DNA from: an uncultured Ruficoccus sp.
GTDB taxonomy: Bacteria > Verrucomicrobiota > Verrucomicrobiia > Opitutales > Cerasicoccaceae
Reading direction: 5' to 3'
Assembly: GCA_965140785.1 (NCBI GenBank)
Contig: OZ223519.1
Location: 224,001-288,000, forward strand
DNA: 64,000 nucleotides
The translations under genes and the position numbers were made by a program. The notes beneath the pieces are model-generated. The model was not told the origin of the DNA. It saw only the letters and a list, made by a program, of their open reading frames with translations, and made no database searches. Positions 1 to 64,000 of this stretch are shown piece by piece. How positions within the stretch are numbered: the first letter of the stretch is position 1; every line of letters begins with the position of its first letter.

Positions 1-818
1 TGAAGGCGGGCAAGCACGTCCTGTGCGAGAAGCCGCTGGCGGTGAATTATCCTGATGCCCGCCGGATGGTGAACGCCGCCAAAAAGGCCGGCGTAATCAA
101 CATGGTCAACCTCTCCTACCGCGACATGCCGAGCCTTCAGGCCGTGGCGAAGCTGATCCACAGCGGTAAACTGGGAGACATCCGCCACGTCGAGGCCAGC
201 TACCTGCAGGCCTGGCTCGCGAGCAAAGTCTGGGGCGACTGGCGGACGACACCGGCCTGGCTCTGGCGCCTCTCCAGCGCCCACGGCAGCAAGGGCGTGC
301 TGGGTGATGTCGGCGTGCACATCCTGGACTTCGCGACCTTCCCGGTCGGCCCGTTGAAAAACGTTTACTGCAAGCTCAAGACCTTCGACAAGGCCCCCGG
401 CAACCGCATCGGTGAGTACACGCTCGATGCCAACGACAGCGCCGTGATGACGGTGGAGTTCGCCAACGGCGCACTCGGTTCGATCCACACCACCCGCTGG
501 GTTGGCGGCCATAAAAACCGCCTCCACCTCAAAATCGCCGGCACCCGTGGCACGGTCGAGATCGACACCGACTGGGGGAACGACATCTATCGCGCCTGCC
601 TCGGGCGCAATCTGGACAAAGCCGAGTGGCGCGAGCACAAGGCCAAGGCCACGCCGAACAACTACGCCCGTTTCATCCGAAGCATCCGCACGGGCAAGCA
701 GGATATTCCCGACTTCGCCCGCGGGGCCGAAGTGCAGAAGGTGCTCGACGCCTGCTTTGAGTCGGACGAGCGCCAGGCTCCGGTCACCTTCCGGGGTAAC
801 TCCCGGGCGAAAAAGTGA
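1..818 (+). CDS. Gfo/Idh/MocA family oxidoreductase (5' truncated by window edge)
   Basis: Frame is open from base 3 (KAGKHVLCEKPLAVN, EKP motif); GVLGDVGVHILD motif. Confidence 0.9.
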   Translation, partial: KAGKHVLCEKPLAVNYPDARRMVNAAKKAGVINMVNLSYRDMPSLQAVAKLIHSGKLGDIRHVEASYLQAWLASKVWGDWRTTPAWLWRLSSAHGSKGVLGDVGVHILDFATFPVGPLKNVYCKLKTFDKAPGNRIGEYTLDANDSAVMTVEFANGALGSIHTTRWVGGHKNRLHLKIAGTRGTVEIDTDWGNDIYRACLGRNLDKAEWREHKAKATPNNYARFIRSIRTGKQDIPDFARGAEVQKVLDACFESDERQAPVTFRGNSRAKK

Positions 819-836
819 GCCGCCGCGCGCGCCAGC

Positions 837-1658
837 TCAGGCCAGTCCCAGCTTGCGGGTGAATGCCACGAGCGCTTCCTCGTGGGGCTTGAACAGCTCC
901 ACGGGGCAGTTCGTATCCAAAATATGATACAGGTCGGCCCAGCTTTTCTCCTCCTCGCCGGGGATGATCGGGTGAAAGAAAACGCCGCTTTTTTGGGCGG
1001 CGTGCCAGTCGCCCGGCGAATCGCCGATCGTCAGGACCGTGTGGCCCGCCTCGGTGAGTTGGCGCAGGCATTCGGCCTTGGAGCAGCGCTCCTGGGTGAC
1101 GTAGTCGCTGACGTGCTGGTCGAGTCCGGCCTCTTTCCACTCGGCCATGATGGTGGCACGGTTGGCGGAGGAGACGACGTGGACATCGGCGTGGGCCGAG
1201 ATTTTTTTGATGAACCGGGCCGCGCTGGGAAAGGGCGGTAGCTCGGTATCGAGGGCGGCTACGCGGCGGTTAACCGCCTCGCACCAAGTCAGGGCCTGCT
1301 TCAGGAATGTGTCGTCGGCGCGGGCCAGTTCGGCCTCGATCTTGTCCGGAGAGGGTGAGGTGTGGGTGTGGGCGAGCTGCTCCATCCGCGTGATGTCGGG
1401 CCGCTCGAACCCGGCGGGAAGGTCCGCGTCGGGAAAGGTTCGCCAGAACTCCAGCAGGGCGAGGAAGCGGTTTACGCCCCGGCTGTGGGAAAAGAGGTTG
1501 ATCCGGTCCCACTCGGCTTGCACGGCGGGTTGAACGGCGTCGAGCTGCCAGACCTCGATCAGGGCCGGGCCGAAGCACTGGCGGTGCTTGAGGGACATGT
1601 TGTCGAAGACGCAGCCATCGGAGTCGATGGCCACGGCGTAGGATTGGGAATCGGACAT
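837..1658 (-). CDS. HAD-superfamily hydrolase/phosphatase
   Basis: Motif I DSDGCVFD, motif II VVSS, motif IV IGDSPGD. Confidence 0.85.
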   Translation of the reverse strand: MSDSQSYAVAIDSDGCVFDNMSLKHRQCFGPALIEVWQLDAVQPAVQAEWDRINLFSHSRGVNRFLALLEFWRTFPDADLPAGFERPDITRMEQLAHTHTSPSPDKIEAELARADDTFLKQALTWCEAVNRRVAALDTELPPFPSAARFIKKISAHADVHVVSSANRATIMAEWKEAGLDQHVSDYVTQERCSKAECLRQLTEAGHTVLTIGDSPGDWHAAQKSGVFFHPIIPGEEEKSWADLYHILDTNCPVELFKPHEEALVAFTRKLGLA

Positions 1659-1667
1659 GGGTGTGGG

Positions 1668-2690
1668 TTAGCGGGTGGTTTGGCCCCGGTGAACGGAGGC
1701 GGGCAGAAGGATTTTGACCGGTTTCTCCGGGGTGCCGCGTTCGTTGGCGTAAATGAGGCGTAGCAGTTGCGAGACGGCCTGAGCCCCGGCCCCGACTCCG
1801 TCCTCGACGACGCCGCTGAGGCTCCCGCCGGGCCGGGCCGCGCTGACGCTGGCCAGGGAAATATCCTGGGGCACGCGCAGGCCGGATTCCTCCAGCGCGT
1901 GGAGAATTTCCTGCGGACTGATGCACAGGAGGATGTCGGGCGTGTGGCGGTGGATCCACCGCAGCATCGCTTTGGGGTCGAGCTGGGAATACTTGTGCAG
2001 GGGGACGTGCTCGAGGGCCGAGTTCTCGGCCTGCTGGCGCAGGAAGCAGGCTTCCCACTGGCCACCGATGCGCTGGTCCGAGGGCGTGTGCAGGATCAGG
2101 CCCGGCCGCCGGTAGCCCCAGGCGAGACAGGCATCCAGCAGGAGGCCCATGTTCGCGTAGTGGTTGCTCATGACCTGATGCAGCAGCGGCGTGTGCAGGG
2201 TCGGGCCGATGGCGACGGCGGCGAGGTTTTGCCAGTCCAGTTCGAGCGCGGACTGTTCGGGCGGCAGCGGCGCCACCACCACGCCCATCGTGCCGCGGGC
2301 GCGCAGGATCTGGTCGATCCGGGCCGGGGGCATATCGGCGGTGACTTTGAACTTCTCCAGGCTCAGGCCGTGGCGGGCGGCCTCGTCCCGTGCCCCGCGC
2401 TCGAACTCCGGGTAGATCGGCTCCCGGCGCAGAACCGGTGAGAGCGCCTCGAAGGACAGGTACGCCGCAGTCAGGACCGGTTGTGGCCGACTGTGGCTGC
2501 GGCGGCTCTGCATCAGCGCGGTGACCAGCGGGTTGGGCCGGTAGCCCAGGCTGCGGGCTACGGCCACGACCCGCTCGCGGGTGGCGGTGGAGATGCGCGG
2601 GCTGCCGCGCAGGGCCAGTGACACGGTTGAGGTGTGGACCTGGGCGGCCCGCGCTATGTCGTTCATCGTCACAGATTCCTGCCCGCTCAT
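1668..2690 (-). CDS. LacI family transcriptional regulator
   Basis: N-terminal VTMNDIARAAQVHTSTVSLAL HTH, GYRPN hinge, GLRVPQDISL. Confidence 0.92.
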   Translation of the reverse strand: MSGQESVTMNDIARAAQVHTSTVSLALRGSPRISTATRERVVAVARSLGYRPNPLVTALMQSRRSHSRPQPVLTAAYLSFEALSPVLRREPIYPEFERGARDEAARHGLSLEKFKVTADMPPARIDQILRARGTMGVVVAPLPPEQSALELDWQNLAAVAIGPTLHTPLLHQVMSNHYANMGLLLDACLAWGYRRPGLILHTPSDQRIGGQWEACFLRQQAENSALEHVPLHKYSQLDPKAMLRWIHRHTPDILLCISPQEILHALEESGLRVPQDISLASVSAARPGGSLSGVVEDGVGAGAQAVSQLLRLIYANERGTPEKPVKILLPASVHRGQTTR

Positions 2691-2765
2691 GCCGGTTACT
2701 CTGACAGAAAAACCGGACGTTTAAAGCATGAAGCCCGTCGTAAATACTGGACTAAAAAGCCGAGG

Positions 2766-4469
2766 TCAGGCCCCGGCCTTTCCGTACAGGTGGGCGGCGA
2801 TCTCGTGGATGGATTCCGGGGAGGAGCCGTAGCTGAGCACGACCGTTCCGAAGCTGTCGTCGAGCGACAGGGGCAGATCGGTATTGGTCACGATGACGAC
2901 CGGCTTGGGGCAGGTACGGACGAATTCCTTCACGAACTCGTGCCCGTTGGCCCCGCGGCGGTAGTAAATGTTGGTCATGACGACGACGTCCGCCTCGTCG
3001 AGGCGGTTGGCGATGCGCTCGCGGTCGCCCTCCTCGTAGCTCATCTTGACCTCGACCATGGGAATGTTCGGGCTGTGTTCGAGCATGGACTCCCAGAGCA
3101 GGCCGGGGTGGCACTCCTGGCTGTTGACGTTGATGTGCAGGGTGTTGGCCTGCTCGACCAGCAGGACGCGGGTCTCGGGCTTGAGCGGGAGCAGCCCCTG
3201 CTCGTCGCGCAGGACGGAGGTGGTGCGCTCGGCGGCGTCGCGGGCGATCTCAATGACCTCGGGCGAACGTGCGGGCTGGTCCGCCTCGGCGGCCTCGACC
3301 AGTGCGCCGGTCTCGAAGAGGCCGTACTCGGCCTTGACCTTGAGCACGCGCTCGGCGGCGTCGTTGAGGCGCTCTTCGCTGATGTGGCCGGACTCGACGG
3401 CTTCGACGACCTTGGCATACACCTCGTCCACGAGCTTGCTCTCGTCGCGCAGGAGTATGAGGTCGGTCCCGGCGTTGATGGCCTTGATGACGGCCTCGTG
3501 GACCTCGTACTTTTCCAAAATAGCGCCCATCGTGATGTCGTCCGAGGTAACGGCCCCGGCGAAGCCCAGTTCGCCCTTGAGGAAGTCGGTGATGATCGGC
3601 TTGGAGAGCGAGGCGGGGTCGCCGGAGGGGTCGAGCGCGGGATAAGTCGTGTGCGCGGTCATGATGGAGGGCACGCCTGCGTCAATCAGCTCGCGGAAGG
3701 GCCGGATGTGCTCCTCCAGCGCCTCGCGGTCAAGTTCGACCGTGGGCAGGCCGTGGTGGGCGTCGCCGATGGAGTGGCCGCGACCGGGGAAGTGCTTGGC
3801 AGTGGCAATGGTGCCAGCGCGCTTGAGGCCCTCGAAGATCTTCATCCCGTACTCGATCACGGTGTCGGCGTTGTCGCCGAGGCTGCGGGTGCCGATCTCC
3901 GGGTTGAGCGGGTCGGTGTTGACGTCGAGGATCGGCCAGTGAATCCACTGGCAACCGAGAGCGCCCATCTGCGCGCCTACGGCCCAGCCGACCGAATCAG
4001 CCAGCGCTGGGTCGCCGCTCTGGGCCAGGCCCTTGCTGCTGGGGAAGAAACGCAGCGGGCTGCGGGGGAAGTCCGCGCTGATGTCGCCCTCCATGTCGTA
4101 GGTCACATGCAGCGGAATGGCGGCGGGGTTCGCCAGGGCGGCCTGCTTGAGCCGGTTGAGGAACTCAGCGTACTCGGCGCAGGTGAGGTAGGGCGGAGGG
4201 AGGCCCTTGAGGAAGTCCTTGACCGTGCCGGTCGGGCTGCGCAGAGCCCGGTGGGCGTATTTTTCGCCAACCGCGTAAGGATCATAGTAGGCCGACTTGA
4301 TGCGGAAGTTCATCCCCATGCGGACACCGGCGGGGCGGATGGTGGCGATGCGCTCAAGGATCGCGGGCGTGATCATACTGCCGGTGAAGCCGATGACGAA
4401 GCATTGGCCGACCTTGTCCTGAATGGACATTTTTTCCAGCGTGGCGGAGATATCGGGAGAGGTTTTCAT
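2766..4469 (-). CDS. GH3 beta-N-acetylhexosaminidase-like glycoside hydrolase (no signal peptide)
   Basis: DMEG, NPEIGTRS, KHFPGRGxxxxDAH, IMTAH and SDD motifs; C-terminal GH3 domain. Confidence 0.88.
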   Translation of the reverse strand: MKTSPDISATLEKMSIQDKVGQCFVIGFTGSMITPAILERIATIRPAGVRMGMNFRIKSAYYDPYAVGEKYAHRALRSPTGTVKDFLKGLPPPYLTCAEYAEFLNRLKQAALANPAAIPLHVTYDMEGDISADFPRSPLRFFPSSKGLAQSGDPALADSVGWAVGAQMGALGCQWIHWPILDVNTDPLNPEIGTRSLGDNADTVIEYGMKIFEGLKRAGTIATAKHFPGRGHSIGDAHHGLPTVELDREALEEHIRPFRELIDAGVPSIMTAHTTYPALDPSGDPASLSKPIITDFLKGELGFAGAVTSDDITMGAILEKYEVHEAVIKAINAGTDLILLRDESKLVDEVYAKVVEAVESGHISEERLNDAAERVLKVKAEYGLFETGALVEAAEADQPARSPEVIEIARDAAERTTSVLRDEQGLLPLKPETRVLLVEQANTLHINVNSQECHPGLLWESMLEHSPNIPMVEVKMSYEEGDRERIANRLDEADVVVMTNIYYRRGANGHEFVKEFVRTCPKPVVIVTNTDLPLSLDDSFGTVVLSYGSSPESIHEIAAHLYGKAGA

Positions 4470-4717
4470 AGTGGTAAACGGAGCTTGAGTTATTTACTCC
4501 ATCCCATGCTGCCGGGGCTTCCTGGACAATGCTCCCTCGGTTCATATCGTTGAATTTGTGGAATATTCCGCCGTCCGAAATTGTAAAAACGATTATTTGC
4601 AGTAGGTTAGGGATACGATTCAGGTAAAAATCACTCACGTGTAAGTTTCACGCTGGACGTCGGCTCAGGGCATGGTTGTATGTCGCTTCGACAGTAGCAG
4701 CTCGGAATTTGCCATCT

Positions 4718-5920
4718 ATGCAATCACAGGAAGTCAAGCAGGTTCAGGACATCTACCGGATGAGTATTCCGGCGTTGTTCGACGCGCTCCTGAAGGAGTC
4801 GGAGGACTGCATATACTTCAAGGACATGAAGTGCCGGTTCGTGTATGTCAGTGACCGGCACGCCCAGAAGTTCGGGGTGAACTCCGTGGACGAGATCGTG
4901 GGCAAGACCGATTTCGATTTTTTTACCGAGGAGCACGCCCGACAGGCTTACGAGGACGAGCAGGAGATCCTGCGCACAGGGAAGCCCCTGATCAATGAGA
5001 CCGAGAAGGAGACCTGGTCCGACGGCAGCATCACCTGGGTAACCTCGACGAAAATCCCCCTGCACCTGAACTCCGGCAAGTTGGTCGGCATTCTGGGTAT
5101 TTCCCGCGACATCACCCGCGAGAAGCTCGCGCAGGACAAGCTGGAAGAGTCCGAGCGGCGGCTGCGGGAAAAGAACCGCATCCTCCAGATCGACTACGAC
5201 AACGCCCGCCGCGTGCAGAGCGCGCTCATCCCCGGCGAATCCCAGCCGTGCAGCTTTCTGGACTATTCAGTTATTTACAATCCGCTGGAGGCGGTCGGCG
5301 GCGACGTGATCAGCTTTCCCGCCGCCCAGCCGGAGGAGTTTATGGTCATCCTCGGGGATGTCTGCGGGCACGGCATCTCCGCGGCGCTCTACACCCTGCT
5401 GGTCAAGCATGTGGCCGACCAGGCCGTGACCAGTTCGCCCGACCACCTGGAGGTGGCGATGGAGCAGGTCCAGAAGGAAATGTCCGATCTGGTGCGCCCG
5501 AACTACGTCACCATGGTGGCCGGACGCATCCGCCGCCAGGATGCGGGTTACGTGCTGGAGGTCGCCCATGCCGGGCATCCCGACATCCTGCACTACGACC
5601 ACAGCCGTCAGCAGGTGGACGTGATCCGCCTCAAGCCGCAGGACGCGATCGGTTTCGTCACCGGGCGCGACCGCTTCGGGCAGAGCTTTGAGCTTTCCGA
5701 GGGGGACCGGCTGCTATTTTACACCGACGGGGTAGTGGAAACCGTCAACGAGTGCGCTGAAGAATTTGAACTCGATCGCCTGGTCAAGGCGTTCGAAGCG
5801 GAGCTTGAGACTCCGATCAAGGACATGGCGGCAGGTATCCACAAGCGCGTCCGTGCCTTCCGGGGTAAAGCTCCCCGTATGGACGACGTCACCCTCATGG
5901 CCGTCGAAATCACCGGGTAG
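4718..5920 (+). CDS. PAS-domain PP2C/SpoIIE (RsbU-like) serine phosphatase
   Basis: PAS/PAC (GKTDFDFF...GISRDIT), then VGGD, GDVCGHG, YTDG and DDVT motifs; start set at ATG 4718. Confidence 0.9.
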   Translation: MQSQEVKQVQDIYRMSIPALFDALLKESEDCIYFKDMKCRFVYVSDRHAQKFGVNSVDEIVGKTDFDFFTEEHARQAYEDEQEILRTGKPLINETEKETWSDGSITWVTSTKIPLHLNSGKLVGILGISRDITREKLAQDKLEESERRLREKNRILQIDYDNARRVQSALIPGESQPCSFLDYSVIYNPLEAVGGDVISFPAAQPEEFMVILGDVCGHGISAALYTLLVKHVADQAVTSSPDHLEVAMEQVQKEMSDLVRPNYVTMVAGRIRRQDAGYVLEVAHAGHPDILHYDHSRQQVDVIRLKPQDAIGFVTGRDRFGQSFELSEGDRLLFYTDGVVETVNECAEEFELDRLVKAFEAELETPIKDMAAGIHKRVRAFRGKAPRMDDVTLMAVEITG

Positions 5921-5955
5921 CACCGGGTGGCAATGAGGGGCTGCGGTGTAACCCG

Positions 5956-7440
5956 CTACCATTGCGGGAGTTGACCGTCCCACCATCTCGGGTCCTGAAA
6001 GATGAGTCCTTTGTCAGGATCGTCGGGCATTGGCAGGACGGGGTAGGGCTTCCACTGGTCGTCGCTGGCTTCTTCGGTTTGCCCGGTGCCACGCACCCAG
6101 CCCTGGCAATCCTGCCGCAGGCGGGCCAGTTGGGGATGGGCAGGTTCGCGGGAAGCGAGATTAACCTGTTCGAGTGGGTCGGTCTTGAGGTCGAAGAGGT
6201 ACTCCTTCTGGTCCGGGGCGCTGTAGATGTATTTCCACTCCTGATCTACTCCCATGTAGAGTCCTTCTCCGCCCGCGTTGAACTGCGAGTATACGCGTTC
6301 GCGTTGGGCGGAGCCGTCGGCCAGATCGCGCAGGGAAAGTCCATCATGCTGGCCGTCCTCGCTCTTCAGCCCGGCGGCCTGGGTAAAGGTCGGAGCGAAG
6401 TCCACCAGGCTGGCCGGGGTTTCGCAACGGGTACCGGCCTGGAAGCCGTCCGGCCAGCGCACCAGCAGCGGGACACGGGCGGAGACGTCGTGCATGCCAC
6501 GCTTGCCGAAGCAGCCGTAGTCGCCGAGGTATTCTCCGTGGTCGGCGGAGTAGAGGATCAGGGTGTTCTCGAGCTGTCCGGTCTCCTCCAAGGCTTGGAG
6601 GACACGCCCGACTTGCATGTCGATGAAGCTGATGCAGGCGTAGTAGTAAGCCCGCTGGCAGCGCACGAGGTTGAGGTCGATGCCGCCGCGGTCGCGGTAC
6701 TTGGTGCGGTTCTGCTGGCGGTTGATGAAAAAAGTCAGGTCGGCAATGTCCTCCGGGATGCGCGGCAGCGGCATGTCCGGGGCGCGGTAGAGCTTGTGCC
6801 AGGGGACGGGCGGAGCGAAGGGCGGATGCGGGTGGATGAAGCTGCCGTACAGGTACCAGGTCTCGTCGGACGTTTGGCTGTTTTTAATGAAGTCCACCGT
6901 GCGGTCGCCGACCCAGTGGGTCGGGTGTTCGTGGGGCGGCAGGACGCTGGGCTGGGGGACGTAGTACATCTCGCCGCGGATGCCGTGCGGCTCCAGCACC
7001 CAGTCGTAGCCATGCTCGACGAGGCCACGGGCGTAATCGTCATCCTCACGACTGGCTGGGATCTCTTCCTGGTAGTCGCGACTGGCAAAGCCCCGGCCCT
7101 CATACGGATCGGGGGTGAAGTGGCACTTGCCCACGCCGTGGGTGCGGTAACCGGCTTCAGTGAGACGCTCCATGAACGAGGGCTGCTCGCTGTTGGCGGG
7201 CATGGAGTAGCCGTTACGGTAGCAGCCGGTGCGGCCGGGGTAGTGGCCGGTGATCATACAGGCGCGGGCCGGGACGCACTCCGGGCAGGGCGTGTAGGCC
7301 CGGGTGAAGGCCAGCCCCTCGCGGTCGAGCCGGTCGAGGTTCGGCGTCCGGATGAGGGAGTTGCCCAGCGCGCCAATGGTGTCGAAGCGCTGCTGGTCGG
7401 AAAACAGGTGCAGGATATTGAGGGGGCGTTTCTGAGCCAT
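5956..7440 (-). CDS. Cys-type formylglycine sulfatase (S1 family, no signal peptide)
   Basis: NILHLFSDQQR, CVPARA (CxPxR), GKCH, PHPPF, DHGE; start at MAQKRP. Confidence 0.92.
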   Translation of the reverse strand: MAQKRPLNILHLFSDQQRFDTIGALGNSLIRTPNLDRLDREGLAFTRAYTPCPECVPARACMITGHYPGRTGCYRNGYSMPANSEQPSFMERLTEAGYRTHGVGKCHFTPDPYEGRGFASRDYQEEIPASREDDDYARGLVEHGYDWVLEPHGIRGEMYYVPQPSVLPPHEHPTHWVGDRTVDFIKNSQTSDETWYLYGSFIHPHPPFAPPVPWHKLYRAPDMPLPRIPEDIADLTFFINRQQNRTKYRDRGGIDLNLVRCQRAYYYACISFIDMQVGRVLQALEETGQLENTLILYSADHGEYLGDYGCFGKRGMHDVSARVPLLVRWPDGFQAGTRCETPASLVDFAPTFTQAAGLKSEDGQHDGLSLRDLADGSAQRERVYSQFNAGGEGLYMGVDQEWKYIYSAPDQKEYLFDLKTDPLEQVNLASREPAHPQLARLRQDCQGWVRGTGQTEEASDDQWKPYPVLPMPDDPDKGLIFQDPRWWDGQLPQW

Positions 7441-7510
7441 GCTTCCCAGCGTGCGGGAGAACAGGGGAGGAGCGAGCCCGCCGTTGCACAAAGCGGACTT
7501 GGGCTTGCAA

Positions 7511-7530
7511 AAGTCCAAAAAAATGGACTT
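7511..7530. promoter_or_regulatory. Palindromic operator candidate AAGTCCA-N6-TGGACTT
   Basis: Perfect 7-bp inverted repeat between the divergent sulfatase and IclR-like genes, right after TTGCAA. Confidence 0.6.
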
Positions 7531-7539
7531 AAAGCAAGC

Positions 7540-8325
7540 ATGGGCCAACTGGATCGCGCGTTGACGGTGATGCGGCACCTGCGGGAGCAGGGAGCGGCCC
7601 GCTTTGAGGAGCTGGTCCGCCTGCTCAGCCCCGTCTCGCGCACCACGGTATCGAGCCTGCTGGGCGAGCTGGAGCGCAGGGGTGAGATCGAGCATCGGGG
7701 GCGCTTCTACACCCTTACGCAGGGAAACCTGCTCGCCGCGGGCACGAACATCTACGAGCTGCCGGCGGCGCTCAAGGCGCAGACCCATCCGGTGCTGGAG
7801 GAAGTCTCACGCCGCACCGGCCACGCCAGCGCGCTCTTCGCCCGGGTGGGGGTGATGACGATGAAGATCATGGACGAATTCCGCCCGGAGGGGTCGGACT
7901 GGCAATTCTCGCCCGCCGGGGTGGAGTGGCCGCTGGTGCCCTTTCACGGCTTCGCCAAGGTCTTCCTCGCCCACGCTCGGGAGGACCTCGCCCGTGCCTG
8001 CCATTGGCGCTGGCGGAAGCACCTGCGCCCCGACCTGTGCGAGCAGGATTGGCCCGACTTTCAACGACAGCTCAAGACGATCCGGCGGCATGGCTACGCC
8101 CTGGAGTATCAGGAGGAAATGTCGGCCATCCTGCGGCTGGCGGTGCCGGTCTTTTTATCCGGGCCCGAGCCGGTCTATTTCGCGGTCGGGCTGGTGGCGC
8201 GGTTCATCTACCTGCTGGATATGGAGAGCTGGCTGGGTGTGCTGGACGAGGCCGCTCAAAAACTTCAGCAGACCTTGGAAGGCCGGGTTCCGGCTTTCCG
8301 TTTCGACCTGCAAAAGCGCCCGTGA
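7540..8325 (+). CDS. IclR-like transcriptional regulator
   Basis: MGQLDRALTVM...VSRTTVSSLLGELERRG wHTH; C-terminal effector domain (IRRHGYA...LAVPV). Confidence 0.75.
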   Translation: MGQLDRALTVMRHLREQGAARFEELVRLLSPVSRTTVSSLLGELERRGEIEHRGRFYTLTQGNLLAAGTNIYELPAALKAQTHPVLEEVSRRTGHASALFARVGVMTMKIMDEFRPEGSDWQFSPAGVEWPLVPFHGFAKVFLAHAREDLARACHWRWRKHLRPDLCEQDWPDFQRQLKTIRRHGYALEYQEEMSAILRLAVPVFLSGPEPVYFAVGLVARFIYLLDMESWLGVLDEAAQKLQQTLEGRVPAFRFDLQKRP

Positions 8326-8338
8326 ACCTGTTCCGTCC

Positions 8339-11086
8339 TCACTCGCTCTCCGGCACGGAGTCGGGCGTTTTCAGTACGAGTTGGGTTTTTCCGTCAGGGC
8401 TTTGGGTGAAGCTGACCTCTTGGCTCAGACCGTCTTTCTCAATCGTCCAGACAGGGGCGTAGGAGTCGTCGTAAGTGATGGCCACCTCGGCGGTGGCGTC
8501 GCCCTTACCGGGGATGAGCAGGGAATAGTAGTGCATCTGCTCGACCGGGTCGAGGGGGCGCCAAGTCAACCCGAGCGCGCTGCCCAGGCTGCCTTCGCCG
8601 GAGCCGCCCGGATAGTAGGAGTAGCCCAGGTGCATGTAGCCCTGACGCATGGCCAGCTCCAGCACGTCGTCCGACTCGACCCAGAGGGAGAGGTTGGCGC
8701 CGGGGCGCTGAAGCAGCCAGCCGGCGTCCGGCAGCGGCGAAAGCTGGCTCTCCCCGTTGAAGTTGCTCAGCAGGATATTCAGGGAGGGAACCTGCGGCTG
8801 GGACAGCCGGATGGTGTCCTCAATGACGAAGGCGTCTAGCGCCTTGAGATACCACACGGTGCGCAGCATCGATTCCGGGTCGGATTTATAGGAGTCCTTG
8901 GCTTGGCTGGCGACTTTGACCCACGTGTCGTTATCCTCGAATTCCGTGAACTCCGCCACCCGGTCGCGGGTCTGGTTCTCGCCGTCGAGGGCGATGGTGT
9001 TGTGGGTGGTGGTAGCGATGTCCCAGCTCTTGTGGATCGGGTTGCGGTAGCTGGCGCGACCGGGCGCGATGGCCAGGTAATCGCCATGCGCGAAGAGCAG
9101 GAAGGCGTTGCGGTTGGGCCGGTCGTGCGAATAACCGGTTCCGGCGGCGCCGCCGCTGCGTAGCGCGAAGACCGTGTCGTCGCCGAAGTTCCAGCCCGAG
9201 CGGATGATCGCCAGGCCGTTGTCGAAGGTACGGGCCAGCGGTAGGCCCTTTTCCTGCGGCGAGACCGGGGCGGGCAGATCGCCGTTGCTGCGGCTGAGGC
9301 GGAAGCAGAACTCATAGACGTTCATTTTGGTCGAGGGGTGGATCAGGTTTTGGCTGATCCAGGTGCCCAGTCCGTCGTCGTAAATGTAGGCCAGGGATTC
9401 CGACACCAGGCGGGTGAAGGTCGTGCGCCCCTTCGGACCGGTGAGAAAGTCGTCGTCGCCGAAGTTCACGCGCCAGGCGCTGGTGACGCCGTCGTACTCG
9501 CCCTTGATAAAGTAGGTGACCATCCAGTCCAGCGAACCGCGCAGGGACTTGTCCTGGAGCAGTTCCTTGCCGCGCTCCGCGCCAAGGGCCCACCAGCCGA
9601 AGAGAAAACGGGAGAAGCCGTACTCGAAGTAACCCTGAGGCTCGCCGTAGCTGCCGTCCGGCTCGACCGATGTGGTCCAGCGCTCAAGCGTGTCGATGGC
9701 AACCTGCTCAGCCGCCTTGTCCTTTTGGGCAATGGCGCCAATGAGCCCGCCGCTGCCGATGACGGCGAGGAAGTTGTTTTTGTGTTTGCGGCCCGGGCCC
9801 TCCATCCAGCGCAGGGAAGGATCGAGACCCTTCTGCTGGATCATCTTCTGGACATGGGCGTACTCCTCCTGGCTGAAGAGGTCCTGGCACCAGTCCAGGG
9901 AGAGGCTGATACTGCGGGTCATTTCCGCGCACTCAAGCTGCCCGACCGGCCAGGCCGGGTCATAGGTGCGCAGCTCGGAGTGGATCCAGAAGTACGTGGG
10001 CCGGTCGGCCAGATCGAGGATCAACTGTCGAACGAGCTGACCCACATGCTGCTCGCCGGTGGCGGCATACAGCATCGCCAGCCGGGCCAGCCAGGGGCGG
10101 ACGACATAGGTGAAGCGGCTGGCCTCTTCCTCGGCCAGTTCGAAGCGGCCATTCTTGAGGAGCTTGCGTGCTTTTTCTTCGTTGGTTTCCCAGAAATCCT
10201 TCATCGCCGGTTCGGACGCCAGTTGCTCCTCCAGCCGGGCAAAGTCCTTGCGGTCGAATAGAATGCCGTGCTGGAAGGCCGGGTTTTTCACCCGCTCGGG
10301 GTCGATGGTGAAGACCAGGCTGTCGGCATCTTCCACCGGTTCCCAGGTGGGCAGAGTGGGCGCTTCGCCGGTGTCGGGCTCGCCCGGGGCGGGCGTGAAC
10401 CAGCGCGGCATATTGGCCAGGAATTTCTCATCACCCTTGATGGTCAGGCTCTCGAACCACAGTTCGTTGCCCGCATGGGTCGTCGCATAGAGTGTCATCT
10501 GATCGCCGGAGGCCAGGCCCCGGGCGGGGTAGGGGGCGAAGTCCTTCGCTTCGACGCCGTCCACCGACGCGGCGACAAGGGCTCCTTTCTCCGCATTGTA
10601 GGTCAGCGTGACGGTCTGGATTTTGTTCGGGGCAAAGGCTCCGATGGCAACGTCCTTATCCGTCTGCGGGTCGTGCAGGAAGATCGCCTGATTGCTCGCG
10701 CGCAGCTCCCATGCGCCTTTTTTCAGGAACCAGTTCAGGCCCTTGCCGTTCACCGGCACTGCCCCGAGGCGGATTTCGATGGTGGCCTGGGGGAAGGGCG
10801 GCAGGGCCGGGGAAGGAATCTCCAGCACGCTTTTCTCACCTTCCACGTTGGGGATGACCAAACGAGGGGGAGACGCCTGCCCGGTTGCACCCATGCTATC
10901 GTGCAACTGTAGCTTGGCGCTACCCTCGTAGGCCCAACCCTCGGGAGGTGTGTCCGCCGACTCCCAGTCTGCCGCCTCGACGTGCCAGAAGGTCTTGTCG
11001 GGCACATTCGTCTGACCCTGGGCGGGTAAATCGCTCGCCAGGCAGGTGGCCAAGGCAGTGACGACAGGAAGCAGGCGGAGTAACAT
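8339..11086 (-). CDS. Secreted heparinase II/III-like polysaccharide lyase with extra N-terminal domain
   Basis: Signal peptide; NNF, DGSYGE..GYFEYG, NFGD, GLAIIRSGW and HNTIALDG motifs typical of alpha/alpha-toroid + beta-sandwich lyases. Confidence 0.75.
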   Translation of the reverse strand: MLLRLLPVVTALATCLASDLPAQGQTNVPDKTFWHVEAADWESADTPPEGWAYEGSAKLQLHDSMGATGQASPPRLVIPNVEGEKSVLEIPSPALPPFPQATIEIRLGAVPVNGKGLNWFLKKGAWELRASNQAIFLHDPQTDKDVAIGAFAPNKIQTVTLTYNAEKGALVAASVDGVEAKDFAPYPARGLASGDQMTLYATTHAGNELWFESLTIKGDEKFLANMPRWFTPAPGEPDTGEAPTLPTWEPVEDADSLVFTIDPERVKNPAFQHGILFDRKDFARLEEQLASEPAMKDFWETNEEKARKLLKNGRFELAEEEASRFTYVVRPWLARLAMLYAATGEQHVGQLVRQLILDLADRPTYFWIHSELRTYDPAWPVGQLECAEMTRSISLSLDWCQDLFSQEEYAHVQKMIQQKGLDPSLRWMEGPGRKHKNNFLAVIGSGGLIGAIAQKDKAAEQVAIDTLERWTTSVEPDGSYGEPQGYFEYGFSRFLFGWWALGAERGKELLQDKSLRGSLDWMVTYFIKGEYDGVTSAWRVNFGDDDFLTGPKGRTTFTRLVSESLAYIYDDGLGTWISQNLIHPSTKMNVYEFCFRLSRSNGDLPAPVSPQEKGLPLARTFDNGLAIIRSGWNFGDDTVFALRSGGAAGTGYSHDRPNRNAFLLFAHGDYLAIAPGRASYRNPIHKSWDIATTTHNTIALDGENQTRDRVAEFTEFEDNDTWVKVASQAKDSYKSDPESMLRTVWYLKALDAFVIEDTIRLSQPQVPSLNILLSNFNGESQLSPLPDAGWLLQRPGANLSLWVESDDVLELAMRQGYMHLGYSYYPGGSGEGSLGSALGLTWRPLDPVEQMHYYSLLIPGKGDATAEVAITYDDSYAPVWTIEKDGLSQEVSFTQSPDGKTQLVLKTPDSVPESE

Positions 11087-11212
11087 AATCTTTATCTTCA
11101 AGGGTTGGAATGAACTTAGCGGCCCTTTTCCAGGCATACAACTCCCCCTGCGGCACCGGCGGGCGCCGCTGACAATGGGGAAAGCTGAATGAGCCGCGGC
11201 TAAACCCGGCGT

Positions 11213-12085
11213 CTAGCGACGGGCGCGGAAGCGGCGGCGCAGGAAGGGAATTATGGCCGTCGTGCCAATGAGCAGCAGCAGGGCACTCGAGGAAGGCTCG
11301 GGGACGATCGTCAGGCCACTGACCGAGTACGACCAGGTTTCGTTCGGGCTGTCGTCTTTATTCATCAGTGTATTGAACATGACATGCTGGCTGACATTGG
11401 TCCCGCTGCGGAACTCCAGATTATCGTCACTGGTGAAATTGCCTTCGGTCGAAGTGATCGAGGCACCCCAGCGACGGGCTGCGGAGTCAATCGTGATGTC
11501 GAAGGTATAGACACCCGATTCAACGAAATTGAGACCGGTGTTGATCGACGAATTACCCGACACATCTCCATTTCTCAGGGAGATGGCACTGCTGCTACTG
11601 ATGAGGATACCCCAGGTCTGGGAAGAGCTGCTGGTTGTACCGGTGATGGCGCCTTGAGAGCCAAAAAAACCGATAAAATCATTACTACCGAAGCCGTCCA
11701 GACTGTCGGCCCGGATGGTGAACGAGATCGTATAAACCGAGGGCAGTTCACCGACATCGTAGCCGCGGTTGATTGAACTGCGGTGTTGCTTTACAACGGC
11801 ATTTGAAGTAATCGTAGCCTGCAGGTAGTTGTTGCTGCCAACAATCGGGTTGGCATTGGTGACGGTCGGCGTGAGCGTGGCTTCCTCCGCGTAAGTCTCC
11901 CAAGCCGTCGTCCAGCCGCCCCCGCTGGTGCCGACGAACTGGGTGGAGGGGTTGGAGGTGCCTTCGCCGCCGGAAAAGTCCGCCACGATGTCAGCGTGGA
12001 GGTATGCCGAGCCCATCAGGGTCAGACCAGTTAGGGGCAAGAGGCGGAGCATTCGTGCGAGAGAGAGTTTTTTGTGGGTAAGCAT
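11213..12085 (-). CDS. PEP-CTERM sorting domain surface protein
   Basis: Signal peptide, Ser/Thr-rich body, C-terminal VPEPSS-hydrophobic helix-RRRFRARR. Confidence 0.9.
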   Translation of the reverse strand: MLTHKKLSLARMLRLLPLTGLTLMGSAYLHADIVADFSGGEGTSNPSTQFVGTSGGGWTTAWETYAEEATLTPTVTNANPIVGSNNYLQATITSNAVVKQHRSSINRGYDVGELPSVYTISFTIRADSLDGFGSNDFIGFFGSQGAITGTTSSSSQTWGILISSSSAISLRNGDVSGNSSINTGLNFVESGVYTFDITIDSAARRWGASITSTEGNFTSDDNLEFRSGTNVSQHVMFNTLMNKDDSPNETWSYSVSGLTIVPEPSSSALLLLIGTTAIIPFLRRRFRARR

Positions 12086-12148
12086 GGTTTTCTTGGGTTG
12101 GGTTAGCTGTTTTCGGGCTGGCCTCTTTGACGGCCTGCACGTGGGTAA

Positions 12149-12177
12149 ATGATAGCAATTTCAGGCATTTTTGTCTA
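12149..12177 (-). promoter_or_regulatory. Sigma70-like promoter of the PEP-CTERM/lyase unit
   Basis: Minus strand TAGACA-17 bp-TATCAT with extended -10 TG; the -35 box is flanked by the 8-bp inverted repeat TTCAGGCA/TGCCTGAA (12160-12187). Confidence 0.55.
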
Positions 12178-12468
12178 TGTGCCTGAAGTGAGATTCTTTG
12201 TCCTATATTGATCAAAGATACTGCATGTGCGCCGGGGTTGTGCGCAAGCGTGGGGAGGAGACGGGTAAAAGAGTAGGTTGTTGCCGGAAATTGATGCGGG
12301 AACTGCGTCTCATGCTATTCTTACCGTTTGGTATGTCGATGCTAATTCTATTGAATCCAAGGTTCTATAAGAGTTCAGGGCGATCTGGCGTGTTGTGCGT
12401 TCTACTTTATTAGAGGCTGTATATTTGCCTTATATTGACAAAAGTGGAGGGTCGTATTTGTTGGAGGT

Positions 12469-13374
12469 ATGGGACTAGTCCTGTACGAAACCTCGAATCT
12501 CGAGCCCCCACTGGTTTACTCGGATGAGCGCGTTTTTATTGTCCCTCCGCGGGGGCGGGTGACGGTCCCGAACCGCGAATTCAAGATCGTTTATTTCCTC
12601 CGTGCGCAAGGGCGTCTGTGCATCGATACCCATCACACCTATGAGCTTTCGGATGGGGCGTTGGTTGTCTTCCCGCGCGCCTGCAAACACCTTTACGAAA
12701 ACAGCTCACCCGACGGGTCCGCGCAGATCCACGCCTTCCGATTGGCGCTCCAGCCGCGGGAAAAAATCCGCTGCATGAAGGATGTCCGCAAGAAGCATTT
12801 TTTTACGGAAAACTTCTCTCTCCCTCAGATGACCAGTGCTCTGCACGAGCCGGCCATTATCGAAAACATCAACCTTATCCGCCGCGAGGTCGAGCAGAAG
12901 GCATCGGGCTGGGAGCTGGCGGTGAACGCCGCCATCTGGCAATTCCTCGTCTCGGCGGCTCGTGCTTTTCAGACGACTGACCAGCCCGCCAAGAAAACGG
13001 TTTCGACACGCTTTCTCATTGTCAACAAAGCCCGCGAGTACATCCACAAAAATTACCACCGCCCCCTCACGCTGGGAGAGATCGCGCTCTATGTGGACCG
13101 TGGCGAGGAGCACCTCGCCCGCGAGTTCAAAAAGAGCCTGGGCATCACGGTCTTTCAATACCTGCGCCAGACCCGGATCGAGGCCGCGATCAGCCTGATG
13201 GCGGATTCGGCCTATTCGCTGACCCAGATAGCTTCACTGACGGGCTTCAGTACGCTGGCCTTTTTCAGCCGCTGCTTCCGGGAGGCCACCGGTAAGTCGC
13301 CTTCGGCCTACCGATCGGAGCTGGCCAGCCAGTTGATCATGCCCGAGGGCCAGAATCGCTACGAAATGTACTGA
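12469..13374 (+). CDS. AraC family transcriptional regulator
   Basis: Cupin-like N-terminus; LTLGEIA..GEEHLAREFK and GFSTLAFFSRCFREATGKSPSAYR. Confidence 0.92.
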   Translation: MGLVLYETSNLEPPLVYSDERVFIVPPRGRVTVPNREFKIVYFLRAQGRLCIDTHHTYELSDGALVVFPRACKHLYENSSPDGSAQIHAFRLALQPREKIRCMKDVRKKHFFTENFSLPQMTSALHEPAIIENINLIRREVEQKASGWELAVNAAIWQFLVSAARAFQTTDQPAKKTVSTRFLIVNKAREYIHKNYHRPLTLGEIALYVDRGEEHLAREFKKSLGITVFQYLRQTRIEAAISLMADSAYSLTQIASLTGFSTLAFFSRCFREATGKSPSAYRSELASQLIMPEGQNRYEMY

Positions 13375-13400
13375 GCGGCTAGCCGGGATTATGAAATAAA

Positions 13401-13430
13401 TCAGGCGTATCCGCTTATGGATACGCCTGA
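13401..13430. terminator. Hairpin, probable terminator between convergent genes
   Basis: TCAGGCGTATCC-GCTTAT-GGATACGCCTGA, perfect 12-bp stem; U-rich tail on the minus strand. Confidence 0.7.
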
Positions 13431-13475
13431 GGAAATTCGGACGGATATTGTTGGTGGCGAACGCTTGGCGCCCGC

Positions 13476-14459
13476 TCAGGATTCGCTCATGGTTTTGACG
13501 CGATCGAGCGTGAGCGAAGTCTGAGGCTTTTCTCCCCGGAAATAGCGGTCGAACTCATCGGCGAGGAAGTCCCAGCGCTGCTCGAACTCGATCGGGTTGT
13601 TGGCCCGGTGGGGTGTCAGCAGCACGTTATCCCGACCCCGTAGGGGGCTGTGTTCGGGCAGGGGTTCTTCTTCGAAGACATCGAGCGCGAGGTGGATGTT
13701 GCGCGTGGCGGCGGCTTCGGCCATGGCCGCCTCATCCACCATCTTGCCCCGGGCGATGTTTACAAAGAGTGCGCGCTCACCCATGCGGGCGAAGTGCTCG
13801 GCCCCGACGAGGTGGGTCGTCTCGGCGGTATGGCCACCGGAGAGGATGATGATTTCACATTCGGAGAAAATCTCTTCCATCCCGGCGCGGGTGACATTCA
13901 GCTTGGCGGCTTCCTCCTCGGACATGTGGCCGGAGCGTACCCAGATGTCGTCCGTGAAGAGGCGGAAAAGGTCGTAGATGCCGCGTCCGATCAGACCGAA
14001 GCCGATGATGCCGACCCGGCGGTTGTGCAGGATGCGTGAGCGGGGGTACTTGAAGCGCGGCCACGGCTCCGCACTGTTCATGTGGTGATGGTAATTATGG
14101 ATCTCCAACAGGGAACTGAGGACGAGTCCGAGCGTGTACTCGGCCATGGGCCGAGGCCGGGTCGGTCCGGTGTGGATGACGTGTAGTCCTTTTTCAATGG
14201 CATACACATCGTCGATGCTCTGCCGGGTGCCGCCGTAGGTCGTTCCCACGAGCTTCAGACTGTCGCCGGCGTCGATAACTTTTTGCGTGATCACCACCTC
14301 GGGTGTATAGGGCACGATGACGGCCTCATGCCCGGCGATGTTGGCGAGCAGGGAGTCCTCCGTGCAGGTTTCCAGTTCGGTGAGGTCGGCGTGCTTGAGC
14401 AGCCGCTGACGCGCTTCGTCGTCGGCCACTTTGCAGCCAAAAAGGATTTTGGGTTTCAT
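13476..14459 (-). CDS. D-isomer-specific 2-hydroxyacid dehydrogenase family protein
   Basis: GIIGFGLIG, NIARGKMVDE, LDVFEEEP, TPH motifs. Confidence 0.9.
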   Translation of the reverse strand: MKPKILFGCKVADDEARQRLLKHADLTELETCTEDSLLANIAGHEAVIVPYTPEVVITQKVIDAGDSLKLVGTTYGGTRQSIDDVYAIEKGLHVIHTGPTRPRPMAEYTLGLVLSSLLEIHNYHHHMNSAEPWPRFKYPRSRILHNRRVGIIGFGLIGRGIYDLFRLFTDDIWVRSGHMSEEEAAKLNVTRAGMEEIFSECEIIILSGGHTAETTHLVGAEHFARMGERALFVNIARGKMVDEAAMAEAAATRNIHLALDVFEEEPLPEHSPLRGRDNVLLTPHRANNPIEFEQRWDFLADEFDRYFRGEKPQTSLTLDRVKTMSES

Positions 14460-14611
14460 GGGTCCGTGCTTTTGAGGATGGGTTCGTATGGCGCGCTAGG
14501 AGCACGCTTGTGAGAATGACAGAGTGGCAAGGGAAGGCCCGGCCTGGCGAGGATTTCTCTTCGCGGGCTCACGGGATTCCGTTTGTCCTTGGTGGGGCAA
14601 AGACGCCCGGC

Positions 14612-15337
14612 TCAGAAGTAGCCGCCGCGTTCGACAATTTCGCTGGTCGAGAGGCCGTCCTGTACCCACTTTTTCAGTTCGCCTTCGCTGTTGGCGATTT
14701 CTTCGGCCCGCAACAGCACCTCGTAGGCGATGTCGCGGGGCACGACGATGCATCCGTCGATATCGCCGAAGATAATGTCGCCGGGGAAGATGTCCACCTC
14801 GCCGATGCGGATCGGGGTCTGCCAGCCGCTGATGCGGAAGCGCCCGAGCATGCCGTTGGAGCTGCGGTACTTGACGAAGACGGGGAAATTCTGCGGCAGG
14901 ACGCGGTCGGTGTCACGCACACCGCCGTCAACGATCGCTCCGCGGCAGCCGCGGCGTTTGGCGGCCATGGTCATGACCTCGCCCCACTGGGCGGACTCGT
15001 CGTCGCCGCTGGTGTCCCAGGCGATAACGGACTGCGGGGGGAGCGAGTCGAGCATGCGGGCGCGCTCCTCCATCTCGTCCTTGATCTGCAGGCTTTTGGC
15101 CCCCTTGATCGTGAAGACAGGACCGGCCACCTTCATGGTCTCCCGCAGCGGCATAATGTTGTTGGGCAGGGTCTGGTGCGTGAGGTTCTTTTCGCGCAGC
15201 ACGTCATTGACGGCGGCGGTAAATAACGCCTCGTAGCGTTCGCACAGTTCCTGTTCCGGAATGGGGAAGGCGGTCAGCTCTTTGTCCGCGCGTGCGGCCT
15301 TGAGCTGCGTTAAGTCCATGAGCGGTTGATTGGCCAT
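14612..15337 (-). CDS. RraA family / HMG-CHA aldolase-like protein
   Basis: AQWGEVM, GAIVDGGVRD, IFPGDIIFGDIDG motifs. Confidence 0.88.
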   Translation of the reverse strand: MANQPLMDLTQLKAARADKELTAFPIPEQELCERYEALFTAAVNDVLREKNLTHQTLPNNIMPLRETMKVAGPVFTIKGAKSLQIKDEMEERARMLDSLPPQSVIAWDTSGDDESAQWGEVMTMAAKRRGCRGAIVDGGVRDTDRVLPQNFPVFVKYRSSNGMLGRFRISGWQTPIRIGEVDIFPGDIIFGDIDGCIVVPRDIAYEVLLRAEEIANSEGELKKWVQDGLSTSEIVERGGYF

Positions 15338-15361
15338 GATTGGTAAGTGTTGAAAGGGGGA

Positions 15362-16405
15362 TTATTTAATGTCAGTGATGCCGAGCAGGTGTGCCTGGCC
15401 CATTGCCAGGACCACCGGGCCGAAGGCGTGAACGTCGTTGAGTACCGGGGGCGTGGCCTTGTACTCCAGAATGGTTCCCTGACCGGGGCAGAGACAGCCG
15501 CGGCAGGTATGGTAAATGTCGGTGTCGCTACTGATGTAGGCGAGGAGGCCCTTGAGGCCGCGCTCAAAGCGTGCGCGCTCGCTCTCCCCGACGATGCCGG
15601 CGGTGAGGCCCAGTCCGAGCGCATAGAGTATCAGGCCGCTGCCTGAAGTCTCCACGTAGGAGCGGTCGTGGTCCGTCATTTCCTGATGCCAGAGTCCCTG
15701 CTCGTCCTGGAAGTCCGCACAGGCGCGGACGTGATCGAGGTACTGGGCGACGGCTTCCTTTTTATGCGGATGAGCCTCCGGAAGATAGACGGCCAGCTCG
15801 GCCATGGCGAGGGCGCCCCAGCCATTACCACGGCTCCAGTGGTCTTCGGACTGATGACCGGGACCCCGCATATTGCGGCTCTGGTGCAGCAGGCCGTTCT
15901 CCTTTTCGTTGAAAATCCGGACCATCTTGTTCGTTTGCTGAAAGGCTTCCCCGACGTAGTCATCGTTATTCAGCGCCAGACCCGCGAAAAGCAGGAAGGG
16001 AGAAACGGCGAAGGCCACATCGATCCAGATCACGTCCTCACCAGGCAGGCGAGGGTGGGTCAGGATCCCGTTGGGGGTGCGCACGGCGTCGTTGAGGATC
16101 TCGTCCGCGTAAAAGCGGACGGTCTTCTCGGCCTCGGGCAGCAGCCCACGGTAAAGCATCCAGGCTGTGCCGTTACCGCCGCACAGATAGTTGGGGAAAT
16201 TGACGTAAAAGTCCCGTTCGCCCTTCACATAAGGGTCGAACTGCTTCCGCGCTTCGGCGATGAGTTTTTCGTCGCCGGTTTCACTGGCGAGCCGGGCCAG
16301 TCCGTGCAGCGAAACAATGCCCGCGTAGTGGTCGAAGTTTTTATGTACCTCGAGGTGTTTGTGGAAGGCGGACAAGGCCAAGGGTAAGGTGGAAGCCGTT
16401 TTCAT
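15362..16405 (-). CDS. GH105/GH88 unsaturated uronyl hydrolase
   Basis: IWID, GLLHQ, WSRGNGW, GLWHQ, YVETSGS motifs; no signal peptide. Confidence 0.88.
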   Translation of the reverse strand: MKTASTLPLALSAFHKHLEVHKNFDHYAGIVSLHGLARLASETGDEKLIAEARKQFDPYVKGERDFYVNFPNYLCGGNGTAWMLYRGLLPEAEKTVRFYADEILNDAVRTPNGILTHPRLPGEDVIWIDVAFAVSPFLLFAGLALNNDDYVGEAFQQTNKMVRIFNEKENGLLHQSRNMRGPGHQSEDHWSRGNGWGALAMAELAVYLPEAHPHKKEAVAQYLDHVRACADFQDEQGLWHQEMTDHDRSYVETSGSGLILYALGLGLTAGIVGESERARFERGLKGLLAYISSDTDIYHTCRGCLCPGQGTILEYKATPPVLNDVHAFGPVVLAMGQAHLLGITDIK

Positions 16406-16521
16406 GGAATGCCTCATTAAATCAAAATGCACGCCCCGCGTCTATAGTATCGATTGATATATCTTTCACTATTTTGACTTGGGTCTTGTTGCCGGGCTGG
16501 GAAATGCGATATGTTTGTTTT

Positions 16522-17442
16522 ATGGGATACAGCTCGCATTCGATGGAGAATCTTGGGCAGCCGTTTCTGATCGCGGACGAAATGGTTTTCTATATCCCGA
16601 AGGGCGGGCAGGTCGTCATCACCAAGGACCAGTTCAAGCTGCTCTTCGTCCTCAAGGGCGAAATCCTGCACGACCTCGATGGGCTGGCAGAGCACACGCT
16701 GCTCAAGGAGGGGGACGTGCTCGTGTGTCCCGGCTTTCGGCAGCATCGGTTTACCAACCCCGACCCTGCCCGCGTGCGCCAGTTGCACGTGATGCGCCTG
16801 TTTCTCGACGGCGAAGCCATCCGCAAGTGCGCCCATCGGCGGGTGCGGCGCCCCGAGAACAACCTCAGCGACTTTGTTTATCACCACTTCAACCGCACTG
16901 TCCAGTTCGTCGGTGGAATTGACGGTGAAATCATTCAGTCGCTCAATGCCCTGCGCCGGGAAACCGAGCAGCGGGGCATCGGCTACCGGCACCGTGCCCG
17001 TTCGCTGTGCACGGACTTGCTCATCTCGGTGGCGCGTAAGCTGGGGGAGTGCGACAAGCAGCAGGAGCCCCGGGGGAAGAACGGGGCGAGTCATCTGGTC
17101 GCGGCCAGCAAGGAGTACATCTTGAAGAATCTTGATGCCAAGCTCACGCTCGGGGAAATCGCCTGGTACGCGGGCAAGGGAGAGGAGCATCTGGCGCGGG
17201 TCTTTAAGCGCGAAACCGGGCAGAGTGTATTCGACTACGTGCGCGAAATGCGGGTCAACCAGGCCAAGACCTACCTGCTGGATTCGTCCCTGAGCCTGAC
17301 GCGTATCGCCGGGTTGTGCGGTTTCTCCTCGCTATCATTTTTCAGCCGTACCTTTAGCGAACTGGTGGGTATCTCCCCCTCGGCCTATCGCCAGCATATC
17401 GAGACCTCGGTCTTGCCGCATCCTGCGGGTCAGGAGGGATAA
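16522..17442 (+). CDS. AraC family transcriptional regulator (paralogue of 12469..13374)
   Basis: LTLGEIAWYAGKGEEHLARVFK and GFSSLSFFSRTF..GISPSAYR; start could also be 16543. Confidence 0.92.
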   Translation: MGYSSHSMENLGQPFLIADEMVFYIPKGGQVVITKDQFKLLFVLKGEILHDLDGLAEHTLLKEGDVLVCPGFRQHRFTNPDPARVRQLHVMRLFLDGEAIRKCAHRRVRRPENNLSDFVYHHFNRTVQFVGGIDGEIIQSLNALRRETEQRGIGYRHRARSLCTDLLISVARKLGECDKQQEPRGKNGASHLVAASKEYILKNLDAKLTLGEIAWYAGKGEEHLARVFKRETGQSVFDYVREMRVNQAKTYLLDSSLSLTRIAGLCGFSSLSFFSRTFSELVGISPSAYRQHIETSVLPHPAGQEG

Positions 17443-17507
17443 GAAAAATCGTCCCTTTGCCGGAGGAGAATCCTATGGCTGGTTACTGCCAGGGGATGCC
17501 CGCGGCA

Positions 17508-18254
17508 TTAGGTGCCGGGTATTCCGCGAGGAGCCGTTTCTCGTTTCTGCACGACTTGGTAGTACTTGCGGATACTTGGGGTGGCTCCTGCCTCTCCGTA
17601 TATAAAGACCCAGGCCCGGCGTTGCTTGGGAGAAGCCCAGCGGGACTGGTAGATCATGTTCCATTCGCTGTTGCGGGCATTGGAGGCCATCTGGACATCG
17701 ACGTTCTTTGTGTCAACGTCGGCGAGGGAGACGATGTGATTACGACCGGGCGCGACCTGGAACTTTTCATCGCCCACCCGGATCGCCATCGCGGCCCCGG
17801 TGAGATTGTAGAAGTTAAAGGCATTGGCCGTAAACCCGGACCCGGCATCGGGCAGGGCGAGAATCTTATAGGCCTGCTGCGCTCCGCTGGTGGAAGGCAG
17901 GAAGACCAGCAATAGCCGTTTGACGTTGCGGGGGATGGTGACGGAAGTCTGGAGATCGTAGAGGATTTCGCCTTCCGGGCCGGTACGCTGGGTGTAGAAG
18001 CCCATTTCCGGGGAGCCGCGATAGGTCAGTTCATGACCGGGAGCGCCGTTGGGGATAAAGAGCGAGACGGGCTTGCCTCCATCGAAGTAGAGCAGGTCCT
18101 GAATCGAGCCCTGCCAGGAGAGCGCGTAAAAGGAGACGGAGACGGGCTCCTCTTCCTGCTGGGCATGGGCGAACGGCGTGAGGCTCGCGAGCAGACCAAG
18201 GCTCAGTAGGGCTCTGCGTGCCAGGAGAGAGGGGAGTGAAGTCGTCAGGCTCAT
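17508..18254 (-). CDS. Secreted hypothetical beta-rich protein, partner of the upstream PilX-like protein
   Basis: Signal peptide ending AHA-QQ; lies 25 bp downstream of 18280..21822; start at MSLTTS. Confidence 0.75.
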   Translation of the reverse strand: MSLTTSLPSLLARRALLSLGLLASLTPFAHAQQEEEPVSVSFYALSWQGSIQDLLYFDGGKPVSLFIPNGAPGHELTYRGSPEMGFYTQRTGPEGEILYDLQTSVTIPRNVKRLLLVFLPSTSGAQQAYKILALPDAGSGFTANAFNFYNLTGAAMAIRVGDEKFQVAPGRNHIVSLADVDTKNVDVQMASNARNSEWNMIYQSRWASPKQRRAWVFIYGEAGATPSIRKYYQVVQKRETAPRGIPGT

Positions 18255-18279
18255 AGGAAATCGAGAGGGCGTTGGGGGG

Positions 18280-21200
18280 TTAAACATCATCCTCGTGCAG
18301 CCAACGGAAAGAGACGATACGGAATTGACGACCAAAATTCGTGGGCGGCGTGCTAAGCTGAGCCCGTGTAGGGTCGGTGTCGTTGGGCATGACCGGGTCG
18401 GGGACGCGCTGGACGATTGCCTCGCACCAGGCGCGGGCCACCACATGGTCGGTCAGCGGATCGACGCAGTCGCCGTAGGCGCGGATGCGGAAAGTATCCG
18501 AGCGCACGCTCATGAGCGGCCCGAGGACTTGAAGCACGTCCCCTTGCAGAATCCAGCCGGGCATCCCGGTGCCGGGTTTATCCGTGGGGCTGAACACATT
18601 TGCATAAGAATCGGGGATTTTCAGGCTTGTGCCGCTGACCGTGCCGACCAGACCGTTACTAAGAGGGTTGTTGACAGTGGTGTCGAGCGCGGCCTGAAGC
18701 GGGCCGCGGCGCTGCTGGTCCGGGTCGCTGGAGCCGGGCCGGCGGTTGACAAAATCTCCGAGTGAGGAAAAGGGGCCGCGCGTGCGCACTTCTTGAACCA
18801 CGGCGGTTGCCAGCGCCGTCAACTCGTTGTCATTGAGTTTACGGTAGGCGTTCCAGAAGTTCTGTCCGGTTCCGGTGGTGGTGAAGCCATTATTGTAGGG
18901 AAGCGGCGTGCGGAAGAAGATCGCTTCGGTGGCTTCCTCCGCGTTATTGGAGGTGCCCGTCGCGGGGTTGTAAATGGGAACGTCCAGATGGGAGTTGCTG
19001 GCCAGGAAGGCCTTCCAGGCTTCGACCGAGGTGGAGTTCACATTGAAGGAACCTTCGGTCAACTGGAAGGCGGCGGCGACTTCGGCGGTGTCGTCGACGG
19101 TGTCATCAGTCAGGAGCTCGGCCAGGTCGCTGGTGTCGAGTTGGTACCCATCGGGCTCATAGAGGGAGAGGTGCGGATTGGGAAGGGCATTGGTCTTGGA
19201 CTTGATCTCGCCGATCAGATCCTCAGCATCGTCAGGGTCCTGCGGCACAGTGGAGAAGTAGTAGCTATCCCAGATTTCATTGTTGAGCACGTACGACCAG
19301 TCGTAAGCATAATGCGAACGGGTGCTGCTCTCGTCGTAGTTGTGTTGGATGCTGTTGGCGGGGATTTTGGAGAAGATATAGCTGTTGCCGAAAATGTACG
19401 CGGGCTCATGCGCGTACCGACCAAGACCGGCGTGCTGGAAGCTCCCCACGGAGATCAGGGGTTCGCGGGGTACGTGAAAGAGCACGACGGATGTCGCCGG
19501 ATCAGCCATACCGCCACTGACACTTGAATCCCGGGTATTTCCCCAGAAACTGGTATAGCGATCGAAGTTCGCAACTTGCGGCTCCAGGGCTTCGCCGGGT
19601 CCGTATTCGTGCATCGTCCAGCCGGGGATGGTCGCCAATCCTTTATTTCCCCGGAAGGCAGCCTGCTTGCCCGAGTTCATGATCGCCCGGGGGTTGGCTT
19701 CGATTAACTGGCGCTGCGGAGCATCCGTTTGTTCGGTTGTTCGAAGGCTGAAGCTCAGCGCGGCAAGGTCGTGAGCGGAAGCAGTCAGTGTGCTCAGGAA
19801 GTAGGAACTCGGTTGGCTTTTGGGGCGGAGGGTCGAGGAGAACTCCTGATAATAGCCATCCATGATCTGGCTGGTAATGTACTTGTGGTTGTCTCTGCCC
19901 GTCTGCTCAGAAAAATAACCATAAGGCATTCGGGATTTTTCATCGCTGTTATTGGCAGGCTCGTAACTGATTTCGACGGAAATTTCAGGGTCTACGGTAT
20001 CATCTTCTTCCAGAATGATGGTGAGCCGGTTCAATTCATCCTGAGTAAAGCCAAAGCGGTCGCTTTTTTCCTCTGAAGGGACATTTTTTCGCTCGGTATC
20101 CGAAGAATACTTGCAAACGGTTCTGCCCTCCACGCTGGCCCTGTGTATAAACGGGTCCGATGACTGCTTATCCCAGGCGCCTCCTGGACTCGTCATGGAG
20201 GCGTTCACCAGATTGACATAGTAGGCGCCATTTTCATTCCAATTCGCTTCCATTTGGGCGAATTTATCATTAGTGGTTAAATTGGTAAGTATGTAGGGCT
20301 CGTCCAGCGCGTAGTAGCGTGTCTCACCGGGACGCAGATCGGTGTTTTGGCTGATGCGCCAGCGGAACATGGAGCCGGTGGTGTCATCTTCGGGAAGAAC
20401 CTCATGCATGCTGAACTCGACCGAATCTCTCTTGCCATCTTTATCGGTGATCGTGATTTCGATCTTGGGCATGAAGTACCAATTAAAATTGTAAACCTCG
20501 TTGTTCAGTGTGATGTCATAGGGGTTGTACAGGGCGATCAGCGGCTTGAAAAACATGACCGGCTTGTAGACGGCCGTTTTTATCGTGTTGTCCTCATTAT
20601 AGACGCTGTCATCCGGATCCAGCTCATAGCCAAGTGCAATGGCTATCCGGAACATGGAGGTGACGGCGTGAACGGGCTGGTTATATTGATATTGCTCGTC
20701 CTCATCGTGGTAAGTAGAAACGATGGCGGATTTGGAGCCGACATAGGCGGGGAGCGGTGTGGTCACCGGGATGGAGCCGTTGCTAACGTCGTTATACAGA
20801 CGATAGTAAGAGGCGAGAATGCCCCAGTTGGGAGCGCCATAGGGGAAGTCATAGTCATCGTCCACATGGAACGTATAGGGGACGGGCCAGGAGTTACCCG
20901 GATTTTCTTCCGTTGTTGGCGATGCGGTCGGGCCGATGCCGAAGTATGCCTCGAAGGCCCGGTCGCTCTCCAGCAGGTGGGTGAGGTCTTTTTTCAGGCC
21001 GCCGTTTTTGACGTCGGCCTGGACGCCGCGGCCAAAAATTGAAAGGTCGTGGAAGTAACGCTGGTCCAGCCCTTCGGTTACGTCGGCGAGGTTGTCCAAC
21101 TCGCTCAGGGCGGTGAGTTTGGCCAGGGTGGCATTGCTGGGGAGCAGATCGCCGAAGCCGGTGTCCACCGCGGTGAAGCCGGTATAGCGCGGCGCCATCA

Positions 21201-21822
21201 GGTCCGGATCGGTGGCGGCGACATCCGCCGGGACGGAGAGGTTGACGCGTGCCTTGGTGTTTTCTTCGCCGGTCCAGTAGGCATAGTGGCCGGTGTCATT
21301 GACGCTCACCTTGCCGGCGGCGATAAAGTTCGAGTTGGGCGTACCCAGGTCATCGACGGTGCCTTCGCCCACCAGTTGGACCCAATCGGCACCCAGGGTC
21401 ACGTCTCCCTGGCTTTGGGCGACCGTGTTATTCATCCCCTCGGGCAGGGAAACCAGCCAGCCCTTGAAGTCGGCGTCCGTGGCGCCGCCGGTGGAGCCGG
21501 ATTGCCAGACGCCGGTCCAGTATTCCTTATAGGGAGCGGCGGTGGGGTCGATGTTGGCCGGGGCGGTGATGCGCTGGTCCGGGCCGGCCAGCTTCTGGAG
21601 TTGACCGAGCGCGACCTTCAAGCCCATGAGAGCGTTTTGTTCGGCCTCGGCCTGGTCATGGCTGATCTGGGTCGTCGCCGTTTCCATGCGGATGAGGGTG
21701 CTCAGGCTGATCAGCATGAGCATGAGAAAGGCCATCAGCGTCAGTGACAGGACCAGGGCGAAACCCGCTTTTGCCTGGTTCTTGCCGGCAGGCGGGCGAT
21801 TCTTGGAGAAACAACAAGGCAT
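18280..21822 (-). CDS. Large PilX/Verru_Chthon cassette protein A-like minor pseudopilin
   Basis: Prepilin-like G|FALVLSLTLMAFL, QNAL..LGQLQK.AGPDQRITA, GGLKKDL, FNVNSTSVEAWKA, C-terminal RSDTFRIRAYG..CEAIVQR..FGRQFRIVSFRWL. Confidence 0.8.
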   Translation of the reverse strand: MPCCFSKNRPPAGKNQAKAGFALVLSLTLMAFLMLMLISLSTLIRMETATTQISHDQAEAEQNALMGLKVALGQLQKLAGPDQRITAPANIDPTAAPYKEYWTGVWQSGSTGGATDADFKGWLVSLPEGMNNTVAQSQGDVTLGADWVQLVGEGTVDDLGTPNSNFIAAGKVSVNDTGHYAYWTGEENTKARVNLSVPADVAATDPDLMAPRYTGFTAVDTGFGDLLPSNATLAKLTALSELDNLADVTEGLDQRYFHDLSIFGRGVQADVKNGGLKKDLTHLLESDRAFEAYFGIGPTASPTTEENPGNSWPVPYTFHVDDDYDFPYGAPNWGILASYYRLYNDVSNGSIPVTTPLPAYVGSKSAIVSTYHDEDEQYQYNQPVHAVTSMFRIAIALGYELDPDDSVYNEDNTIKTAVYKPVMFFKPLIALYNPYDITLNNEVYNFNWYFMPKIEITITDKDGKRDSVEFSMHEVLPEDDTTGSMFRWRISQNTDLRPGETRYYALDEPYILTNLTTNDKFAQMEANWNENGAYYVNLVNASMTSPGGAWDKQSSDPFIHRASVEGRTVCKYSSDTERKNVPSEEKSDRFGFTQDELNRLTIILEEDDTVDPEISVEISYEPANNSDEKSRMPYGYFSEQTGRDNHKYITSQIMDGYYQEFSSTLRPKSQPSSYFLSTLTASAHDLAALSFSLRTTEQTDAPQRQLIEANPRAIMNSGKQAAFRGNKGLATIPGWTMHEYGPGEALEPQVANFDRYTSFWGNTRDSSVSGGMADPATSVVLFHVPREPLISVGSFQHAGLGRYAHEPAYIFGNSYIFSKIPANSIQHNYDESSTRSHYAYDWSYVLNNEIWDSYYFSTVPQDPDDAEDLIGEIKSKTNALPNPHLSLYEPDGYQLDTSDLAELLTDDTVDDTAEVAAAFQLTEGSFNVNSTSVEAWKAFLASNSHLDVPIYNPATGTSNNAEEATEAIFFRTPLPYNNGFTTTGTGQNFWNAYRKLNDNELTALATAVVQEVRTRGPFSSLGDFVNRRPGSSDPDQQRRGPLQAALDTTVNNPLSNGLVGTVSGTSLKIPDSYANVFSPTDKPGTGMPGWILQGDVLQVLGPLMSVRSDTFRIRAYGDCVDPLTDHVVARAWCEAIVQRVPDPVMPNDTDPTRAQLSTPPTNFGRQFRIVSFRWLHEDDV

Positions 21823-22082
21823 GATAATATGAGCCGGGTAAGGGCTAGGGGGGTATGTTTCTATGTTCTTAAATCGGAGTTGTCTTGTCAGGGCTTAAGG
21901 ATTGCTTCTAGATGATATCATTTTCACAAGATTGATCCTGGCTGGCTGATCCAGACGAAAGCAACGATGAGAAGGGTAAGGCTCAGGCCGGCCTGGGACA
22001 GCGATGGCAGTTTGGTGGACAGCTCGTAGATTAAGATGTATCCATTCTGTCCTTTACTCCCCGGAAGTTCAAATTTCCATTA

Positions 22083-22100
22083 GTTCAAACATTTGAGCAT
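22083..22100. promoter_or_regulatory. LacI operator candidate (copy 1) overlapping the lacI start codon
   Basis: GTTCAAACATTTGAGCAT; 16/18 identical to the reverse complement of 23224-23241. Confidence 0.6.
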
Positions 22101-23112
22101 GAAGCGGCGAGTGACCTTAAAACAGATTGCCGAGCGGGCCGGGGTTCACCTTTCCACGGTCTCGATGGCCTTGCGAAATCATCCCCGGATCTCGCAGCAG
22201 ATGCGCACGAAGCTTCAGAAGCTGGCGCAGGAGATGGGCTATGTGCCTGACCCTTCCATGAGCGCGCTGTGCTCTTACCGCAATGCCATCCGCCCGATGG
22301 CGGTGCGCAGTGGATTGGCCTACCTGACGGACATGGACCCGGAGCGGCCCTTTGAGGTTGAGATCTTTGAAAACGCCCGTCGCCGGGCGGCGGAGCTTGG
22401 CTACAACCTGATCGAGTACAACCTGAGCCGCAATTATATGAGCCTGGAGCGCCTGCATTCGATCTGGTGGAACCAGGGCTTGCGGGGCGTTCTCGTCGGT
22501 CCGTTCCGCGGGCAGACCAGCCTGCACGGGACATGGGAACGCTGGCCGGTGGTGGCCGTCGGCTATTCGGTGGAGGAGCCAAGTTTCAACCGCGCCACTG
22601 CCCACCATTTCCAGAATACCCTCTCACACCTGGAGGAACTGCACGCGCGGGCTTACCGTCGGGTGGGCTTGTGTCTGCCGGTTTCGCTGGATGAGCGAAC
22701 GGGCGGACAAATGCACGGGGCCTACCTGCTCGATGCAGAAAAAAACGGCCTCAAGCGCGTGCCCCCGCTTTTTACCCAATGGCCGGTAGACCCCGCGGTT
22801 ATGGACGAATGGGTGCGGCGTCACAAACTGGAGGCGGTCATCGGACATCCCGACCACTACCAGGCGCTCCTGGCGGCGGGATGGGAAGTCCCGCAGCAGA
22901 TCGGTTTTTCCCTGCTGACGATTCTCCATGACGTTCCGGGCTGTGAAGGGCTGGCGGGGTTCGATGCGAAGCCCGGGCAAGTCAGCGTCAACTCGATCGA
23001 TTTTCTCGTTTCGCTTATTCACGAGCAGGCCTGCGGCCTGCTGAGCCCGCCGCGCTTCTATCTGGTCTCGGGAGTTTTTCGCGAGGGTTTTACCGTTCGG
23101 CCCAAGCCGTGA
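22099..23112 (+). CDS. LacI family transcriptional regulator
   Basis: VTLKQIAERAGVHLSTVSMAL HTH, GYVPDP, GWEVPQQIGF. Confidence 0.92.
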   Translation: MKRRVTLKQIAERAGVHLSTVSMALRNHPRISQQMRTKLQKLAQEMGYVPDPSMSALCSYRNAIRPMAVRSGLAYLTDMDPERPFEVEIFENARRRAAELGYNLIEYNLSRNYMSLERLHSIWWNQGLRGVLVGPFRGQTSLHGTWERWPVVAVGYSVEEPSFNRATAHHFQNTLSHLEELHARAYRRVGLCLPVSLDERTGGQMHGAYLLDAEKNGLKRVPPLFTQWPVDPAVMDEWVRRHKLEAVIGHPDHYQALLAAGWEVPQQIGFSLLTILHDVPGCEGLAGFDAKPGQVSVNSIDFLVSLIHEQACGLLSPPRFYLVSGVFREGFTVRPKP

Positions 23113-23223
23113 CTCACCCTTCAAATGATCCCATATCCGGGTGTGTGCGGATTTTTCTGTTGGTTCCGTCATTTGAAGCCTGAGCTCAAAGGTGTTCTCA
23201 GGGGTGACGAAGTCAGCATCGGG

Positions 23224-23241
23224 ATGCTCAATTGTTTGACC
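23224..23241. promoter_or_regulatory. LacI operator candidate (copy 2) upstream of a PEP-CTERM gene
   Basis: ATGCTCAATTGTTTGACC, inverted near-copy of 22083-22100. Confidence 0.6.
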
Positions 23242-23318
23242 TTCGCATGGTTTGTCAGGCGGCGTTCTATGGCTACGATCATAGTCTATCCTATTCGCAA
23301 CCCTAACCCCTACACCTT

Positions 23319-24173
23319 ATGAATCGATTATTCCGCATCCTCTCCCGTCATATTCTCCTGCTGTCTCTGGCCGGTTCGACTTCCTGGGCGGCGACCGACG
23401 TTCTGCTTTCGGAAACCTTTCCTGCCGACAAGCGGCTTGATCAGGACCTGCCCGACACGGCTGCCTGGTACAATAGTTCGAACAGCGGCATCAGCTACAG
23501 CACTGGCAACTTGTCCTCGACGAGCAATCGTTTTTACATGGCTTATTTTACAGATTCGGGCACGGTTGATCTGGCCGTTGGTGAGTCGTTGAGCATTAGT
23601 TTCAGCCTGGCACTGGACACCCCGGACACCAATTACGGTGGCCTGCGCATCGGTATTTTCAATTCAGGTGGCAACCGCATCAGCAGCGACGGCGCCGGGC
23701 TGAATAATCCGCTTTACGATGACTACGTCGGTTACGCATCGATGATGAATGTCAACGCGGGGTCGGCCATGAAGTTTTCCGAACGTAACGCCAATCTGTC
23801 GGAGGCCCTCATTCATAGCGGCACTGCCTACACCTCTTTCAACGAGAAAGGTCTGGGCGATGGAGCCACCTTCACCAGTGGGCAATTTTACGAGGCGGTT
23901 TTCACGCTGACGCGTACGGCCAGCGGTGTCGAAATGTCTGTGGCGATCAGCGGACTTGAGGGCTACTCGGCGACTTATACCGATACGACGAGCGCATTTA
24001 CGTCATTTGACAACTTTGTCATCTACGGGTCCACGAACGCGATGGACGGATATTCCTTGAGCGAGGTTGAAATAACTTATAACTCCATTCCGGAGGCGTC
24101 GACGTCCGGGCTGCTTGTGCTGGCGATCTTCTTACCGCTGCTCGCGCGCTTCCTGCGTCACCGGAGGAACTGA
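23319..24173 (+). CDS. PEP-CTERM sorting domain surface protein (PEA variant)
   Basis: Signal peptide; C-terminal IPEASTS-hydrophobic helix-RFLRHRRN. Confidence 0.85.
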   Translation: MNRLFRILSRHILLLSLAGSTSWAATDVLLSETFPADKRLDQDLPDTAAWYNSSNSGISYSTGNLSSTSNRFYMAYFTDSGTVDLAVGESLSISFSLALDTPDTNYGGLRIGIFNSGGNRISSDGAGLNNPLYDDYVGYASMMNVNAGSAMKFSERNANLSEALIHSGTAYTSFNEKGLGDGATFTSGQFYEAVFTLTRTASGVEMSVAISGLEGYSATYTDTTSAFTSFDNFVIYGSTNAMDGYSLSEVEITYNSIPEASTSGLLVLAIFLPLLARFLRHRRN

Positions 24174-24451
24174 TCAACCTTTCTTTCACTATGCGGGATT
24201 TTTCCCGCCCTTCGAAGCGCAGGCGGGCGAGAGTCCTGCCTTTGCCGTACGGAATGGATTGTGCCCATAACGCGTGGCGGATATGTGCGAACTTGACCAA
24301 CAAGAGAATGGCAGCCAGGAGCGAAAGGATGTCAGCGCCCTTCGGCGACGGTCGCTTTTTACACGACCGTGTTCATTCAACGCGTTTGAATAGGCGAACG
24401 CTTCTCATCACTGGGCGAAACTGGTCCAATTGTTTTAAAAGTAATTTGTAA

Positions 24452-25825
24452 ATGAAAATTGGAAATACCCCCCTTGGGCTCGCAGCCCTGTTCACCTTAA
24501 CCTCACTGTGCCCGGCGGCGGACTCTTCGACTTCTCCGGTTCAGGCCTTGCCCGCTGCGGCGACAGCCAAGCCGGAGGCCCAAGCCCCGGCTCAGACGAC
24601 GGACGCGGCCTTTACGAAGATCGCCTCCAGCGCCACCTACGGGTGCCGCCGCCCGCACGGGTACGGGGTGTACGACCCGGAGGTGGACATGACATTCGTC
24701 TGCTGGAACGGCCCCGGCATGAGCGTTTTGGGGAGCTATTACGACCACGTGACGGGCGAATGGGCGCCGGAGCGGGAACTCTGCCACCAGGAGTTTTATA
24801 GCACCTATGACTACCATAATTATCCCAACATGGTGCAGGCTCCGGACGGGCGATTGCTGATCACCTGGACCGATCACAGCACCGACCTGAAACTGGTGCG
24901 CTCGCCCGATCCGCACGACATGGAAGGGGAGTGGGAGTACCAAGTGATCGAGGAGGAAAACAATTGCTACCCCATGATCATTCGAGTCGGCGAGCGGGTG
25001 TATATTTTTTACAGCCAGACCAAGGACATTCACTGGCCGTATCGACCTTTTGGATACGTTTATTCGGATGACAGCGGCAAGACCTGGTCCGAACACATCC
25101 CGGCGATCGACTCGCAGCAGGCGGACCCTGCCCGCATCGACGAGATTTACGCCTTCCACTACAGCGTCCAACCCGCCGACGGCGAGAACCCCGACCGCGT
25201 GCACTTCGTCTGGGTCATGCGCGGCGGCCCCAACGGGCACAACCAGGGCTCCCGTAACGCGTACTTCGCCACCTTCCTCCCGGATACCGGCACCTGGCAG
25301 TCCGCCGACGGGACCGACCTGGGCGAGGAGATCGATCTCGACGAGATGCTGGCCTCCTGTGTGGTGCTGGATACCGGCTCGATGCCGGATGAGCGCCTGA
25401 TCAACCGCATGCTGTGCTCGTATTATGAGGACGGGAATCCCTTCGTTATCTATAACAAGCGCAACGAGTGCTGGCAGGCGACCTGGGAAGATGGCGGCTG
25501 GCAGCATCAGCGACTGGAAGATATTTACGCCAAGGACCTGGAGCGTATGCCCGACGGCAGCCATCGCATCCTCCTCGCGCCCGGCAGCCAGTCCTCGATG
25601 GAAATTCGCGAGCAGCAGCACAAGGGCGGCGAATGGGTGAAAACCTTCGAGCGGGCCGTCCCTTACGCCGACGGAGCCGACCGGACCTGGTCCATGGCCT
25701 TCATCGACGACTCCCGCCCCGAGGTGGATATTCTCATGAGCCAGCTCAAGCTCGGTCAGGAAAAGAAGGACTACAGCGGCCGCTGGCCGGTCTGGACCGT
25801 CGATACTTCCGGCGACTCTGAGTAG
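24452..25825 (+). CDS. Secreted BNR-4 repeat (beta-propeller) protein, possible polysaccharide lyase
   Basis: Signal peptide + Ala/Pro linker; DYHNYP..PDGRL, CYP, Asp-box YSDDSGKTWS, WQSADG. Confidence 0.72.
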   Translation: MKIGNTPLGLAALFTLTSLCPAADSSTSPVQALPAAATAKPEAQAPAQTTDAAFTKIASSATYGCRRPHGYGVYDPEVDMTFVCWNGPGMSVLGSYYDHVTGEWAPERELCHQEFYSTYDYHNYPNMVQAPDGRLLITWTDHSTDLKLVRSPDPHDMEGEWEYQVIEEENNCYPMIIRVGERVYIFYSQTKDIHWPYRPFGYVYSDDSGKTWSEHIPAIDSQQADPARIDEIYAFHYSVQPADGENPDRVHFVWVMRGGPNGHNQGSRNAYFATFLPDTGTWQSADGTDLGEEIDLDEMLASCVVLDTGSMPDERLINRMLCSYYEDGNPFVIYNKRNECWQATWEDGGWQHQRLEDIYAKDLERMPDGSHRILLAPGSQSSMEIREQQHKGGEWVKTFERAVPYADGADRTWSMAFIDDSRPEVDILMSQLKLGQEKKDYSGRWPVWTVDTSGDSE

Positions 25826-25910
25826 GCGGACGACGCAAATCAATACAGTGTAAGCGATGTCACTGCCGTGGATAGACAGATTGCACGCTGACTGGTAATC
25901 TATTTGCACG

Positions 25911-25937
25911 CGCCGGGGAAGGTCTCCCCGGCGTTTT
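25911..25937 (+). terminator. Rho-independent terminator
   Basis: CGCCGGGGA-AGGTC-TCCCCGGCG followed by TTTT. Confidence 0.7.
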
Positions 25938-26018
25938 AGGAGACTGCTGTGCCCCATGTTGGAGCCTCTGGCAGCGGGGACTCCTGATGTTTGCACTAAC
26001 ACTCTTCGTTACCCATTC

Positions 26019-27443
26019 ATGTCTCGTAAAGCCTTCATACCCGAGTCGGACCGGATTCCGTTTTGGCAGAAAATCGCCTTTGCCTTCGGAGGCAAGATGG
26101 ACTACTTCGCCACCGGCGTGACGGTCAGCATGCTGTGGATGCCGTATTTTAATATCGGCATGAAAATCAACCCGGCGCTGCTCGGGTTGGGCCTGATGAT
26201 CCTGCGAGGTTGGGACGCGATTTCGGACCCGGTGATGGGGAACATCTCCGACAACGCCCGAACGCGCTGGGGCCGCCGCCGACCCTTTATGTTCGTCGGG
26301 GCGATCCTGACGGCGGCGATCTATCCCTTTTTATGGCGGCCGCCGGCTGGATGGAGCGAGTTGGGGATGTTCTTTTACCTGCTTGTCGTCGGATGGCTGT
26401 TTTTCACGAGTTTCACCTGCTGGTCGATGCCCTACTACGGGATGCAACTCGAGCTGACCCCGAACTACGACGAGCGCACCCACCTGACCGCGTGGATGTC
26501 CTTTTTCTCCAAGCTCGTAGTTCTGGGTGGCGGCTGGATTATGGCCATCGTGACCGGGCCGTGGTTCGCCAACCCGGAGACGGGAGAGGCGGATATCGTC
26601 AATGGCGTGAAAACCTGTAGCTGGTTCCTGGCGGGACTGATTGTGGTGGTCGGGCTCATACCGGCCTTGTTTGTCAAAGAGCGTTATTATGAAAAGGAGA
26701 CCAAAACCCAGGCCAAGGACCCCTTCTGGCAGAGCATCCGGGAGACCTTCAAGTGCAAGCCGCTGTGGTTCCTGATCGGGGCCTCATTTTTCCTTTCGCT
26801 GGGCAACTCCTCAGTGGCCAGTCTGGGACAGTACGTTAATATCTATCTGGTCAACGAAGGGCGGCTGGCCGATGCCTCGGTGGTGGACGGCTGGCGCTAC
26901 ACCACCATGGTTGTGGTGGGCATCCTGACCCTGCCGCTGCTGACCTGGCTGAGCGAAAAGTACGACAAGAAGACGCTCGTCATCGCCGTGCTGGTCCTGG
27001 CCATGATCGGACACCTGCTCTACTACTACTGCCTCAACCCGCAGATGCCCTACCTCCAGCTGATACCGGCCACCCTGCAGGCGGGCAGCCTGTCGGCTTT
27101 CTGGATGTTCATGCCCTCCATGAAGGCCGATGTGGCCGACTACGATGAGGTGGACACCCGCCGCCGACGGGAAGGCGCACTCAACGCCTTTTACTCGTGG
27201 TTTATCAAGGCCGCGGGCACCTTCGCGATGGGCATGGGCGGCCTCATGCTGGAGTTTTCCGGTTTCGATGTGATGCTGGCGCAGCAGCCGCCCGAGGTCC
27301 TCGAGCGCATGAAGTGGCTCTTCCTGGTCACCCCGATTCTGATCTGGGGGTTCTCACTCCTGCTGATTCTCAAATACCCGCTTACCCGCGGGAAGGTGTT
27401 CGACATCCGCACCCTGCTCGAGGACCGGCGTGGCAAACTCTGA
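26019..27443 (+). CDS. MFS GPH-family (melibiose-type) sugar transporter
   Basis: WDAISDPVMGNISD..RTRWGRRRPF, ELTPNYDER, ADVADYDE..RREG; about 12 TM helices. Confidence 0.92.
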   Translation: MSRKAFIPESDRIPFWQKIAFAFGGKMDYFATGVTVSMLWMPYFNIGMKINPALLGLGLMILRGWDAISDPVMGNISDNARTRWGRRRPFMFVGAILTAAIYPFLWRPPAGWSELGMFFYLLVVGWLFFTSFTCWSMPYYGMQLELTPNYDERTHLTAWMSFFSKLVVLGGGWIMAIVTGPWFANPETGEADIVNGVKTCSWFLAGLIVVVGLIPALFVKERYYEKETKTQAKDPFWQSIRETFKCKPLWFLIGASFFLSLGNSSVASLGQYVNIYLVNEGRLADASVVDGWRYTTMVVVGILTLPLLTWLSEKYDKKTLVIAVLVLAMIGHLLYYYCLNPQMPYLQLIPATLQAGSLSAFWMFMPSMKADVADYDEVDTRRRREGALNAFYSWFIKAAGTFAMGMGGLMLEFSGFDVMLAQQPPEVLERMKWLFLVTPILIWGFSLLLILKYPLTRGKVFDIRTLLEDRRGKL

Positions 27444-27688
27444 GCTCCGAAGTACGCCCCGACGAAGCCCCCCTGGTCGTGCCTTAACGCATACCCCGGC
27501 AGTCGCTTGGAGATCGAGTCAAGATAGTGCAAGTATAGTCAATCGCGGCTATAGACGCCCACGGCGCGGATATGCTTAAATGCTTAGGTACTGACGGATC
27601 GTCCTGATGGGCGGAGAATGCCGATTGTCGCTTAGGTCGGTTCCGCGCAGAGCAACCCCGACTTATATCCCGCGAACCCAACTATTTT

Positions 27689-28417
27689 ATGAGTAAGACA
27701 TCCATGCAAGACCGTGTCGTTGTGATCACCGGTGCCGCCGGCGGCTTCGGCCAGGCCCTGGTCAAAGCCCTCGCCCCGCAGGGCACCCGCCTCGCGCTGG
27801 CCGACCTCTCCGAGGAGGCCCTCGGCGAACTCTCGGCCCAGGCCACGAAACTTGGCGCGGCCGAGGTGTTGACCGGCGTGGTCGATGTGACCGAGGAGGC
27901 CAGCGTGGCCGCGTTTTTCACCCAGGTGAAAGACAAATACGGCCGGGCCGACGTGCTGGTCAACCTGCCGGGCATGTCCATCGCCGCGCCTGTGGCGGAG
28001 ATGCCGGTCGAGTCCTACGACAAGATCATCGACGTTAACCTGAAAGGCCTCTTCCTCGCGGCCAAGCACTTCATCCCGCTGGCGCAGGCGGAGCACTCCC
28101 CGCTGATCACCTACATCAGCTCGCAGGCCGCCACCCGGCCCAACCCGAACGCGCCCGTTTACTGCGCGGCCAAGGCCGCCGTCTCGGTCTTCGGTCAGGG
28201 GCTCGCCCTCCAGCTCATGAAGCAGGACATCCGCGTGACCGCGATCAAGCCCGGCCCGGTCAACACCCAGGGCTTCTGGGGCGACCGCCCGGTGCCGCGC
28301 GAGAAGTTCATGCAGACCGACGATGTGGCCGAGGTGATTAACTTTGTGCTGACCCTGCCCGAGCACCTCGTGATGCACGAGGTCAGTTTCGAGTCCTTCG
28401 CCTTCTTCAAGAAGTAG
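27689..28417 (+). CDS. SDR family oxidoreductase
   Basis: TGAAGGFG, YCAAK (YxxxK), PGPVNT. Confidence 0.9.
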   Translation: MSKTSMQDRVVVITGAAGGFGQALVKALAPQGTRLALADLSEEALGELSAQATKLGAAEVLTGVVDVTEEASVAAFFTQVKDKYGRADVLVNLPGMSIAAPVAEMPVESYDKIIDVNLKGLFLAAKHFIPLAQAEHSPLITYISSQAATRPNPNAPVYCAAKAAVSVFGQGLALQLMKQDIRVTAIKPGPVNTQGFWGDRPVPREKFMQTDDVAEVINFVLTLPEHLVMHEVSFESFAFFKK

Positions 28418-28460
28418 GGGCGGGGGCGAAAGCGATTTCCTTTTTTGCCAGGAGCAAACC

Positions 28461-29483
28461 ATGATAGCAGCCTATTACGAGGGTAACAAAACCATGCGCG
28501 TGGGGGAGGGGGCCGTCGTGGCTCCCGGCCCCGGTGAAGTCCGCCTTGATGTCGCCTACTGCGGTATTTGCGGGACGGATACACATATCTACCACGGGGC
28601 GATGGACAAGCGGGTGAAAATGCCGCAGGTCATCGGGCACGAAGCTTCCGCCATCGTGGCCGAAGTGGGCGAGGGTGTGACGGACTTCCGGCCCGGAGAC
28701 GCCGTCGTCGTGCGCCCGCTGGACAACCGCGCAGAGACGCCCGCTGACCGTGGCTACAGCCACATTTGCAAAGATTTGAAATTTATCGGTATCGACTCGC
28801 CCGGCGCTTTTCAGAACTCCTGGACCGTCCCGGCCTTTACCCTGCACAAGGCGCCCGCCGGGACCGATCTGAAGCTGGCCGCCATGTGCGAGCCGCTCGC
28901 GGTGGCCTGCCACGACGTGCGCCTGGGCGAGGTCAAGCCGGGCGAGGTCGCCGTCGTCATGGGCGGCGGTCCCATCGGGATGCTCGTTGCACTGGTGGCC
29001 CGCGAGGCCGGGGCGCAGGTCATCCTCTCCGAGGTCAATCCCTTCCGCTTGAAGTTTGCTCGCGAACTGGGCATCGAGGCGGTGCATCCGGGCGAGACCG
29101 ACCTGGCCGCCCTCTGCGCGGAGAAGTCCGGCGGCAGCGGCGCGGACGTGGTCTTCGAAGTCTCCGGGGCCAAGGCCGCGGCGGCCTCCATGACCGACCT
29201 GCTCGCTATCCGCGGGCGTCTCGTCATCGTCGCCATTTACCCGCAACCGGTGGAGATTAATCTCTTCCACTTTTTCTGGAAGGAAATCCAGATGCGCGGC
29301 GCGCGCGTGTACGAGCCCGAAGACTACGAGAAGGCTCTCCGCCTCATCGCCGCGCAGGCGCTCCCGCTGGAGAAGCTCATCACCTTCGTCAAGCCGCTGG
29401 CCGAGCTGCCGCAGGCCTTCCGCGAACTGGACGAGAACCCGAACGCGATGAAGGTGTTGATCGATTGCCGCGCCGAGGCTTAA
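28461..29483 (+). CDS. Zn-dependent sugar(-acid) dehydrogenase (MDR family)
   Basis: CGICGTD, GHE, EPLAVA, GGGPIG motifs. Confidence 0.9.
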   Translation: MIAAYYEGNKTMRVGEGAVVAPGPGEVRLDVAYCGICGTDTHIYHGAMDKRVKMPQVIGHEASAIVAEVGEGVTDFRPGDAVVVRPLDNRAETPADRGYSHICKDLKFIGIDSPGAFQNSWTVPAFTLHKAPAGTDLKLAAMCEPLAVACHDVRLGEVKPGEVAVVMGGGPIGMLVALVAREAGAQVILSEVNPFRLKFARELGIEAVHPGETDLAALCAEKSGGSGADVVFEVSGAKAAAASMTDLLAIRGRLVIVAIYPQPVEINLFHFFWKEIQMRGARVYEPEDYEKALRLIAAQALPLEKLITFVKPLAELPQAFRELDENPNAMKVLIDCRAEA

Positions 29484-29501
29484 CCTCTACTCCCGTTTCC
29501 C

Positions 29502-30272
29502 ATGTCTATTGAAAAAATGTTTCGTCTGGACGGCAAGACCGCCCTCGTCACCGGCTGCAAACGCGGCATCGGCAAGGCCATCGCCGAAGGGCTGGCCGAG
29601 GCCGGGGCCGACATCATCGGCGTGAGCGCCTCGCTCGAGCCAACCGGCTCGGCGGTGGAGAAATCCGTCACCGAGATCGGAAGGAAGTTCAGCGGCTACG
29701 CGGCGGACTTCTCCGAGCGCAAGGCACTGTATTCATTTATTGATACGGTCAAAAAAGATCACCCGAAGATCGACATACTCGTCAACAACGCCGGGACGAT
29801 CCTGCGCAAGCCCGCCGCCGAGCACCCGGACGAGTACTGGGACAAGGTGATCGAGATCAACCTCAACGCGCAGTTCGTGCTCAGCCGCGAGATCGGCAAA
29901 GACATGGTGGCGCGTGGGAGCGGGAAGATCATTTTTACCGCCTCGCTGCTGACCTTCCAGGGGGGGATCACCGTGCCCGGCTATGCCGCCAGCAAGGGCG
30001 GGATCGGCCAACTGACCAAGGCCCTGGCCAACGAGTGGTCCGGCAAGGGCGTCAACGTCAACGCCATCGCCCCCGGCTACATCGCCACGGACAACACTGA
30101 GGCCTTGCGTAACGACCCGGTCCGCTCCGAGCAGATCCTGGCCCGCATCCCGGCTGGGCGCTGGGGTACGCCGGAGGATTTTAAAGGCCCGGCGATCTTT
30201 CTCGCCTCCGAGGCGGCCTCCTATGTCCACGGCGAGATCCTGACCGTTGATGGCGGCTGGATGGGCCGCTAG
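29502..30272 (+). CDS. kduD: 2-dehydro-3-deoxy-D-gluconate 5-dehydrogenase KduD-like SDR
   Basis: ASLLTFQGGITVPGYAASKGG, NVNAIAPGYIATDNT, RIPAGRWG, VDGGWMGR. Confidence 0.8.
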   Translation: MSIEKMFRLDGKTALVTGCKRGIGKAIAEGLAEAGADIIGVSASLEPTGSAVEKSVTEIGRKFSGYAADFSERKALYSFIDTVKKDHPKIDILVNNAGTILRKPAAEHPDEYWDKVIEINLNAQFVLSREIGKDMVARGSGKIIFTASLLTFQGGITVPGYAASKGGIGQLTKALANEWSGKGVNVNAIAPGYIATDNTEALRNDPVRSEQILARIPAGRWGTPEDFKGPAIFLASEAASYVHGEILTVDGGWMGR

Positions 30273-30369
30273 TCGCCGTAGCATCGTCTTGGACCCGTGA
30301 TCCTTGGGATCACAGCTGCCACCGCCAAGGCGCTGGTATGATTTCCGCCATAGGAAGTACGCTGAGTGG

Positions 30370-30588
30370 CTATCGCTCAGATGAGCGATTTGTATGAGGG
30401 TTGCGGTTGAGAACCACACAGCGGCTGGCGCACAGGACCAGCCGTTTCCTTGTGGACTGCATTTGCAACTGGCGTGGGTCGGCGACGCCTTGAATCCGGT
30501 GAGGTGTTGGGTGGGGCGGATAGTTTTGCAAAGCGGGCTTGTCGCTCGGCAAGTGAAAGAAGACGAGCTTGCGTAGGAGGGCGTTCAT
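30370..30588 (-). CDS. Putative small protein (72 aa) divergent from the MocR regulator
   Basis: ATG preceded by a C-rich leader like other starts here; fills the intergenic gap; no recognisable family. Confidence 0.35.
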   Translation of the reverse strand: MNALLRKLVFFHLPSDKPALQNYPPHPTPHRIQGVADPRQLQMQSTRKRLVLCASRCVVLNRNPHTNRSSER

Positions 30589-30641
30589 GGTGGGAGAGTA
30601 TGGCATAACTACCCAGCGGTGAAACAGAGGCAGGGGCGGGG

Positions 30642-30711
30642 AATATCGACCGGTACAGATGGGTAGAATGCATCTGTGCTGGTCGAATATTGAGAAAACT
30701 GTATCTGTACC
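30642..30711. promoter_or_regulatory. MocR-type operator: inverted repeat plus direct repeat of ATCTGT
   Basis: TCGACCGGTACAGATG (30646-30661) / CATCTGTGCTGGTCGA (30671-30686), 14/16; third half-site TATCTGTACC at 30702-30711. Confidence 0.6.
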
Positions 30712-30740
30712 TGTCTGGGAAATCTGCTAGAGTACTTCCC

Positions 30741-32225
30741 ATGTCGACTGAGACAGCCAGCGGGGAATACCTGTACGAGCGCATCGCCCGGCAGCTGGAT
30801 GTGCAGATCCAGGAGGGCGTTTTCCGGGTCGGGGAGCGCTTGCCGTCGGTGCGCCAACTGTGCGCGAGCGAGCGGGTCAGTCCGGCCAGTGCCATGCAGG
30901 CACTCTCCCTGCTGGAATCGCGTGGGCTGATCGAAGCCCGGCCCAAGTCCGGCTTTTTCGTGCGCAACCGGCGGGCGGACGCCGCACCGAGCCCGAAACC
31001 GACCAGCTGCAAACTCGAGCCGCACATCGTCGGCGTCTCCGGGGTGGTGGCACAGGTGTTTTATCAGGCCGGGGACGACAAGATGGTGCCGCTCGGGGCG
31101 GCCCTTCCGGACCCGCGCCTACTGCCTAACGAACGCCTCTCGCGCTGCCTGGCCCAGCTCGCTCGTTCCGAGCCCGAGTGCCTGGGACGCTACGACATTC
31201 AGGCGGCCCACCCGGAACTACTACGGCAGTTGGTGCGGCGGTTTGCCTCCTATGGCTGCCACGTCCCGCAAGAGGAGATCGTGGTGACTTTCGGGGCGAT
31301 GGAGGCGCTGAACCTGGCCATCCGGGCGGTGACGCGGCCCGGCGATATCGTGGCAGTCGAGTCGCCCTGCTATTTCGGCATCCTCGAGATTCTGGAAAGC
31401 CTCGGCCTGCGCGCCCTGCCGGTGCCCGGCACCTGCGAGGAGGGCATCGATCTGGGCCTGCTGGAGGACGCGATTGAGCGCCACCGGGTCAAGGCTCTCG
31501 TGCTGGTGCCCAGCTTCAACAATCCGAACGGAAGCTGCATGAGTGACGCCCACCGGGAGCGCTTGATAAACCTGCTGGCCGACCACGCGATCCCGCTGGT
31601 GGAGGACGATATTTACGGAGATATCCACTTCGGCCCCGAGCGACCGCGCCCGGTCAAGGCGCTCGACCGCGACGGGCTGGTCCTGTACTGCGGGTCCTTC
31701 TCCAAGACCCTCTCGCCCGGCCTGCGGGTAGGATGGGTGGCGGGGGGCCGTTACGCCGAGCAGGTGCAGCGGCTCAAGTACATCTCGACCATCACCACGC
31801 CGAGCATCAACCAACTCGCCATTGCGCGCTTTCTGGAGTCGGCGGCGATGGACCGGCACCTGCGCACGCTGCGGCAGGCCTTCCGCACGCAGGTGGCGCA
31901 GGTCAGCGAGGCGGTGCTGGAGTCGTTCCCGGCCGGGACGGCGCTCAGCCAGCCGGCGGGCGGCTTTTATCTGTGGGTGCAGTTGCCCGAGCGCGTGGAC
32001 GCACTCGAACTGCACCGCTTGGCCGCTGAGGAGAGCATTAACATCGCGCCCGGCCAGATATTCTGCCCGCACACGGACATCACCAATCGCATCCGCCTCA
32101 GCTGCGGTTATCCCTGCGACGAGCGTATCCGGAAATCAATACGCACGCTGGCCCGGCTTGTGCGCCAGCTTGAGTCCGGCAGCGTCAAGCCTTGTACACT
32201 AAAAAGGAAAACCCCTTCTGCCTGA
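30741..32225 (+). CDS. MocR/GabR (GntR HTH + PLP aminotransferase) regulator, YdcR-like
   Basis: GERLPSVRQL..ARPKSGFFV HTH; NNPNG, EDDIY, GSFSKTLSPGLRVGW. Confidence 0.92.
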   Translation: MSTETASGEYLYERIARQLDVQIQEGVFRVGERLPSVRQLCASERVSPASAMQALSLLESRGLIEARPKSGFFVRNRRADAAPSPKPTSCKLEPHIVGVSGVVAQVFYQAGDDKMVPLGAALPDPRLLPNERLSRCLAQLARSEPECLGRYDIQAAHPELLRQLVRRFASYGCHVPQEEIVVTFGAMEALNLAIRAVTRPGDIVAVESPCYFGILEILESLGLRALPVPGTCEEGIDLGLLEDAIERHRVKALVLVPSFNNPNGSCMSDAHRERLINLLADHAIPLVEDDIYGDIHFGPERPRPVKALDRDGLVLYCGSFSKTLSPGLRVGWVAGGRYAEQVQRLKYISTITTPSINQLAIARFLESAAMDRHLRTLRQAFRTQVAQVSEAVLESFPAGTALSQPAGGFYLWVQLPERVDALELHRLAAEESINIAPGQIFCPHTDITNRIRLSCGYPCDERIRKSIRTLARLVRQLESGSVKPCTLKRKTPSA

Positions 32226-32242
32226 GCGGAAGGGGGTTTTCC
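32206..32242. terminator. Bidirectional terminator between the MocR and ankyrin genes
   Basis: GGAAAACCCCTTCTGC-CTGA-GCGGAAGGGGGTTTTCC, preceded by AAAAA. Confidence 0.75.
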
Positions 32243-32275
32243 AGTAATGCGTGTGTGAGTCTTGGTTAATTTGGG

Positions 32276-32821
32276 TTAGTTTACTACGTGCTTGAGCAGG
32301 GAGCCTCCCAGCCCAAGAAAACGGTCTCGCAGCCGGAGCCTAGCTCCGCGGGCTTTCAGGTATTCAACCACGTCGCGTTGGCCGAACATGGCGGCGAAGG
32401 CGATAGGCGTCATCCCGCCGCCGTTGTCCGCCTCGGTGTCGGCGCCGTGCTCGACGAGGAGCTTGACCTGATCGAGGTATCCCTTGAAGCAGACGCCACC
32501 CAGCGGGGTTTGTCCGCGATCGTTGCGCCGGTCCACCTCCGCGCCCAGCTCGAGCAGCATTCGGGTGGTCTCCGTATTGCCGTTATAGCTGGCGAGCATG
32601 AGCAGGGACTGGCCCTTGTGGTCGCAGAGATTGACCGGCAGTCCCGCCTCGATCATGAGCCGCAGCATCTCGGTCTCGCCGTGGCGGGCGAAATCAAGCG
32701 CCTGTCGCTGAAGTTCGGCGTAGCGGGCTTCTTCGGCTTCGGTCAGCACGGTTTCAGCGGCAATGTTGCTCTCAGGCTGCATCTGACGGGAGGAATTTTT
32801 GTCTTCGTATTGGATTTCCAT
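32276..32821 (-). CDS. Ankyrin repeat protein (catalase-associated, AnkB-like)
   Basis: GQSLLMLASYNG, GQTPL..VCFKG and GMTPIAFAAMFG repeats; directly downstream of catalase; start may be 32782. Confidence 0.9.
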   Translation of the reverse strand: MEIQYEDKNSSRQMQPESNIAAETVLTEAEEARYAELQRQALDFARHGETEMLRLMIEAGLPVNLCDHKGQSLLMLASYNGNTETTRMLLELGAEVDRRNDRGQTPLGGVCFKGYLDQVKLLVEHGADTEADNGGGMTPIAFAAMFGQRDVVEYLKARGARLRLRDRFLGLGGSLLKHVVN

Positions 32822-32843
32822 GACAACTGACAGCAGAGGTGGC

Positions 32844-34292
32844 TCAGTCCGGAACGGGCAGACCGACGGCTTTGGCTACGCCCTCGCCGTAGGCGGGATC
32901 TACATGGGTGAAGAGCTCGATCTGGCGCAGCTTGATCTCGTCGGGAACGCCCTCCATGGCGGCGGCGATGTTGCCGAAGAGACGTTCGCGTTGTCCCTCG
33001 TCGAAGAGGTTAAAGAGGGCGCGGGGCTGCGAGAAGTCGTCGTTGCCTTCGCGGTGGTTGTAGCGGTCGGCGTCGCCGTCGATGCGCAGGGGCGGCTCGG
33101 CCACGGACGGGTCTTCCTGCGGTCCGTTCATGGAGTTGGGCTCGTAGTAGGCGTCCGGGTTCTCGTTAAAATTGTCGAAGAAACGCATGAGGCCGTCCTT
33201 GTGGTAGTGGTGGACGGGGCTCTTCGGGCGATTGACGGGCAGGGCCTCGTAGTGCGTGCCCAGGCGGTAGCGGTGCGCGTCGGCGTAGGAGAAGACGCGG
33301 GCCTGGAGCATCTTGTCCGGCGAGTAGCTGATGCCGGGCACGATGTTCGAGGGGGAGAAAGCCGCCAGCTCGATGTCGGTGAAGTAGTTCTGCGGGTTGC
33401 GGTTGAGCTCCAGCTCGCCGACTTCGATCAGCGGGTAGTCCCCGTGCGGCCAGACCTTGGTCAGGTCGAAGGGATTATAGGGCGTCTTTTCGGCGTCCTT
33501 CTCGGGCATGACCTGGATGAAGAGCTTCCATTTGGGGAACTTCTTGTTTTCGATCGCGCCGAACAGGGCCTCCTGGTAGCTCTCGCGCGTCTTGCCGATG
33601 AGCTCTTCGGACTGTTCGTTGGTGAAGTGCTTGTGCCCCTGCTGGGTCTTGAAATGGAATTTGATCCAGTAGCGCTCGCCCTTGTCGTTCCAGAAGCTGT
33701 AGGTGTGCGAGCCGTAGCCGTTCATGTGCATGGGCGAGATCGGGATGCCGCGGTCGCTCATAAGGATAGTGACCTGATGCAGGCTCTCGGGCGAGAGCGA
33801 CCAGAAGTCCCACATGGCGGTGGGGGAGCGCAGGTTCGTGCGCGGGTGGCGCTTCTGAGTGTGGATAAAGTCAGGGAACTTGTACGCGTCGCGCACGAAG
33901 AAGACCGGCGTGTTGTTACCTACGAGGTCCCAGTTGCCCTCATCGGTGTAGAACTTTAACGCGAAGCCGCGCACGTCGCGCTCGGCGTCGGCGGCCCCCA
34001 TTTCCCCGGCCACGGTGGAGAAGCGGGCCAGCATCTCGGTCTTTTTACCGACCTTGGAAAAGATGTTCGCGCGGGTGTACTGGGTGATGTCGTGAGTGAC
34101 GGTCAAGGTGCCGAAGGCCCCCCATCCCTTGGCGTGGACGACACGCTCGGGGATGCGCTCGCGGTTCTGGTGGGCGAGTTTTTCCAGCAGTTGGTAGTCC
34201 TGCATGAGCAGGGGGCCGCGTGCGCCCGCGGAGAGGGAGTTCTGGTTGTCGGCGATGGGATTGCCGGCGGTGGTAGTCAGTCGTTTGGCCAT
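32844..34292 (-). CDS. katA: Monofunctional heme catalase (small subunit)
   Basis: [44 protein letters not shown]. Confidence 0.97.
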
Positions 34293-34374
34293 AGACGCTT
34301 AAGGGTTGAACATTCTTGTTCGTGAGCGGTGTTGGTTTCAGGTGTATCTTAGCGAAAAATCTTCCATTGGGGAA

Positions 34375-34411
34375 ATATATAGTTACTATACGCTCCATAG
34401 TTTAGGCCTAT
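34375..34411. promoter_or_regulatory. OxyR binding site
   Basis: ATAT-N7-CTAT-N7-ATAG-N7-CTAT; 15/16 match to the ATAG-N7-CTAT-N7-ATAG-N7-CTAT consensus. Confidence 0.8.
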
Positions 34412-34412
34412 C

Positions 34413-35306
34413 ATGGAAATGCATCAGCTACGTTACTTCGTGGAGCTGGCCCGGCAGGGGAATTTCTCGCGGGCGGCGTCGGCGTGCTACGTTTCCCAGC
34501 CCTCGCTGAGCCAGCAGATCATGAAACTGGAGGACGAGCTGGGGCAGCCGCTGCTCCACCGCACTCGCCGCGGGGCGCGACTGACGCACTTCGGCGAGGC
34601 CATGCTGCCGCGGGCGCGGCGCATCCTGCTGGAGGCCGAGTGCATCCGCGACGAGGCCCAGGCCCACAACGACGTAGCCTGCGGCAAGATCAACGTCGGG
34701 GCCATCCCGACGATTGCCCCGTTTCTGCTGCCGGCGCTGATGGGGCGCTGCCTGGCGAACTACCCGCGCATGCAGCTCTCGCTGGTCGAGGACACGACGA
34801 ACGACCTGGTGGCGGCCCTGCGCAACGGGCGGGTTGACTTCGCCCTGATGAGCCGACCCTATCCCTGGGAGAATGAGCTGGATTCGGTCACGCTCTGTGA
34901 GGACGAGTTGCTGGTCACCCTGGCCGAGAATCACCCCCTTAACAAGCGCCGCCGGATCAAGCTGGAGGAATTGGCCGAGTACCCGATGGTCGTGATGAAG
35001 GACATGCACTGCCTCGGGCGCCAAAGCATTTCCCTGTGCGAATCTTCGGGGCTGAGCCCGAAGGTCTCCATCGAGAGCTCGCAACTGGAAACAGTGGTGT
35101 CGCTGATCGAGGGCGGGTTGGGCTTTTCCTTTATCCCGAAAATGGCCGCCACGCAGATGACGCACCGCAGGGTCGGCTTTCACTCGGTCGCGCCCAAGCC
35201 TGTCAGCCGCGCCATCGTCCTGGCCTGGATGCGCGACACCAGCCTGACGCGTACCCAGAGTACCTTCCGTGACGAGGTGGAGGCATTCTGCCGGGAGCGG
35301 GGGTAG
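34413..35306 (+). CDS. oxyR: LysR family H2O2-sensing regulator OxyR
   Basis: LysR HTH (CYVSQPSLSQQI), IPTIAPFLLP, HCLGRQSISLC redox Cys pair; divergent from catalase. Confidence 0.85.
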   Translation: MEMHQLRYFVELARQGNFSRAASACYVSQPSLSQQIMKLEDELGQPLLHRTRRGARLTHFGEAMLPRARRILLEAECIRDEAQAHNDVACGKINVGAIPTIAPFLLPALMGRCLANYPRMQLSLVEDTTNDLVAALRNGRVDFALMSRPYPWENELDSVTLCEDELLVTLAENHPLNKRRRIKLEELAEYPMVVMKDMHCLGRQSISLCESSGLSPKVSIESSQLETVVSLIEGGLGFSFIPKMAATQMTHRRVGFHSVAPKPVSRAIVLAWMRDTSLTRTQSTFRDEVEAFCRERG

Positions 35307-35407
35307 TTGGGGGAACGGCAGCTTCGCCATGCTTTTTGTGTGAGTGTCACGATTCGCGGGTTGCGTTGGCCGGGGCGGGTGGTTGAAGCTCGCGGGCGCT
35401 TTTTGTT

Positions 35408-36283
35408 ATGAAACCGACTCTCCTTGTTCTCGCCGCTGGTATGGGTAGCCGCTATGGTGGCCTCAAGCAACTCGACCCCATGGGCCCGCAGGGGGAGACG
35501 CTGCTGGACTATTCGCTGCGCGATGCGCGGGCGGCGGGCTTCGAAAAGGTGGTCTTCGTCATCCGGCGCGAGTTCGCCGACGCCTTTCGGGCGGGGGTGG
35601 GGGACAAGGTGGCCGATGTCATGGAGGTCACTTACGCTTTTCAGGAACTGGGCGACCTGCCGGAGGGTTTCTCCGTGCCGGAGGGGCGGGTGAAGCCGTG
35701 GGGGACCGCTCACGCCATCCGCGCGGCCCGCGAGGGGGTGAGTGATCCTTTTATCGCCATCAACGCCGACGACTATTACGGGGCCGATGCCTATGCGCGT
35801 ATTTTAAACCACCTGCGCGGGCTCGACCCTTCTGACGCCAGCGAGCTGTGCATGGTCGGCTATCCGCTCAAAAACACGCTCTCGCCCCACGGGAGTGTCA
35901 ACCGCGGCATCTGCCGCCTCGACGGCGACCGGCTGCAAAGCGTGGAGGAGCACACGGACATCCGCGAGGAGGCCGACGGGAAAATCCGCGGCGAGAATCT
36001 GGCCGGCGTGCGGGTGGAGATTCCCGCCGAGGCGCCGGTCTCGATGAACTTCTGGGGCTTCACCCCGGCGCTCTTCGGTGTGTTGGAGGAGCATTTTACG
36101 TCGTTTTTGAAAGAACACGGGACGGAGGACAAATCCGAGTGCTACATCCCGACCGTGGTGGACGAGCTGATCCGCGCCGGACGCGCCCGCTGCACGGTCC
36201 TGCCGACGAGCGGGGAGTGGTTCGGCGTGACCTACCCGGCGGACAAGGCCCGCGTGCAGGAGAGACTGCTTGCGTTGAAGTGA
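35408..36283 (+). CDS. Sugar-phosphate nucleotidyltransferase family protein
   Basis: LAAGMGSRYGGLKQ, KPWGTAHA, INADDYYG, SMNFWGF, WFGVTYPAD. Confidence 0.88.
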   Translation: MKPTLLVLAAGMGSRYGGLKQLDPMGPQGETLLDYSLRDARAAGFEKVVFVIRREFADAFRAGVGDKVADVMEVTYAFQELGDLPEGFSVPEGRVKPWGTAHAIRAAREGVSDPFIAINADDYYGADAYARILNHLRGLDPSDASELCMVGYPLKNTLSPHGSVNRGICRLDGDRLQSVEEHTDIREEADGKIRGENLAGVRVEIPAEAPVSMNFWGFTPALFGVLEEHFTSFLKEHGTEDKSECYIPTVVDELIRAGRARCTVLPTSGEWFGVTYPADKARVQERLLALK

Positions 36284-36502
36284 GACGTCGCGTGTGGAGG
36301 CGGGGTTTTATCCGTCAGCCCGCGTGTCCGGGCTGGGGTGGAGAAGGGATGCTGTGTCTCCAGTCGGGTAACTTCCGTTTCCGGCAGTGCTAGCTGTGGG
36401 GGGAAAGCCTCAAAAATCCCTGTAACATCCGGTAAAAGGATAATTCGCGCTGGATATCAGGGATGAAGGCCGTTTGAGTGGGGCGATAACCCCTCTTGTT
36501 AT

Positions 36503-37600
36503 ATGGCAGAAAAAGCGGTTCTCGTTGATAAACTTCCTCCTGTAAGATCGAAAGCGGATGCCCCCGCGCCGGTAGAGGCGCAACAGGGTGAGTATAAAAC
36601 GTTACTCTCCGGTGACACGGCCCAGCCGGTCACGACCCACACGGAGGAGCCCGCGCCCGCCGAGGTGACGATCACGGCTTTTGACAAGCTGACGTATCAG
36701 TCCTTTCTGCTGGACCTGATCGTCTTCGGACTGATGGGGACGTTTTTCCTGGCCCAGGCCTTTCGCCGTCGCGCGCAGGTGCACTTCGGAGGGATGGTTG
36801 GCTTCGGGGTCTTCCTCTACGTGCTGGCGGCGAGCTTCTTCATCGCCAAGTCCGGGTACGCGGAGTTTCTCCGGGGCGAGTCTGAGTCCTATAATCTGCT
36901 CGTGCGGGGTGTGTGCTGGACGATTCTGGCGCCGTTTCTTTTCGTCATGCTCTCTCGGCTCATCCACGTGGCGAAAAAGGACCTGCCGGTGTACATCGTC
37001 ATGTTCGGTATGGCGGCGGGGCTGTTCTTTTTTATCGCGCTGTCGAACTTCGGGAGTATGCCGCAGGGCTTCCAGTTGGTGTTCGCACTTGGCTCCTTCA
37101 CCTGCTCGGCCAGCCTGATCGTGATGCTGTTCTTTACCTTGGGCTCCCTGCCCGAGGAGGACGTGCCGGAGAATCTGCGCCGCGGTGTGACCATCATCGT
37201 GTTGGTGATCGCCTGCGGCTGGTTTCTGTATCCGTTTCTCAACCTGCTCTCGCGCTTCCTGCCGAGCAGCTCGCTCTATCCATTCCTGCTTAACCTGGTG
37301 GACCTGGTAACGGTGGGGCTGATCGCGTACGGATTCTATCAGGGAGCCGGTCACCAGGCGGCCCGAATCGTGATGAAGCCCGCCTTCCGCAAGGCCCGGA
37401 TCGCCCCTTCCACCATGGAGGTGCAGGAGATTATCGAGGACGAGGAACCCGTGGCGAACGAGGACGCCGCCTACGTCAACGAGCCGAAGGAGGAGATTGC
37501 CGAGATGAAGGCCGACGGGGAATCCGAGAATCAAGCCGCCCGTCCCAAGCCGAAATTCCGCCGCCCGGCCAAGCGTATGCAAGACCCCGGCGACTCCTGA
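36503..37600 (+). CDS. 7-TM microbial rhodopsin-like protein lacking the Schiff-base lysine
   Basis: Seven hydrophobic segments; RGVCWTILAP matches RYIDWLLTVP, GWFLYP matches GWAIYP, NLVDLVTV matches NLADFVNK; charged N- and C-terminal tails. Confidence 0.7.
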   Translation: MAEKAVLVDKLPPVRSKADAPAPVEAQQGEYKTLLSGDTAQPVTTHTEEPAPAEVTITAFDKLTYQSFLLDLIVFGLMGTFFLAQAFRRRAQVHFGGMVGFGVFLYVLAASFFIAKSGYAEFLRGESESYNLLVRGVCWTILAPFLFVMLSRLIHVAKKDLPVYIVMFGMAAGLFFFIALSNFGSMPQGFQLVFALGSFTCSASLIVMLFFTLGSLPEEDVPENLRRGVTIIVLVIACGWFLYPFLNLLSRFLPSSSLYPFLLNLVDLVTVGLIAYGFYQGAGHQAARIVMKPAFRKARIAPSTMEVQEIIEDEEPVANEDAAYVNEPKEEIAEMKADGESENQAARPKPKFRRPAKRMQDPGDS

Positions 37601-37693
37601 CGCCCGGCCCGCGAACCGGACTGCCGGGTTGCAATCTCTCTCACCTTGTCTAAAGGAGTAGGGTTTATTCTCACCCAACTTCTCTCAATCCCT

Positions 37694-38608
37694 GTGTCTT
37701 CCAAATCGTCCTCTCCTCAACCCTCCCTTATCATTTTTGGCTGTGGCTATGTCGGCAGCGAAGTCGCTCGGCAGGCCCTGCAAAAGGGCTGGCAGGTCCG
37801 CGCCCTGACCCGTAACGCGGAGAAGGCCGAGGCCCTGCGCGAACTGGGGTTGACCCAGGTCGAAGTGGCCGATCTCGACAGCCGCGAGTGGCACGACAAG
37901 TTCGAGCCCGAGCAGGACTTTGTCCTGAACTGCGTGAGCTCCGCCGGGGGCGGGCTCGACGGCTATCGCAAGTCCTACATCGAGGGGCAGCGCTCGATCC
38001 TGGAGTGGGCAGCCGGCTGGCATATCGGCACCTACGTCTATACCGGTGCGACCAGTGTGTACCCGCAGGCCGACGGCGAGTGGGTGGACGAAACCGCCTC
38101 CAGTGAAAACGCCTCTGATCACGGCAGCCTGCTGCTGGAGTCCGAAGAGCTGCTCAAGGGCGCGCGGGGGCTGAGCCGGTGGTTTGTGCTGCGTCTGGCC
38201 GGGATTTACGGGCCAGGTCGGCACTACTTTGTGGACATGCTGCGGGCGGGCAAAACAGAGTTCCCGGGCTCGGGCGAAACCTGGCTCAACCTCATCCACC
38301 GCGACGACATTGCGCGGGCGGTTTTCGCCGCCTTCGAGGCACCGGCCGAGATCGCCAACCGCATTTACAATGTGGCCGATGGCCACCCGGCCCCGCGTGG
38401 CGAGATCATCGGCTGGCTGGCGCAGCAGTGCGGGCAGCCCGCCCCGACCTTCGAGCCCGCGCAGTCGCGCGCACGTGACAGCGGGCGGCGCTCGGCGGGC
38501 GGGCAACTGCCAAACCGCCGCATCGACGCCGGACTGATTCGGAAGGAGCTTGGGTGGGAGCCGGCTTATGTTACATTTCGTGACGGCTTCACCGAAGTGT
38601 TACAGTAA
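37694..38608 (+). CDS. NAD-dependent epimerase/atypical SDR (YeeZ-like)
   Basis: IFGCGYVG, LRLAGIYGPGR, NLIHRDD; start uncertain (GTG 37694). Confidence 0.85.
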   Translation: MSSKSSSPQPSLIIFGCGYVGSEVARQALQKGWQVRALTRNAEKAEALRELGLTQVEVADLDSREWHDKFEPEQDFVLNCVSSAGGGLDGYRKSYIEGQRSILEWAAGWHIGTYVYTGATSVYPQADGEWVDETASSENASDHGSLLLESEELLKGARGLSRWFVLRLAGIYGPGRHYFVDMLRAGKTEFPGSGETWLNLIHRDDIARAVFAAFEAPAEIANRIYNVADGHPAPRGEIIGWLAQQCGQPAPTFEPAQSRARDSGRRSAGGQLPNRRIDAGLIRKELGWEPAYVTFRDGFTEVLQ

Positions 38609-38650
38609 AGGCTTTGCCAGCCGGGGGGCGGTTGTGGCTTTTCTGAAAGC

Positions 38651-40045
38651 ATGCCGCCTCTCGCTCGATTCGGACTCTGGTGTGTCCTGTCGGCTTTGCT
38701 GACCGCGCTGCCCGTATTCGCGGCAGACGAGGAGCTGATTCGGCTGCTGGAGGAGAAGGGCTACCTCAGCCAGAAAGAGGCGGACGAGATCCTGCAAAAC
38801 CAGGGCGAGTTCACCTTCAAGCCCAACACGCCGCGGACGGAGGAGCTGAGTGTGGGCGTCATGTTGCAGTTCCAATACAACTACATGGAGGTGCATAATG
38901 ACGGAGGCGCTAATCCGGCCACGCGGAATAACTTCCAGCTCCGCCGGGCCTATCTGATTTTACAAGGTGAGATCGGCGACGGCTTCGGCGCGGTGTTCGT
39001 GCCGAACTTCGGGGACGGTAAGGTGCGGCTGGACCACGCCTATCTTTACAAGACGGTGGAGAACCCGGATATCAATCTGTATGCCGGGCTGCGCAAGGTG
39101 AGATTCGATCGGGAGTCGTACGGCTCCACGGAAAAGCTGCGTACGGTCGAGCGCTCCATCGTGACCGAGTACTGGGGCAACGATACCGGCACCGAGAACG
39201 AAATCCCCGAGGGCACGGAGGCCGACGGCGACTTGGGCTTCGCCGCCCAGCACATGGGCCTCTTTGGGGACTGGGAAATCGACGACAACTACGGGCTGGA
39301 GGTTGCGCTGGTCAACGGCTACGCCTCCTACCTGCCGGGTAATAATTTTCAGAACAAGCTCGGCGCCTATGTGCAGTTGCGCACGGCCTGGGACCTGGCC
39401 GCCTCCAAAGACGAAAAGATGACCCTCGAGGCCGGGATCAACACCGGCTTTCAGCCCTCGGGCAATTCCTTCTGGCAGCCGACCGTCGATGGCACGAGTG
39501 CGACTATGCGGATCGGCAACTCCGACTCCGACGCCTCCTCCATCGGCGTGAACCCCTACGTGGCTTTCCAGTGGGAGGATTTCATGCTTTCGGGCGAGTT
39601 TCTCATGAACTGGATCGAGCACGGCAAGCTCTACACCAACAGCCAGCTCGTCGCCAGTGTGGGTGGCAGCTCACCGGCCTCCGGGCAGGCGATGCCCTGG
39701 GGGGTAATCGTCACACCCTCGTACCGTTTTTATGAAGACTACGAGGTGGTCTTTCAGTATGCGTTTTTGAACACGGACGGCCGTGGGGCCCAGGTGGACC
39801 GGACCATCCCCAACGCGCCCGATGCGGGGCGGCTGTTTTTCAACGAGGCGCAGTCCTACTACCTCGGGTTCAACTGGTACATCTTCGGCGACGACCTCAA
39901 GCTCCAGTTCGGCTACAATTTTATCCAGTACTCCGGCCAGTACACCCTGCCAAGCGGGGGCGTGGTGACGGCGAACGACGGGAGCTTCAACGGCCCCGGC
40001 TACGACGTGCATGTCTTCCGCACCCAGCTCCAGGTGGTCTTTTAG
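38651..40045 (+). CDS. Outer-membrane porin (phosphate-selective porin O/P-like)
   Basis: Signal peptide, LIRLLEEKGYLS N-terminal motif, FQLRRAYL, TVERS, LGFNWY...LKLQ, C-terminal RTQLQVVF. Confidence 0.75.
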   Translation: MPPLARFGLWCVLSALLTALPVFAADEELIRLLEEKGYLSQKEADEILQNQGEFTFKPNTPRTEELSVGVMLQFQYNYMEVHNDGGANPATRNNFQLRRAYLILQGEIGDGFGAVFVPNFGDGKVRLDHAYLYKTVENPDINLYAGLRKVRFDRESYGSTEKLRTVERSIVTEYWGNDTGTENEIPEGTEADGDLGFAAQHMGLFGDWEIDDNYGLEVALVNGYASYLPGNNFQNKLGAYVQLRTAWDLAASKDEKMTLEAGINTGFQPSGNSFWQPTVDGTSATMRIGNSDSDASSIGVNPYVAFQWEDFMLSGEFLMNWIEHGKLYTNSQLVASVGGSSPASGQAMPWGVIVTPSYRFYEDYEVVFQYAFLNTDGRGAQVDRTIPNAPDAGRLFFNEAQSYYLGFNWYIFGDDLKLQFGYNFIQYSGQYTLPSGGVVTANDGSFNGPGYDVHVFRTQLQVVF

Positions 40046-40050
40046 CGGGG

Positions 40051-40147
40051 TTAGAGCAGTTCCAATAAAATCGTAGCCCCTGTCGAAATGCATAATGGCT
40101 AATTGTTGTTTTCTACTCTGAGCTACAGTTTTTTTGAATCGCACTAA
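40051..40147. repeat. MITE-like element with degenerate terminal inverted repeats
   Basis: TTAGAGCAGTTCCAATAAAATCGTAGC versus GCTACAGTTTTTTTGAATCGCACTAA (20/27 complementary); AT-rich core. Confidence 0.35.
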
Positions 40148-40201
40148 GCCGCGTGTGGTAAGTTTTCGGCATAATTGGGGGGGCAGTTTTGATACTTTGG
40201 T

Positions 40202-40313
40202 TCTGCGATTGGCGAGGGCAGCGATAAGCTGCCCTCGCCAATCGCAGAGACGATGCTGTAAGCATCGGAAGTGCAGGCTATGCCTGCCGCGGGCGCGGGC
40301 TGCGTAAGCCCGC
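40202..40313. repeat. Four tandem hairpins, the first with a perfect 21-bp stem
   Basis: Hairpins at 40202-40248 (21 bp), 40251-40267 (7 bp), 40273-40287 (6 bp) and 40295-40313 (7 bp). Confidence 0.7.
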
Positions 40314-40346
40314 AATCAATAGGCCGTGAACTTCAAACTCACCACA

Positions 40347-41189
40347 CTAGATGCGCGTGTCGATGCTTTCCTCGCCGCCCCACATGAGCTTGCTGCGCAG
40401 GATGCGGAAGTGCGAGTAGTTGGGGGGCTGGAGCAGGGGCACGGTCATGTCGGCCTTATGCACATGCAGCGGGAGCTTGCGGTTTTGAAAGGCGAGGTTG
40501 CCGTCCACCGAGATGATCGGGGGCTTGCGGTCGGGGGAGCTGGTGATGCTTAGCCGCGAGCCGGGAGGAAAGATCATGCTGCGGTTGGTCAGGGTGTGCG
40601 CGCAGATCGGCGTCATCCCGATGACGTTGGAGTGCGGGTGGATGATCGGGCCCCCGGCGGAAAGGTTGTAGGCGGTGGAGCCGGTCGAGGTACAGAAGAT
40701 CAGCCCGTCGGCCCAGTAGTCGGTCACCAGTTCGTCGTCGCAGGTCACACGCAGGCCGATCAACCCCTGGGTGTCGGGGCTTTTCAGGACCACGTCGTTG
40801 AAGGCATAGGCCTCCTCGCCTTCGGCGCAGATGCACCGCAGGATGGAGCGCTCCTCGACCAGGTACTCGCCGCCGAGGATCTGCTTGAACTGCCACTGCG
40901 CCTCCTCGACCGAGAAGGTGGCCAGAAAGCCTAGCTTGCCCTGGTTGATGCCGAAGACCGGGACACGGTGGGTCATCGACTCGGGCACGGCGGAGAGCAG
41001 GGTGCCATCGCCGCCGAGCACGCAGCAGGCGTCCATGCCTTTTAAAAAATCCTTCTCCAGTGGGTGACTGGTGGTGAGACGGCTCTCAACGCCCGCCTCA
41101 TCACAGAGCCGGGTCAGCATCTTGCCCAGTTCCTGTGCGCCGGTCTTCTGTGCGTTGAGGACGAGGGCGATTTTCGAAATGGGCTTCAT
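40347..41189 (-). CDS. nadK: NAD(+) kinase
   Basis: GGDGT, GKLGFL, FND, DGLIFCTSTGSTAYNLSAGGP. Confidence 0.95.
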   Translation of the reverse strand: MKPISKIALVLNAQKTGAQELGKMLTRLCDEAGVESRLTTSHPLEKDFLKGMDACCVLGGDGTLLSAVPESMTHRVPVFGINQGKLGFLATFSVEEAQWQFKQILGGEYLVEERSILRCICAEGEEAYAFNDVVLKSPDTQGLIGLRVTCDDELVTDYWADGLIFCTSTGSTAYNLSAGGPIIHPHSNVIGMTPICAHTLTNRSMIFPPGSRLSITSSPDRKPPIISVDGNLAFQNRKLPLHVHKADMTVPLLQPPNYSHFRILRSKLMWGGEESIDTRI

Positions 41190-41215
41190 CGGGCAGAGCA
41201 GGTGAAGGGCACAGG

Positions 41216-41968
41216 CTAATCTCCGGTCTTGGTCAGACCAAGCAAAAACTCCCGGTTGCCGTCGCCGCCGGTGACGGGGCAGTCCATCTCGCCGATCACC
41301 AGGCAGCCGCTCAGGTTGCCCTCGGCGAAGAGGCGTACGGTCTGGAGGGTCCGCTGGCGTACGGCCTCGTCGCGGATGATGCCCTTGGTCCGGCGGGTTT
41401 CCTCCGGCCCGGCCTCGAACTGCGGCTTGACCAGCGCGACGAGGAGTCCGCCGGGAGCGAGCAGGGGCCAGACGGCGGGCAGGACCTGGGTCAGGGAAAT
41501 GAAGGAGAGGTCCATCGTGACCAGCTCGTAGGCGGGGCGGGGCAGGGCGAAGGGGTCGAGGTGCCGGGCGTTGAGGCCCTCGAAGTTGGCCACGCGCGGG
41601 TCGGCCAGCAGGGTCGGGTGGAGCTGGCCGTGGCCGACATCGATGCAGGTGGCGCTGACTGCTCCGGCCTGGAGGGCGCAGTCGGTGAAGCCCCCGGTCG
41701 AGGCACCCACATCGAGCAGGTTGCGCCCGGTCAGGTCCGCCGGGAAGCGCTCCAGGTACGCCGCCAGCTTGTCGCCCCCGCGGCTGACGAAGCGGGGCGG
41801 GTTCTCCACCCTCAGGGGGGTGTCGGCGGGCAGGGCGCGGCCGGGTTTGGCGAGCGGTTCGCCCCCGGCTAGGCTCACCCGGCCCTCCAGGATGAGACGT
41901 CTGGCCTGGCTGCGGCTGGCGGCTTGGCCGGAGCGGACGAGGAGGTCATCGGCGCGGATTTTGTCCAT
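41216..41968 (-). CDS. tlyA: TlyA family rRNA 2'-O-methyltransferase
   Basis: S4 domain, VSRGGDKL, DVGASTGGFTD, DLSFISL, LVKPQFE, GNREF. Confidence 0.93.
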   Translation of the reverse strand: MDKIRADDLLVRSGQAASRSQARRLILEGRVSLAGGEPLAKPGRALPADTPLRVENPPRFVSRGGDKLAAYLERFPADLTGRNLLDVGASTGGFTDCALQAGAVSATCIDVGHGQLHPTLLADPRVANFEGLNARHLDPFALPRPAYELVTMDLSFISLTQVLPAVWPLLAPGGLLVALVKPQFEAGPEETRRTKGIIRDEAVRQRTLQTVRLFAEGNLSGCLVIGEMDCPVTGGDGNREFLLGLTKTGD

Positions 41969-42054
41969 GGTCGGGCGGGTCGGTGGGAGATTTTCAGAAA
42001 GCACGGAATCGCCGTCATTCCGAGTCAAATTGCGGTTCGCGTGGATTTTTTCAT

Positions 42055-42100
42055 TTGACAGAGGGGGCGAAGTGGGATGATTTGGGTCGAAGTGGAACGA
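42055..42100 (+). promoter_or_regulatory. dcw promoter with MraZ-binding direct repeats
   Basis: TTGACA (42055-42060), then 10-bp-periodic AGGGG/GTGGG/TTGGG/GTGGA at 42062, 42072, 42082 and 42092. Confidence 0.75.
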
Positions 42101-42120
42101 ATCTCCTCCATCTTCTCTCC

Positions 42121-42576
42121 ATGATTTCCTTTGAACAGGGCCTTTATGCTGGAGAACACCGGCATAATCTGGACGCCAAAAAGCGTCTGACGGTCCCGTC
42201 GAAATGGCGTTTCGACGGGGACGAGAATGCTCTGTACCTCGCCTTTGCCGACCCCAGCGGCTGCGTGACCGTTTATCCGCCCAAGATGGTGGAGCAGCTC
42301 AAGGCCCGCTTGTCCTCAATCAGCCTGGGTGACAAGAAAGGCCAGCGCGCGATCATGCGGCTGCTCGGGCAGTCGGATCAGTTCACTTTTGACAAGAACG
42401 GACGCATCAACCTCAACGACCGCCTCTACCGGCACGCCGGGATCGAGAAGGAGGTCGTGCTGGTGGGCACCGTGAACAAATTCCACCTCTGGGAGCCGGA
42501 CCGCTACGAGGCCTACATCGAGGCCGACGAAGACGACGGCGATCTCAGCGATGTCCTCACCGAACTCGGACTCTAA
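42121..42576 (+). CDS. mraZ: Division/cell-wall cluster transcriptional repressor MraZ
   Basis: LDAKKRLTVPSKWR and FDKNGRI repeats; first gene of the dcw cluster. Confidence 0.93.
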   Translation: MISFEQGLYAGEHRHNLDAKKRLTVPSKWRFDGDENALYLAFADPSGCVTVYPPKMVEQLKARLSSISLGDKKGQRAIMRLLGQSDQFTFDKNGRINLNDRLYRHAGIEKEVVLVGTVNKFHLWEPDRYEAYIEADEDDGDLSDVLTELGL

Positions 42577-42614
42577 CTTTACAACGTTTCTTCTTTTTTA
42601 ACCGAACACCAACC

Positions 42615-42821
42615 ATGAGAATCAGCCAGGAACTCTATAACGCCGGTATCCTGGGGCGCCAGGAAACCCGTAAACCGACCACCTTCGAGGTGGTTGCCCG
42701 TCACGCCCCGCGCTTTGGCGAGGGCGGTCCTCTGTTCGAGGCCTTCCAACGCCGCGAGCAGTCCACCAAAGTCAACGCCCGCGGATGGAGAGCCCTCTCC
42801 CATGTGCTTCGCCTTCGCTAG
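42615..42821 (+). CDS. Putative 68-aa small protein between mraZ and rsmH
   Basis: ATG after an A/C-rich leader; fills the 273-bp gap; GC-rich third codon positions. Confidence 0.5.
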   Translation: MRISQELYNAGILGRQETRKPTTFEVVARHAPRFGEGGPLFEAFQRREQSTKVNARGWRALSHVLRLR

Positions 42822-42849
42822 GTCGGCATGGGACGCCCTCGTTTATAAG

Positions 42850-43794
42850 ATGGCCGGTCACCTGCCCGTGATGCTGCGAGAGGTGCTCGCTCTCCTCGCG
42901 CCGCAGCGGGGCGGGCATTACCTGGACGGCACTTTCGGCGGCGGCGGCCACAGCCGCGCTATCCTGGAGGCCAGTCCGGAGGTTCGGCTGACCGCGTTGG
43001 ACCGCGACCCGGAGGCCGCCCTGCGGGCCCAGCGATTCCGCGAGGAGTTCGGCCACCGTTTCACTTTTCACCACCTGGAGTTTTCTCAACTACAAACACT
43101 GACTGATCAAGATTACGCCGGGGCTCTTTTCGACCTCGGCGTATCCTCTTTCCAACTCGACGAGGCCGAACGCGGCTTCTCCTTCGGCAAACCCGCCCCC
43201 ACCGACATGCGTATGGACCCCGACTCCGGCCAGAGTGCCGCCGACTTTCTCGAGACCGCTCCCGAGCGCGATCTCGTGCATGCGGTGCGCGACCTGGGCG
43301 AGGAGCAGTCCTGGCGCCGGGTGTGCCGGGCGATCGTCGATGCCCGTGGCACGGGTGCGCTCGCCCGGACCGACTCGCTGGCCGAGCTGGTGGCCGCGGC
43401 CATCCCGAAGCGCGGCGGCAAGCCCGCCCGTATCCATCCGGCGACCCGGACCTTTCAGGGCATCCGCATGGCGGTCAACGACGAGTTGGGCGTGCTGGAG
43501 CGCATGCTCCCCGCCGCCTTCGCGCGGCTGGCCGTGGGCGGCGTCCTGGCCGTGATCACTTTCCACTCACTGGAAGACCGTCCGGTGAAACGCTTTTTCA
43601 ACCGCCTGGCGGGCCGTCCCGAGCACGCCGGCGACTCCCGTCCCCAGGACGAGCGGGTCAAGCTGGCCGAGCTGCTGACACGCCGCCCGCTGAGCCCGGA
43701 CGAGGACGAACTGACCGCCAACCCCCGGAGCCGTTCGGCCAAGCTGCGCGCCGTGCGCAAGCTTGAGAGCGCTCCCGAACTTCAACCTGCCTGA
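42850..43794 (+). CDS. rsmH: 16S rRNA m4C1402 methyltransferase RsmH
   Basis: HLPVM, DGTFGGGGHS, DLGVSS, RGFSF, HPATRTFQ, FHSLEDR, NPRSRSAKLR. Confidence 0.96.
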   Translation: MAGHLPVMLREVLALLAPQRGGHYLDGTFGGGGHSRAILEASPEVRLTALDRDPEAALRAQRFREEFGHRFTFHHLEFSQLQTLTDQDYAGALFDLGVSSFQLDEAERGFSFGKPAPTDMRMDPDSGQSAADFLETAPERDLVHAVRDLGEEQSWRRVCRAIVDARGTGALARTDSLAELVAAAIPKRGGKPARIHPATRTFQGIRMAVNDELGVLERMLPAAFARLAVGGVLAVITFHSLEDRPVKRFFNRLAGRPEHAGDSRPQDERVKLAELLTRRPLSPDEDELTANPRSRSAKLRAVRKLESAPELQPA

Positions 43795-43797
43795 GCC

Positions 43798-44217
43798 ATG
43801 CATTACTTCAAAGACCTGAACTCTTACCGTTGGATTTCGATCGGCCTGTGCCTGGCCATCCTGCTGGTGGCTGTGGGCGGTTCGCTCGGCATCGTGTGGA
43901 TGCGCACCCAGATGACCGGCACGGCCCGCAACGTGGCGCAGATGGAGAAAGACCTGCGCGCCCTCGACAACGACAACGCCTCCCTGTCGGCGCGCATGGC
44001 CCGTGCCCACAACCCGGAATTTCTCATCACGCACATGCCCGCCGGTCTGCGCCCCACCAACGGCAACCAGATCGTGTGGATCCAGACCAGCGCCGCTCCT
44101 TCCTATGTGGCCCAGGCCCGCCAGAGTGCGCCCACCGAAATCGCCGCCAACACCAGCGCGGCTTCCGTCTCCTTTGACCTCGCCCTGATCAACCAGCCCC
44201 GGGACCCGCAGCCCTGA
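43798..44217 (+). CDS. ftsL: Cell division protein FtsL-like
   Basis: Single TM helix + coiled coil, located between rsmH and ftsI. Confidence 0.6.
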   Translation: MHYFKDLNSYRWISIGLCLAILLVAVGGSLGIVWMRTQMTGTARNVAQMEKDLRALDNDNASLSARMARAHNPEFLITHMPAGLRPTNGNQIVWIQTSAAPSYVAQARQSAPTEIAANTSAASVSFDLALINQPRDPQP

Positions 44218-45992
44218 TGAACCGCTCCTTCGTCTCCAGTTTTCGCTTTATCCTGATCGTCGTCGGCATCGTCGCTTGTTTCGCCGTCGTCTTCAGCCGT
44301 CTGTTCTTTTTGCAGGTGGTCGATCAGGAAAAACTGAGCCGGATCGTCGAGAGCAACCGCAAGACCTTCCAGATCATCAGCGCCCGTCGCGGCGACATCG
44401 TGGATTCGCGCGGGGAACTGCTGGCCACGACGAACGAGGTTTATCAGGTCGGGGTGGACCCGCAGTCGGTCAAGGAAGAGGACTACGAAAAGATTTCTGC
44501 GCTGGCCGCGATCCTGCGTGTGCCCGAGGCCGAGGTGCGGGAGAAGTTCGACGATCGCCTGCGCGAGGTCAACGGCCCTGACGGCCCCGAGCTGCGCGAC
44601 ATCCACTGGCACAAGTTGGCCGACAATGTCAGCCGCGACGCGCTCATGCGCATCCGCGACCTGGAGATCCGGGCCGTTTACGGAAACCCGCAGTACCGCC
44701 GTATTTATCCCTCGACCTCGCTGGCCGCCCACACGGTCGGTTTTATTAATAAAGAAGAGACCGCCGTTGCCGGGGTGGAGAGCTGGTTGGACTTTTACCT
44801 GCGCGGCCAGGACGGTTGGCGCGAGGCCGAGCGCGACGGGCGTCGCCGTGAGCTGGCGCAGTTCCAGACCCGTGAGGTGCAGCCGCGCTCCGGGCTCAAT
44901 GTCGAGCTAACCCTCGATATGGTCATCCAGCACTTCGCCGAGGAGCAGGTGCTCGAACTGGTCAAGGAGTACCAGCCCAAGGGTGTGACTATCATCGTCA
45001 GTGAGCCGACCACCGGTTACCTGCTGGCCCTGGCCAATTACCCGAGCTTTAACCCGAATGTCTTCTGGAAGTCGTCCCAGGAAGCGCTGCGCAACCGGGC
45101 CCTGACCGACGTTTACGAGCCGGGCAGCACCTTCAAGATCGTGGCCGCCTCTGCCGCGCTCGAAGAGCGCCTCATCCGTCCCGAGGATGAGCTCGACTGT
45201 AGCCTCAGCTCGGTCGAGTACAAGGGGCGGGAACTGCGCCTGCCCGCCGACGACCACGCCATGGGCAAGATTTCCATGGAGGAAGTCGTGGTCAAATCCA
45301 GCAACCGCGGCGCCGCCCTGTTGGGCATGCGCCTGGGCGAGGACCGCCTTTACAAGTACGCCCGTGCTTTCGGCTACGGCGAAAAGACCGACCTGGGCCT
45401 GAGCGGGGAATCCCGCGGTCTGCTGGCCGAGCCGAAGAATTGGGACGGGCTGACCATCAGCCGCCTGCCTATGGGGCACGCCGTCGGCGCGACACCCTTA
45501 CAAGTGCACATGGCTATGGCCACCGTGGCCAACCGTGGCGTGCTCATGCAGCCCCAAGTCGTGCGCCGGCTTTTCGACGATCATGGAGACACCGCCGTGG
45601 CCTTCGATCCGGTCGCCCGCCGCCGCGTGATCTCCTCCGACACGGCCCGGACGCTGGCCGGCATGCTGGCCAAGGTCTGCACCAACGAGGGCACCGCCCG
45701 CCAGGCCGCCATCCCCGGTTACGAACCGGCGGGCAAGACGGGCACGACCCAGAAGATCGTGGACGGGCAGTACTCCAGCCATCACCACGTCGCCTCTTTC
45801 AGCGGGTTTTTCCCGGCTTCTTCCCCGGCTCTGGTCATCACCGTTGTGGTGGATGACCCTCAGCTCCCAGGTATCGGCTACGGCGGCAAGGTCGCCGCGC
45901 CGGTCTTCAGCGAACTGGCCAAGAAGTGTGCAGCCTACCTCGGCATCCCGCCGAGTGAGGAGAAACCCATGCTGGCTCTTTCTGAAAGGTGA
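44217..45992 (+). CDS. ftsI: Division transpeptidase FtsI (class B PBP)
   Basis: RGDIVD, EPGSTFK (SxxK), KSSN (SxN), GKTGT. Confidence 0.93.
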   Translation: MNRSFVSSFRFILIVVGIVACFAVVFSRLFFLQVVDQEKLSRIVESNRKTFQIISARRGDIVDSRGELLATTNEVYQVGVDPQSVKEEDYEKISALAAILRVPEAEVREKFDDRLREVNGPDGPELRDIHWHKLADNVSRDALMRIRDLEIRAVYGNPQYRRIYPSTSLAAHTVGFINKEETAVAGVESWLDFYLRGQDGWREAERDGRRRELAQFQTREVQPRSGLNVELTLDMVIQHFAEEQVLELVKEYQPKGVTIIVSEPTTGYLLALANYPSFNPNVFWKSSQEALRNRALTDVYEPGSTFKIVAASAALEERLIRPEDELDCSLSSVEYKGRELRLPADDHAMGKISMEEVVVKSSNRGAALLGMRLGEDRLYKYARAFGYGEKTDLGLSGESRGLLAEPKNWDGLTISRLPMGHAVGATPLQVHMAMATVANRGVLMQPQVVRRLFDDHGDTAVAFDPVARRRVISSDTARTLAGMLAKVCTNEGTARQAAIPGYEPAGKTGTTQKIVDGQYSSHHHVASFSGFFPASSPALVITVVVDDPQLPGIGYGGKVAAPVFSELAKKCAAYLGIPPSEEKPMLALSER

Positions 45993-45999
45993 TTGAATA

Positions 46000-47595
46000 A
46001 TGGCGCTACCGGGAATGGAAATGCTACTGGGGGGGCTGCGCAGCGGACGCCGGCCCTTCGTATGCTCGTTTGGAATGGCTGGAGGCGGTGCCTCCAATGT
46101 CGGGCCGCAATGGCCGAGCCTGGACGAGCTGATCAAGGACCTGCCCGCGGTGAACTTCCGTGGCGAGGGCAAGACGCCCGTCCGGGCCCTGGTCACCGAC
46201 AGCCGCCGTGTCGCGCCCGGTTCGCTCTTTTTCGCCCTGGGCGGTCTGCGCACTGACGGTAATCTCTATATCGAGGAAGCTATCGATAGGGGCGCCGTGG
46301 GCATCGTGTCGGAGAGCCCGGCCGAGTCCATCCGCCAGGTGCCGTTCCTTCAGGTCAAGGACTGCCGCGTCGCCCTGGCCGAGGTGGCCCGTCGCTTTCA
46401 CAGCCGTCCTGACGACGAGCTGGATCTCTTTGCCATTACCGGCACCAACGGCAAGACCACCGTCTCCTTCCTCGCCCAGCACCTGCTCGCCGACGAGCCC
46501 GACACCGTGGGCCTGATCGGGACCGTGCACTACGACCTGGGCAAGCGCACGCTGCCCTCGTACAAGACGACCCCCGAGTCGCTCGATATTTACTCCATGC
46601 TTAACCAGATGGTGGGCGAGGGCTGCAAGCAGGCCGTGCTTGAGGTCAGCTCGCACGCGATCCAGCAGCAGCGGGTGGACGGGATGCGCTTCGGCGTGGC
46701 CGCATTCCTGAACCTGACGCAGGACCACATCGACTACCACCGCAACATGGAGGCGTACTTCGAGGCCAAGACCCGGCTCTTCACCGGAGCGCTGGGGAAC
46801 ACACCCGAAACCGCGCTGATCAACATCGACGACCCTTACGGTCGCCGTCTGGTGGGCATGATTCCGGAAGGGGTCAAGGTCATCACTTTTGGCGTCTGCG
46901 CCGATGCCGACCTGCGCGCCGAGCACATCAAGCTCGGGGCCGGGGGCAGCTCGTTCGACCTGGTTTGGCCGGAAGGCCGCGTGCGGGTCGAGACGCCGCT
47001 GCTGGGCCACTTCAACGTCGCCAACACCGTGGCGGCGATCGGCCTGGCCTACGCCACCGGTAAATCGCCCGCAGACCTGGTCGCGCGTATCGCCTCCTTC
47101 GGCGGCGTGCCCGGACGGATGGAAAAGGTCGAGGCGGGCCAGCCCTGCCAGGTGCTGGTGGACTACGCCCACACCGACGACGCCCTGCACAACGCTCTGA
47201 CCATGCTGCGCGAGATCACGCCCGGCCGGCTGCTGGTCGTCTTTGGCTGCGGCGGCGACCGTGACCGCACCAAGCGCCCGAAGATGACGCACGCGGTGCA
47301 GAATTTCGCCGACTACGCCTGGGCCACCGCCGACAATCCCCGCAAGGAGGACTTGAAGCAGATCTTCGACGATATGCGCGAAGGAGTGAGCGTGCCTGAG
47401 AAAATCGCCTTTGTGGAGGATCGCCGCCGCGCCATCAGCCTCGCGCTGGAGGAAGCGAAGCCCGGCGACTGCGTGCTGATCGCGGGCAAGGGCCACGAGA
47501 CGTATCAGGAGTTTTCCGACACGGTCGTGCCTTTCGACGACCGCCAGGTCGCCCGTGAACTGATCAAACTGAAAACCATCGAACCGGATGCCTGA
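46000..47595 (+). CDS. murE: UDP-MurNAc-dipeptide:meso-DAP ligase MurE
   Basis: GTNGKTT, EVSSH, DHIDYH, DYAHT, GCGGDRD, DNPR (DAP-type), GKGHE. Confidence 0.95.
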   Translation: MALPGMEMLLGGLRSGRRPFVCSFGMAGGGASNVGPQWPSLDELIKDLPAVNFRGEGKTPVRALVTDSRRVAPGSLFFALGGLRTDGNLYIEEAIDRGAVGIVSESPAESIRQVPFLQVKDCRVALAEVARRFHSRPDDELDLFAITGTNGKTTVSFLAQHLLADEPDTVGLIGTVHYDLGKRTLPSYKTTPESLDIYSMLNQMVGEGCKQAVLEVSSHAIQQQRVDGMRFGVAAFLNLTQDHIDYHRNMEAYFEAKTRLFTGALGNTPETALINIDDPYGRRLVGMIPEGVKVITFGVCADADLRAEHIKLGAGGSSFDLVWPEGRVRVETPLLGHFNVANTVAAIGLAYATGKSPADLVARIASFGGVPGRMEKVEAGQPCQVLVDYAHTDDALHNALTMLREITPGRLLVVFGCGGDRDRTKRPKMTHAVQNFADYAWATADNPRKEDLKQIFDDMREGVSVPEKIAFVEDRRRAISLALEEAKPGDCVLIAGKGHETYQEFSDTVVPFDDRQVARELIKLKTIEPDA

Positions 47596-48973
47596 CTTTA
47601 TGCCCGAAGAACTGGCACAGTGGACAGGCGGCTCTTGGGCCGAAGATCGCGCGCCGGCGCGTGTGACGGGCTTTACGCAGGATTCCCGCCGCGCCCACAC
47701 GGGCGATATGTTTGTCGCGCTGGAGACCCCGGCGCGCGATGGTCATGACTTTGTGCCCGCCGCTGCCGCGGCCGGGGCATCCTCCGCTCTGGTGCGCAGA
47801 CGGGTGGAGGAGGAGGTTCCGCAGCTCGTCGTGCCGGATACACTGGAGGCTTTTCAAAAAATCGCCGCCCGCCACCGTGAGGACTTCACCGGGCGGGTCA
47901 TCGGGGTGACCGGCAGTTGCGGCAAGACCTCGACCAAGGACCTGCTCGGGCTCCTGCTGGGCGAGCGGACGCTGCGCACGGAGGGCAACCTGAACAATTT
48001 TCTCGGTGTCCCGTTGACCCTGACCCGGCTGGACGCCGGGCAGCATGATTTCGCCGTGGTGGAGGCGGGGATCAACGAGCCGGGCGAAATGACGACCCTG
48101 GCCGCCATGATCGACCCGGATATCGCCATCATCACCTGCGTGGCCCCGGCCCACCTGGAGCGCCTCGGCACGGTCGAGCGCGTGGCCCACGAGAAGGCGC
48201 TGCTGGGCCGCTCTGCCGGGTGTGTGATCTTTCCCGGAGCCTGCCTGCGCTATACGCCCTTCCGCGATCTTGGGGCGCGTGCGCTGGTGGTGACGGAGGA
48301 CATGGCCCTGGCCCGGACTTTGCCTGACGAGCAGTGCGTGGTTAGCCGATTGGGCAATGTGGATGTGGGAAGCTGCCGGCTCGAACTAGAGTCGGCAGCG
48401 ATTCCCGCGTTCGCCTGCGAACTGCCTTTCCGCTCACCGGGCATGGTGAGCAATGCCGCCCTGGCCATCACCGCCGCGCTCCTGTGCGGGGTCGAGCCGG
48501 AGCAGGTCCGCGAGCGCCTGAGCCAGTGGCGCGCCTCGCCCAACCGGGGCGAATGGCTGCGGGCGGGCAAACAGGTCTTTCTGGTGGACAGCTACAACGC
48601 CAATCCGGCCTCCATGGCCGAGGCGATGGCGACCTTTGAGGCGACCGCGCCGGAGGGCCCGCGCCTGTATGTGCTCGGTGGCATGCGGGAACTCGGCGTG
48701 GACAGCTACCGTTACCACATGGAGACCGGAGCGCGGGTGCAACTGCGCGAGTACGACCGCGCCGTGCTGATCGGCAGCGAGGCCGACGGCTACCGTGACG
48801 GCCTGCTCAAGGCCGGTAACGACGCCGCGAAGGTTCGCGTCTTTGCCGACACGACGGCCGCCGCTGCTGCGGTGAAAGATTTCGGCGGGTCCATTCTGCT
48901 CAAGGGCAGCCGCGCCTATGCGCTGGAATCACTCCTGCCGACCGGGGTGAGGGGAGGCGCCGACCGATGCTGA
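47588..48973 (+). CDS. murF: UDP-MurNAc-tripeptide:D-Ala-D-Ala ligase MurF
   Basis: GSCGKTSTK, GNLNN, DSYNANP, ELG, KGSR. Confidence 0.95.
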   Translation: MPDFMPEELAQWTGGSWAEDRAPARVTGFTQDSRRAHTGDMFVALETPARDGHDFVPAAAAAGASSALVRRRVEEEVPQLVVPDTLEAFQKIAARHREDFTGRVIGVTGSCGKTSTKDLLGLLLGERTLRTEGNLNNFLGVPLTLTRLDAGQHDFAVVEAGINEPGEMTTLAAMIDPDIAIITCVAPAHLERLGTVERVAHEKALLGRSAGCVIFPGACLRYTPFRDLGARALVVTEDMALARTLPDEQCVVSRLGNVDVGSCRLELESAAIPAFACELPFRSPGMVSNAALAITAALLCGVEPEQVRERLSQWRASPNRGEWLRAGKQVFLVDSYNANPASMAEAMATFEATAPEGPRLYVLGGMRELGVDSYRYHMETGARVQLREYDRAVLIGSEADGYRDGLLKAGNDAAKVRVFADTTAAAAAVKDFGGSILLKGSRAYALESLLPTGVRGGADRC

Positions 48974-50067
48974 CCTATCTGGCTGAGTACAGCGACATCT
49001 TCGGACCCCTGCGGCTTTTTCGATTTCTGACTTTTCGAGCGGTGATGGGAGCTGGCACGGCTGTCGTGGTCGGCTTCGTCATCGCTCCGTGGCTGTTTGC
49101 CCGGTTGCGCCGCCTGAAGCTATCCCAGACCCTTCGTAACAAGGACGAGGTGGGTAAACTGGCCGACCTGCACGCCGGTAAAAAAGACACCCCGACCATG
49201 GGGGGGCTGATGATTTTCGCCGCCGTCTTCGTGGCCACACTCTTGTGGGCCGAGCCGAATCTCTACGTCATCGTCGTGATGATCGTTTATACCGGACTGA
49301 CCGGGCTGGGCTTTGCCGACGATTACCTGAAGGTGAGCAAGAAAAACTCCAAGGGGCTGGCCAGCCACTGGAAGCTGGCCGGGCAGGGCCTGCTCACGCT
49401 GCTTGCTCTCGGTTTGCTTTTGGGCAGCCCGGAGACACACCTGAAAATGTCGCAGTTGTGGGTGCCGTTTTTGAAGGAGCCGCTCATTCTGGCCATGCCG
49501 ATCTGGTTCGCCTTTGTCTTTTTCTTTCTCGTCATGGCCGGCTCCAGCAACGCCATCAACCTCACCGACGGGGTGGATGGGTTGGCCATCGGCTGCACGG
49601 TGACGGCCACGCTCGTTTACGGGCTCATGGCCTACGCGGCGGGCAACACCATCATCTCCGATTACCTGCTGATCAGCTATGTGCCCGGCGTGGGCGAACT
49701 GGCCGTGATCTGCAGCGCGCTGGTCGGGGCGAGTCTGACCTTCCTGTGGTACAACAGCCACCCGGCGACCGTCTTCATGGGCGATACCGGTTCGCTGGCG
49801 CTGGGAGGACTGATCGGTACCATCGCCTTTGTCATCCACCAGCCTTTTACGCTGGTCATTGTGGGTGGGATCTTCGTGGCCGAGGCTGCCTCGGTCATCC
49901 TCCAGGTCGGCTCGTACAAGCTCCGGGGCAAGCGCATCTTTCGCATGGCGCCGCTGCATCATCATTTCGAACTGCTGGGCTGGCACGAAAACAAAGTCGT
50001 GATACGTTTCTGGATCATCTCGTTGATGTGCGCCTTCGCTGGATTGGCCACGCTCAAGCTGCGCTAG
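48967..50067 (+). CDS. mraY: Phospho-N-acetylmuramoyl-pentapeptide transferase MraY
   Basis: TPTMGG, DDY, NLTDGVDGLA, FMGDTGS, MAPLHHHFE. Confidence 0.97.
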   Translation: MLTYLAEYSDIFGPLRLFRFLTFRAVMGAGTAVVVGFVIAPWLFARLRRLKLSQTLRNKDEVGKLADLHAGKKDTPTMGGLMIFAAVFVATLLWAEPNLYVIVVMIVYTGLTGLGFADDYLKVSKKNSKGLASHWKLAGQGLLTLLALGLLLGSPETHLKMSQLWVPFLKEPLILAMPIWFAFVFFFLVMAGSSNAINLTDGVDGLAIGCTVTATLVYGLMAYAAGNTIISDYLLISYVPGVGELAVICSALVGASLTFLWYNSHPATVFMGDTGSLALGGLIGTIAFVIHQPFTLVIVGGIFVAEAASVILQVGSYKLRGKRIFRMAPLHHHFELLGWHENKVVIRFWIISLMCAFAGLATLKLR

Positions 50068-50121
50068 CCCTCTTTCCCCCAACCAAGCACTACGCACAAA
50101 GCACCAACCACTCACTTTTCC

Positions 50122-51447
50122 ATGGAAATCCCCGAACTGCTCAAGCCCTTGCTGGACCGGCCCGTCGCGATATTTGGCGGCGGGGTCAGCGGGCGTGCCG
50201 CGGGTGACCTGTTGCGTTCGCAGGGCAGGTTGCACGAGGTGTACGACGAGCGGGGAGGGCAGTACGCGCACAGGGATTTCGGCGAGCGCGAGGCCGGTCG
50301 CCACCGGCTGGTCATTCACAGTCCGGGCTTTCCGCCGAGCCATCCGTGGTTCGCCGCCGCGCAGAAAGCCGGCTGCACCGTGCTGGGCGAACTGGACTTC
50401 GCCTCGCTTTTCTGGGGCGGGGGCACCGTCGCCGTGACCGGCACCAATGGCAAAACCACGGTGACGGAGTTTCTGGCCTACGCCTTCAAGCGCGCCGGGC
50501 AGAAGGCGGTGGCAGTGGGTAATGTCGGCTATCCGATGTCGCGGCTGTTCGAGTTGAGCAACCACGAGGGCGCAGTGGCGGTGTGTGAGGTCAGCTCTTT
50601 CCAGTCCGAGTGCCTAAAGCACTTCCGTCCGCAGTCGCTGATCTGGACGAATTTCGACGAGGACCACCTCGACCGCTACGCTTCGCCGCAGGAGTACTTC
50701 GATGCGAAGTGGCGGCTGGTTGAACAGTTGTCCCGGCCCAGCCTGGTGATGGGCGAATCGGTGGCGGTCTGGGCGGAGAAGCTCGGCAAGAAGCTGCCCT
50801 CTTATACACGCATCGTGCGCCGCAGTGATCCACTGGGCGACGCGCCCGCCAATTCACCTTTCCTGAGCTACCCGCAGCAGGAGAATTACCGCCTCGTGCG
50901 TGCCTTCTGGGAAAAAGAGAGCATGAGCATCCATACCCTGGAGTCGGCCGCCATCCAGTTTCGCCTGCCCCGGCACCGCCTGCAAAAGGTGGCCGAGTGG
51001 GGTGGCATCGCCTTCTGGAACGACTCCAAGGCCACTAATTTCTCGTCCGCCCTGGCCGCGTTGAAAACCTTCAAGGAGCCGGTCTTCTGGATCGGCGGCG
51101 GCAAATCCAAGGGCGGCGACATCGCGGCTTTCACCCGGGCCGTGGCCGCGCAGATTAAGGGGGCTGCCCTGATCGGGGAGACCGCCCCCGTCCTGGCGGA
51201 ACATTTACAGGCCGCCGGGGTCGGGTGCCGGGTGTGCAAGACCCTGCCCGAAGCCGTCCGTGAGGCCGTCGAGCGGATGGCCGGATCCGGCATAATTTTA
51301 CTCAGTCCGGGCTTTTCCAGCCTGGACATGTTCGAGAGCTACACCCAGCGAGGATTTGCTTTCGAGCAGGCTGTTTTGAGTTTGAAGAAACAGATGGCCA
51401 CTGATACGAACAGCGCATGCGCAAAAACTGGAGAAAAGTTGTCATGA
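50122..51447 (+). CDS. murD: UDP-MurNAc-L-Ala:D-Glu ligase MurD
   Basis: GTNGKTT, EVSSFQ, DHLDRY, NDSKATN, LSPG. Confidence 0.95.
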   Translation: MEIPELLKPLLDRPVAIFGGGVSGRAAGDLLRSQGRLHEVYDERGGQYAHRDFGEREAGRHRLVIHSPGFPPSHPWFAAAQKAGCTVLGELDFASLFWGGGTVAVTGTNGKTTVTEFLAYAFKRAGQKAVAVGNVGYPMSRLFELSNHEGAVAVCEVSSFQSECLKHFRPQSLIWTNFDEDHLDRYASPQEYFDAKWRLVEQLSRPSLVMGESVAVWAEKLGKKLPSYTRIVRRSDPLGDAPANSPFLSYPQQENYRLVRAFWEKESMSIHTLESAAIQFRLPRHRLQKVAEWGGIAFWNDSKATNFSSALAALKTFKEPVFWIGGGKSKGGDIAAFTRAVAAQIKGAALIGETAPVLAEHLQAAGVGCRVCKTLPEAVREAVERMAGSGIILLSPGFSSLDMFESYTQRGFAFEQAVLSLKKQMATDTNSACAKTGEKLS

Positions 51448-52547
51448 AAATCAGTCAGATATTCCTCTGTGTGATCGGTCTGCATTTGGCCGTCATCGTG
51501 TTCCTCTTTGCCACCCCTGGCTGCCAGAGTGGACCAGAGGCCGAGACCACCGGTTCCGAGGGGGTTGTTGGCCCGCCGAATGAAACCGTCGCCGCTGAAG
51601 CGGACGAAAACTATCGTCAACAGGAATACACCGTCGGAGGTGCGCCGGTTAAGTCGGAAGCGTCTTCCGATGTGAGCCGCCCACGCTACCCGCCGACCCG
51701 CCCGACCTGGAACCTCAACCAGGGCCAGCCCGCCGAAGTGATCGAAGGGACTGAGGTCACCGTGATCGAGCCCGTGAATCCCTCGAGCGACATCCCGACC
51801 TCAACCGAAACCTCCACTTACGTAGTCAAGAAGGGTGACAACCTGACTGTGATCGCCCGCCGCCACGACGTGACCCTCAGCGAACTGATGGCCGCTAACG
51901 GATTAACCAAGAAGTCCGTTCTCCAGGTCGGCCAGGTCCTGACCATTCCCGCGGCCAGCGCTGAATCCTACGAGCCGCCCGCAGGCGACCTTTCCGCCGG
52001 TGCCGCCACCTCGGTGGGCGAAGCGGGCAAGAACTACACCGTCAAGCCCGGCGATTCGCTCTCCGTGCTGGCTCGTCGCAATGGCACCACCGTGGGCGCG
52101 ATCAAGAGTGCCAACGGCCTGACCAGCAATACCATCTACGTGGGCCAGAAGCTGCTCATCCCCGCCGCCGGGACGAGCGTGCCGGTCTCTTCCCGCACGC
52201 AATCCCTGCCCGAAGGCACCTACCTGGTGCAAAAGGGTGACACCCTCGGGGCCATCGCCAAGCGTTACGACGTCAAGGTCTCCGAGTTGATGACGGCCAA
52301 CGGCATCTCCGACCCGCGCAGCCTGCGCGCCGGCCAGAAGCTCTACATCCCCGGCCAAGGTGGGACCCCGCCGCCGGCCTCGACGAGCAAGCCCAAGTCT
52401 TCTTCCCCGGCGCCGGTCCCGGCCCCGGTTCCCGCTCCGCAACCCTCACAGGCCCAGCAACCCCGGGTGATCGAGGAGTATGACGCGGACATCCTGTTGG
52501 AAAATCTCGACGACATTCCCGCCGCCGAGGTTCAGAGCACAAACTAG
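51444..52547 (+). CDS. Triple-LysM peptidoglycan-binding (lipo)protein
   Basis: Hydrophobic N-terminus ending TPGC; three LysM repeats (YVVKKGD, YTVKPGD, YLVQKGD); Pro-rich linkers. Confidence 0.9.
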   Translation: MKISQIFLCVIGLHLAVIVFLFATPGCQSGPEAETTGSEGVVGPPNETVAAEADENYRQQEYTVGGAPVKSEASSDVSRPRYPPTRPTWNLNQGQPAEVIEGTEVTVIEPVNPSSDIPTSTETSTYVVKKGDNLTVIARRHDVTLSELMAANGLTKKSVLQVGQVLTIPAASAESYEPPAGDLSAGAATSVGEAGKNYTVKPGDSLSVLARRNGTTVGAIKSANGLTSNTIYVGQKLLIPAAGTSVPVSSRTQSLPEGTYLVQKGDTLGAIAKRYDVKVSELMTANGISDPRSLRAGQKLYIPGQGGTPPPASTSKPKSSSPAPVPAPVPAPQPSQAQQPRVIEEYDADILLENLDDIPAAEVQSTN

Positions 52548-52639
52548 GCTGTTCATCCAGAATCCATTCCGCCCGAGAACAGCCGCTGAACATCCATTGA
52601 ATTATTCATCTGAAACCGCGAGCGAGTAACCTCCGTCTG

Positions 52640-53740
52640 GTGAGTGCCGGCAGTGTGCTGACACTCTGTGTGGCCGCGCTCACCTTCCTCGGGCTGGTGG
52701 TGCTCTCCAGCGCCGGCAAATCGCTCAGCTCCAATCCGTACTTCTACTTTCAGCGCCAGAGTCTCTGGCTGGCTCTGGCGCTGACGGCGGGACTTTTCAC
52801 CACCTTCCTCAACCTCGAAACGGTCCGCAAGGGCACGTGGATCTTCGTCGGGGCGGTCGTGCTGCTGCTGATCGCGGTCCTCATCCCCGGCATCGGGGTA
52901 AAGGTCAACGGCGCGAGCCGCTGGCTCGATCTGGGGATGATGCGCCTGCAGGTGTCCGACCTGGCCAAGCTCGCGCTGATCTTCGGGATGGCGCACTTCC
53001 TGGCGCAGAACCAGCGCCGGATCACGACCTTCTGGGTTGGCTTCATCCTGCCTTGCGTGGGGCTGGGCTTCATCTGCGGGCTGATCATGCTGGAGCCGGA
53101 CTTCGGCACCACGGCTCTGTGTGGCATCGTGGGTTTCTCCATGCTGTTTGTGGCCGGGGTGCGCATGCTTTACCTCATCCCGACTTGCCTGGCCGGGGTG
53201 GCACTCTTTGGGGTGGCCGTTTACCTCGACCCGATCCGCCTGCGCCGGGTGACGTCCTTTCTCGATGTGGAGGCGAACAAATCCGACAGCGCCTACCAGC
53301 TCTGGCAGGGCATCCTGGCCTTCGGGGCGGGGGGCGTGGACGGCGTCGGTCTGGGTAATGGCCGTCAGCAGCTTTCCTACCTGCCCGAGTCGCACACCGA
53401 CTTTGTCTTCCCGGTTATCGGGGAGGAGTTGGGCTTCATCACCACGGCCTCGGTCGTGGCTCTCTTCCTGACGGTCTTTCTGTGCGGGGTCTGGAGCCTG
53501 CGCCGCGCGCCGAATATGTACCAGTTTCTGCTGGTGTGCGGGGCGCTGTGGTTTCTCACTTTCCAGGCCCTGATCAACATGGGCGTCGTGACCGGCCTGC
53601 TTCCGACCAAGGGCATGTCGCTGCCCTTTATCAGCTACGGGGGCTCAAATCTCGTGGTCATGTTCATCCTGGTCGGGCTGATTTTGAACTGCTTCCGCAA
53701 CTGGCAAAAACCGGCCCTGCAGCGGCCCCGTCACCTATGA
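52640..53740 (+). CDS. ftsW: Peptidoglycan polymerase FtsW
   Basis: NGASRW, EPDFGT, GLGNGRQ..LPESHTDF, PTKGMSLPFISYGGS; start uncertain. Confidence 0.93.
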   Translation: MSAGSVLTLCVAALTFLGLVVLSSAGKSLSSNPYFYFQRQSLWLALALTAGLFTTFLNLETVRKGTWIFVGAVVLLLIAVLIPGIGVKVNGASRWLDLGMMRLQVSDLAKLALIFGMAHFLAQNQRRITTFWVGFILPCVGLGFICGLIMLEPDFGTTALCGIVGFSMLFVAGVRMLYLIPTCLAGVALFGVAVYLDPIRLRRVTSFLDVEANKSDSAYQLWQGILAFGAGGVDGVGLGNGRQQLSYLPESHTDFVFPVIGEELGFITTASVVALFLTVFLCGVWSLRRAPNMYQFLLVCGALWFLTFQALINMGVVTGLLPTKGMSLPFISYGGSNLVVMFILVGLILNCFRNWQKPALQRPRHL

Positions 53741-54837
53741 GCCTGTATCTGATTTCATGTGGAGGAACGGGCGGGCACCTGGCCCCGGGTATTGCGCTGG
53801 CCGAGGGGCTGAACGAGGCCGGGCATGGCTGCTGCCTCGTTATCAGTAACAAGGACGTGGACTCCCGGCTGGTTAAAAGCTACCCGGATCTCGACTATGA
53901 GCGTTCGCCGGGTTGTGGCATGTCGTGGAAGCCGCTCGGCTTCCTGCGCTTCCAGTTCCAGCAGATCCGGGCCTTTATTTTCGCCGTGCGCCTGATCCGC
54001 CGCCGCAAGCCCGCGGCCATCGTGGGTTTCGGGGGCTTTCTCAGTGTCGGAGTGGCTCTGGCGGGTTTTCTCCTGGGCTACCCGATCGTGCTGCACGAGG
54101 CCAACCGCCGCGCCGGCCGCGCCATCCGCATGCTCAGCGGGCTGGCCCAGCGCATTTACCTGCCCGAGGGCACGCAGTTGAAAAGCCTGCCACCGCAGAC
54201 CGTGCGCCACTCGGGCTACCCGGTGCGCAAGGAAATCCGTCGTCTGCCCCAGGACGTGGCCCGGCAGAAGCTCGGCATCCAGGTCTCCGGTAAGCTCCTG
54301 CTCGTCTTCGGCGGTAGCCAGGGAGCCGTCGCCCTGAACAAGTGGGTCAACGAGAACTTCGAGCGCCTGGCCAAAGAGAACATCAGCGTGTACTGCCTGA
54401 CCGGGCTGCGTCACGGCTCGCAGGGCACGGTCGAGCACAAGCTGGAGGACGGGCAGGTCGCCCGCTGCTACTTTGAGCCGTTCTGCGACCGCATGACCGA
54501 GGTTCTCTCGGCCGCCGACCTCGTCGTCTCCCGTGCCGGAGCGGGCAGCATCGCGGAGTTTATCCGCTGCCGTACGCCCTCCATTATCGTGCCTTTCCCC
54601 TATGCCGCGGACGACCACCAGCGCGCCAACGCCAGCTTCTTCGAGCAGCAGGGCGGCACCATCGTGGTCGAGCAGGAGAACCTCTCGCAACTGACCGACG
54701 AGGTCATCGACACCATTTTTAACGACTGGCTCCTGACCAAGATCCGCGACAACCTCGCCCGGCTCGACCGGCTCAATCCCATCGATTTGATGATCCGCGA
54801 TCTGGAAGGAATCGCCGCCCAGAACCAGCCCGCATGA
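53737..54837 (+). CDS. murG: Lipid II synthase MurG
   Basis: GGTGGH, HEAN, GYPVR, GGSQGA, RAGA, HQRANA. Confidence 0.95.
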   Translation: MSLYLISCGGTGGHLAPGIALAEGLNEAGHGCCLVISNKDVDSRLVKSYPDLDYERSPGCGMSWKPLGFLRFQFQQIRAFIFAVRLIRRRKPAAIVGFGGFLSVGVALAGFLLGYPIVLHEANRRAGRAIRMLSGLAQRIYLPEGTQLKSLPPQTVRHSGYPVRKEIRRLPQDVARQKLGIQVSGKLLLVFGGSQGAVALNKWVNENFERLAKENISVYCLTGLRHGSQGTVEHKLEDGQVARCYFEPFCDRMTEVLSAADLVVSRAGAGSIAEFIRCRTPSIIVPFPYAADDHQRANASFFEQQGGTIVVEQENLSQLTDEVIDTIFNDWLLTKIRDNLARLDRLNPIDLMIRDLEGIAAQNQPA

Positions 54838-57011
54838 TGACTGCGCCCGACAATCCGCCCACCACGATCCCCGAGGAGGTCTTCCTGCTCGGCATTGGCG
54901 GTATGGGCATGGCTCCGCTGGCGGTTTACCTGTCTCAGTCCGGCTGCCGCGTGCGTGGCTGGGACGACAACCTGAAGCCCTCCGTGCGCGCCTTGCTGGA
55001 GGGGCAGGGTATTGAAATTCTGGATACACCGGCGGCGGACTCCTCCGCGCTCATCGTGCGTTCCAGCGCCGTCGATGAAGATCATCCGCTGCTGGCGAAA
55101 ACCGCCGCCGAGGGCGCCGCGACCTGCCTGCGCCGGGGCGAATTCCTCGCCCGCCTGGCTGCGGACAAGAAGCTGGTCGCGGTCGCCGGCAGCCACGGCA
55201 AGACCACCACGACCGGCATGTTGATCGACATGCTGCGCGACGTGGGTTTCGATTTCAGCTATGTGCTCGGCGGGCTCTTCAACGGCGGTGGCTCGACGCC
55301 CCCGGCGCACTTCTCGGCTTCGTCCCCATGGCTGGTGGCCGAGGTGGACGAGAGCGACGGCACGATTGAGAACTTCGACCCGGCGGTTACGGTGGTGGTC
55401 AACCTCGACTGGGACCACGCCGACCGCTACGCCACCGAGGCCGACCTGCGGGCCACCTTCGAGCGGCTCTTCGCCCGCACGAGCGAGCACATCCTCCTGC
55501 CCGACGGCTTGCCCGGCGCAGAGGATGGGACGGCGGAGGTGATCCGTTTCGAAGCGCCCGGTATCAATTTCAACCTCGATAACGCCAATGCCGCGCTGCA
55601 CGCCTGTCGCCTGATCGCGGGCACCGTGCCGCAGAATCCGCTGGCCCGCTTTCCCGGCATCTGCCGCCGTCAGGACGTGCTTCACCGCGAGCAGCGTATG
55701 CGCGTGATGGCCGACTACGCGCACCACCCGACGGAGATTCGCGCCTTGCTCAATCTCGTTCGCAGCGAATCCGAGGGGCCGGTCTGGGTCGTCTTTCAGC
55801 CGCACCGCTACAGCCGCACGCGGCAGTTCGCGCGCGAGTTCGCGCAGGTGCTCAGCGGGGCCGACCGGGCCTGGGTGCTGCCGGTTTACGCCGCCAGCGA
55901 GCTGCCCGACGCGGGTGGCACGGAGGCGCGCATTCTAGAGGAAGCGCCGGACAAGCTGGAGGCGCTCACCCCGGAGACTTTAAACGCCGTGCTCGACGAG
56001 GCGCTGGCCGGGGAACTGCCCGGAGCGCTGCTTTTCGTCGGGGCCGGAGACATTGACCGGATGGCGGCGCGCTTCGTCCGCGACCGGCAACTGGCCGAGC
56101 GCTGGCGGCAGGAACTTTCCACCGAAGCGGTGCTCAAGCTGGGCGAACCGCTTGCCCGCAAGACCACGATCAAGCTCGGCGGTCCGGCCCGTTTCTACGC
56201 CGAACCGGCCAGCGAGATCGACGTGGCCTACCTGTTGCGCGAAGCCCGCGACGCGGGCCTGCCGGTGCTCCCGCTGGGGCGCGGTTCAAATCTCATCGTG
56301 GCCGACGCTGGATTTGACGGGTTGGCGCTGGGCTTCAAGCACGCCACCTGGCAACGACTCGAACTCGACAGCGAGGGCCGGGTGGTGGCCGGGGCGGGCG
56401 TCCGTCTCAAACAGTTGTGCGCCTTCGCCGCGAAAAACGGTCTGGGCGGTTTCGAGTTTATGGAAGGTATCCCCGGCACCGTCGGCGGCTCCCTGCGCAT
56501 GAACGCCGGGGCCATGGGCGGATGGATGTTCGACCGGGTGGCGACGGTGTGTTTTATCGATGCGGAGGGGACCTTGCAGAGCTGGCCGCGCGAGCGCTTT
56601 CATTTTGGTTATCGGCAGTGCCGGGAGATTGCCCAGGGGCTGGCGCTGCGGGCGGTCTTCACCGGCAGCGAGAGTGGCGAAAGTGTGGCCATCCGCGCCA
56701 CTATGGACAGCTACGCCAGCACCCGCAAGGAGAGCCAGCCGCGCGAACCGAGTGCGGGTTGCATCTTTAAAAATCCCGAGGGCGGCCACGCCGGCAAGCT
56801 CATCGACGACCTGGGCTTGAAGGGCCTGCGCGAGGGCGGGGCAGAGGTCTCCGGCGTGCACGCGAACTTTATCATCAACACCGGCGAAGCGACCGCCAGG
56901 GACGTCATCGCGCTGGTGCGACGCATCCGCGAAATCGCCCGGCGCGAGCGCGGGGTGGAACTGGAGCCGGAGGTCTTGCTGGCCGGCCAGAAGTGGGAGG
57001 ACGTGCTGTGA
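54834..57011 (+). CDS. murC-murB: Fused MurC-MurB
   Basis: MurC: GIGGMGM, GSHGKTTT, DYAHHPTEI, FQPHRYSR. MurB: GRGSNL, GIPGTVGG..MNAGA, PSAGCIFKNP, HANFIIN, LEPEV. Confidence 0.93.
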   Translation: MMTAPDNPPTTIPEEVFLLGIGGMGMAPLAVYLSQSGCRVRGWDDNLKPSVRALLEGQGIEILDTPAADSSALIVRSSAVDEDHPLLAKTAAEGAATCLRRGEFLARLAADKKLVAVAGSHGKTTTTGMLIDMLRDVGFDFSYVLGGLFNGGGSTPPAHFSASSPWLVAEVDESDGTIENFDPAVTVVVNLDWDHADRYATEADLRATFERLFARTSEHILLPDGLPGAEDGTAEVIRFEAPGINFNLDNANAALHACRLIAGTVPQNPLARFPGICRRQDVLHREQRMRVMADYAHHPTEIRALLNLVRSESEGPVWVVFQPHRYSRTRQFAREFAQVLSGADRAWVLPVYAASELPDAGGTEARILEEAPDKLEALTPETLNAVLDEALAGELPGALLFVGAGDIDRMAARFVRDRQLAERWRQELSTEAVLKLGEPLARKTTIKLGGPARFYAEPASEIDVAYLLREARDAGLPVLPLGRGSNLIVADAGFDGLALGFKHATWQRLELDSEGRVVAGAGVRLKQLCAFAAKNGLGGFEFMEGIPGTVGGSLRMNAGAMGGWMFDRVATVCFIDAEGTLQSWPRERFHFGYRQCREIAQGLALRAVFTGSESGESVAIRATMDSYASTRKESQPREPSAGCIFKNPEGGHAGKLIDDLGLKGLREGGAEVSGVHANFIINTGEATARDVIALVRRIREIARRERGVELEPEVLLAGQKWEDVL

Positions 57012-57955
57012 GCACCCCGGCCCAGATCAGCGTCCTGTGCGGCGGCCCCTCCAGCGAACGCGAGGTCTCACTCGTGTCCGGGCGCAGCATCGCCGAGGCC
57101 CTGCGGCAGCACTTCGCGGTCGAGCTGATCGAGTTCGACCAAGCGGCTCTGCCGGCGGGACTGGACCCGGCGAAGACCGTGGTCTTCCCGGCGCTGCATG
57201 GGGAGTTTGGCGAGGACGGCCAGATCCAGGCCCTGTTGGAAGCGGGCGGGTTCGCCTACGCCGGTTCCGGGCCCGCGGCGAGCGCCCTGTGCATGCACAA
57301 GATCGACACCAAGGCAGCAGTGGCGGAGTCGGGCTTTGCGCGGGCGGCGGATTTGACTTTCCTGGCCGAGGACGCGCCCTCGGCGCAGAGCTTGGCCGCC
57401 GAGGTGGGCGAACACCTGGTGCTCAAGCCGGTGGACCAGGGAAGCAGCGTCGGGCTACACATGGTCAGCGGACTGGAGGAGCTGGAGCGGGCGCTGGCCG
57501 CGCTCACGCCGGGCCGCTGGATGGCGGAGGCCTTTGTCACGGGCCGCGAGATGACCATCGGCGTCCTCGACGGCGAGGCGATGGGCATCGTCGAAATCGT
57601 GCCCAAGGGCGGCGTTTACGACTATCAGCACAAGTACACCGCCGGGGCGACCGAGTACCGTTACCCAGCCGAGGTGCCGGATGAATGGGCGGCGCAGTGC
57701 CGCCGTTACGCCGAGCGCGCCTTTGCCGCCTGCGGCTGCCGCGACTTTGGACGGGTGGACTTTATCCTGGCCGCCGACGGGCTCCCGTATTTTCTCGAAA
57801 TCAACACCATCCCCGGCCTGACGCCGACCAGCCTCCTGCCCAAAAGCGCCTCGTGCCGCGGGCTGGAGTTTGCGGAGTTGGCGCGCCGGATGGTCGAGCC
57901 CGCCCTGCGGCGAAAACTGAACCCGCTCCCGAACGCGGCAAACACCCTCAACTGA
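57008..57955 (+). CDS. ddl: D-alanine--D-alanine ligase
   Basis: GGPSSEREVSL, LHGEFGEDG, GSSVG, YDYQHKY, EINTIPG. Confidence 0.95.
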   Translation: MSTPAQISVLCGGPSSEREVSLVSGRSIAEALRQHFAVELIEFDQAALPAGLDPAKTVVFPALHGEFGEDGQIQALLEAGGFAYAGSGPAASALCMHKIDTKAAVAESGFARAADLTFLAEDAPSAQSLAAEVGEHLVLKPVDQGSSVGLHMVSGLEELERALAALTPGRWMAEAFVTGREMTIGVLDGEAMGIVEIVPKGGVYDYQHKYTAGATEYRYPAEVPDEWAAQCRRYAERAFAACGCRDFGRVDFILAADGLPYFLEINTIPGLTPTSLLPKSASCRGLEFAELARRMVEPALRRKLNPLPNAANTLN

Positions 57956-57963
57956 CCTGAGCC

Positions 57964-58890
57964 ATGGCTAAGAAAAAAGCAGCGAAAAAACAATCCTCCT
58001 CCTGGCACAGCATCAAGCAGAGTTCGGCCGGACGCGCCCAGACCAAGGTCGCGCGTAAGCGCCGCTGGGGCATTGGCCTGCGCTGGGTCGGGGCCGCGCT
58101 GGCGATTCTGATTGTCCTGGGCAGCATCGGCGGGGGGCTGTACTTTTTAAACACGAAGACCGAGAAGCTCGCCGTGGTCGGTGCGAGCGGGCCGCTGCGT
58201 AACGTCTACTTTCAGACCGACGGGGTGCTGACGCGCGATTGGCTGATGGAGCGGCTCGATCTGCCGCAGGACATCGCACTGGCCGACGTTAACATCGCGG
58301 CCATCCGCAGCCAGCTTGCCGCCGAGGGGCAGACCCGCGAGGTCTCGGTGGAGAAGCGCTTTCCAGACGCCGTGGTGGTGAGTGTAAAGGAGCGCCGCCC
58401 GATCCTGCGGTTGGTCATCGTGGACGCTTCCGGTCGTCGCGGGCTGCGTCTGGTCGATGCCGAGGGGCAGGTGTATCAGGGGGCCCACTACGCCGCCGAC
58501 CAGTTGGAGCCGCTGCCGTTCCTCGATGTCTCCTCGATCGAGCGGGAGGGCGAGGGCTACGCGCCGGTGGCCGGGGTGGAGACGGTTTGGGAGCTGATGC
58601 AGGTGGCCAGCCAGGGCTACCCGGAGATTTTCAAGGAGTGGCGCATCCTCTCGGTGCGCAACTTCAACGGCGACCCCGAGGAGCTGGGCGCGACGATCTC
58701 CGTCATCACCCGCGGCAAGGAAGAACTGGTTTTTGCCCCCGAGGGATTCGACAAGCAACTCTCGCGCCTGCGGACGATTTACGCCCACCTCGAAGAAAAT
58801 GCGGTCGGGCCGGTCCGACGGGTTGACCTCAGCTTCCAGGAACCCATTATCAAGCTGGCCCAGGCGCAGGGCCGGCGCACCTATCGCTAA
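57964..58890 (+). CDS. ftsQ: Cell division protein FtsQ/DivIB
   Basis: TM helix, POTRA (KRFPD..VSVKERRP), LVDAEG, VDLSF; between ddl and ftsA. Confidence 0.85.
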   Translation: MAKKKAAKKQSSSWHSIKQSSAGRAQTKVARKRRWGIGLRWVGAALAILIVLGSIGGGLYFLNTKTEKLAVVGASGPLRNVYFQTDGVLTRDWLMERLDLPQDIALADVNIAAIRSQLAAEGQTREVSVEKRFPDAVVVSVKERRPILRLVIVDASGRRGLRLVDAEGQVYQGAHYAADQLEPLPFLDVSSIEREGEGYAPVAGVETVWELMQVASQGYPEIFKEWRILSVRNFNGDPEELGATISVITRGKEELVFAPEGFDKQLSRLRTIYAHLEENAVGPVRRVDLSFQEPIIKLAQAQGRRTYR

Positions 58891-58908
58891 CCGATAACGC
58901 ATGATCCC

Positions 58909-60120
58909 ATGAGCCAAAGCAAAATCGTAGGAGCCGTCGAAATCGGGACCACCCATGTGGTGGCGCTGATCGGAGAGATCGTCAACGGGCGCAGCTTGAA
59001 CCTGATCGGGATGGCCGAGAGCTCTGCTGCCGGGGTTAAAAAGGGCGAGATCATGGACTTTCGCGCCGCCAGCAACAGCGTGCATGCTGCCATCATGGGG
59101 GCGGAGAAAAGCGCGGGCGTGCAGGTCGAGGCGGTTTATCTTTCGCAGACCGGGGGGCATTTGCAGGGCTTTCATCATGTCGGCTCGGTCAACGTCTCCT
59201 CCTCGGACAACCGCGTCTCACGCGCCGACATGCAGCGCGTGATCGAGGATGCCAAGGGCAAGGAACTGTCCGCCGAGCGCGTGTACATTCACCACATCAA
59301 GCACGGCTTCCGCCTCGACGGCGAGCCGGTGGCCGATCCGCTCGACCAGGTTGGCGAGAAGCTCGAGGTCAGCTACTGGTCCGCCCACGGGGCGGAGGAT
59401 CGCGTGCGCGACCACATTCACATTATTAACGGTTTCGGCCTGCCGGTGGAGGACATGATTCTCTCCAGCATCGCTACTGCCAGCATGGTGGCGACCGCCG
59501 AGGACAAGCGCCGCGGCGCGCTCGTGCTCGACATGGGCGGGGGCACGACGGATTGGGCGATTTACCGCGACGGGGTCATTATGCGCACCGGCGTGGTGCC
59601 GGTCGGCGGCGACCACTTAACCAACGACCTTACCCTCGGCCTGCGGGTCAACCGCAAGTACGCCGAGAAGCTCAAGAAGCAGTTCGGCAAGGCTTTTGTG
59701 GAAAAGGACGACAAGGGGGAAAAGGTCTGGATGGTGGGCGACCAGATGATCGGCGACCGCTACCTCTCTCGCCAGTCGCTGGTGCAGATCCTCCAACTGC
59801 GCCTGGAGGAGGTCTTCCAGATTTTAAAGCAACAGCTCGGCGAATTCTGCTCCGAGGAGATGCTCCCGTGCGGGGTAGTGCTCAGCGGCGGGGCCTCGGT
59901 CCTGCCGGGTCTGCCCGAGCTGGCGGGGAAGATTCTCGGTCTGCCCGTGCGCATCGGCAGCAACCCGGATTGGGTGCGGGAGGACTTGCGCGGTCCCGGC
60001 TACAGCACGGCCCTGGGCCTGATGCACTACGCGCTGACCGGCCAGCATCAGGAGGAGTTCACGGCCCCGCCGCCGGAAAAGGGACTCATGAAAAAAGTGG
60101 GCAAGCTCTTCTCAATTTAA
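58909..60120 (+). CDS. ftsA: Cell division protein FtsA
   Basis: EIGTTHV, GVKKG, DMGGGTT, GGDHLTNDL, AEKLK, amphipathic C-terminus. Confidence 0.95.
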   Translation: MSQSKIVGAVEIGTTHVVALIGEIVNGRSLNLIGMAESSAAGVKKGEIMDFRAASNSVHAAIMGAEKSAGVQVEAVYLSQTGGHLQGFHHVGSVNVSSSDNRVSRADMQRVIEDAKGKELSAERVYIHHIKHGFRLDGEPVADPLDQVGEKLEVSYWSAHGAEDRVRDHIHIINGFGLPVEDMILSSIATASMVATAEDKRRGALVLDMGGGTTDWAIYRDGVIMRTGVVPVGGDHLTNDLTLGLRVNRKYAEKLKKQFGKAFVEKDDKGEKVWMVGDQMIGDRYLSRQSLVQILQLRLEEVFQILKQQLGEFCSEEMLPCGVVLSGGASVLPGLPELAGKILGLPVRIGSNPDWVREDLRGPGYSTALGLMHYALTGQHQEEFTAPPPEKGLMKKVGKLFSI

Positions 60121-60140
60121 ACCAACCCGGAGCACGCACG

Positions 60141-61439
60141 ATGGACGCAGACAATTTTGGCAAACAGGACGGGATGTTCAGCGGCGAACTGGCCGAGGAA
60201 TCCACGCGGATCAAGATCATCGGGGTCGGCGGCGCTGGCACCAATGCCGTGGACCGGCTCCAGCTCGACCGCAGCGGGTCGGTCAAGCTCGCGGCCATCA
60301 ACACCGATGCGCAGGCGCTGGCCAGCTCCCCTCTGCCGGAGAAGCTCATGATCGGCCGCAAGGTGACACGCGGTCTCAGCACCGGGGGCGAAGGCGAGCT
60401 GGGCAAGAAGGCCGCCGAGGCCGACGCCGACGGCATTCGCAATCTGCTGCGTGGGATGGACATGATCTTTCTGCTGGCCGGGCTGGGCGGGGGAACCGGC
60501 AGCGGTGCCGCCCCGGTCGTGGCCAAGCTGGCCGCCGAAGAGGGCGCGCTCGTCATCGCTTTTGTCACGCTGCCTTTTACCATCGAGGGGGCCAAGCGCC
60601 ACCAGCAAGCCGAGGACGCCCTGGGCGACTTGCGCAAGAGCTGCGACGCGGTGATTCCGCTCCCCAACGACCTGCTCATGCAGATGCTCGACGACAAGGC
60701 CACCGTGCTCGACGCCTTCACCCAGGCCGACATCTGGATTGACCGTGGCGTGCGCTCGATCTGCACCATGCTTTCGCAGACCGGCCTGATCAACCTCGAC
60801 TTCGCCACGCTGCGCAAGGCCTTCTGCAACCAGGGGGGCAAGACGCTCTTCGGGCTCGGCCACGGCGAGGGCGAGGACTACGTGGCCGCCGCCATTGAGG
60901 ATTTAAAAGCCTGCCCGCTGCTCAATCTGCCCGAGTACGCCCGCAAGGCCGACCGCCTGCTGGTCAATATCGTCGGCGGGACGGATCTGGGCATCCGCCA
61001 GGTCAACGAGATCATGAGCGTGGTGACGGAGAAGTTCGGCAGCCGCGAGAACACGATTCTGGGGGCGGTCATCGACGAGAGCCACCAGCGGCGGGTGGAT
61101 ATCTGCGTCATCGGCACCACCGATGTCGCCGGGAGTCGCTACGTGCGCACGGTCACGCGCCAGCCTGCTGCCGCCCCTGCCTCCGCTCCGGTGGAGGACG
61201 AAGAGGCCGACGAACCCGTCCTGCGCACCGCATCGGCCACCCAGAACGTGCATCCCGTCCACCGCTCCAAGCTGAAGAAGTCCCAGTCCCAGGCCGACGC
61301 GGAGTCCCAGGAGGAGTTCATGTTCGTTTCCGAGGAGGAGCAGCGCGGATATTTTGATAAAACCGAGCGCAATATCTACGAAGGTGAAGATCTGGACGTG
61401 CCGACCTTCATGCGCCGGGGCGTGCGTATCGCCGTTTAG
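60141..61439 (+). CDS. ftsZ: Cell division protein FtsZ (divergent T7 loop)
   Basis: GVGGAG, NTDAQ, GGGTGSG signature, GLINLDFAT, C-terminal DLDVPTFMRR. Confidence 0.95.
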   Translation: MDADNFGKQDGMFSGELAEESTRIKIIGVGGAGTNAVDRLQLDRSGSVKLAAINTDAQALASSPLPEKLMIGRKVTRGLSTGGEGELGKKAAEADADGIRNLLRGMDMIFLLAGLGGGTGSGAAPVVAKLAAEEGALVIAFVTLPFTIEGAKRHQQAEDALGDLRKSCDAVIPLPNDLLMQMLDDKATVLDAFTQADIWIDRGVRSICTMLSQTGLINLDFATLRKAFCNQGGKTLFGLGHGEGEDYVAAAIEDLKACPLLNLPEYARKADRLLVNIVGGTDLGIRQVNEIMSVVTEKFGSRENTILGAVIDESHQRRVDICVIGTTDVAGSRYVRTVTRQPAAAPASAPVEDEEADEPVLRTASATQNVHPVHRSKLKKSQSQADAESQEEFMFVSEEEQRGYFDKTERNIYEGEDLDVPTFMRRGVRIAV

Positions 61440-61493
61440 GCACACAGCTTTGTCTTGATGGCCAGCGCGTTGCGCATTATGGCGTAAGGTCGA

Positions 61494-61530
61494 TTGATGG
61501 CTCCTAACGCTTTTTTAGAATGAATATAAA
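61494..61530 (+). promoter_or_regulatory. Promoter with overlapping Per/Fur-family box
   Basis: TTGATG-16 bp-TAGAAT; TTAGAATGAATATAA (61515-61529) matches the PerR box TTATAATnATTATAA at 12/14. Confidence 0.55.
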
Positions 61531-61595
61531 TAAAGGGCTTCCGGCCCTTGCCAAGCGATGGGGATGGCCGCATATTTGAGGAAAGCTTTTTTTCC

Positions 61596-62027
61596 ATGCC
61601 ACACGACAAGCCCCGTATAGACGACGCCATTGATATTTTGCGCCGTGAGCATTACCGAATCACCGAGCCGCGCAAGGCCATGCTGGCCGTACTCGTCGAA
61701 GAATCCAAGCCGCTCTCTGCCGAGCAGGTCCACCAGATGGTGGGCGCTGAGAAGGCCGATCTGGTCACCGTTTACCGCAGCCTGGAGGCCTTCGAGAAGG
61801 CAGGGATCGTGCAGCGCTTCAACCTCGAGTCCGGCAAGGCGCTCTACGAACTGGTGGAGGAGAACCACCACTACCACCACATTATCTGCCGCAAGTGCCA
61901 CCGGGCCGAGAAGCTCGACTTCTGTGAGGCCGAAAAGCTCGAAGCCCTGGCCAAGAATCTCGGCTACGAGGATGTCAACCACGTGCTCGAACTCTACGGC
62001 GTGTGCGAGGATTGCCGCGGCCACTAG
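61596..62027 (+). CDS. Fur family transcriptional repressor (Fur/Zur/PerR)
   Basis: RITEPR, TVYRSL, HHYHHIICRKC and C-terminal GVCEDC. Confidence 0.92.
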   Translation: MPHDKPRIDDAIDILRREHYRITEPRKAMLAVLVEESKPLSAEQVHQMVGAEKADLVTVYRSLEAFEKAGIVQRFNLESGKALYELVEENHHYHHIICRKCHRAEKLDFCEAEKLEALAKNLGYEDVNHVLELYGVCEDCRGH

Positions 62028-62170
62028 GCCGTGACCTGAGCAGGTTTGCGGACAGTGCCTAGGCCGGCAAGGGTGTCCTTGGCGCGGCAAATAACCGGGC
62101 CACAAACTGGGCGCGCTTGTCTTTTAACATTGTCCAGCCAGTGGGGTGGAGCTAGGGATGTTGGCCGACC

Positions 62171-62524
62171 ATGATCGCCCCGAAGGAAGCTTTTAGGAAG
62201 AAGCAGCCGCCGCGTTTCCGCGTCGGCCAAGTGGTGCGGCATACCCGCTACGGTTATCGTGGGGTGGTGGTCGCTTTCGATCATACCTGCCAGGCTTCGG
62301 AGGCCTGGTACATGCACAACCAGACCCAACCGGAGCGCAAGCAGCCCTGGTACCACGTGCTGGTGGACGGCTCGACGTACTCCACCTATGCGGCCCAGAC
62401 GAGCCTGACCGAGGACGACTCGGGAGAGTGCATCATCCACCCGTGGACGGAGTTGTACTTTTCCGACTTCGACAACGGTCGCTATACCCGCAACAAGACA
62501 CCCTGGCCCCACGGGGCTCCGTGA
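62171..62524 (+). CDS. hspQ: Heat shock protein HspQ / YccV-like
   Basis: FRVGQVVRH..YGYRGVVV, QPWYHVLVD, IIHP. Confidence 0.88.
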   Translation: MIAPKEAFRKKQPPRFRVGQVVRHTRYGYRGVVVAFDHTCQASEAWYMHNQTQPERKQPWYHVLVDGSTYSTYAAQTSLTEDDSGECIIHPWTELYFSDFDNGRYTRNKTPWPHGAP

Positions 62525-62628
62525 GGTTGTTTGGATAGCGGCATCCGGGACAGGAGCCTTTCTAGCTCCGATGGGACGAAGCTTCATCCGGATATGAGCG
62601 AGTATCCAGGGTACTTGGCATGCCCGGC

Positions 62629-63639
62629 CTAGGAGCCTTCGACCGGCTCGATCACGATGATGGGCGGCGGGGAGTTCTGCTCGGGGTGAGTGGCGGTACC
62701 GGATTGAGCGGGTGGGCTACCGGGGCCGTTCAGTGCCTGGTCGAGCGCGGCTTCCAGCTCGTATTCTTCGAGCAGGGCGGTCACTTCGGGGTCCTGGGCG
62801 AGCGTGAGAATACGGGGGTGACTCATCAACCGGTGAATGTCCCGCTCCTCGGCCAGGGTGGCGATTTCCTCGTCGGCCAGGAGTTCCTTGACCTGCGGAT
62901 CGTCGAGCAGCCGGCGGGTTTCGGGCTGATTGGTCATGCGCTGGAGCGCCGCCGGGTCGCTCAAGACACGGATCATCTTGTCGGTGAGGCGGTAGGTCTT
63001 GTCCGGTACCGGATCGATTTTGGCGATGGCGCCTTCGCCGGGCAGGGTTTCCAGGGAGGAGTTGAGCCGGACGATCCAAGCCAGCGAATCCAGCGCGAGC
63101 TGGGTTTCGGCGGGTATCTCAAGCGAGTCCTCCTCCTGCGAACGGGTTTCCAGCAGCGGGCCGTATCCCCGGATGAAGCTTTCCCCGAGATGGCCCACGA
63201 TGCGAATCATGACCAGGATGAGCAGCACGCTGAGCAGGCCCAGCACCAGACCGGCAACGGCACCGCCGATGCCGACCATGCGCTTGAGCTCGGGGTCCTC
63301 AACCTTGCGGGTGGGGCGAAAGACGATCATCCCGATCAGGCTGAAAACCACGCTGAAAAGTACGAAGCCGCCGAAGCCGCCGATGACCCGCAGAACGGCG
63401 GGCGGGTAGGACAGAAACTGTCCGGCCAGCATACCCCAGAAATCCGCCGCGAAGTAACCGACGCATACCCCGCCGATCAGAGCGATGACGCCGAAGCTCT
63501 TGCGGCCCAGCCCTTCGCGGCGTCCGTCCCAGATGCTCAGGATAATAAAGAGGGCGCACAGCGCGAGAAAGCCGATGCGCAGGTTGGGGTTGGCGGACAG
63601 ATCCGGCATCTGCCAAGCCAGAGAAACGGGGGAAATCAT
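62629..63639 (-). CDS. CvpA family membrane protein with extended helical C-terminus
   Basis: WDGRREGL, four TM helices, GGAVAGLVLG. Confidence 0.7.
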   Translation of the reverse strand: MISPVSLAWQMPDLSANPNLRIGFLALCALFIILSIWDGRREGLGRKSFGVIALIGGVCVGYFAADFWGMLAGQFLSYPPAVLRVIGGFGGFVLFSVVFSLIGMIVFRPTRKVEDPELKRMVGIGGAVAGLVLGLLSVLLILVMIRIVGHLGESFIRGYGPLLETRSQEEDSLEIPAETQLALDSLAWIVRLNSSLETLPGEGAIAKIDPVPDKTYRLTDKMIRVLSDPAALQRMTNQPETRRLLDDPQVKELLADEEIATLAEERDIHRLMSHPRILTLAQDPEVTALLEEYELEAALDQALNGPGSPPAQSGTATHPEQNSPPPIIVIEPVEGS

Positions 63640-63795
63640 AGGTTTTCATCTATCATATGGAGGGAAATTGCCAACTTTTTAGCGGCGTTATTTTGCGCGC
63701 ACGTATTCGCGGGGCACCTTCGCCCGGAGGGAAAATTAATCCGGTTTGCGAACCGACGGCTTGCGGCGGGGGCGGGTTGCCGCTTGCATGGAGCT

Positions 63796-64000
63796 ATGAA
63801 TTTACGTGAGTTCGGGGAAGTTTTGGAGCTGTCCGTCAGCCCGTCCATTATCATTTCGGCCTGCGGGTTGCTTATGCTCAGTATGACGAACCGCTTCGGG
63901 CGGGCCATTGACCGGGCGCGCCTGCTGGTGCGCGAGCGGCCCCACGCCGAGGGCGCCACCCTGAAAAGCATCCTCGCGCAAATGGACATCCTGCGCCAGC
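63796..64000 (+). CDS. DUF2721-like membrane protein (3' truncated)
   Basis: Not in the ORF track; translates as MNLREFGEVLELSVSPSIIISACGLLMLSMTNRFGRAIDRAR. Confidence 0.75.
   Translation, partial: MNLREFGEVLELSVSPSIIISACGLLMLSMTNRFGRAIDRARLLVRERPHAEGATLKSILAQMDILRQ

Follow-up and report, generated by a model that had tools for sequence, protein, structure and literature searches.

The locus lies on the forward strand of the window, by which we mean the whole 64,000-nucleotide stretch that was analysed, and is centred on a gene for an opsin-like protein of 365 residues (positions 36503 to 37600, stop codon included), which starts with ATG and encodes a seven-transmembrane (7TM) protein of the rhodopsin fold without the Schiff-base Lys. 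The gene is preceded by an intergenic region of 219 nucleotides (36284 to 36502, + strand), running from the end of an NTP-transferase ORF at 36283 to the ATG, which presumably contains the promoter; a simple scan of this region found no sigma-70-like site on the + strand. Directly downstream, on the same strand, is a gene for a 304-residue protein of the extended-SDR/'Epimerase' family (37694 to 38608; PF01370, E-value 1.3e-17), whose GTG start at 37694 was inferred from the starts of its orthologues. The Gly-rich motif GCGYVG is present and the protein matches 3gpi with an E-value of 1e-29. The canonical Tyr-x3-Lys is absent, as HMM alignments to GalE (2c20) and to the SDR 8rdg show Gly or Ser and Leu in the catalytic Tyr and Lys columns, and a 12-row alignment of the family has no invariant Tyr or Lys in the catalytic stretch. 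A terminator-like hairpin (38618 to 38634, + strand) was located 3' of the SDR gene, and none between the opsin-like and SDR genes, by a consensus scan that returned 8 sites against 5.2 expected by shuffling. Among the nine neighbouring genes scanned there are no carotenoid, blh or transducer genes, as a preliminary description of this DNA had stated, nor any Htr/MCP-type or ASRT-type gene or flotillin/NfeD domain, and in this branch the opsin-like gene has no classical signalling gene beside it (same nine neighbours).

The preliminary description had read the ORF as a microbial-rhodopsin homologue with seven helices, and structural comparisons bear this out. The AlphaFold2 model, built from a 10-row alignment, has helices at residues 59–88, 95–123, 130–154, 158–181, 188–214, 223–249 and 258–282, with pLDDT mostly between 80 and 95 in the helix block, and these delimit a seven-helix core (residues 59–282; 36677 to 37348, + strand) that is also supported by Foldseek, VIA-align and dN/dS. 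A Foldseek search against the PDB gave 30 matches at E ≤ 0.001, with microbial rhodopsins throughout among the matches listed, the best being 7q37 (E-value 4.5e-5), and 8rso_A aligning with a target-normalised TM-score of 0.84 and an rmsd of 2.6. In VIA-align, run against 48,161 chains, the best 36 rows are rhodopsins, with Z-scores from 24.3 to 15.6, and the next row is TMEM87A (Z 13.6). Heliorhodopsin 6is6 reaches a Z-score of 21.0, below the best type-1 rows, and the heliorhodopsin family PF18761 was not among the Pfam matches at E ≤ 10.

At the sequence level the relationship emerges most clearly from profiles. A profile of 18 family members, compared using hhalign with a profile of 40 true rhodopsins from Verrucomicrobia, gave a probability of 99.3% and an E-value of 3e-20 over 224 columns, which chance would not produce. 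The HMMER comparison with PF01036 (Bac_rhodopsin), which the preliminary description had proposed as a check, did not by itself recover the family, since the protein scores 14.6 bits (E 0.024), under the cut-off of 24.6, and one orthologue alone just reaches it (24.8 bits); the profile-profile result supplies the match that the single HMM misses. A phmmer search of 1.84 billion representatives returned 19 matches, including two PF01036-positive rhodopsins (E-values 1.8e-6 and 4.8e-5). In sequence searches of the PDB the rhodopsins were sub-significant, with best E-values of 0.11 (single sequence, phmmer) and 0.092 (10-row profile), and were mixed with noise such as cyclin A2 and the dopamine transporter; these weak matches have given way to the stronger results of comparing profiles and structures. 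Protein-language-model look-alikes fall in PF01036 clusters in 29 of 30 cases (best score 0.91), which we count as weak evidence because the recognition value, 2117, falls short of the 2300 mark. NCBIfam has no family for the protein. In a phylogenetic tree, the 36 family rows are separated from the 40 true rhodopsins by a single branch, with SH-aLRT support of 100 and a length of 3.8 substitutions per column. We conclude that the ORF almost certainly encodes a retinal-free, 'blind' descendant of the type-1 microbial rhodopsins, and that it belongs to a hitherto unannotated family confined to one Verrucomicrobiota order among the genomes searched.

The helix-by-helix register of the preliminary description and all its residue statements proved correct when checked against the sequence and the 224-column profile alignment. 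Helix A carries S67-F68-x12-F81-F82. In helix C, the signature R135-G-V-C138-W139-T-I-L142-A-P144 (36905 to 36934, + strand) places R135, C138, W139, L142 and P144 at the positions of bacteriorhodopsin R82, D85, W86, T89 and P91, and M149 at the donor position, where the compared rhodopsin clade has Lys. Helix F, which starts with G239-W240, continues as W240-F-L-Y243-P244 (37220 to 37234, + strand), equivalent to W182, Y185 and P186, and helix G reads N264-L-V-D267-L-V-T-V271 (37292 to 37315, + strand), with D267 as the equivalent of Asp212 and V271, encoded by GTG at 37313–37315, at the position of the Schiff-base Lys. W240, Y243, P244 and N264 thus also fall in the rhodopsin register, and the residues C138, L142 and M149 confirm that the DTE/DTD triad has become C-L-M. 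The substitutions are a property of the family: column 271 contains Val in 19, Leu in 10, Met in 4, Ile in 4 and Phe in 2 of the 39 family rows with a residue there, and Lys in none, and Asp or Glu is present at column 138 in 0 of 42 family rows (one row of this multi-branch alignment is a 24-residue fragment and uninformative), whereas the five true rhodopsins included in the same alignment have Asp at 138 and Lys at 271. The Schiff-base Lys and the Asp85-type acceptor were therefore almost certainly lost before the family diversified. Other positions of the pocket are also altered in the profile-profile register, with S202 at the W138-type position, A172 at M118 and mostly Phe at G122, while a polar and aromatic cluster in the extracellular half (R135, W139, W240, Y243, P244, N264 and D267) is kept in this branch. 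Conservation of core residues could serve folding alone.

The core is flanked by two long tails, given in the preliminary description as an N-terminal extension of about 55 residues and an acidic-then-basic C-terminal tail of about 80, in good agreement with the predicted disorder of residues 1–52 and 286–365 and with charge counts. Both tails are disordered, without docking, in the model. The N-terminus carries a family motif of the MAEKxxLVxKLPPV type (residues 1–14; 36503 to 36544, + strand), in which all 18 sequences compared have M1, E3, L7, P12 and P13, and which persists in branches that are only about 20% identical. It is followed by a Pro/Ala-rich linker (residues 15–58; 36545 to 36676, + strand; pLDDT below 50), predicted to be periplasmic, whose length and sequence differ among members. 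The C-terminal tail (residues 283–365; 37349 to 37597, + strand), predicted to be cytoplasmic, is basic in its proximal part, acidic in the middle (2 K/R and 12 D/E in residues 313–345) and basic at the end (7 K/R and 2 D/E in 346–365). Just past helix G it has a first KPxF[RK]K motif, K292-P-A-F-R-K297 (37376 to 37393, + strand), of which K292, P293 and K297, together with A298, are invariant in a 10-row alignment, and P293 and F295 near-invariant in 18 rows. Near the end a second basic motif is found, K349-P-K-F-R-R-P-A-K-R358 (37547 to 37576, + strand), with K349, P350 and P355 invariant in 18 rows and a related KPKKRF motif at the C-terminus of a sister branch (f34). The motifs that the family conserves most widely are thus those of the tails, and a regular-expression search of the carrier's own genome found the N- or C-terminal motifs in no protein other than the opsin-like one. 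The AB, CD and EF loops plus the proximal C-terminal tail contain 9 K+R, against 2 on the BC, DE and FG loops, and this positive-inside count points to the type-1 orientation, so that the predicted topology is N-out and C-in and not the inverted, N-in arrangement of heliorhodopsins. A periplasmic N-terminal tail of 55 to more than 100 residues without a signal peptide is unusual.

In order to assess how the family is distributed, we counted its members in 201 genomes of the window's own order, where it is present in 15, and in 401 genomes of the phylum, where it is present in 12, every one in the same order; the opsin-like gene was also found in each of the 9 other genomes sampled from the same family-level taxon, and all these genomes are kin and do not represent independent events. 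A Verrucomicrobial clade, which had been put forward as a possibility, thus agrees with what was found. Among the named relatives are Ruficoccus amylovorans, a Puniceicoccales bacterium and Verrucomicrobiota MAGs, in which the protein is annotated as 'hypothetical protein', and a limited literature search found no description of a Verrucomicrobial Lys-less rhodopsin family. A search for sequencing runs gave two, from one study, neither listed as RNA. All orthologues found have intact ORFs with no stops. Compared with three close orthologues, the 7TM core has a dN/dS of 0.07–0.17 at a dS of 0.7–0.8, with values of 0–0.09 for the N-terminal motif, 0–0.2 for the C-terminal motif and 0.39–1.04 for the linker. 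Judged from these comparisons, the family is kept under purifying selection.

The supply of retinal was also considered. Neither Blh nor an RPE65-type oxygenase was found in the carrier's own genome, which is 90.85% complete, and neither was a lycopene cyclase above cut-off, although it has three PF00494 matches for phytoene/squalene-synthase-type genes. There is no second PF01036 match in this 90.85% complete genome, and canonical rhodopsins are present in 2 of 16 genomes of the family-level taxon.

In all 11 related loci, which extend down to 34% identity of the opsin-like protein, the SDR gene comes directly after the opsin-like gene and shares its strand, and the other neighbours change. 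Coupling to the upstream NTP-transferase, to the LysR-catalase-ankyrin genes or to a porin was rejected, since these are kept only within genus-level relatives. An obligate functional pair with the SDR was also downgraded: the SDR gene is found in 116 of 201 genomes of the order, often without the opsin-like gene (15 of 201), and in f34 genomes it sits on other contigs, unlinked from the opsin-like gene. The adjacency may therefore reflect inherited synteny of two related family-level taxa and not a functional coupling. A complex prediction for the two proteins, run without controls, gave a score of 0.00 against a mark of 0.32 and speaks neither for nor against an interaction.

Different partners are found in the sister branches. 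The f34 branch is homologous to the present one (profile-profile probability 99.8%, E-value 7e-28, N-terminal motif included), and its protein is also modelled with the rhodopsin fold. Its opsin-like gene is present in 17 of 41 genomes, and in 17 of 17 it lies directly upstream of a gene for a 318-residue Hanks Ser/Thr kinase, with which it shares strand and contig. Of the 41 genomes, 21 have the kinase, 20 have neither gene, and none has the opsin-like gene without the kinase. In a further branch (f21) all 3 loci show the opsin-like gene in a divergent pair with that of an NtrC-type regulator. These kinase- or regulator-linked branches lack R135, W240, Y243 and D267, so their function may differ from that of the branch described here, in whose own genome nothing matches the f34 kinase at E ≤ 1e-10.

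As the pigment-holding Lys has been lost and the family is conserved, the job of the protein is probably not related to light. We propose that it may act in the inner membrane as a 7TM sensor or adaptor that does not depend on light, a reading to which we would give a probability of roughly 0.45. A non-light cue, such as pH or voltage felt by the Arg-Asp pair, a ligand occupying the cavity that the chromophore has left, or a periplasmic partner engaging the N-terminal peptide, would move helices F and G, as in sensory rhodopsins, and the shift would alter the contact of the cytoplasmic tail motifs with a soluble partner. The family has acquired a peptide motif at the N-terminus, borne on a variable Pro-rich linker, and basic motifs of the KPxF[RK] type in its extended, predicted cytoplasmic tail. 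In the sister branches the partner is likely to be encoded next door, as the TM-less Hanks Ser/Thr kinase or the NtrC-type response regulator, and in this branch the constant neighbour is the Tyr/Lys-less SDR-type protein, which probably binds NAD(P). What the analysis establishes is the homology and fold, the lost residues, the selection, the conserved motifs and the linked genes; the topology, the sensing, the partner and any signalling are inferred. The preliminary description had likewise proposed a light-independent sensor or receptor that signals through its tail. Light independence appears likely, given the lack of Lys and of a Blh or RPE65-type enzyme in the genome at its 90.85% completeness. 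The signalling part is supported only indirectly: the wide conservation of the tail motifs and the kinase and NtrC linkage of the sister branches speak for it, and the situation in this branch, where the only constant neighbour is a widespread SDR and the kinase was not found, speaks against it. A broader version, in which this order re-used the type-1 opsin fold as a general light-independent 7TM receptor and bacterial counterpart of eukaryotic GPCRs, we consider doubtful; the N-terminal peptide on its periplasmic tether and the vacated cavity would serve as input, the KPxF-type tail motifs as output, and the transducer would differ by branch (TM-less Hanks Ser/Thr kinase, NtrC-type sigma-54 activator, or catalytically dead NAD(P)-binding SDR protein).

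Fungal opsin-related proteins (Hsp30, Yro2 and Mrh1) are proposed to be membrane scaffolds or regulators, and the protein described here could be a non-signalling helper that supports membrane proteins or membrane organisation, with its tail motifs tethering it to partners or to acidic lipids. The basic, disordered tails, the absence of an adjacent signalling gene in this branch and the good structural match to the retinal-free PsFAR (9r21_A, TM-score 0.78; 0.79 for the f34 model) are all consistent with such a role, in terms of which published Lys-less or retinal-free rhodopsins are discussed in passages of a recent preprint (bioRxiv 10.1101/2025.04.29.651185); there, Rh-noK is proposed to regulate a neighbouring pump, and flotillin-associated rhodopsins are viewed in similar terms. 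However, neither the carrier's own genome nor 14 of the 16 family-level genomes have a rhodopsin pump to regulate, flotillin/NfeD genes are absent from the nine neighbours scanned, and the strict kinase linkage of the sister branch would be left unexplained, so that we regard a helper as rather unlikely. More unlikely still seems a passive, light-independent activity inherent in the opsin fold, by which it would scramble phospholipids or form a leak or channel for protons, ions or water. A proteorhodopsin is reported to scramble lipids and to aid E. coli without light or retinal, and bacteriorhodopsin and animal opsin are cited as scramblases, in parts of PMC10730872, and this branch retains N264 and the buried pair of Arg135 and Asp267. 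But an activity of this kind could do without both the N-terminal peptide and the C-terminal motifs, the features that the family keeps most widely, hydrophobic or variable residues stand at the D85 and donor positions, and sister branches persist without the Arg-Asp pair.

It is very improbable that the protein is still a photoreceptor or pigment-binder that accommodates a polyene such as retinal or a carotenoid, without a covalent link, in the aromatic pocket formed by W139, W240, Y243 and P244. These four residues are conserved in this branch, the own genome has the three PF00494 matches, and named relatives are pigmented; yet Lys is present in no member, no Blh, RPE65-type oxygenase or above-cut-off lycopene cyclase was found in the 90.85% complete genome, S202, A172 and mostly Phe occupy the W138-, M118- and G122-type positions, and the sister branches have lost aromatic residues too. 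Least credible of all is a decaying rhodopsin relic without present function, a reading that the loss of the residues for the ancestral function might suggest. It is contradicted by the selection and conservation data, i.e. intact ORFs in every orthologue, the low core dN/dS (0.07–0.17) at a dS of 0.7–0.8, the addition of conserved motifs and the presence of the gene in 9 of 9 other sampled family-level genomes. Decay of a single copy and neutral evolution, which the preliminary description had named as an outcome that would undo its interpretation, are likewise at odds with the lack of Lys at position 271 in 39 of 39 rows and with the purifying selection.

The role of Lys-less rhodopsin homologues is a long-standing question, and more than 10% of known microbial rhodopsins are without the Lys according to a portion of PMC10730872. 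The family described here is informative in this regard because the opsin-like gene stands alone in most carrier genomes, and so cannot merely modulate a pump. The added peptide motifs can be mutated or used as baits, the fixed kinase pair of the sister branch offers a direct biochemical read-out, and the Ruficoccus amylovorans relative is a named, presumably cultivable carrier. Such proteins escape annotation, as the present one shows with its Pfam score under the cut-off and its named relatives labelled as hypothetical.

The nearest true rhodopsins by sequence are proton pumps of the proteorhodopsin/xanthorhodopsin type, in particular the Verrucomicrobial 'DTK'-motif clade (P0019, P0022 and relatives). 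The fold is the same as that of Exiguobacterium sibiricum rhodopsin (4hyj; Z 23.3, rmsd 2.3 over 215 residues), and R82, W86, P91, W182, Y185, P186 and the N-x-x-D212 motif are common to the pumps and the opsin-like protein, which are also predicted to have a similar topology. In contrast to the pumps, the opsin-like protein has Val for the Schiff-base Lys, Cys for Asp85, Leu for Thr89 and Met for the donor, and adds N- and C-terminal extensions with family-specific motifs.

The loss of Lys in an otherwise rhodopsin-like architecture is shared with Rh-noK, which in the passages concerned (bioRxiv 10.1101/2025.04.29.651185) is described as accompanied by a working proteorhodopsin, either as its tandem neighbour or elsewhere in the genome. 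In the present case a canonical rhodopsin is absent from the own genome and found in 2 of 16 related genomes, the acceptor Asp has been lost and tail motifs have been added, all of which differ from Rh-noK as portrayed there. With the FArhodopsins the protein shares the retinal-free fold, PsFAR (9r21) matching at a TM-score of 0.78, and a Met at the donor position (M90 in PsFAR, as given in the same portion of bioRxiv 10.1101/2025.04.29.651185, and M149 here). Many FARs are described there as retaining the Lys with a blocked pocket, as being flotillin-linked and as co-occurring with proteorhodopsin, whereas the opsin-like protein has no Lys, no flotillin linkage and no proteorhodopsin paralogue. 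The opsin-related proteins (ORPs) of haloarchaea and fungi are Lys-less type-1 homologues that are expressed, show no canonical retinal binding and have been proposed to sense non-light stimuli, as stated in sections of Becker et al. 2016 (PMC4915679), a text in which the string 'Verrucomicrobi' does not occur. Their lineages, given in these sections as archaea, fungi, some cyanobacteria and chlorophytes, differ from that of the present family, with which they are not known to share tail motifs.

Sensory rhodopsins such as SRII, with HtrII, and Anabaena sensory rhodopsin, with ASRT, are retinal photoreceptors with dedicated partners. The proposed logic of the opsin-like protein would be alike, in that a seven-helix core relays its change of shape to the product of an adjacent gene. 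What differs, besides the retinal, is that neighbour, which here is a Hanks kinase, an NtrC-type regulator or an SDR-type protein.

The opsin-like gene (36503..37600, + strand) starts at ATG and encodes 365 residues, and every residue named in the preliminary description was recovered on re-reading the sequence: S67-F68-x12-F81-F82 in helix A, R135-G-V-C138-W139-T-I-L-A-P144 in helix C, G239-W240-F-L-Y243-P244 in helix F and N264-L-V-D267-L-V-T-V271 in helix G, with V271 encoded by the GTG codon at 37313-37315. An AlphaFold2 model built from ten family sequences places seven helices at residues 59-88, 95-123, 130-154, 158-181, 188-214, 223-249 and 258-282, with block confidence mostly 80-95, and residues 1-52 and 286-365 disordered. 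In the C-terminal tail the membrane-proximal part is basic (283-312, 5 K/R vs 3 D/E), the central part strongly acidic (313-345, 2 vs 12) and the end basic again (346-365, 7 vs 2). The positive-inside count, 9 K/R in the AB, CD and EF loops plus proximal C-tail against 2 in the BC, DE and FG loops, points to the type-1 orientation, in which the N-terminal peptide would be periplasmic and the C-tail cytoplasmic.

Direct sequence searches were only suggestive of rhodopsin homology: the Pfam Bac_rhodopsin model gave 14.6 bits (E 0.024), below its cut-off of 24.6, no NCBIfam family matched, and PDB sequence searches ranked rhodopsins top, but with E 0.09-0.11 and mixed with unrelated entries. That the protein is a rhodopsin homologue is settled by comparisons of structure and of profiles. 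Foldseek against the PDB returned 30 matches at E<=0.001, and all those listed are microbial rhodopsins, among them the MAR rhodopsin 8rso_A (TM 0.84, rmsd 2.6 Å, 225 columns), Gloeobacter rhodopsin, xanthorhodopsin, Kin4B8 and ESR (4hyj, TM 0.82), which bears out the fold claimed earlier. In a scan of 48,161 representative chains, independent of Foldseek, the top 36 rows are all rhodopsins or rhodopsin domains (Z 24.3 to 15.6), and other seven-helix proteins (TMEM87A, adiponectin receptor, GPCRs) appear from Z 13.6 down. A profile of 18 family members aligns with one of 40 true rhodopsins at 99.3% (E 3e-20) over 224 columns spanning the seven helices. In addition, phmmer against 1.84 billion cluster representatives found 19 proteins at E<=1e-3, two of which, P0019 (E 1.8e-6) and P0022 (E 4.8e-5), are true rhodopsins scoring 134 and 139 bits on PF01036; P0019 is annotated as bacteriorhodopsin and comes from a Verrucomicrobiota MAG.

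Using the profile-profile alignment as register, R135, W139 and P144 occupy the Arg82, Trp86 and Pro91 positions in helix C, W240, Y243 and P244 those of Trp182, Tyr185 and Pro186 in helix F, and N264 and D267 the N-x-x-D (Asp212) positions in helix G. The Asp85 acceptor is replaced by C138 and Thr89 by L142, the donor position, Lys in the nearest clade of rhodopsins and likewise in ESR, is M149, and the Schiff-base Lys position is V271. This Lys loss, described earlier for the single protein, is shared by its homologues: of 43 distinct family rows, 39 have a residue in column 271 (the others are three truncated proteins and a 24-residue fragment), namely V 19, L 10, M 4, I 4 and F 2, and Lys in none. 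Column 138 holds D or E in 0/42 family rows, and the five true rhodopsins of the same alignment have D and K in the two columns. In a quick maximum-likelihood tree, which is unrooted, includes one rhodopsin clade and omits seven fragmentary or near-duplicate family rows, a single branch (SH-aLRT 100, 3.8 changes per column) parts 36 family rows from the 40 true rhodopsins, consistent with a single ancient loss at the base of the family.

The gene is under constraint. Every orthologue found is an open frame, and dN/dS against three close orthologues (proteins 74-83% identical in tblastn, dS 0.7-0.9) was 0.07-0.17 for the seven-helix core, 0-0.09 for the first 14 residues, 0-0.2 for the C-terminal motif and 0.39-1.04 for the N-terminal linker. 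Decay of this copy, which the preliminary description had set against a new function, is contradicted by the open frames and the core values, and Lys is absent family-wide.

A word-indexed search returned ten proteins, and the named relatives, from Ruficoccus amylovorans (76% identity), a Puniceicoccales bacterium and a Verrucomicrobiota bacterium, are annotated 'hypothetical protein'. The family occurs in 15 of the 201 genomes sampled from the order, the window's own included: 9/9 other genomes of its family-level taxon (f1), 1/1 of f15, 2/7 of f21 and two of f34. In a phylum sample it was present in 12/401 genomes, all twelve from the same order or closer, and it was not found in about 320 sampled genomes of other orders, so that the suggested Verrucomicrobial clade narrows, among sampled genomes, to one order. 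The window's protein, those of f1 and f15 and several metagenomic proteins form the group keeping R135, W240, Y243, P244, N264 and D267. Most of these residues are gone from the more diverged f34 and f21 groups, which are still modelled as rhodopsin fold; the f34 model has core pLDDT of about 90 and only rhodopsins among the Foldseek matches listed, and the f34 profile aligns with the family profile at 99.8% (E 7e-28) and with true rhodopsins at 94.3% (E 9.7e-8).

The most widely shared feature, even at about 20% identity, lies outside the membrane: an N-terminal peptide, M-[AS]-E-K-x-x-L-[VL]-x-K-[LI]-P-P-[VI], with M1, E3, L7, P12 and P13 invariant in 18 rows, followed by a linker rich in Pro, Ala and Lys whose length varies greatly. 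Past helix G stands K292-P-A-F-R-K297, and near the end K349-P-K-F-R-R-P-A-K-R358 (K349, P350 and P355 invariant in 18 rows), replaced in f34 by a terminal K-P-K-K-R-F. No second occurrence of the N- and C-terminal motifs was found in the genome's six-frame translation.

In the window the gene is flanked by an NTP-transferase gene upstream (35408-36283) and an 'Epimerase'-family SDR gene (37694..38608, + strand), with a LysR regulator, catalase, ankyrin-repeat protein, porin, NAD kinase and the start of an mraZ-rsmH cluster farther away. Judged by the starts of its orthologues, the SDR gene begins at GTG 37694, which makes the protein 304 aa long and leaves 93 nt between the two genes; a consensus scan found no terminator-like site in this gap and one 3' of the SDR gene (38618-38634), and the two genes are perhaps co-transcribed. 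The SDR gene follows on the same strand in 11/11 related f1/f15 loci, at opsin-like identities down to 34%; the NTP-transferase gene is kept in 3/11, and the remaining neighbours differ. Because the SDR occurs in 116/201 genomes of the order (E<=1e-40), among them many taxa that lack the opsin-like gene, and lies on other contigs in f34 genomes, we treat the pair as a conserved co-location rather than a demonstrated functional pair. Matching genomes mostly carry a single SDR copy. The canonical Tyr-x3-Lys is missing: HMM alignment with GalE (2c20) and with SDR 8rdg puts Gly or Ser and Leu in its columns, which suggests that the protein may bind NAD(P) yet lack the usual catalytic activity; its closest solved relatives, 3gpi and 3ius, are uncharacterised structural-genomics proteins.

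Other genes nearby deserve mention in their own right. The catalase gene (32844-34292, - strand), followed on that strand by the ankyrin-repeat gene (32276-32821), is divergently paired with the LysR-family regulator (34413-35306, + strand); this trio also occurs in a same-genus relative (L021) and resembles the Pseudomonas katB-ankB/OxyR arrangement. In another same-genus locus (L022:8245-10027, genome G011) about 1.8 kb separates the opsin-like and NTP-transferase genes, against 219 nt in the window, which suggests an inserted gene or element. The window also encodes a 511-aa MocR-type fusion of GntR DNA-binding and class I/II aminotransferase domains (30690-32225) and a 464-aa protein (38651-40045) that carries a signal-like segment at its N-terminus, partly matches phosphate-selective porin O/P (E 1.9e-9) and adjoins the SDR gene 3' in same-genus relatives only. 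The start of a division/cell-wall type cluster (42118-44217) comprises MraZ (42118-42576), the RsmH/MraW methylase (42694-43794) and a 139-aa ORF with one hydrophobic stretch and no Pfam match, possibly FtsL-like.

The sister branches have a different gene context. Among 41 sampled f34 genomes, which are kin, so that counts overstate independent events, 17 carry the opsin-like gene, and in 17/17 it lies directly upstream of a 318-aa Hanks-type Ser/Thr kinase, whose kinase domain is its sole Pfam match, on one contig and strand; gaps between matched ends range from 35 to about 1150 nt, the long ones reflecting partial matches. The kinase is present in 21/41, alone in four (once at a contig end, and a single-protein query may miss diverged opsin-like copies); the opsin-like gene is never alone, and 20 genomes have neither. 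A four-gene array is conserved (L033:7454-11478 in G162; L034:4338-8264 in G178), consisting of the opsin-like gene, the kinase, a 241-aa protein without Pfam match and a ParA/MinD-like ATPase. A search of the window's genome for the f34 kinase gave no match at E<=1e-10. In f21, 3/3 loci from two genomes (L031:7000-9516; L032:5599-8206; L020) pair the opsin-like gene divergently with an NtrC-type (receiver-AAA+) regulator; one f21 genome, G054, has two opsin-like copies that share about 94% identity and sit on separate contigs.

The window's genome (90.85% complete) yielded no PF01036 match besides the opsin-like gene, neither Blh nor an RPE65-type carotenoid oxygenase, and no lycopene cyclase over cut-off; it has three phytoene/squalene-synthase-type matches. 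Canonical rhodopsins occur in 2/16 f1 genomes (PF01036 E 1e-30 to 1e-39), the third above-cut-off match being the opsin-like gene itself (24.8 bits). They lie at G134:C1:847002-847649 and at two places in G586; in G134 the canonical rhodopsin coexists with the opsin-like gene, unlinked.

We give a probability of about 45% to the protein being a light-independent seven-helix sensor or adaptor, because it retains the rhodopsin fold while chromophore linkage and acceptor are lost family-wide, its core and terminal motifs are constrained, it is pump-independent, and its sister branches are fixedly linked to soluble signalling or regulatory proteins. Input would arrive on the extracellular half: a ligand might occupy the vacated cavity, the R135-D267 pair might respond to protonation or voltage, or the tethered N-terminal peptide might be engaged. 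This input would be relayed via helices F/G to the cytoplasmic tail, whose KPxF-type motifs may bind a soluble partner. The interpretation given in the preliminary description is partly supported, as regards homology, Lys loss and lack of decay; the function is something we infer. The protein might instead serve membrane proteins as a scaffold or regulator with no role in signalling, a reading that we find rather unlikely. A passive activity of the opsin fold, e.g. lipid scrambling, has a precedent in a proteorhodopsin (accessible part of PMC10730872) and seems to us improbable. A non-covalent pigment protein, in a genome with phytoene/squalene-synthase-type matches and no Blh detected, is a very doubtful proposition, and a relic, given the selection results, hardly credible.

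Lys-less type-1 opsins are already known, and the family is therefore not a new kind: in the accessible parts of the respective sources, haloarchaeal and fungal opsin-related proteins without Lys are proposed as non-light sensors (PMC4915679), bacterial Rh-noK and retinal-free FArhodopsins are described (bioRxiv 10.1101/2025.04.29.651185), and more than 10% of known microbial rhodopsins are Lys-less (PMC10730872). A limited literature search found no such family reported in Verrucomicrobia, and the word Verrucomicrobi- does not occur in the accessible parts of the first two. What is new is a distinct family, limited to one order among sampled genomes and scoring under the Pfam cut-off, with added N- and C-terminal motifs, loss of the acceptor together with Lys, kinase and regulator linkages in sister branches, and independence from any rhodopsin paralogue. 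Whereas genomes with Rh-noK and flotillin-associated rhodopsins also have a working proteorhodopsin, according to the accessible part of bioRxiv 10.1101/2025.04.29.651185, the opsin-like family does not depend on one in the same genome, and it offers a clean, testable case for what blind opsins do.
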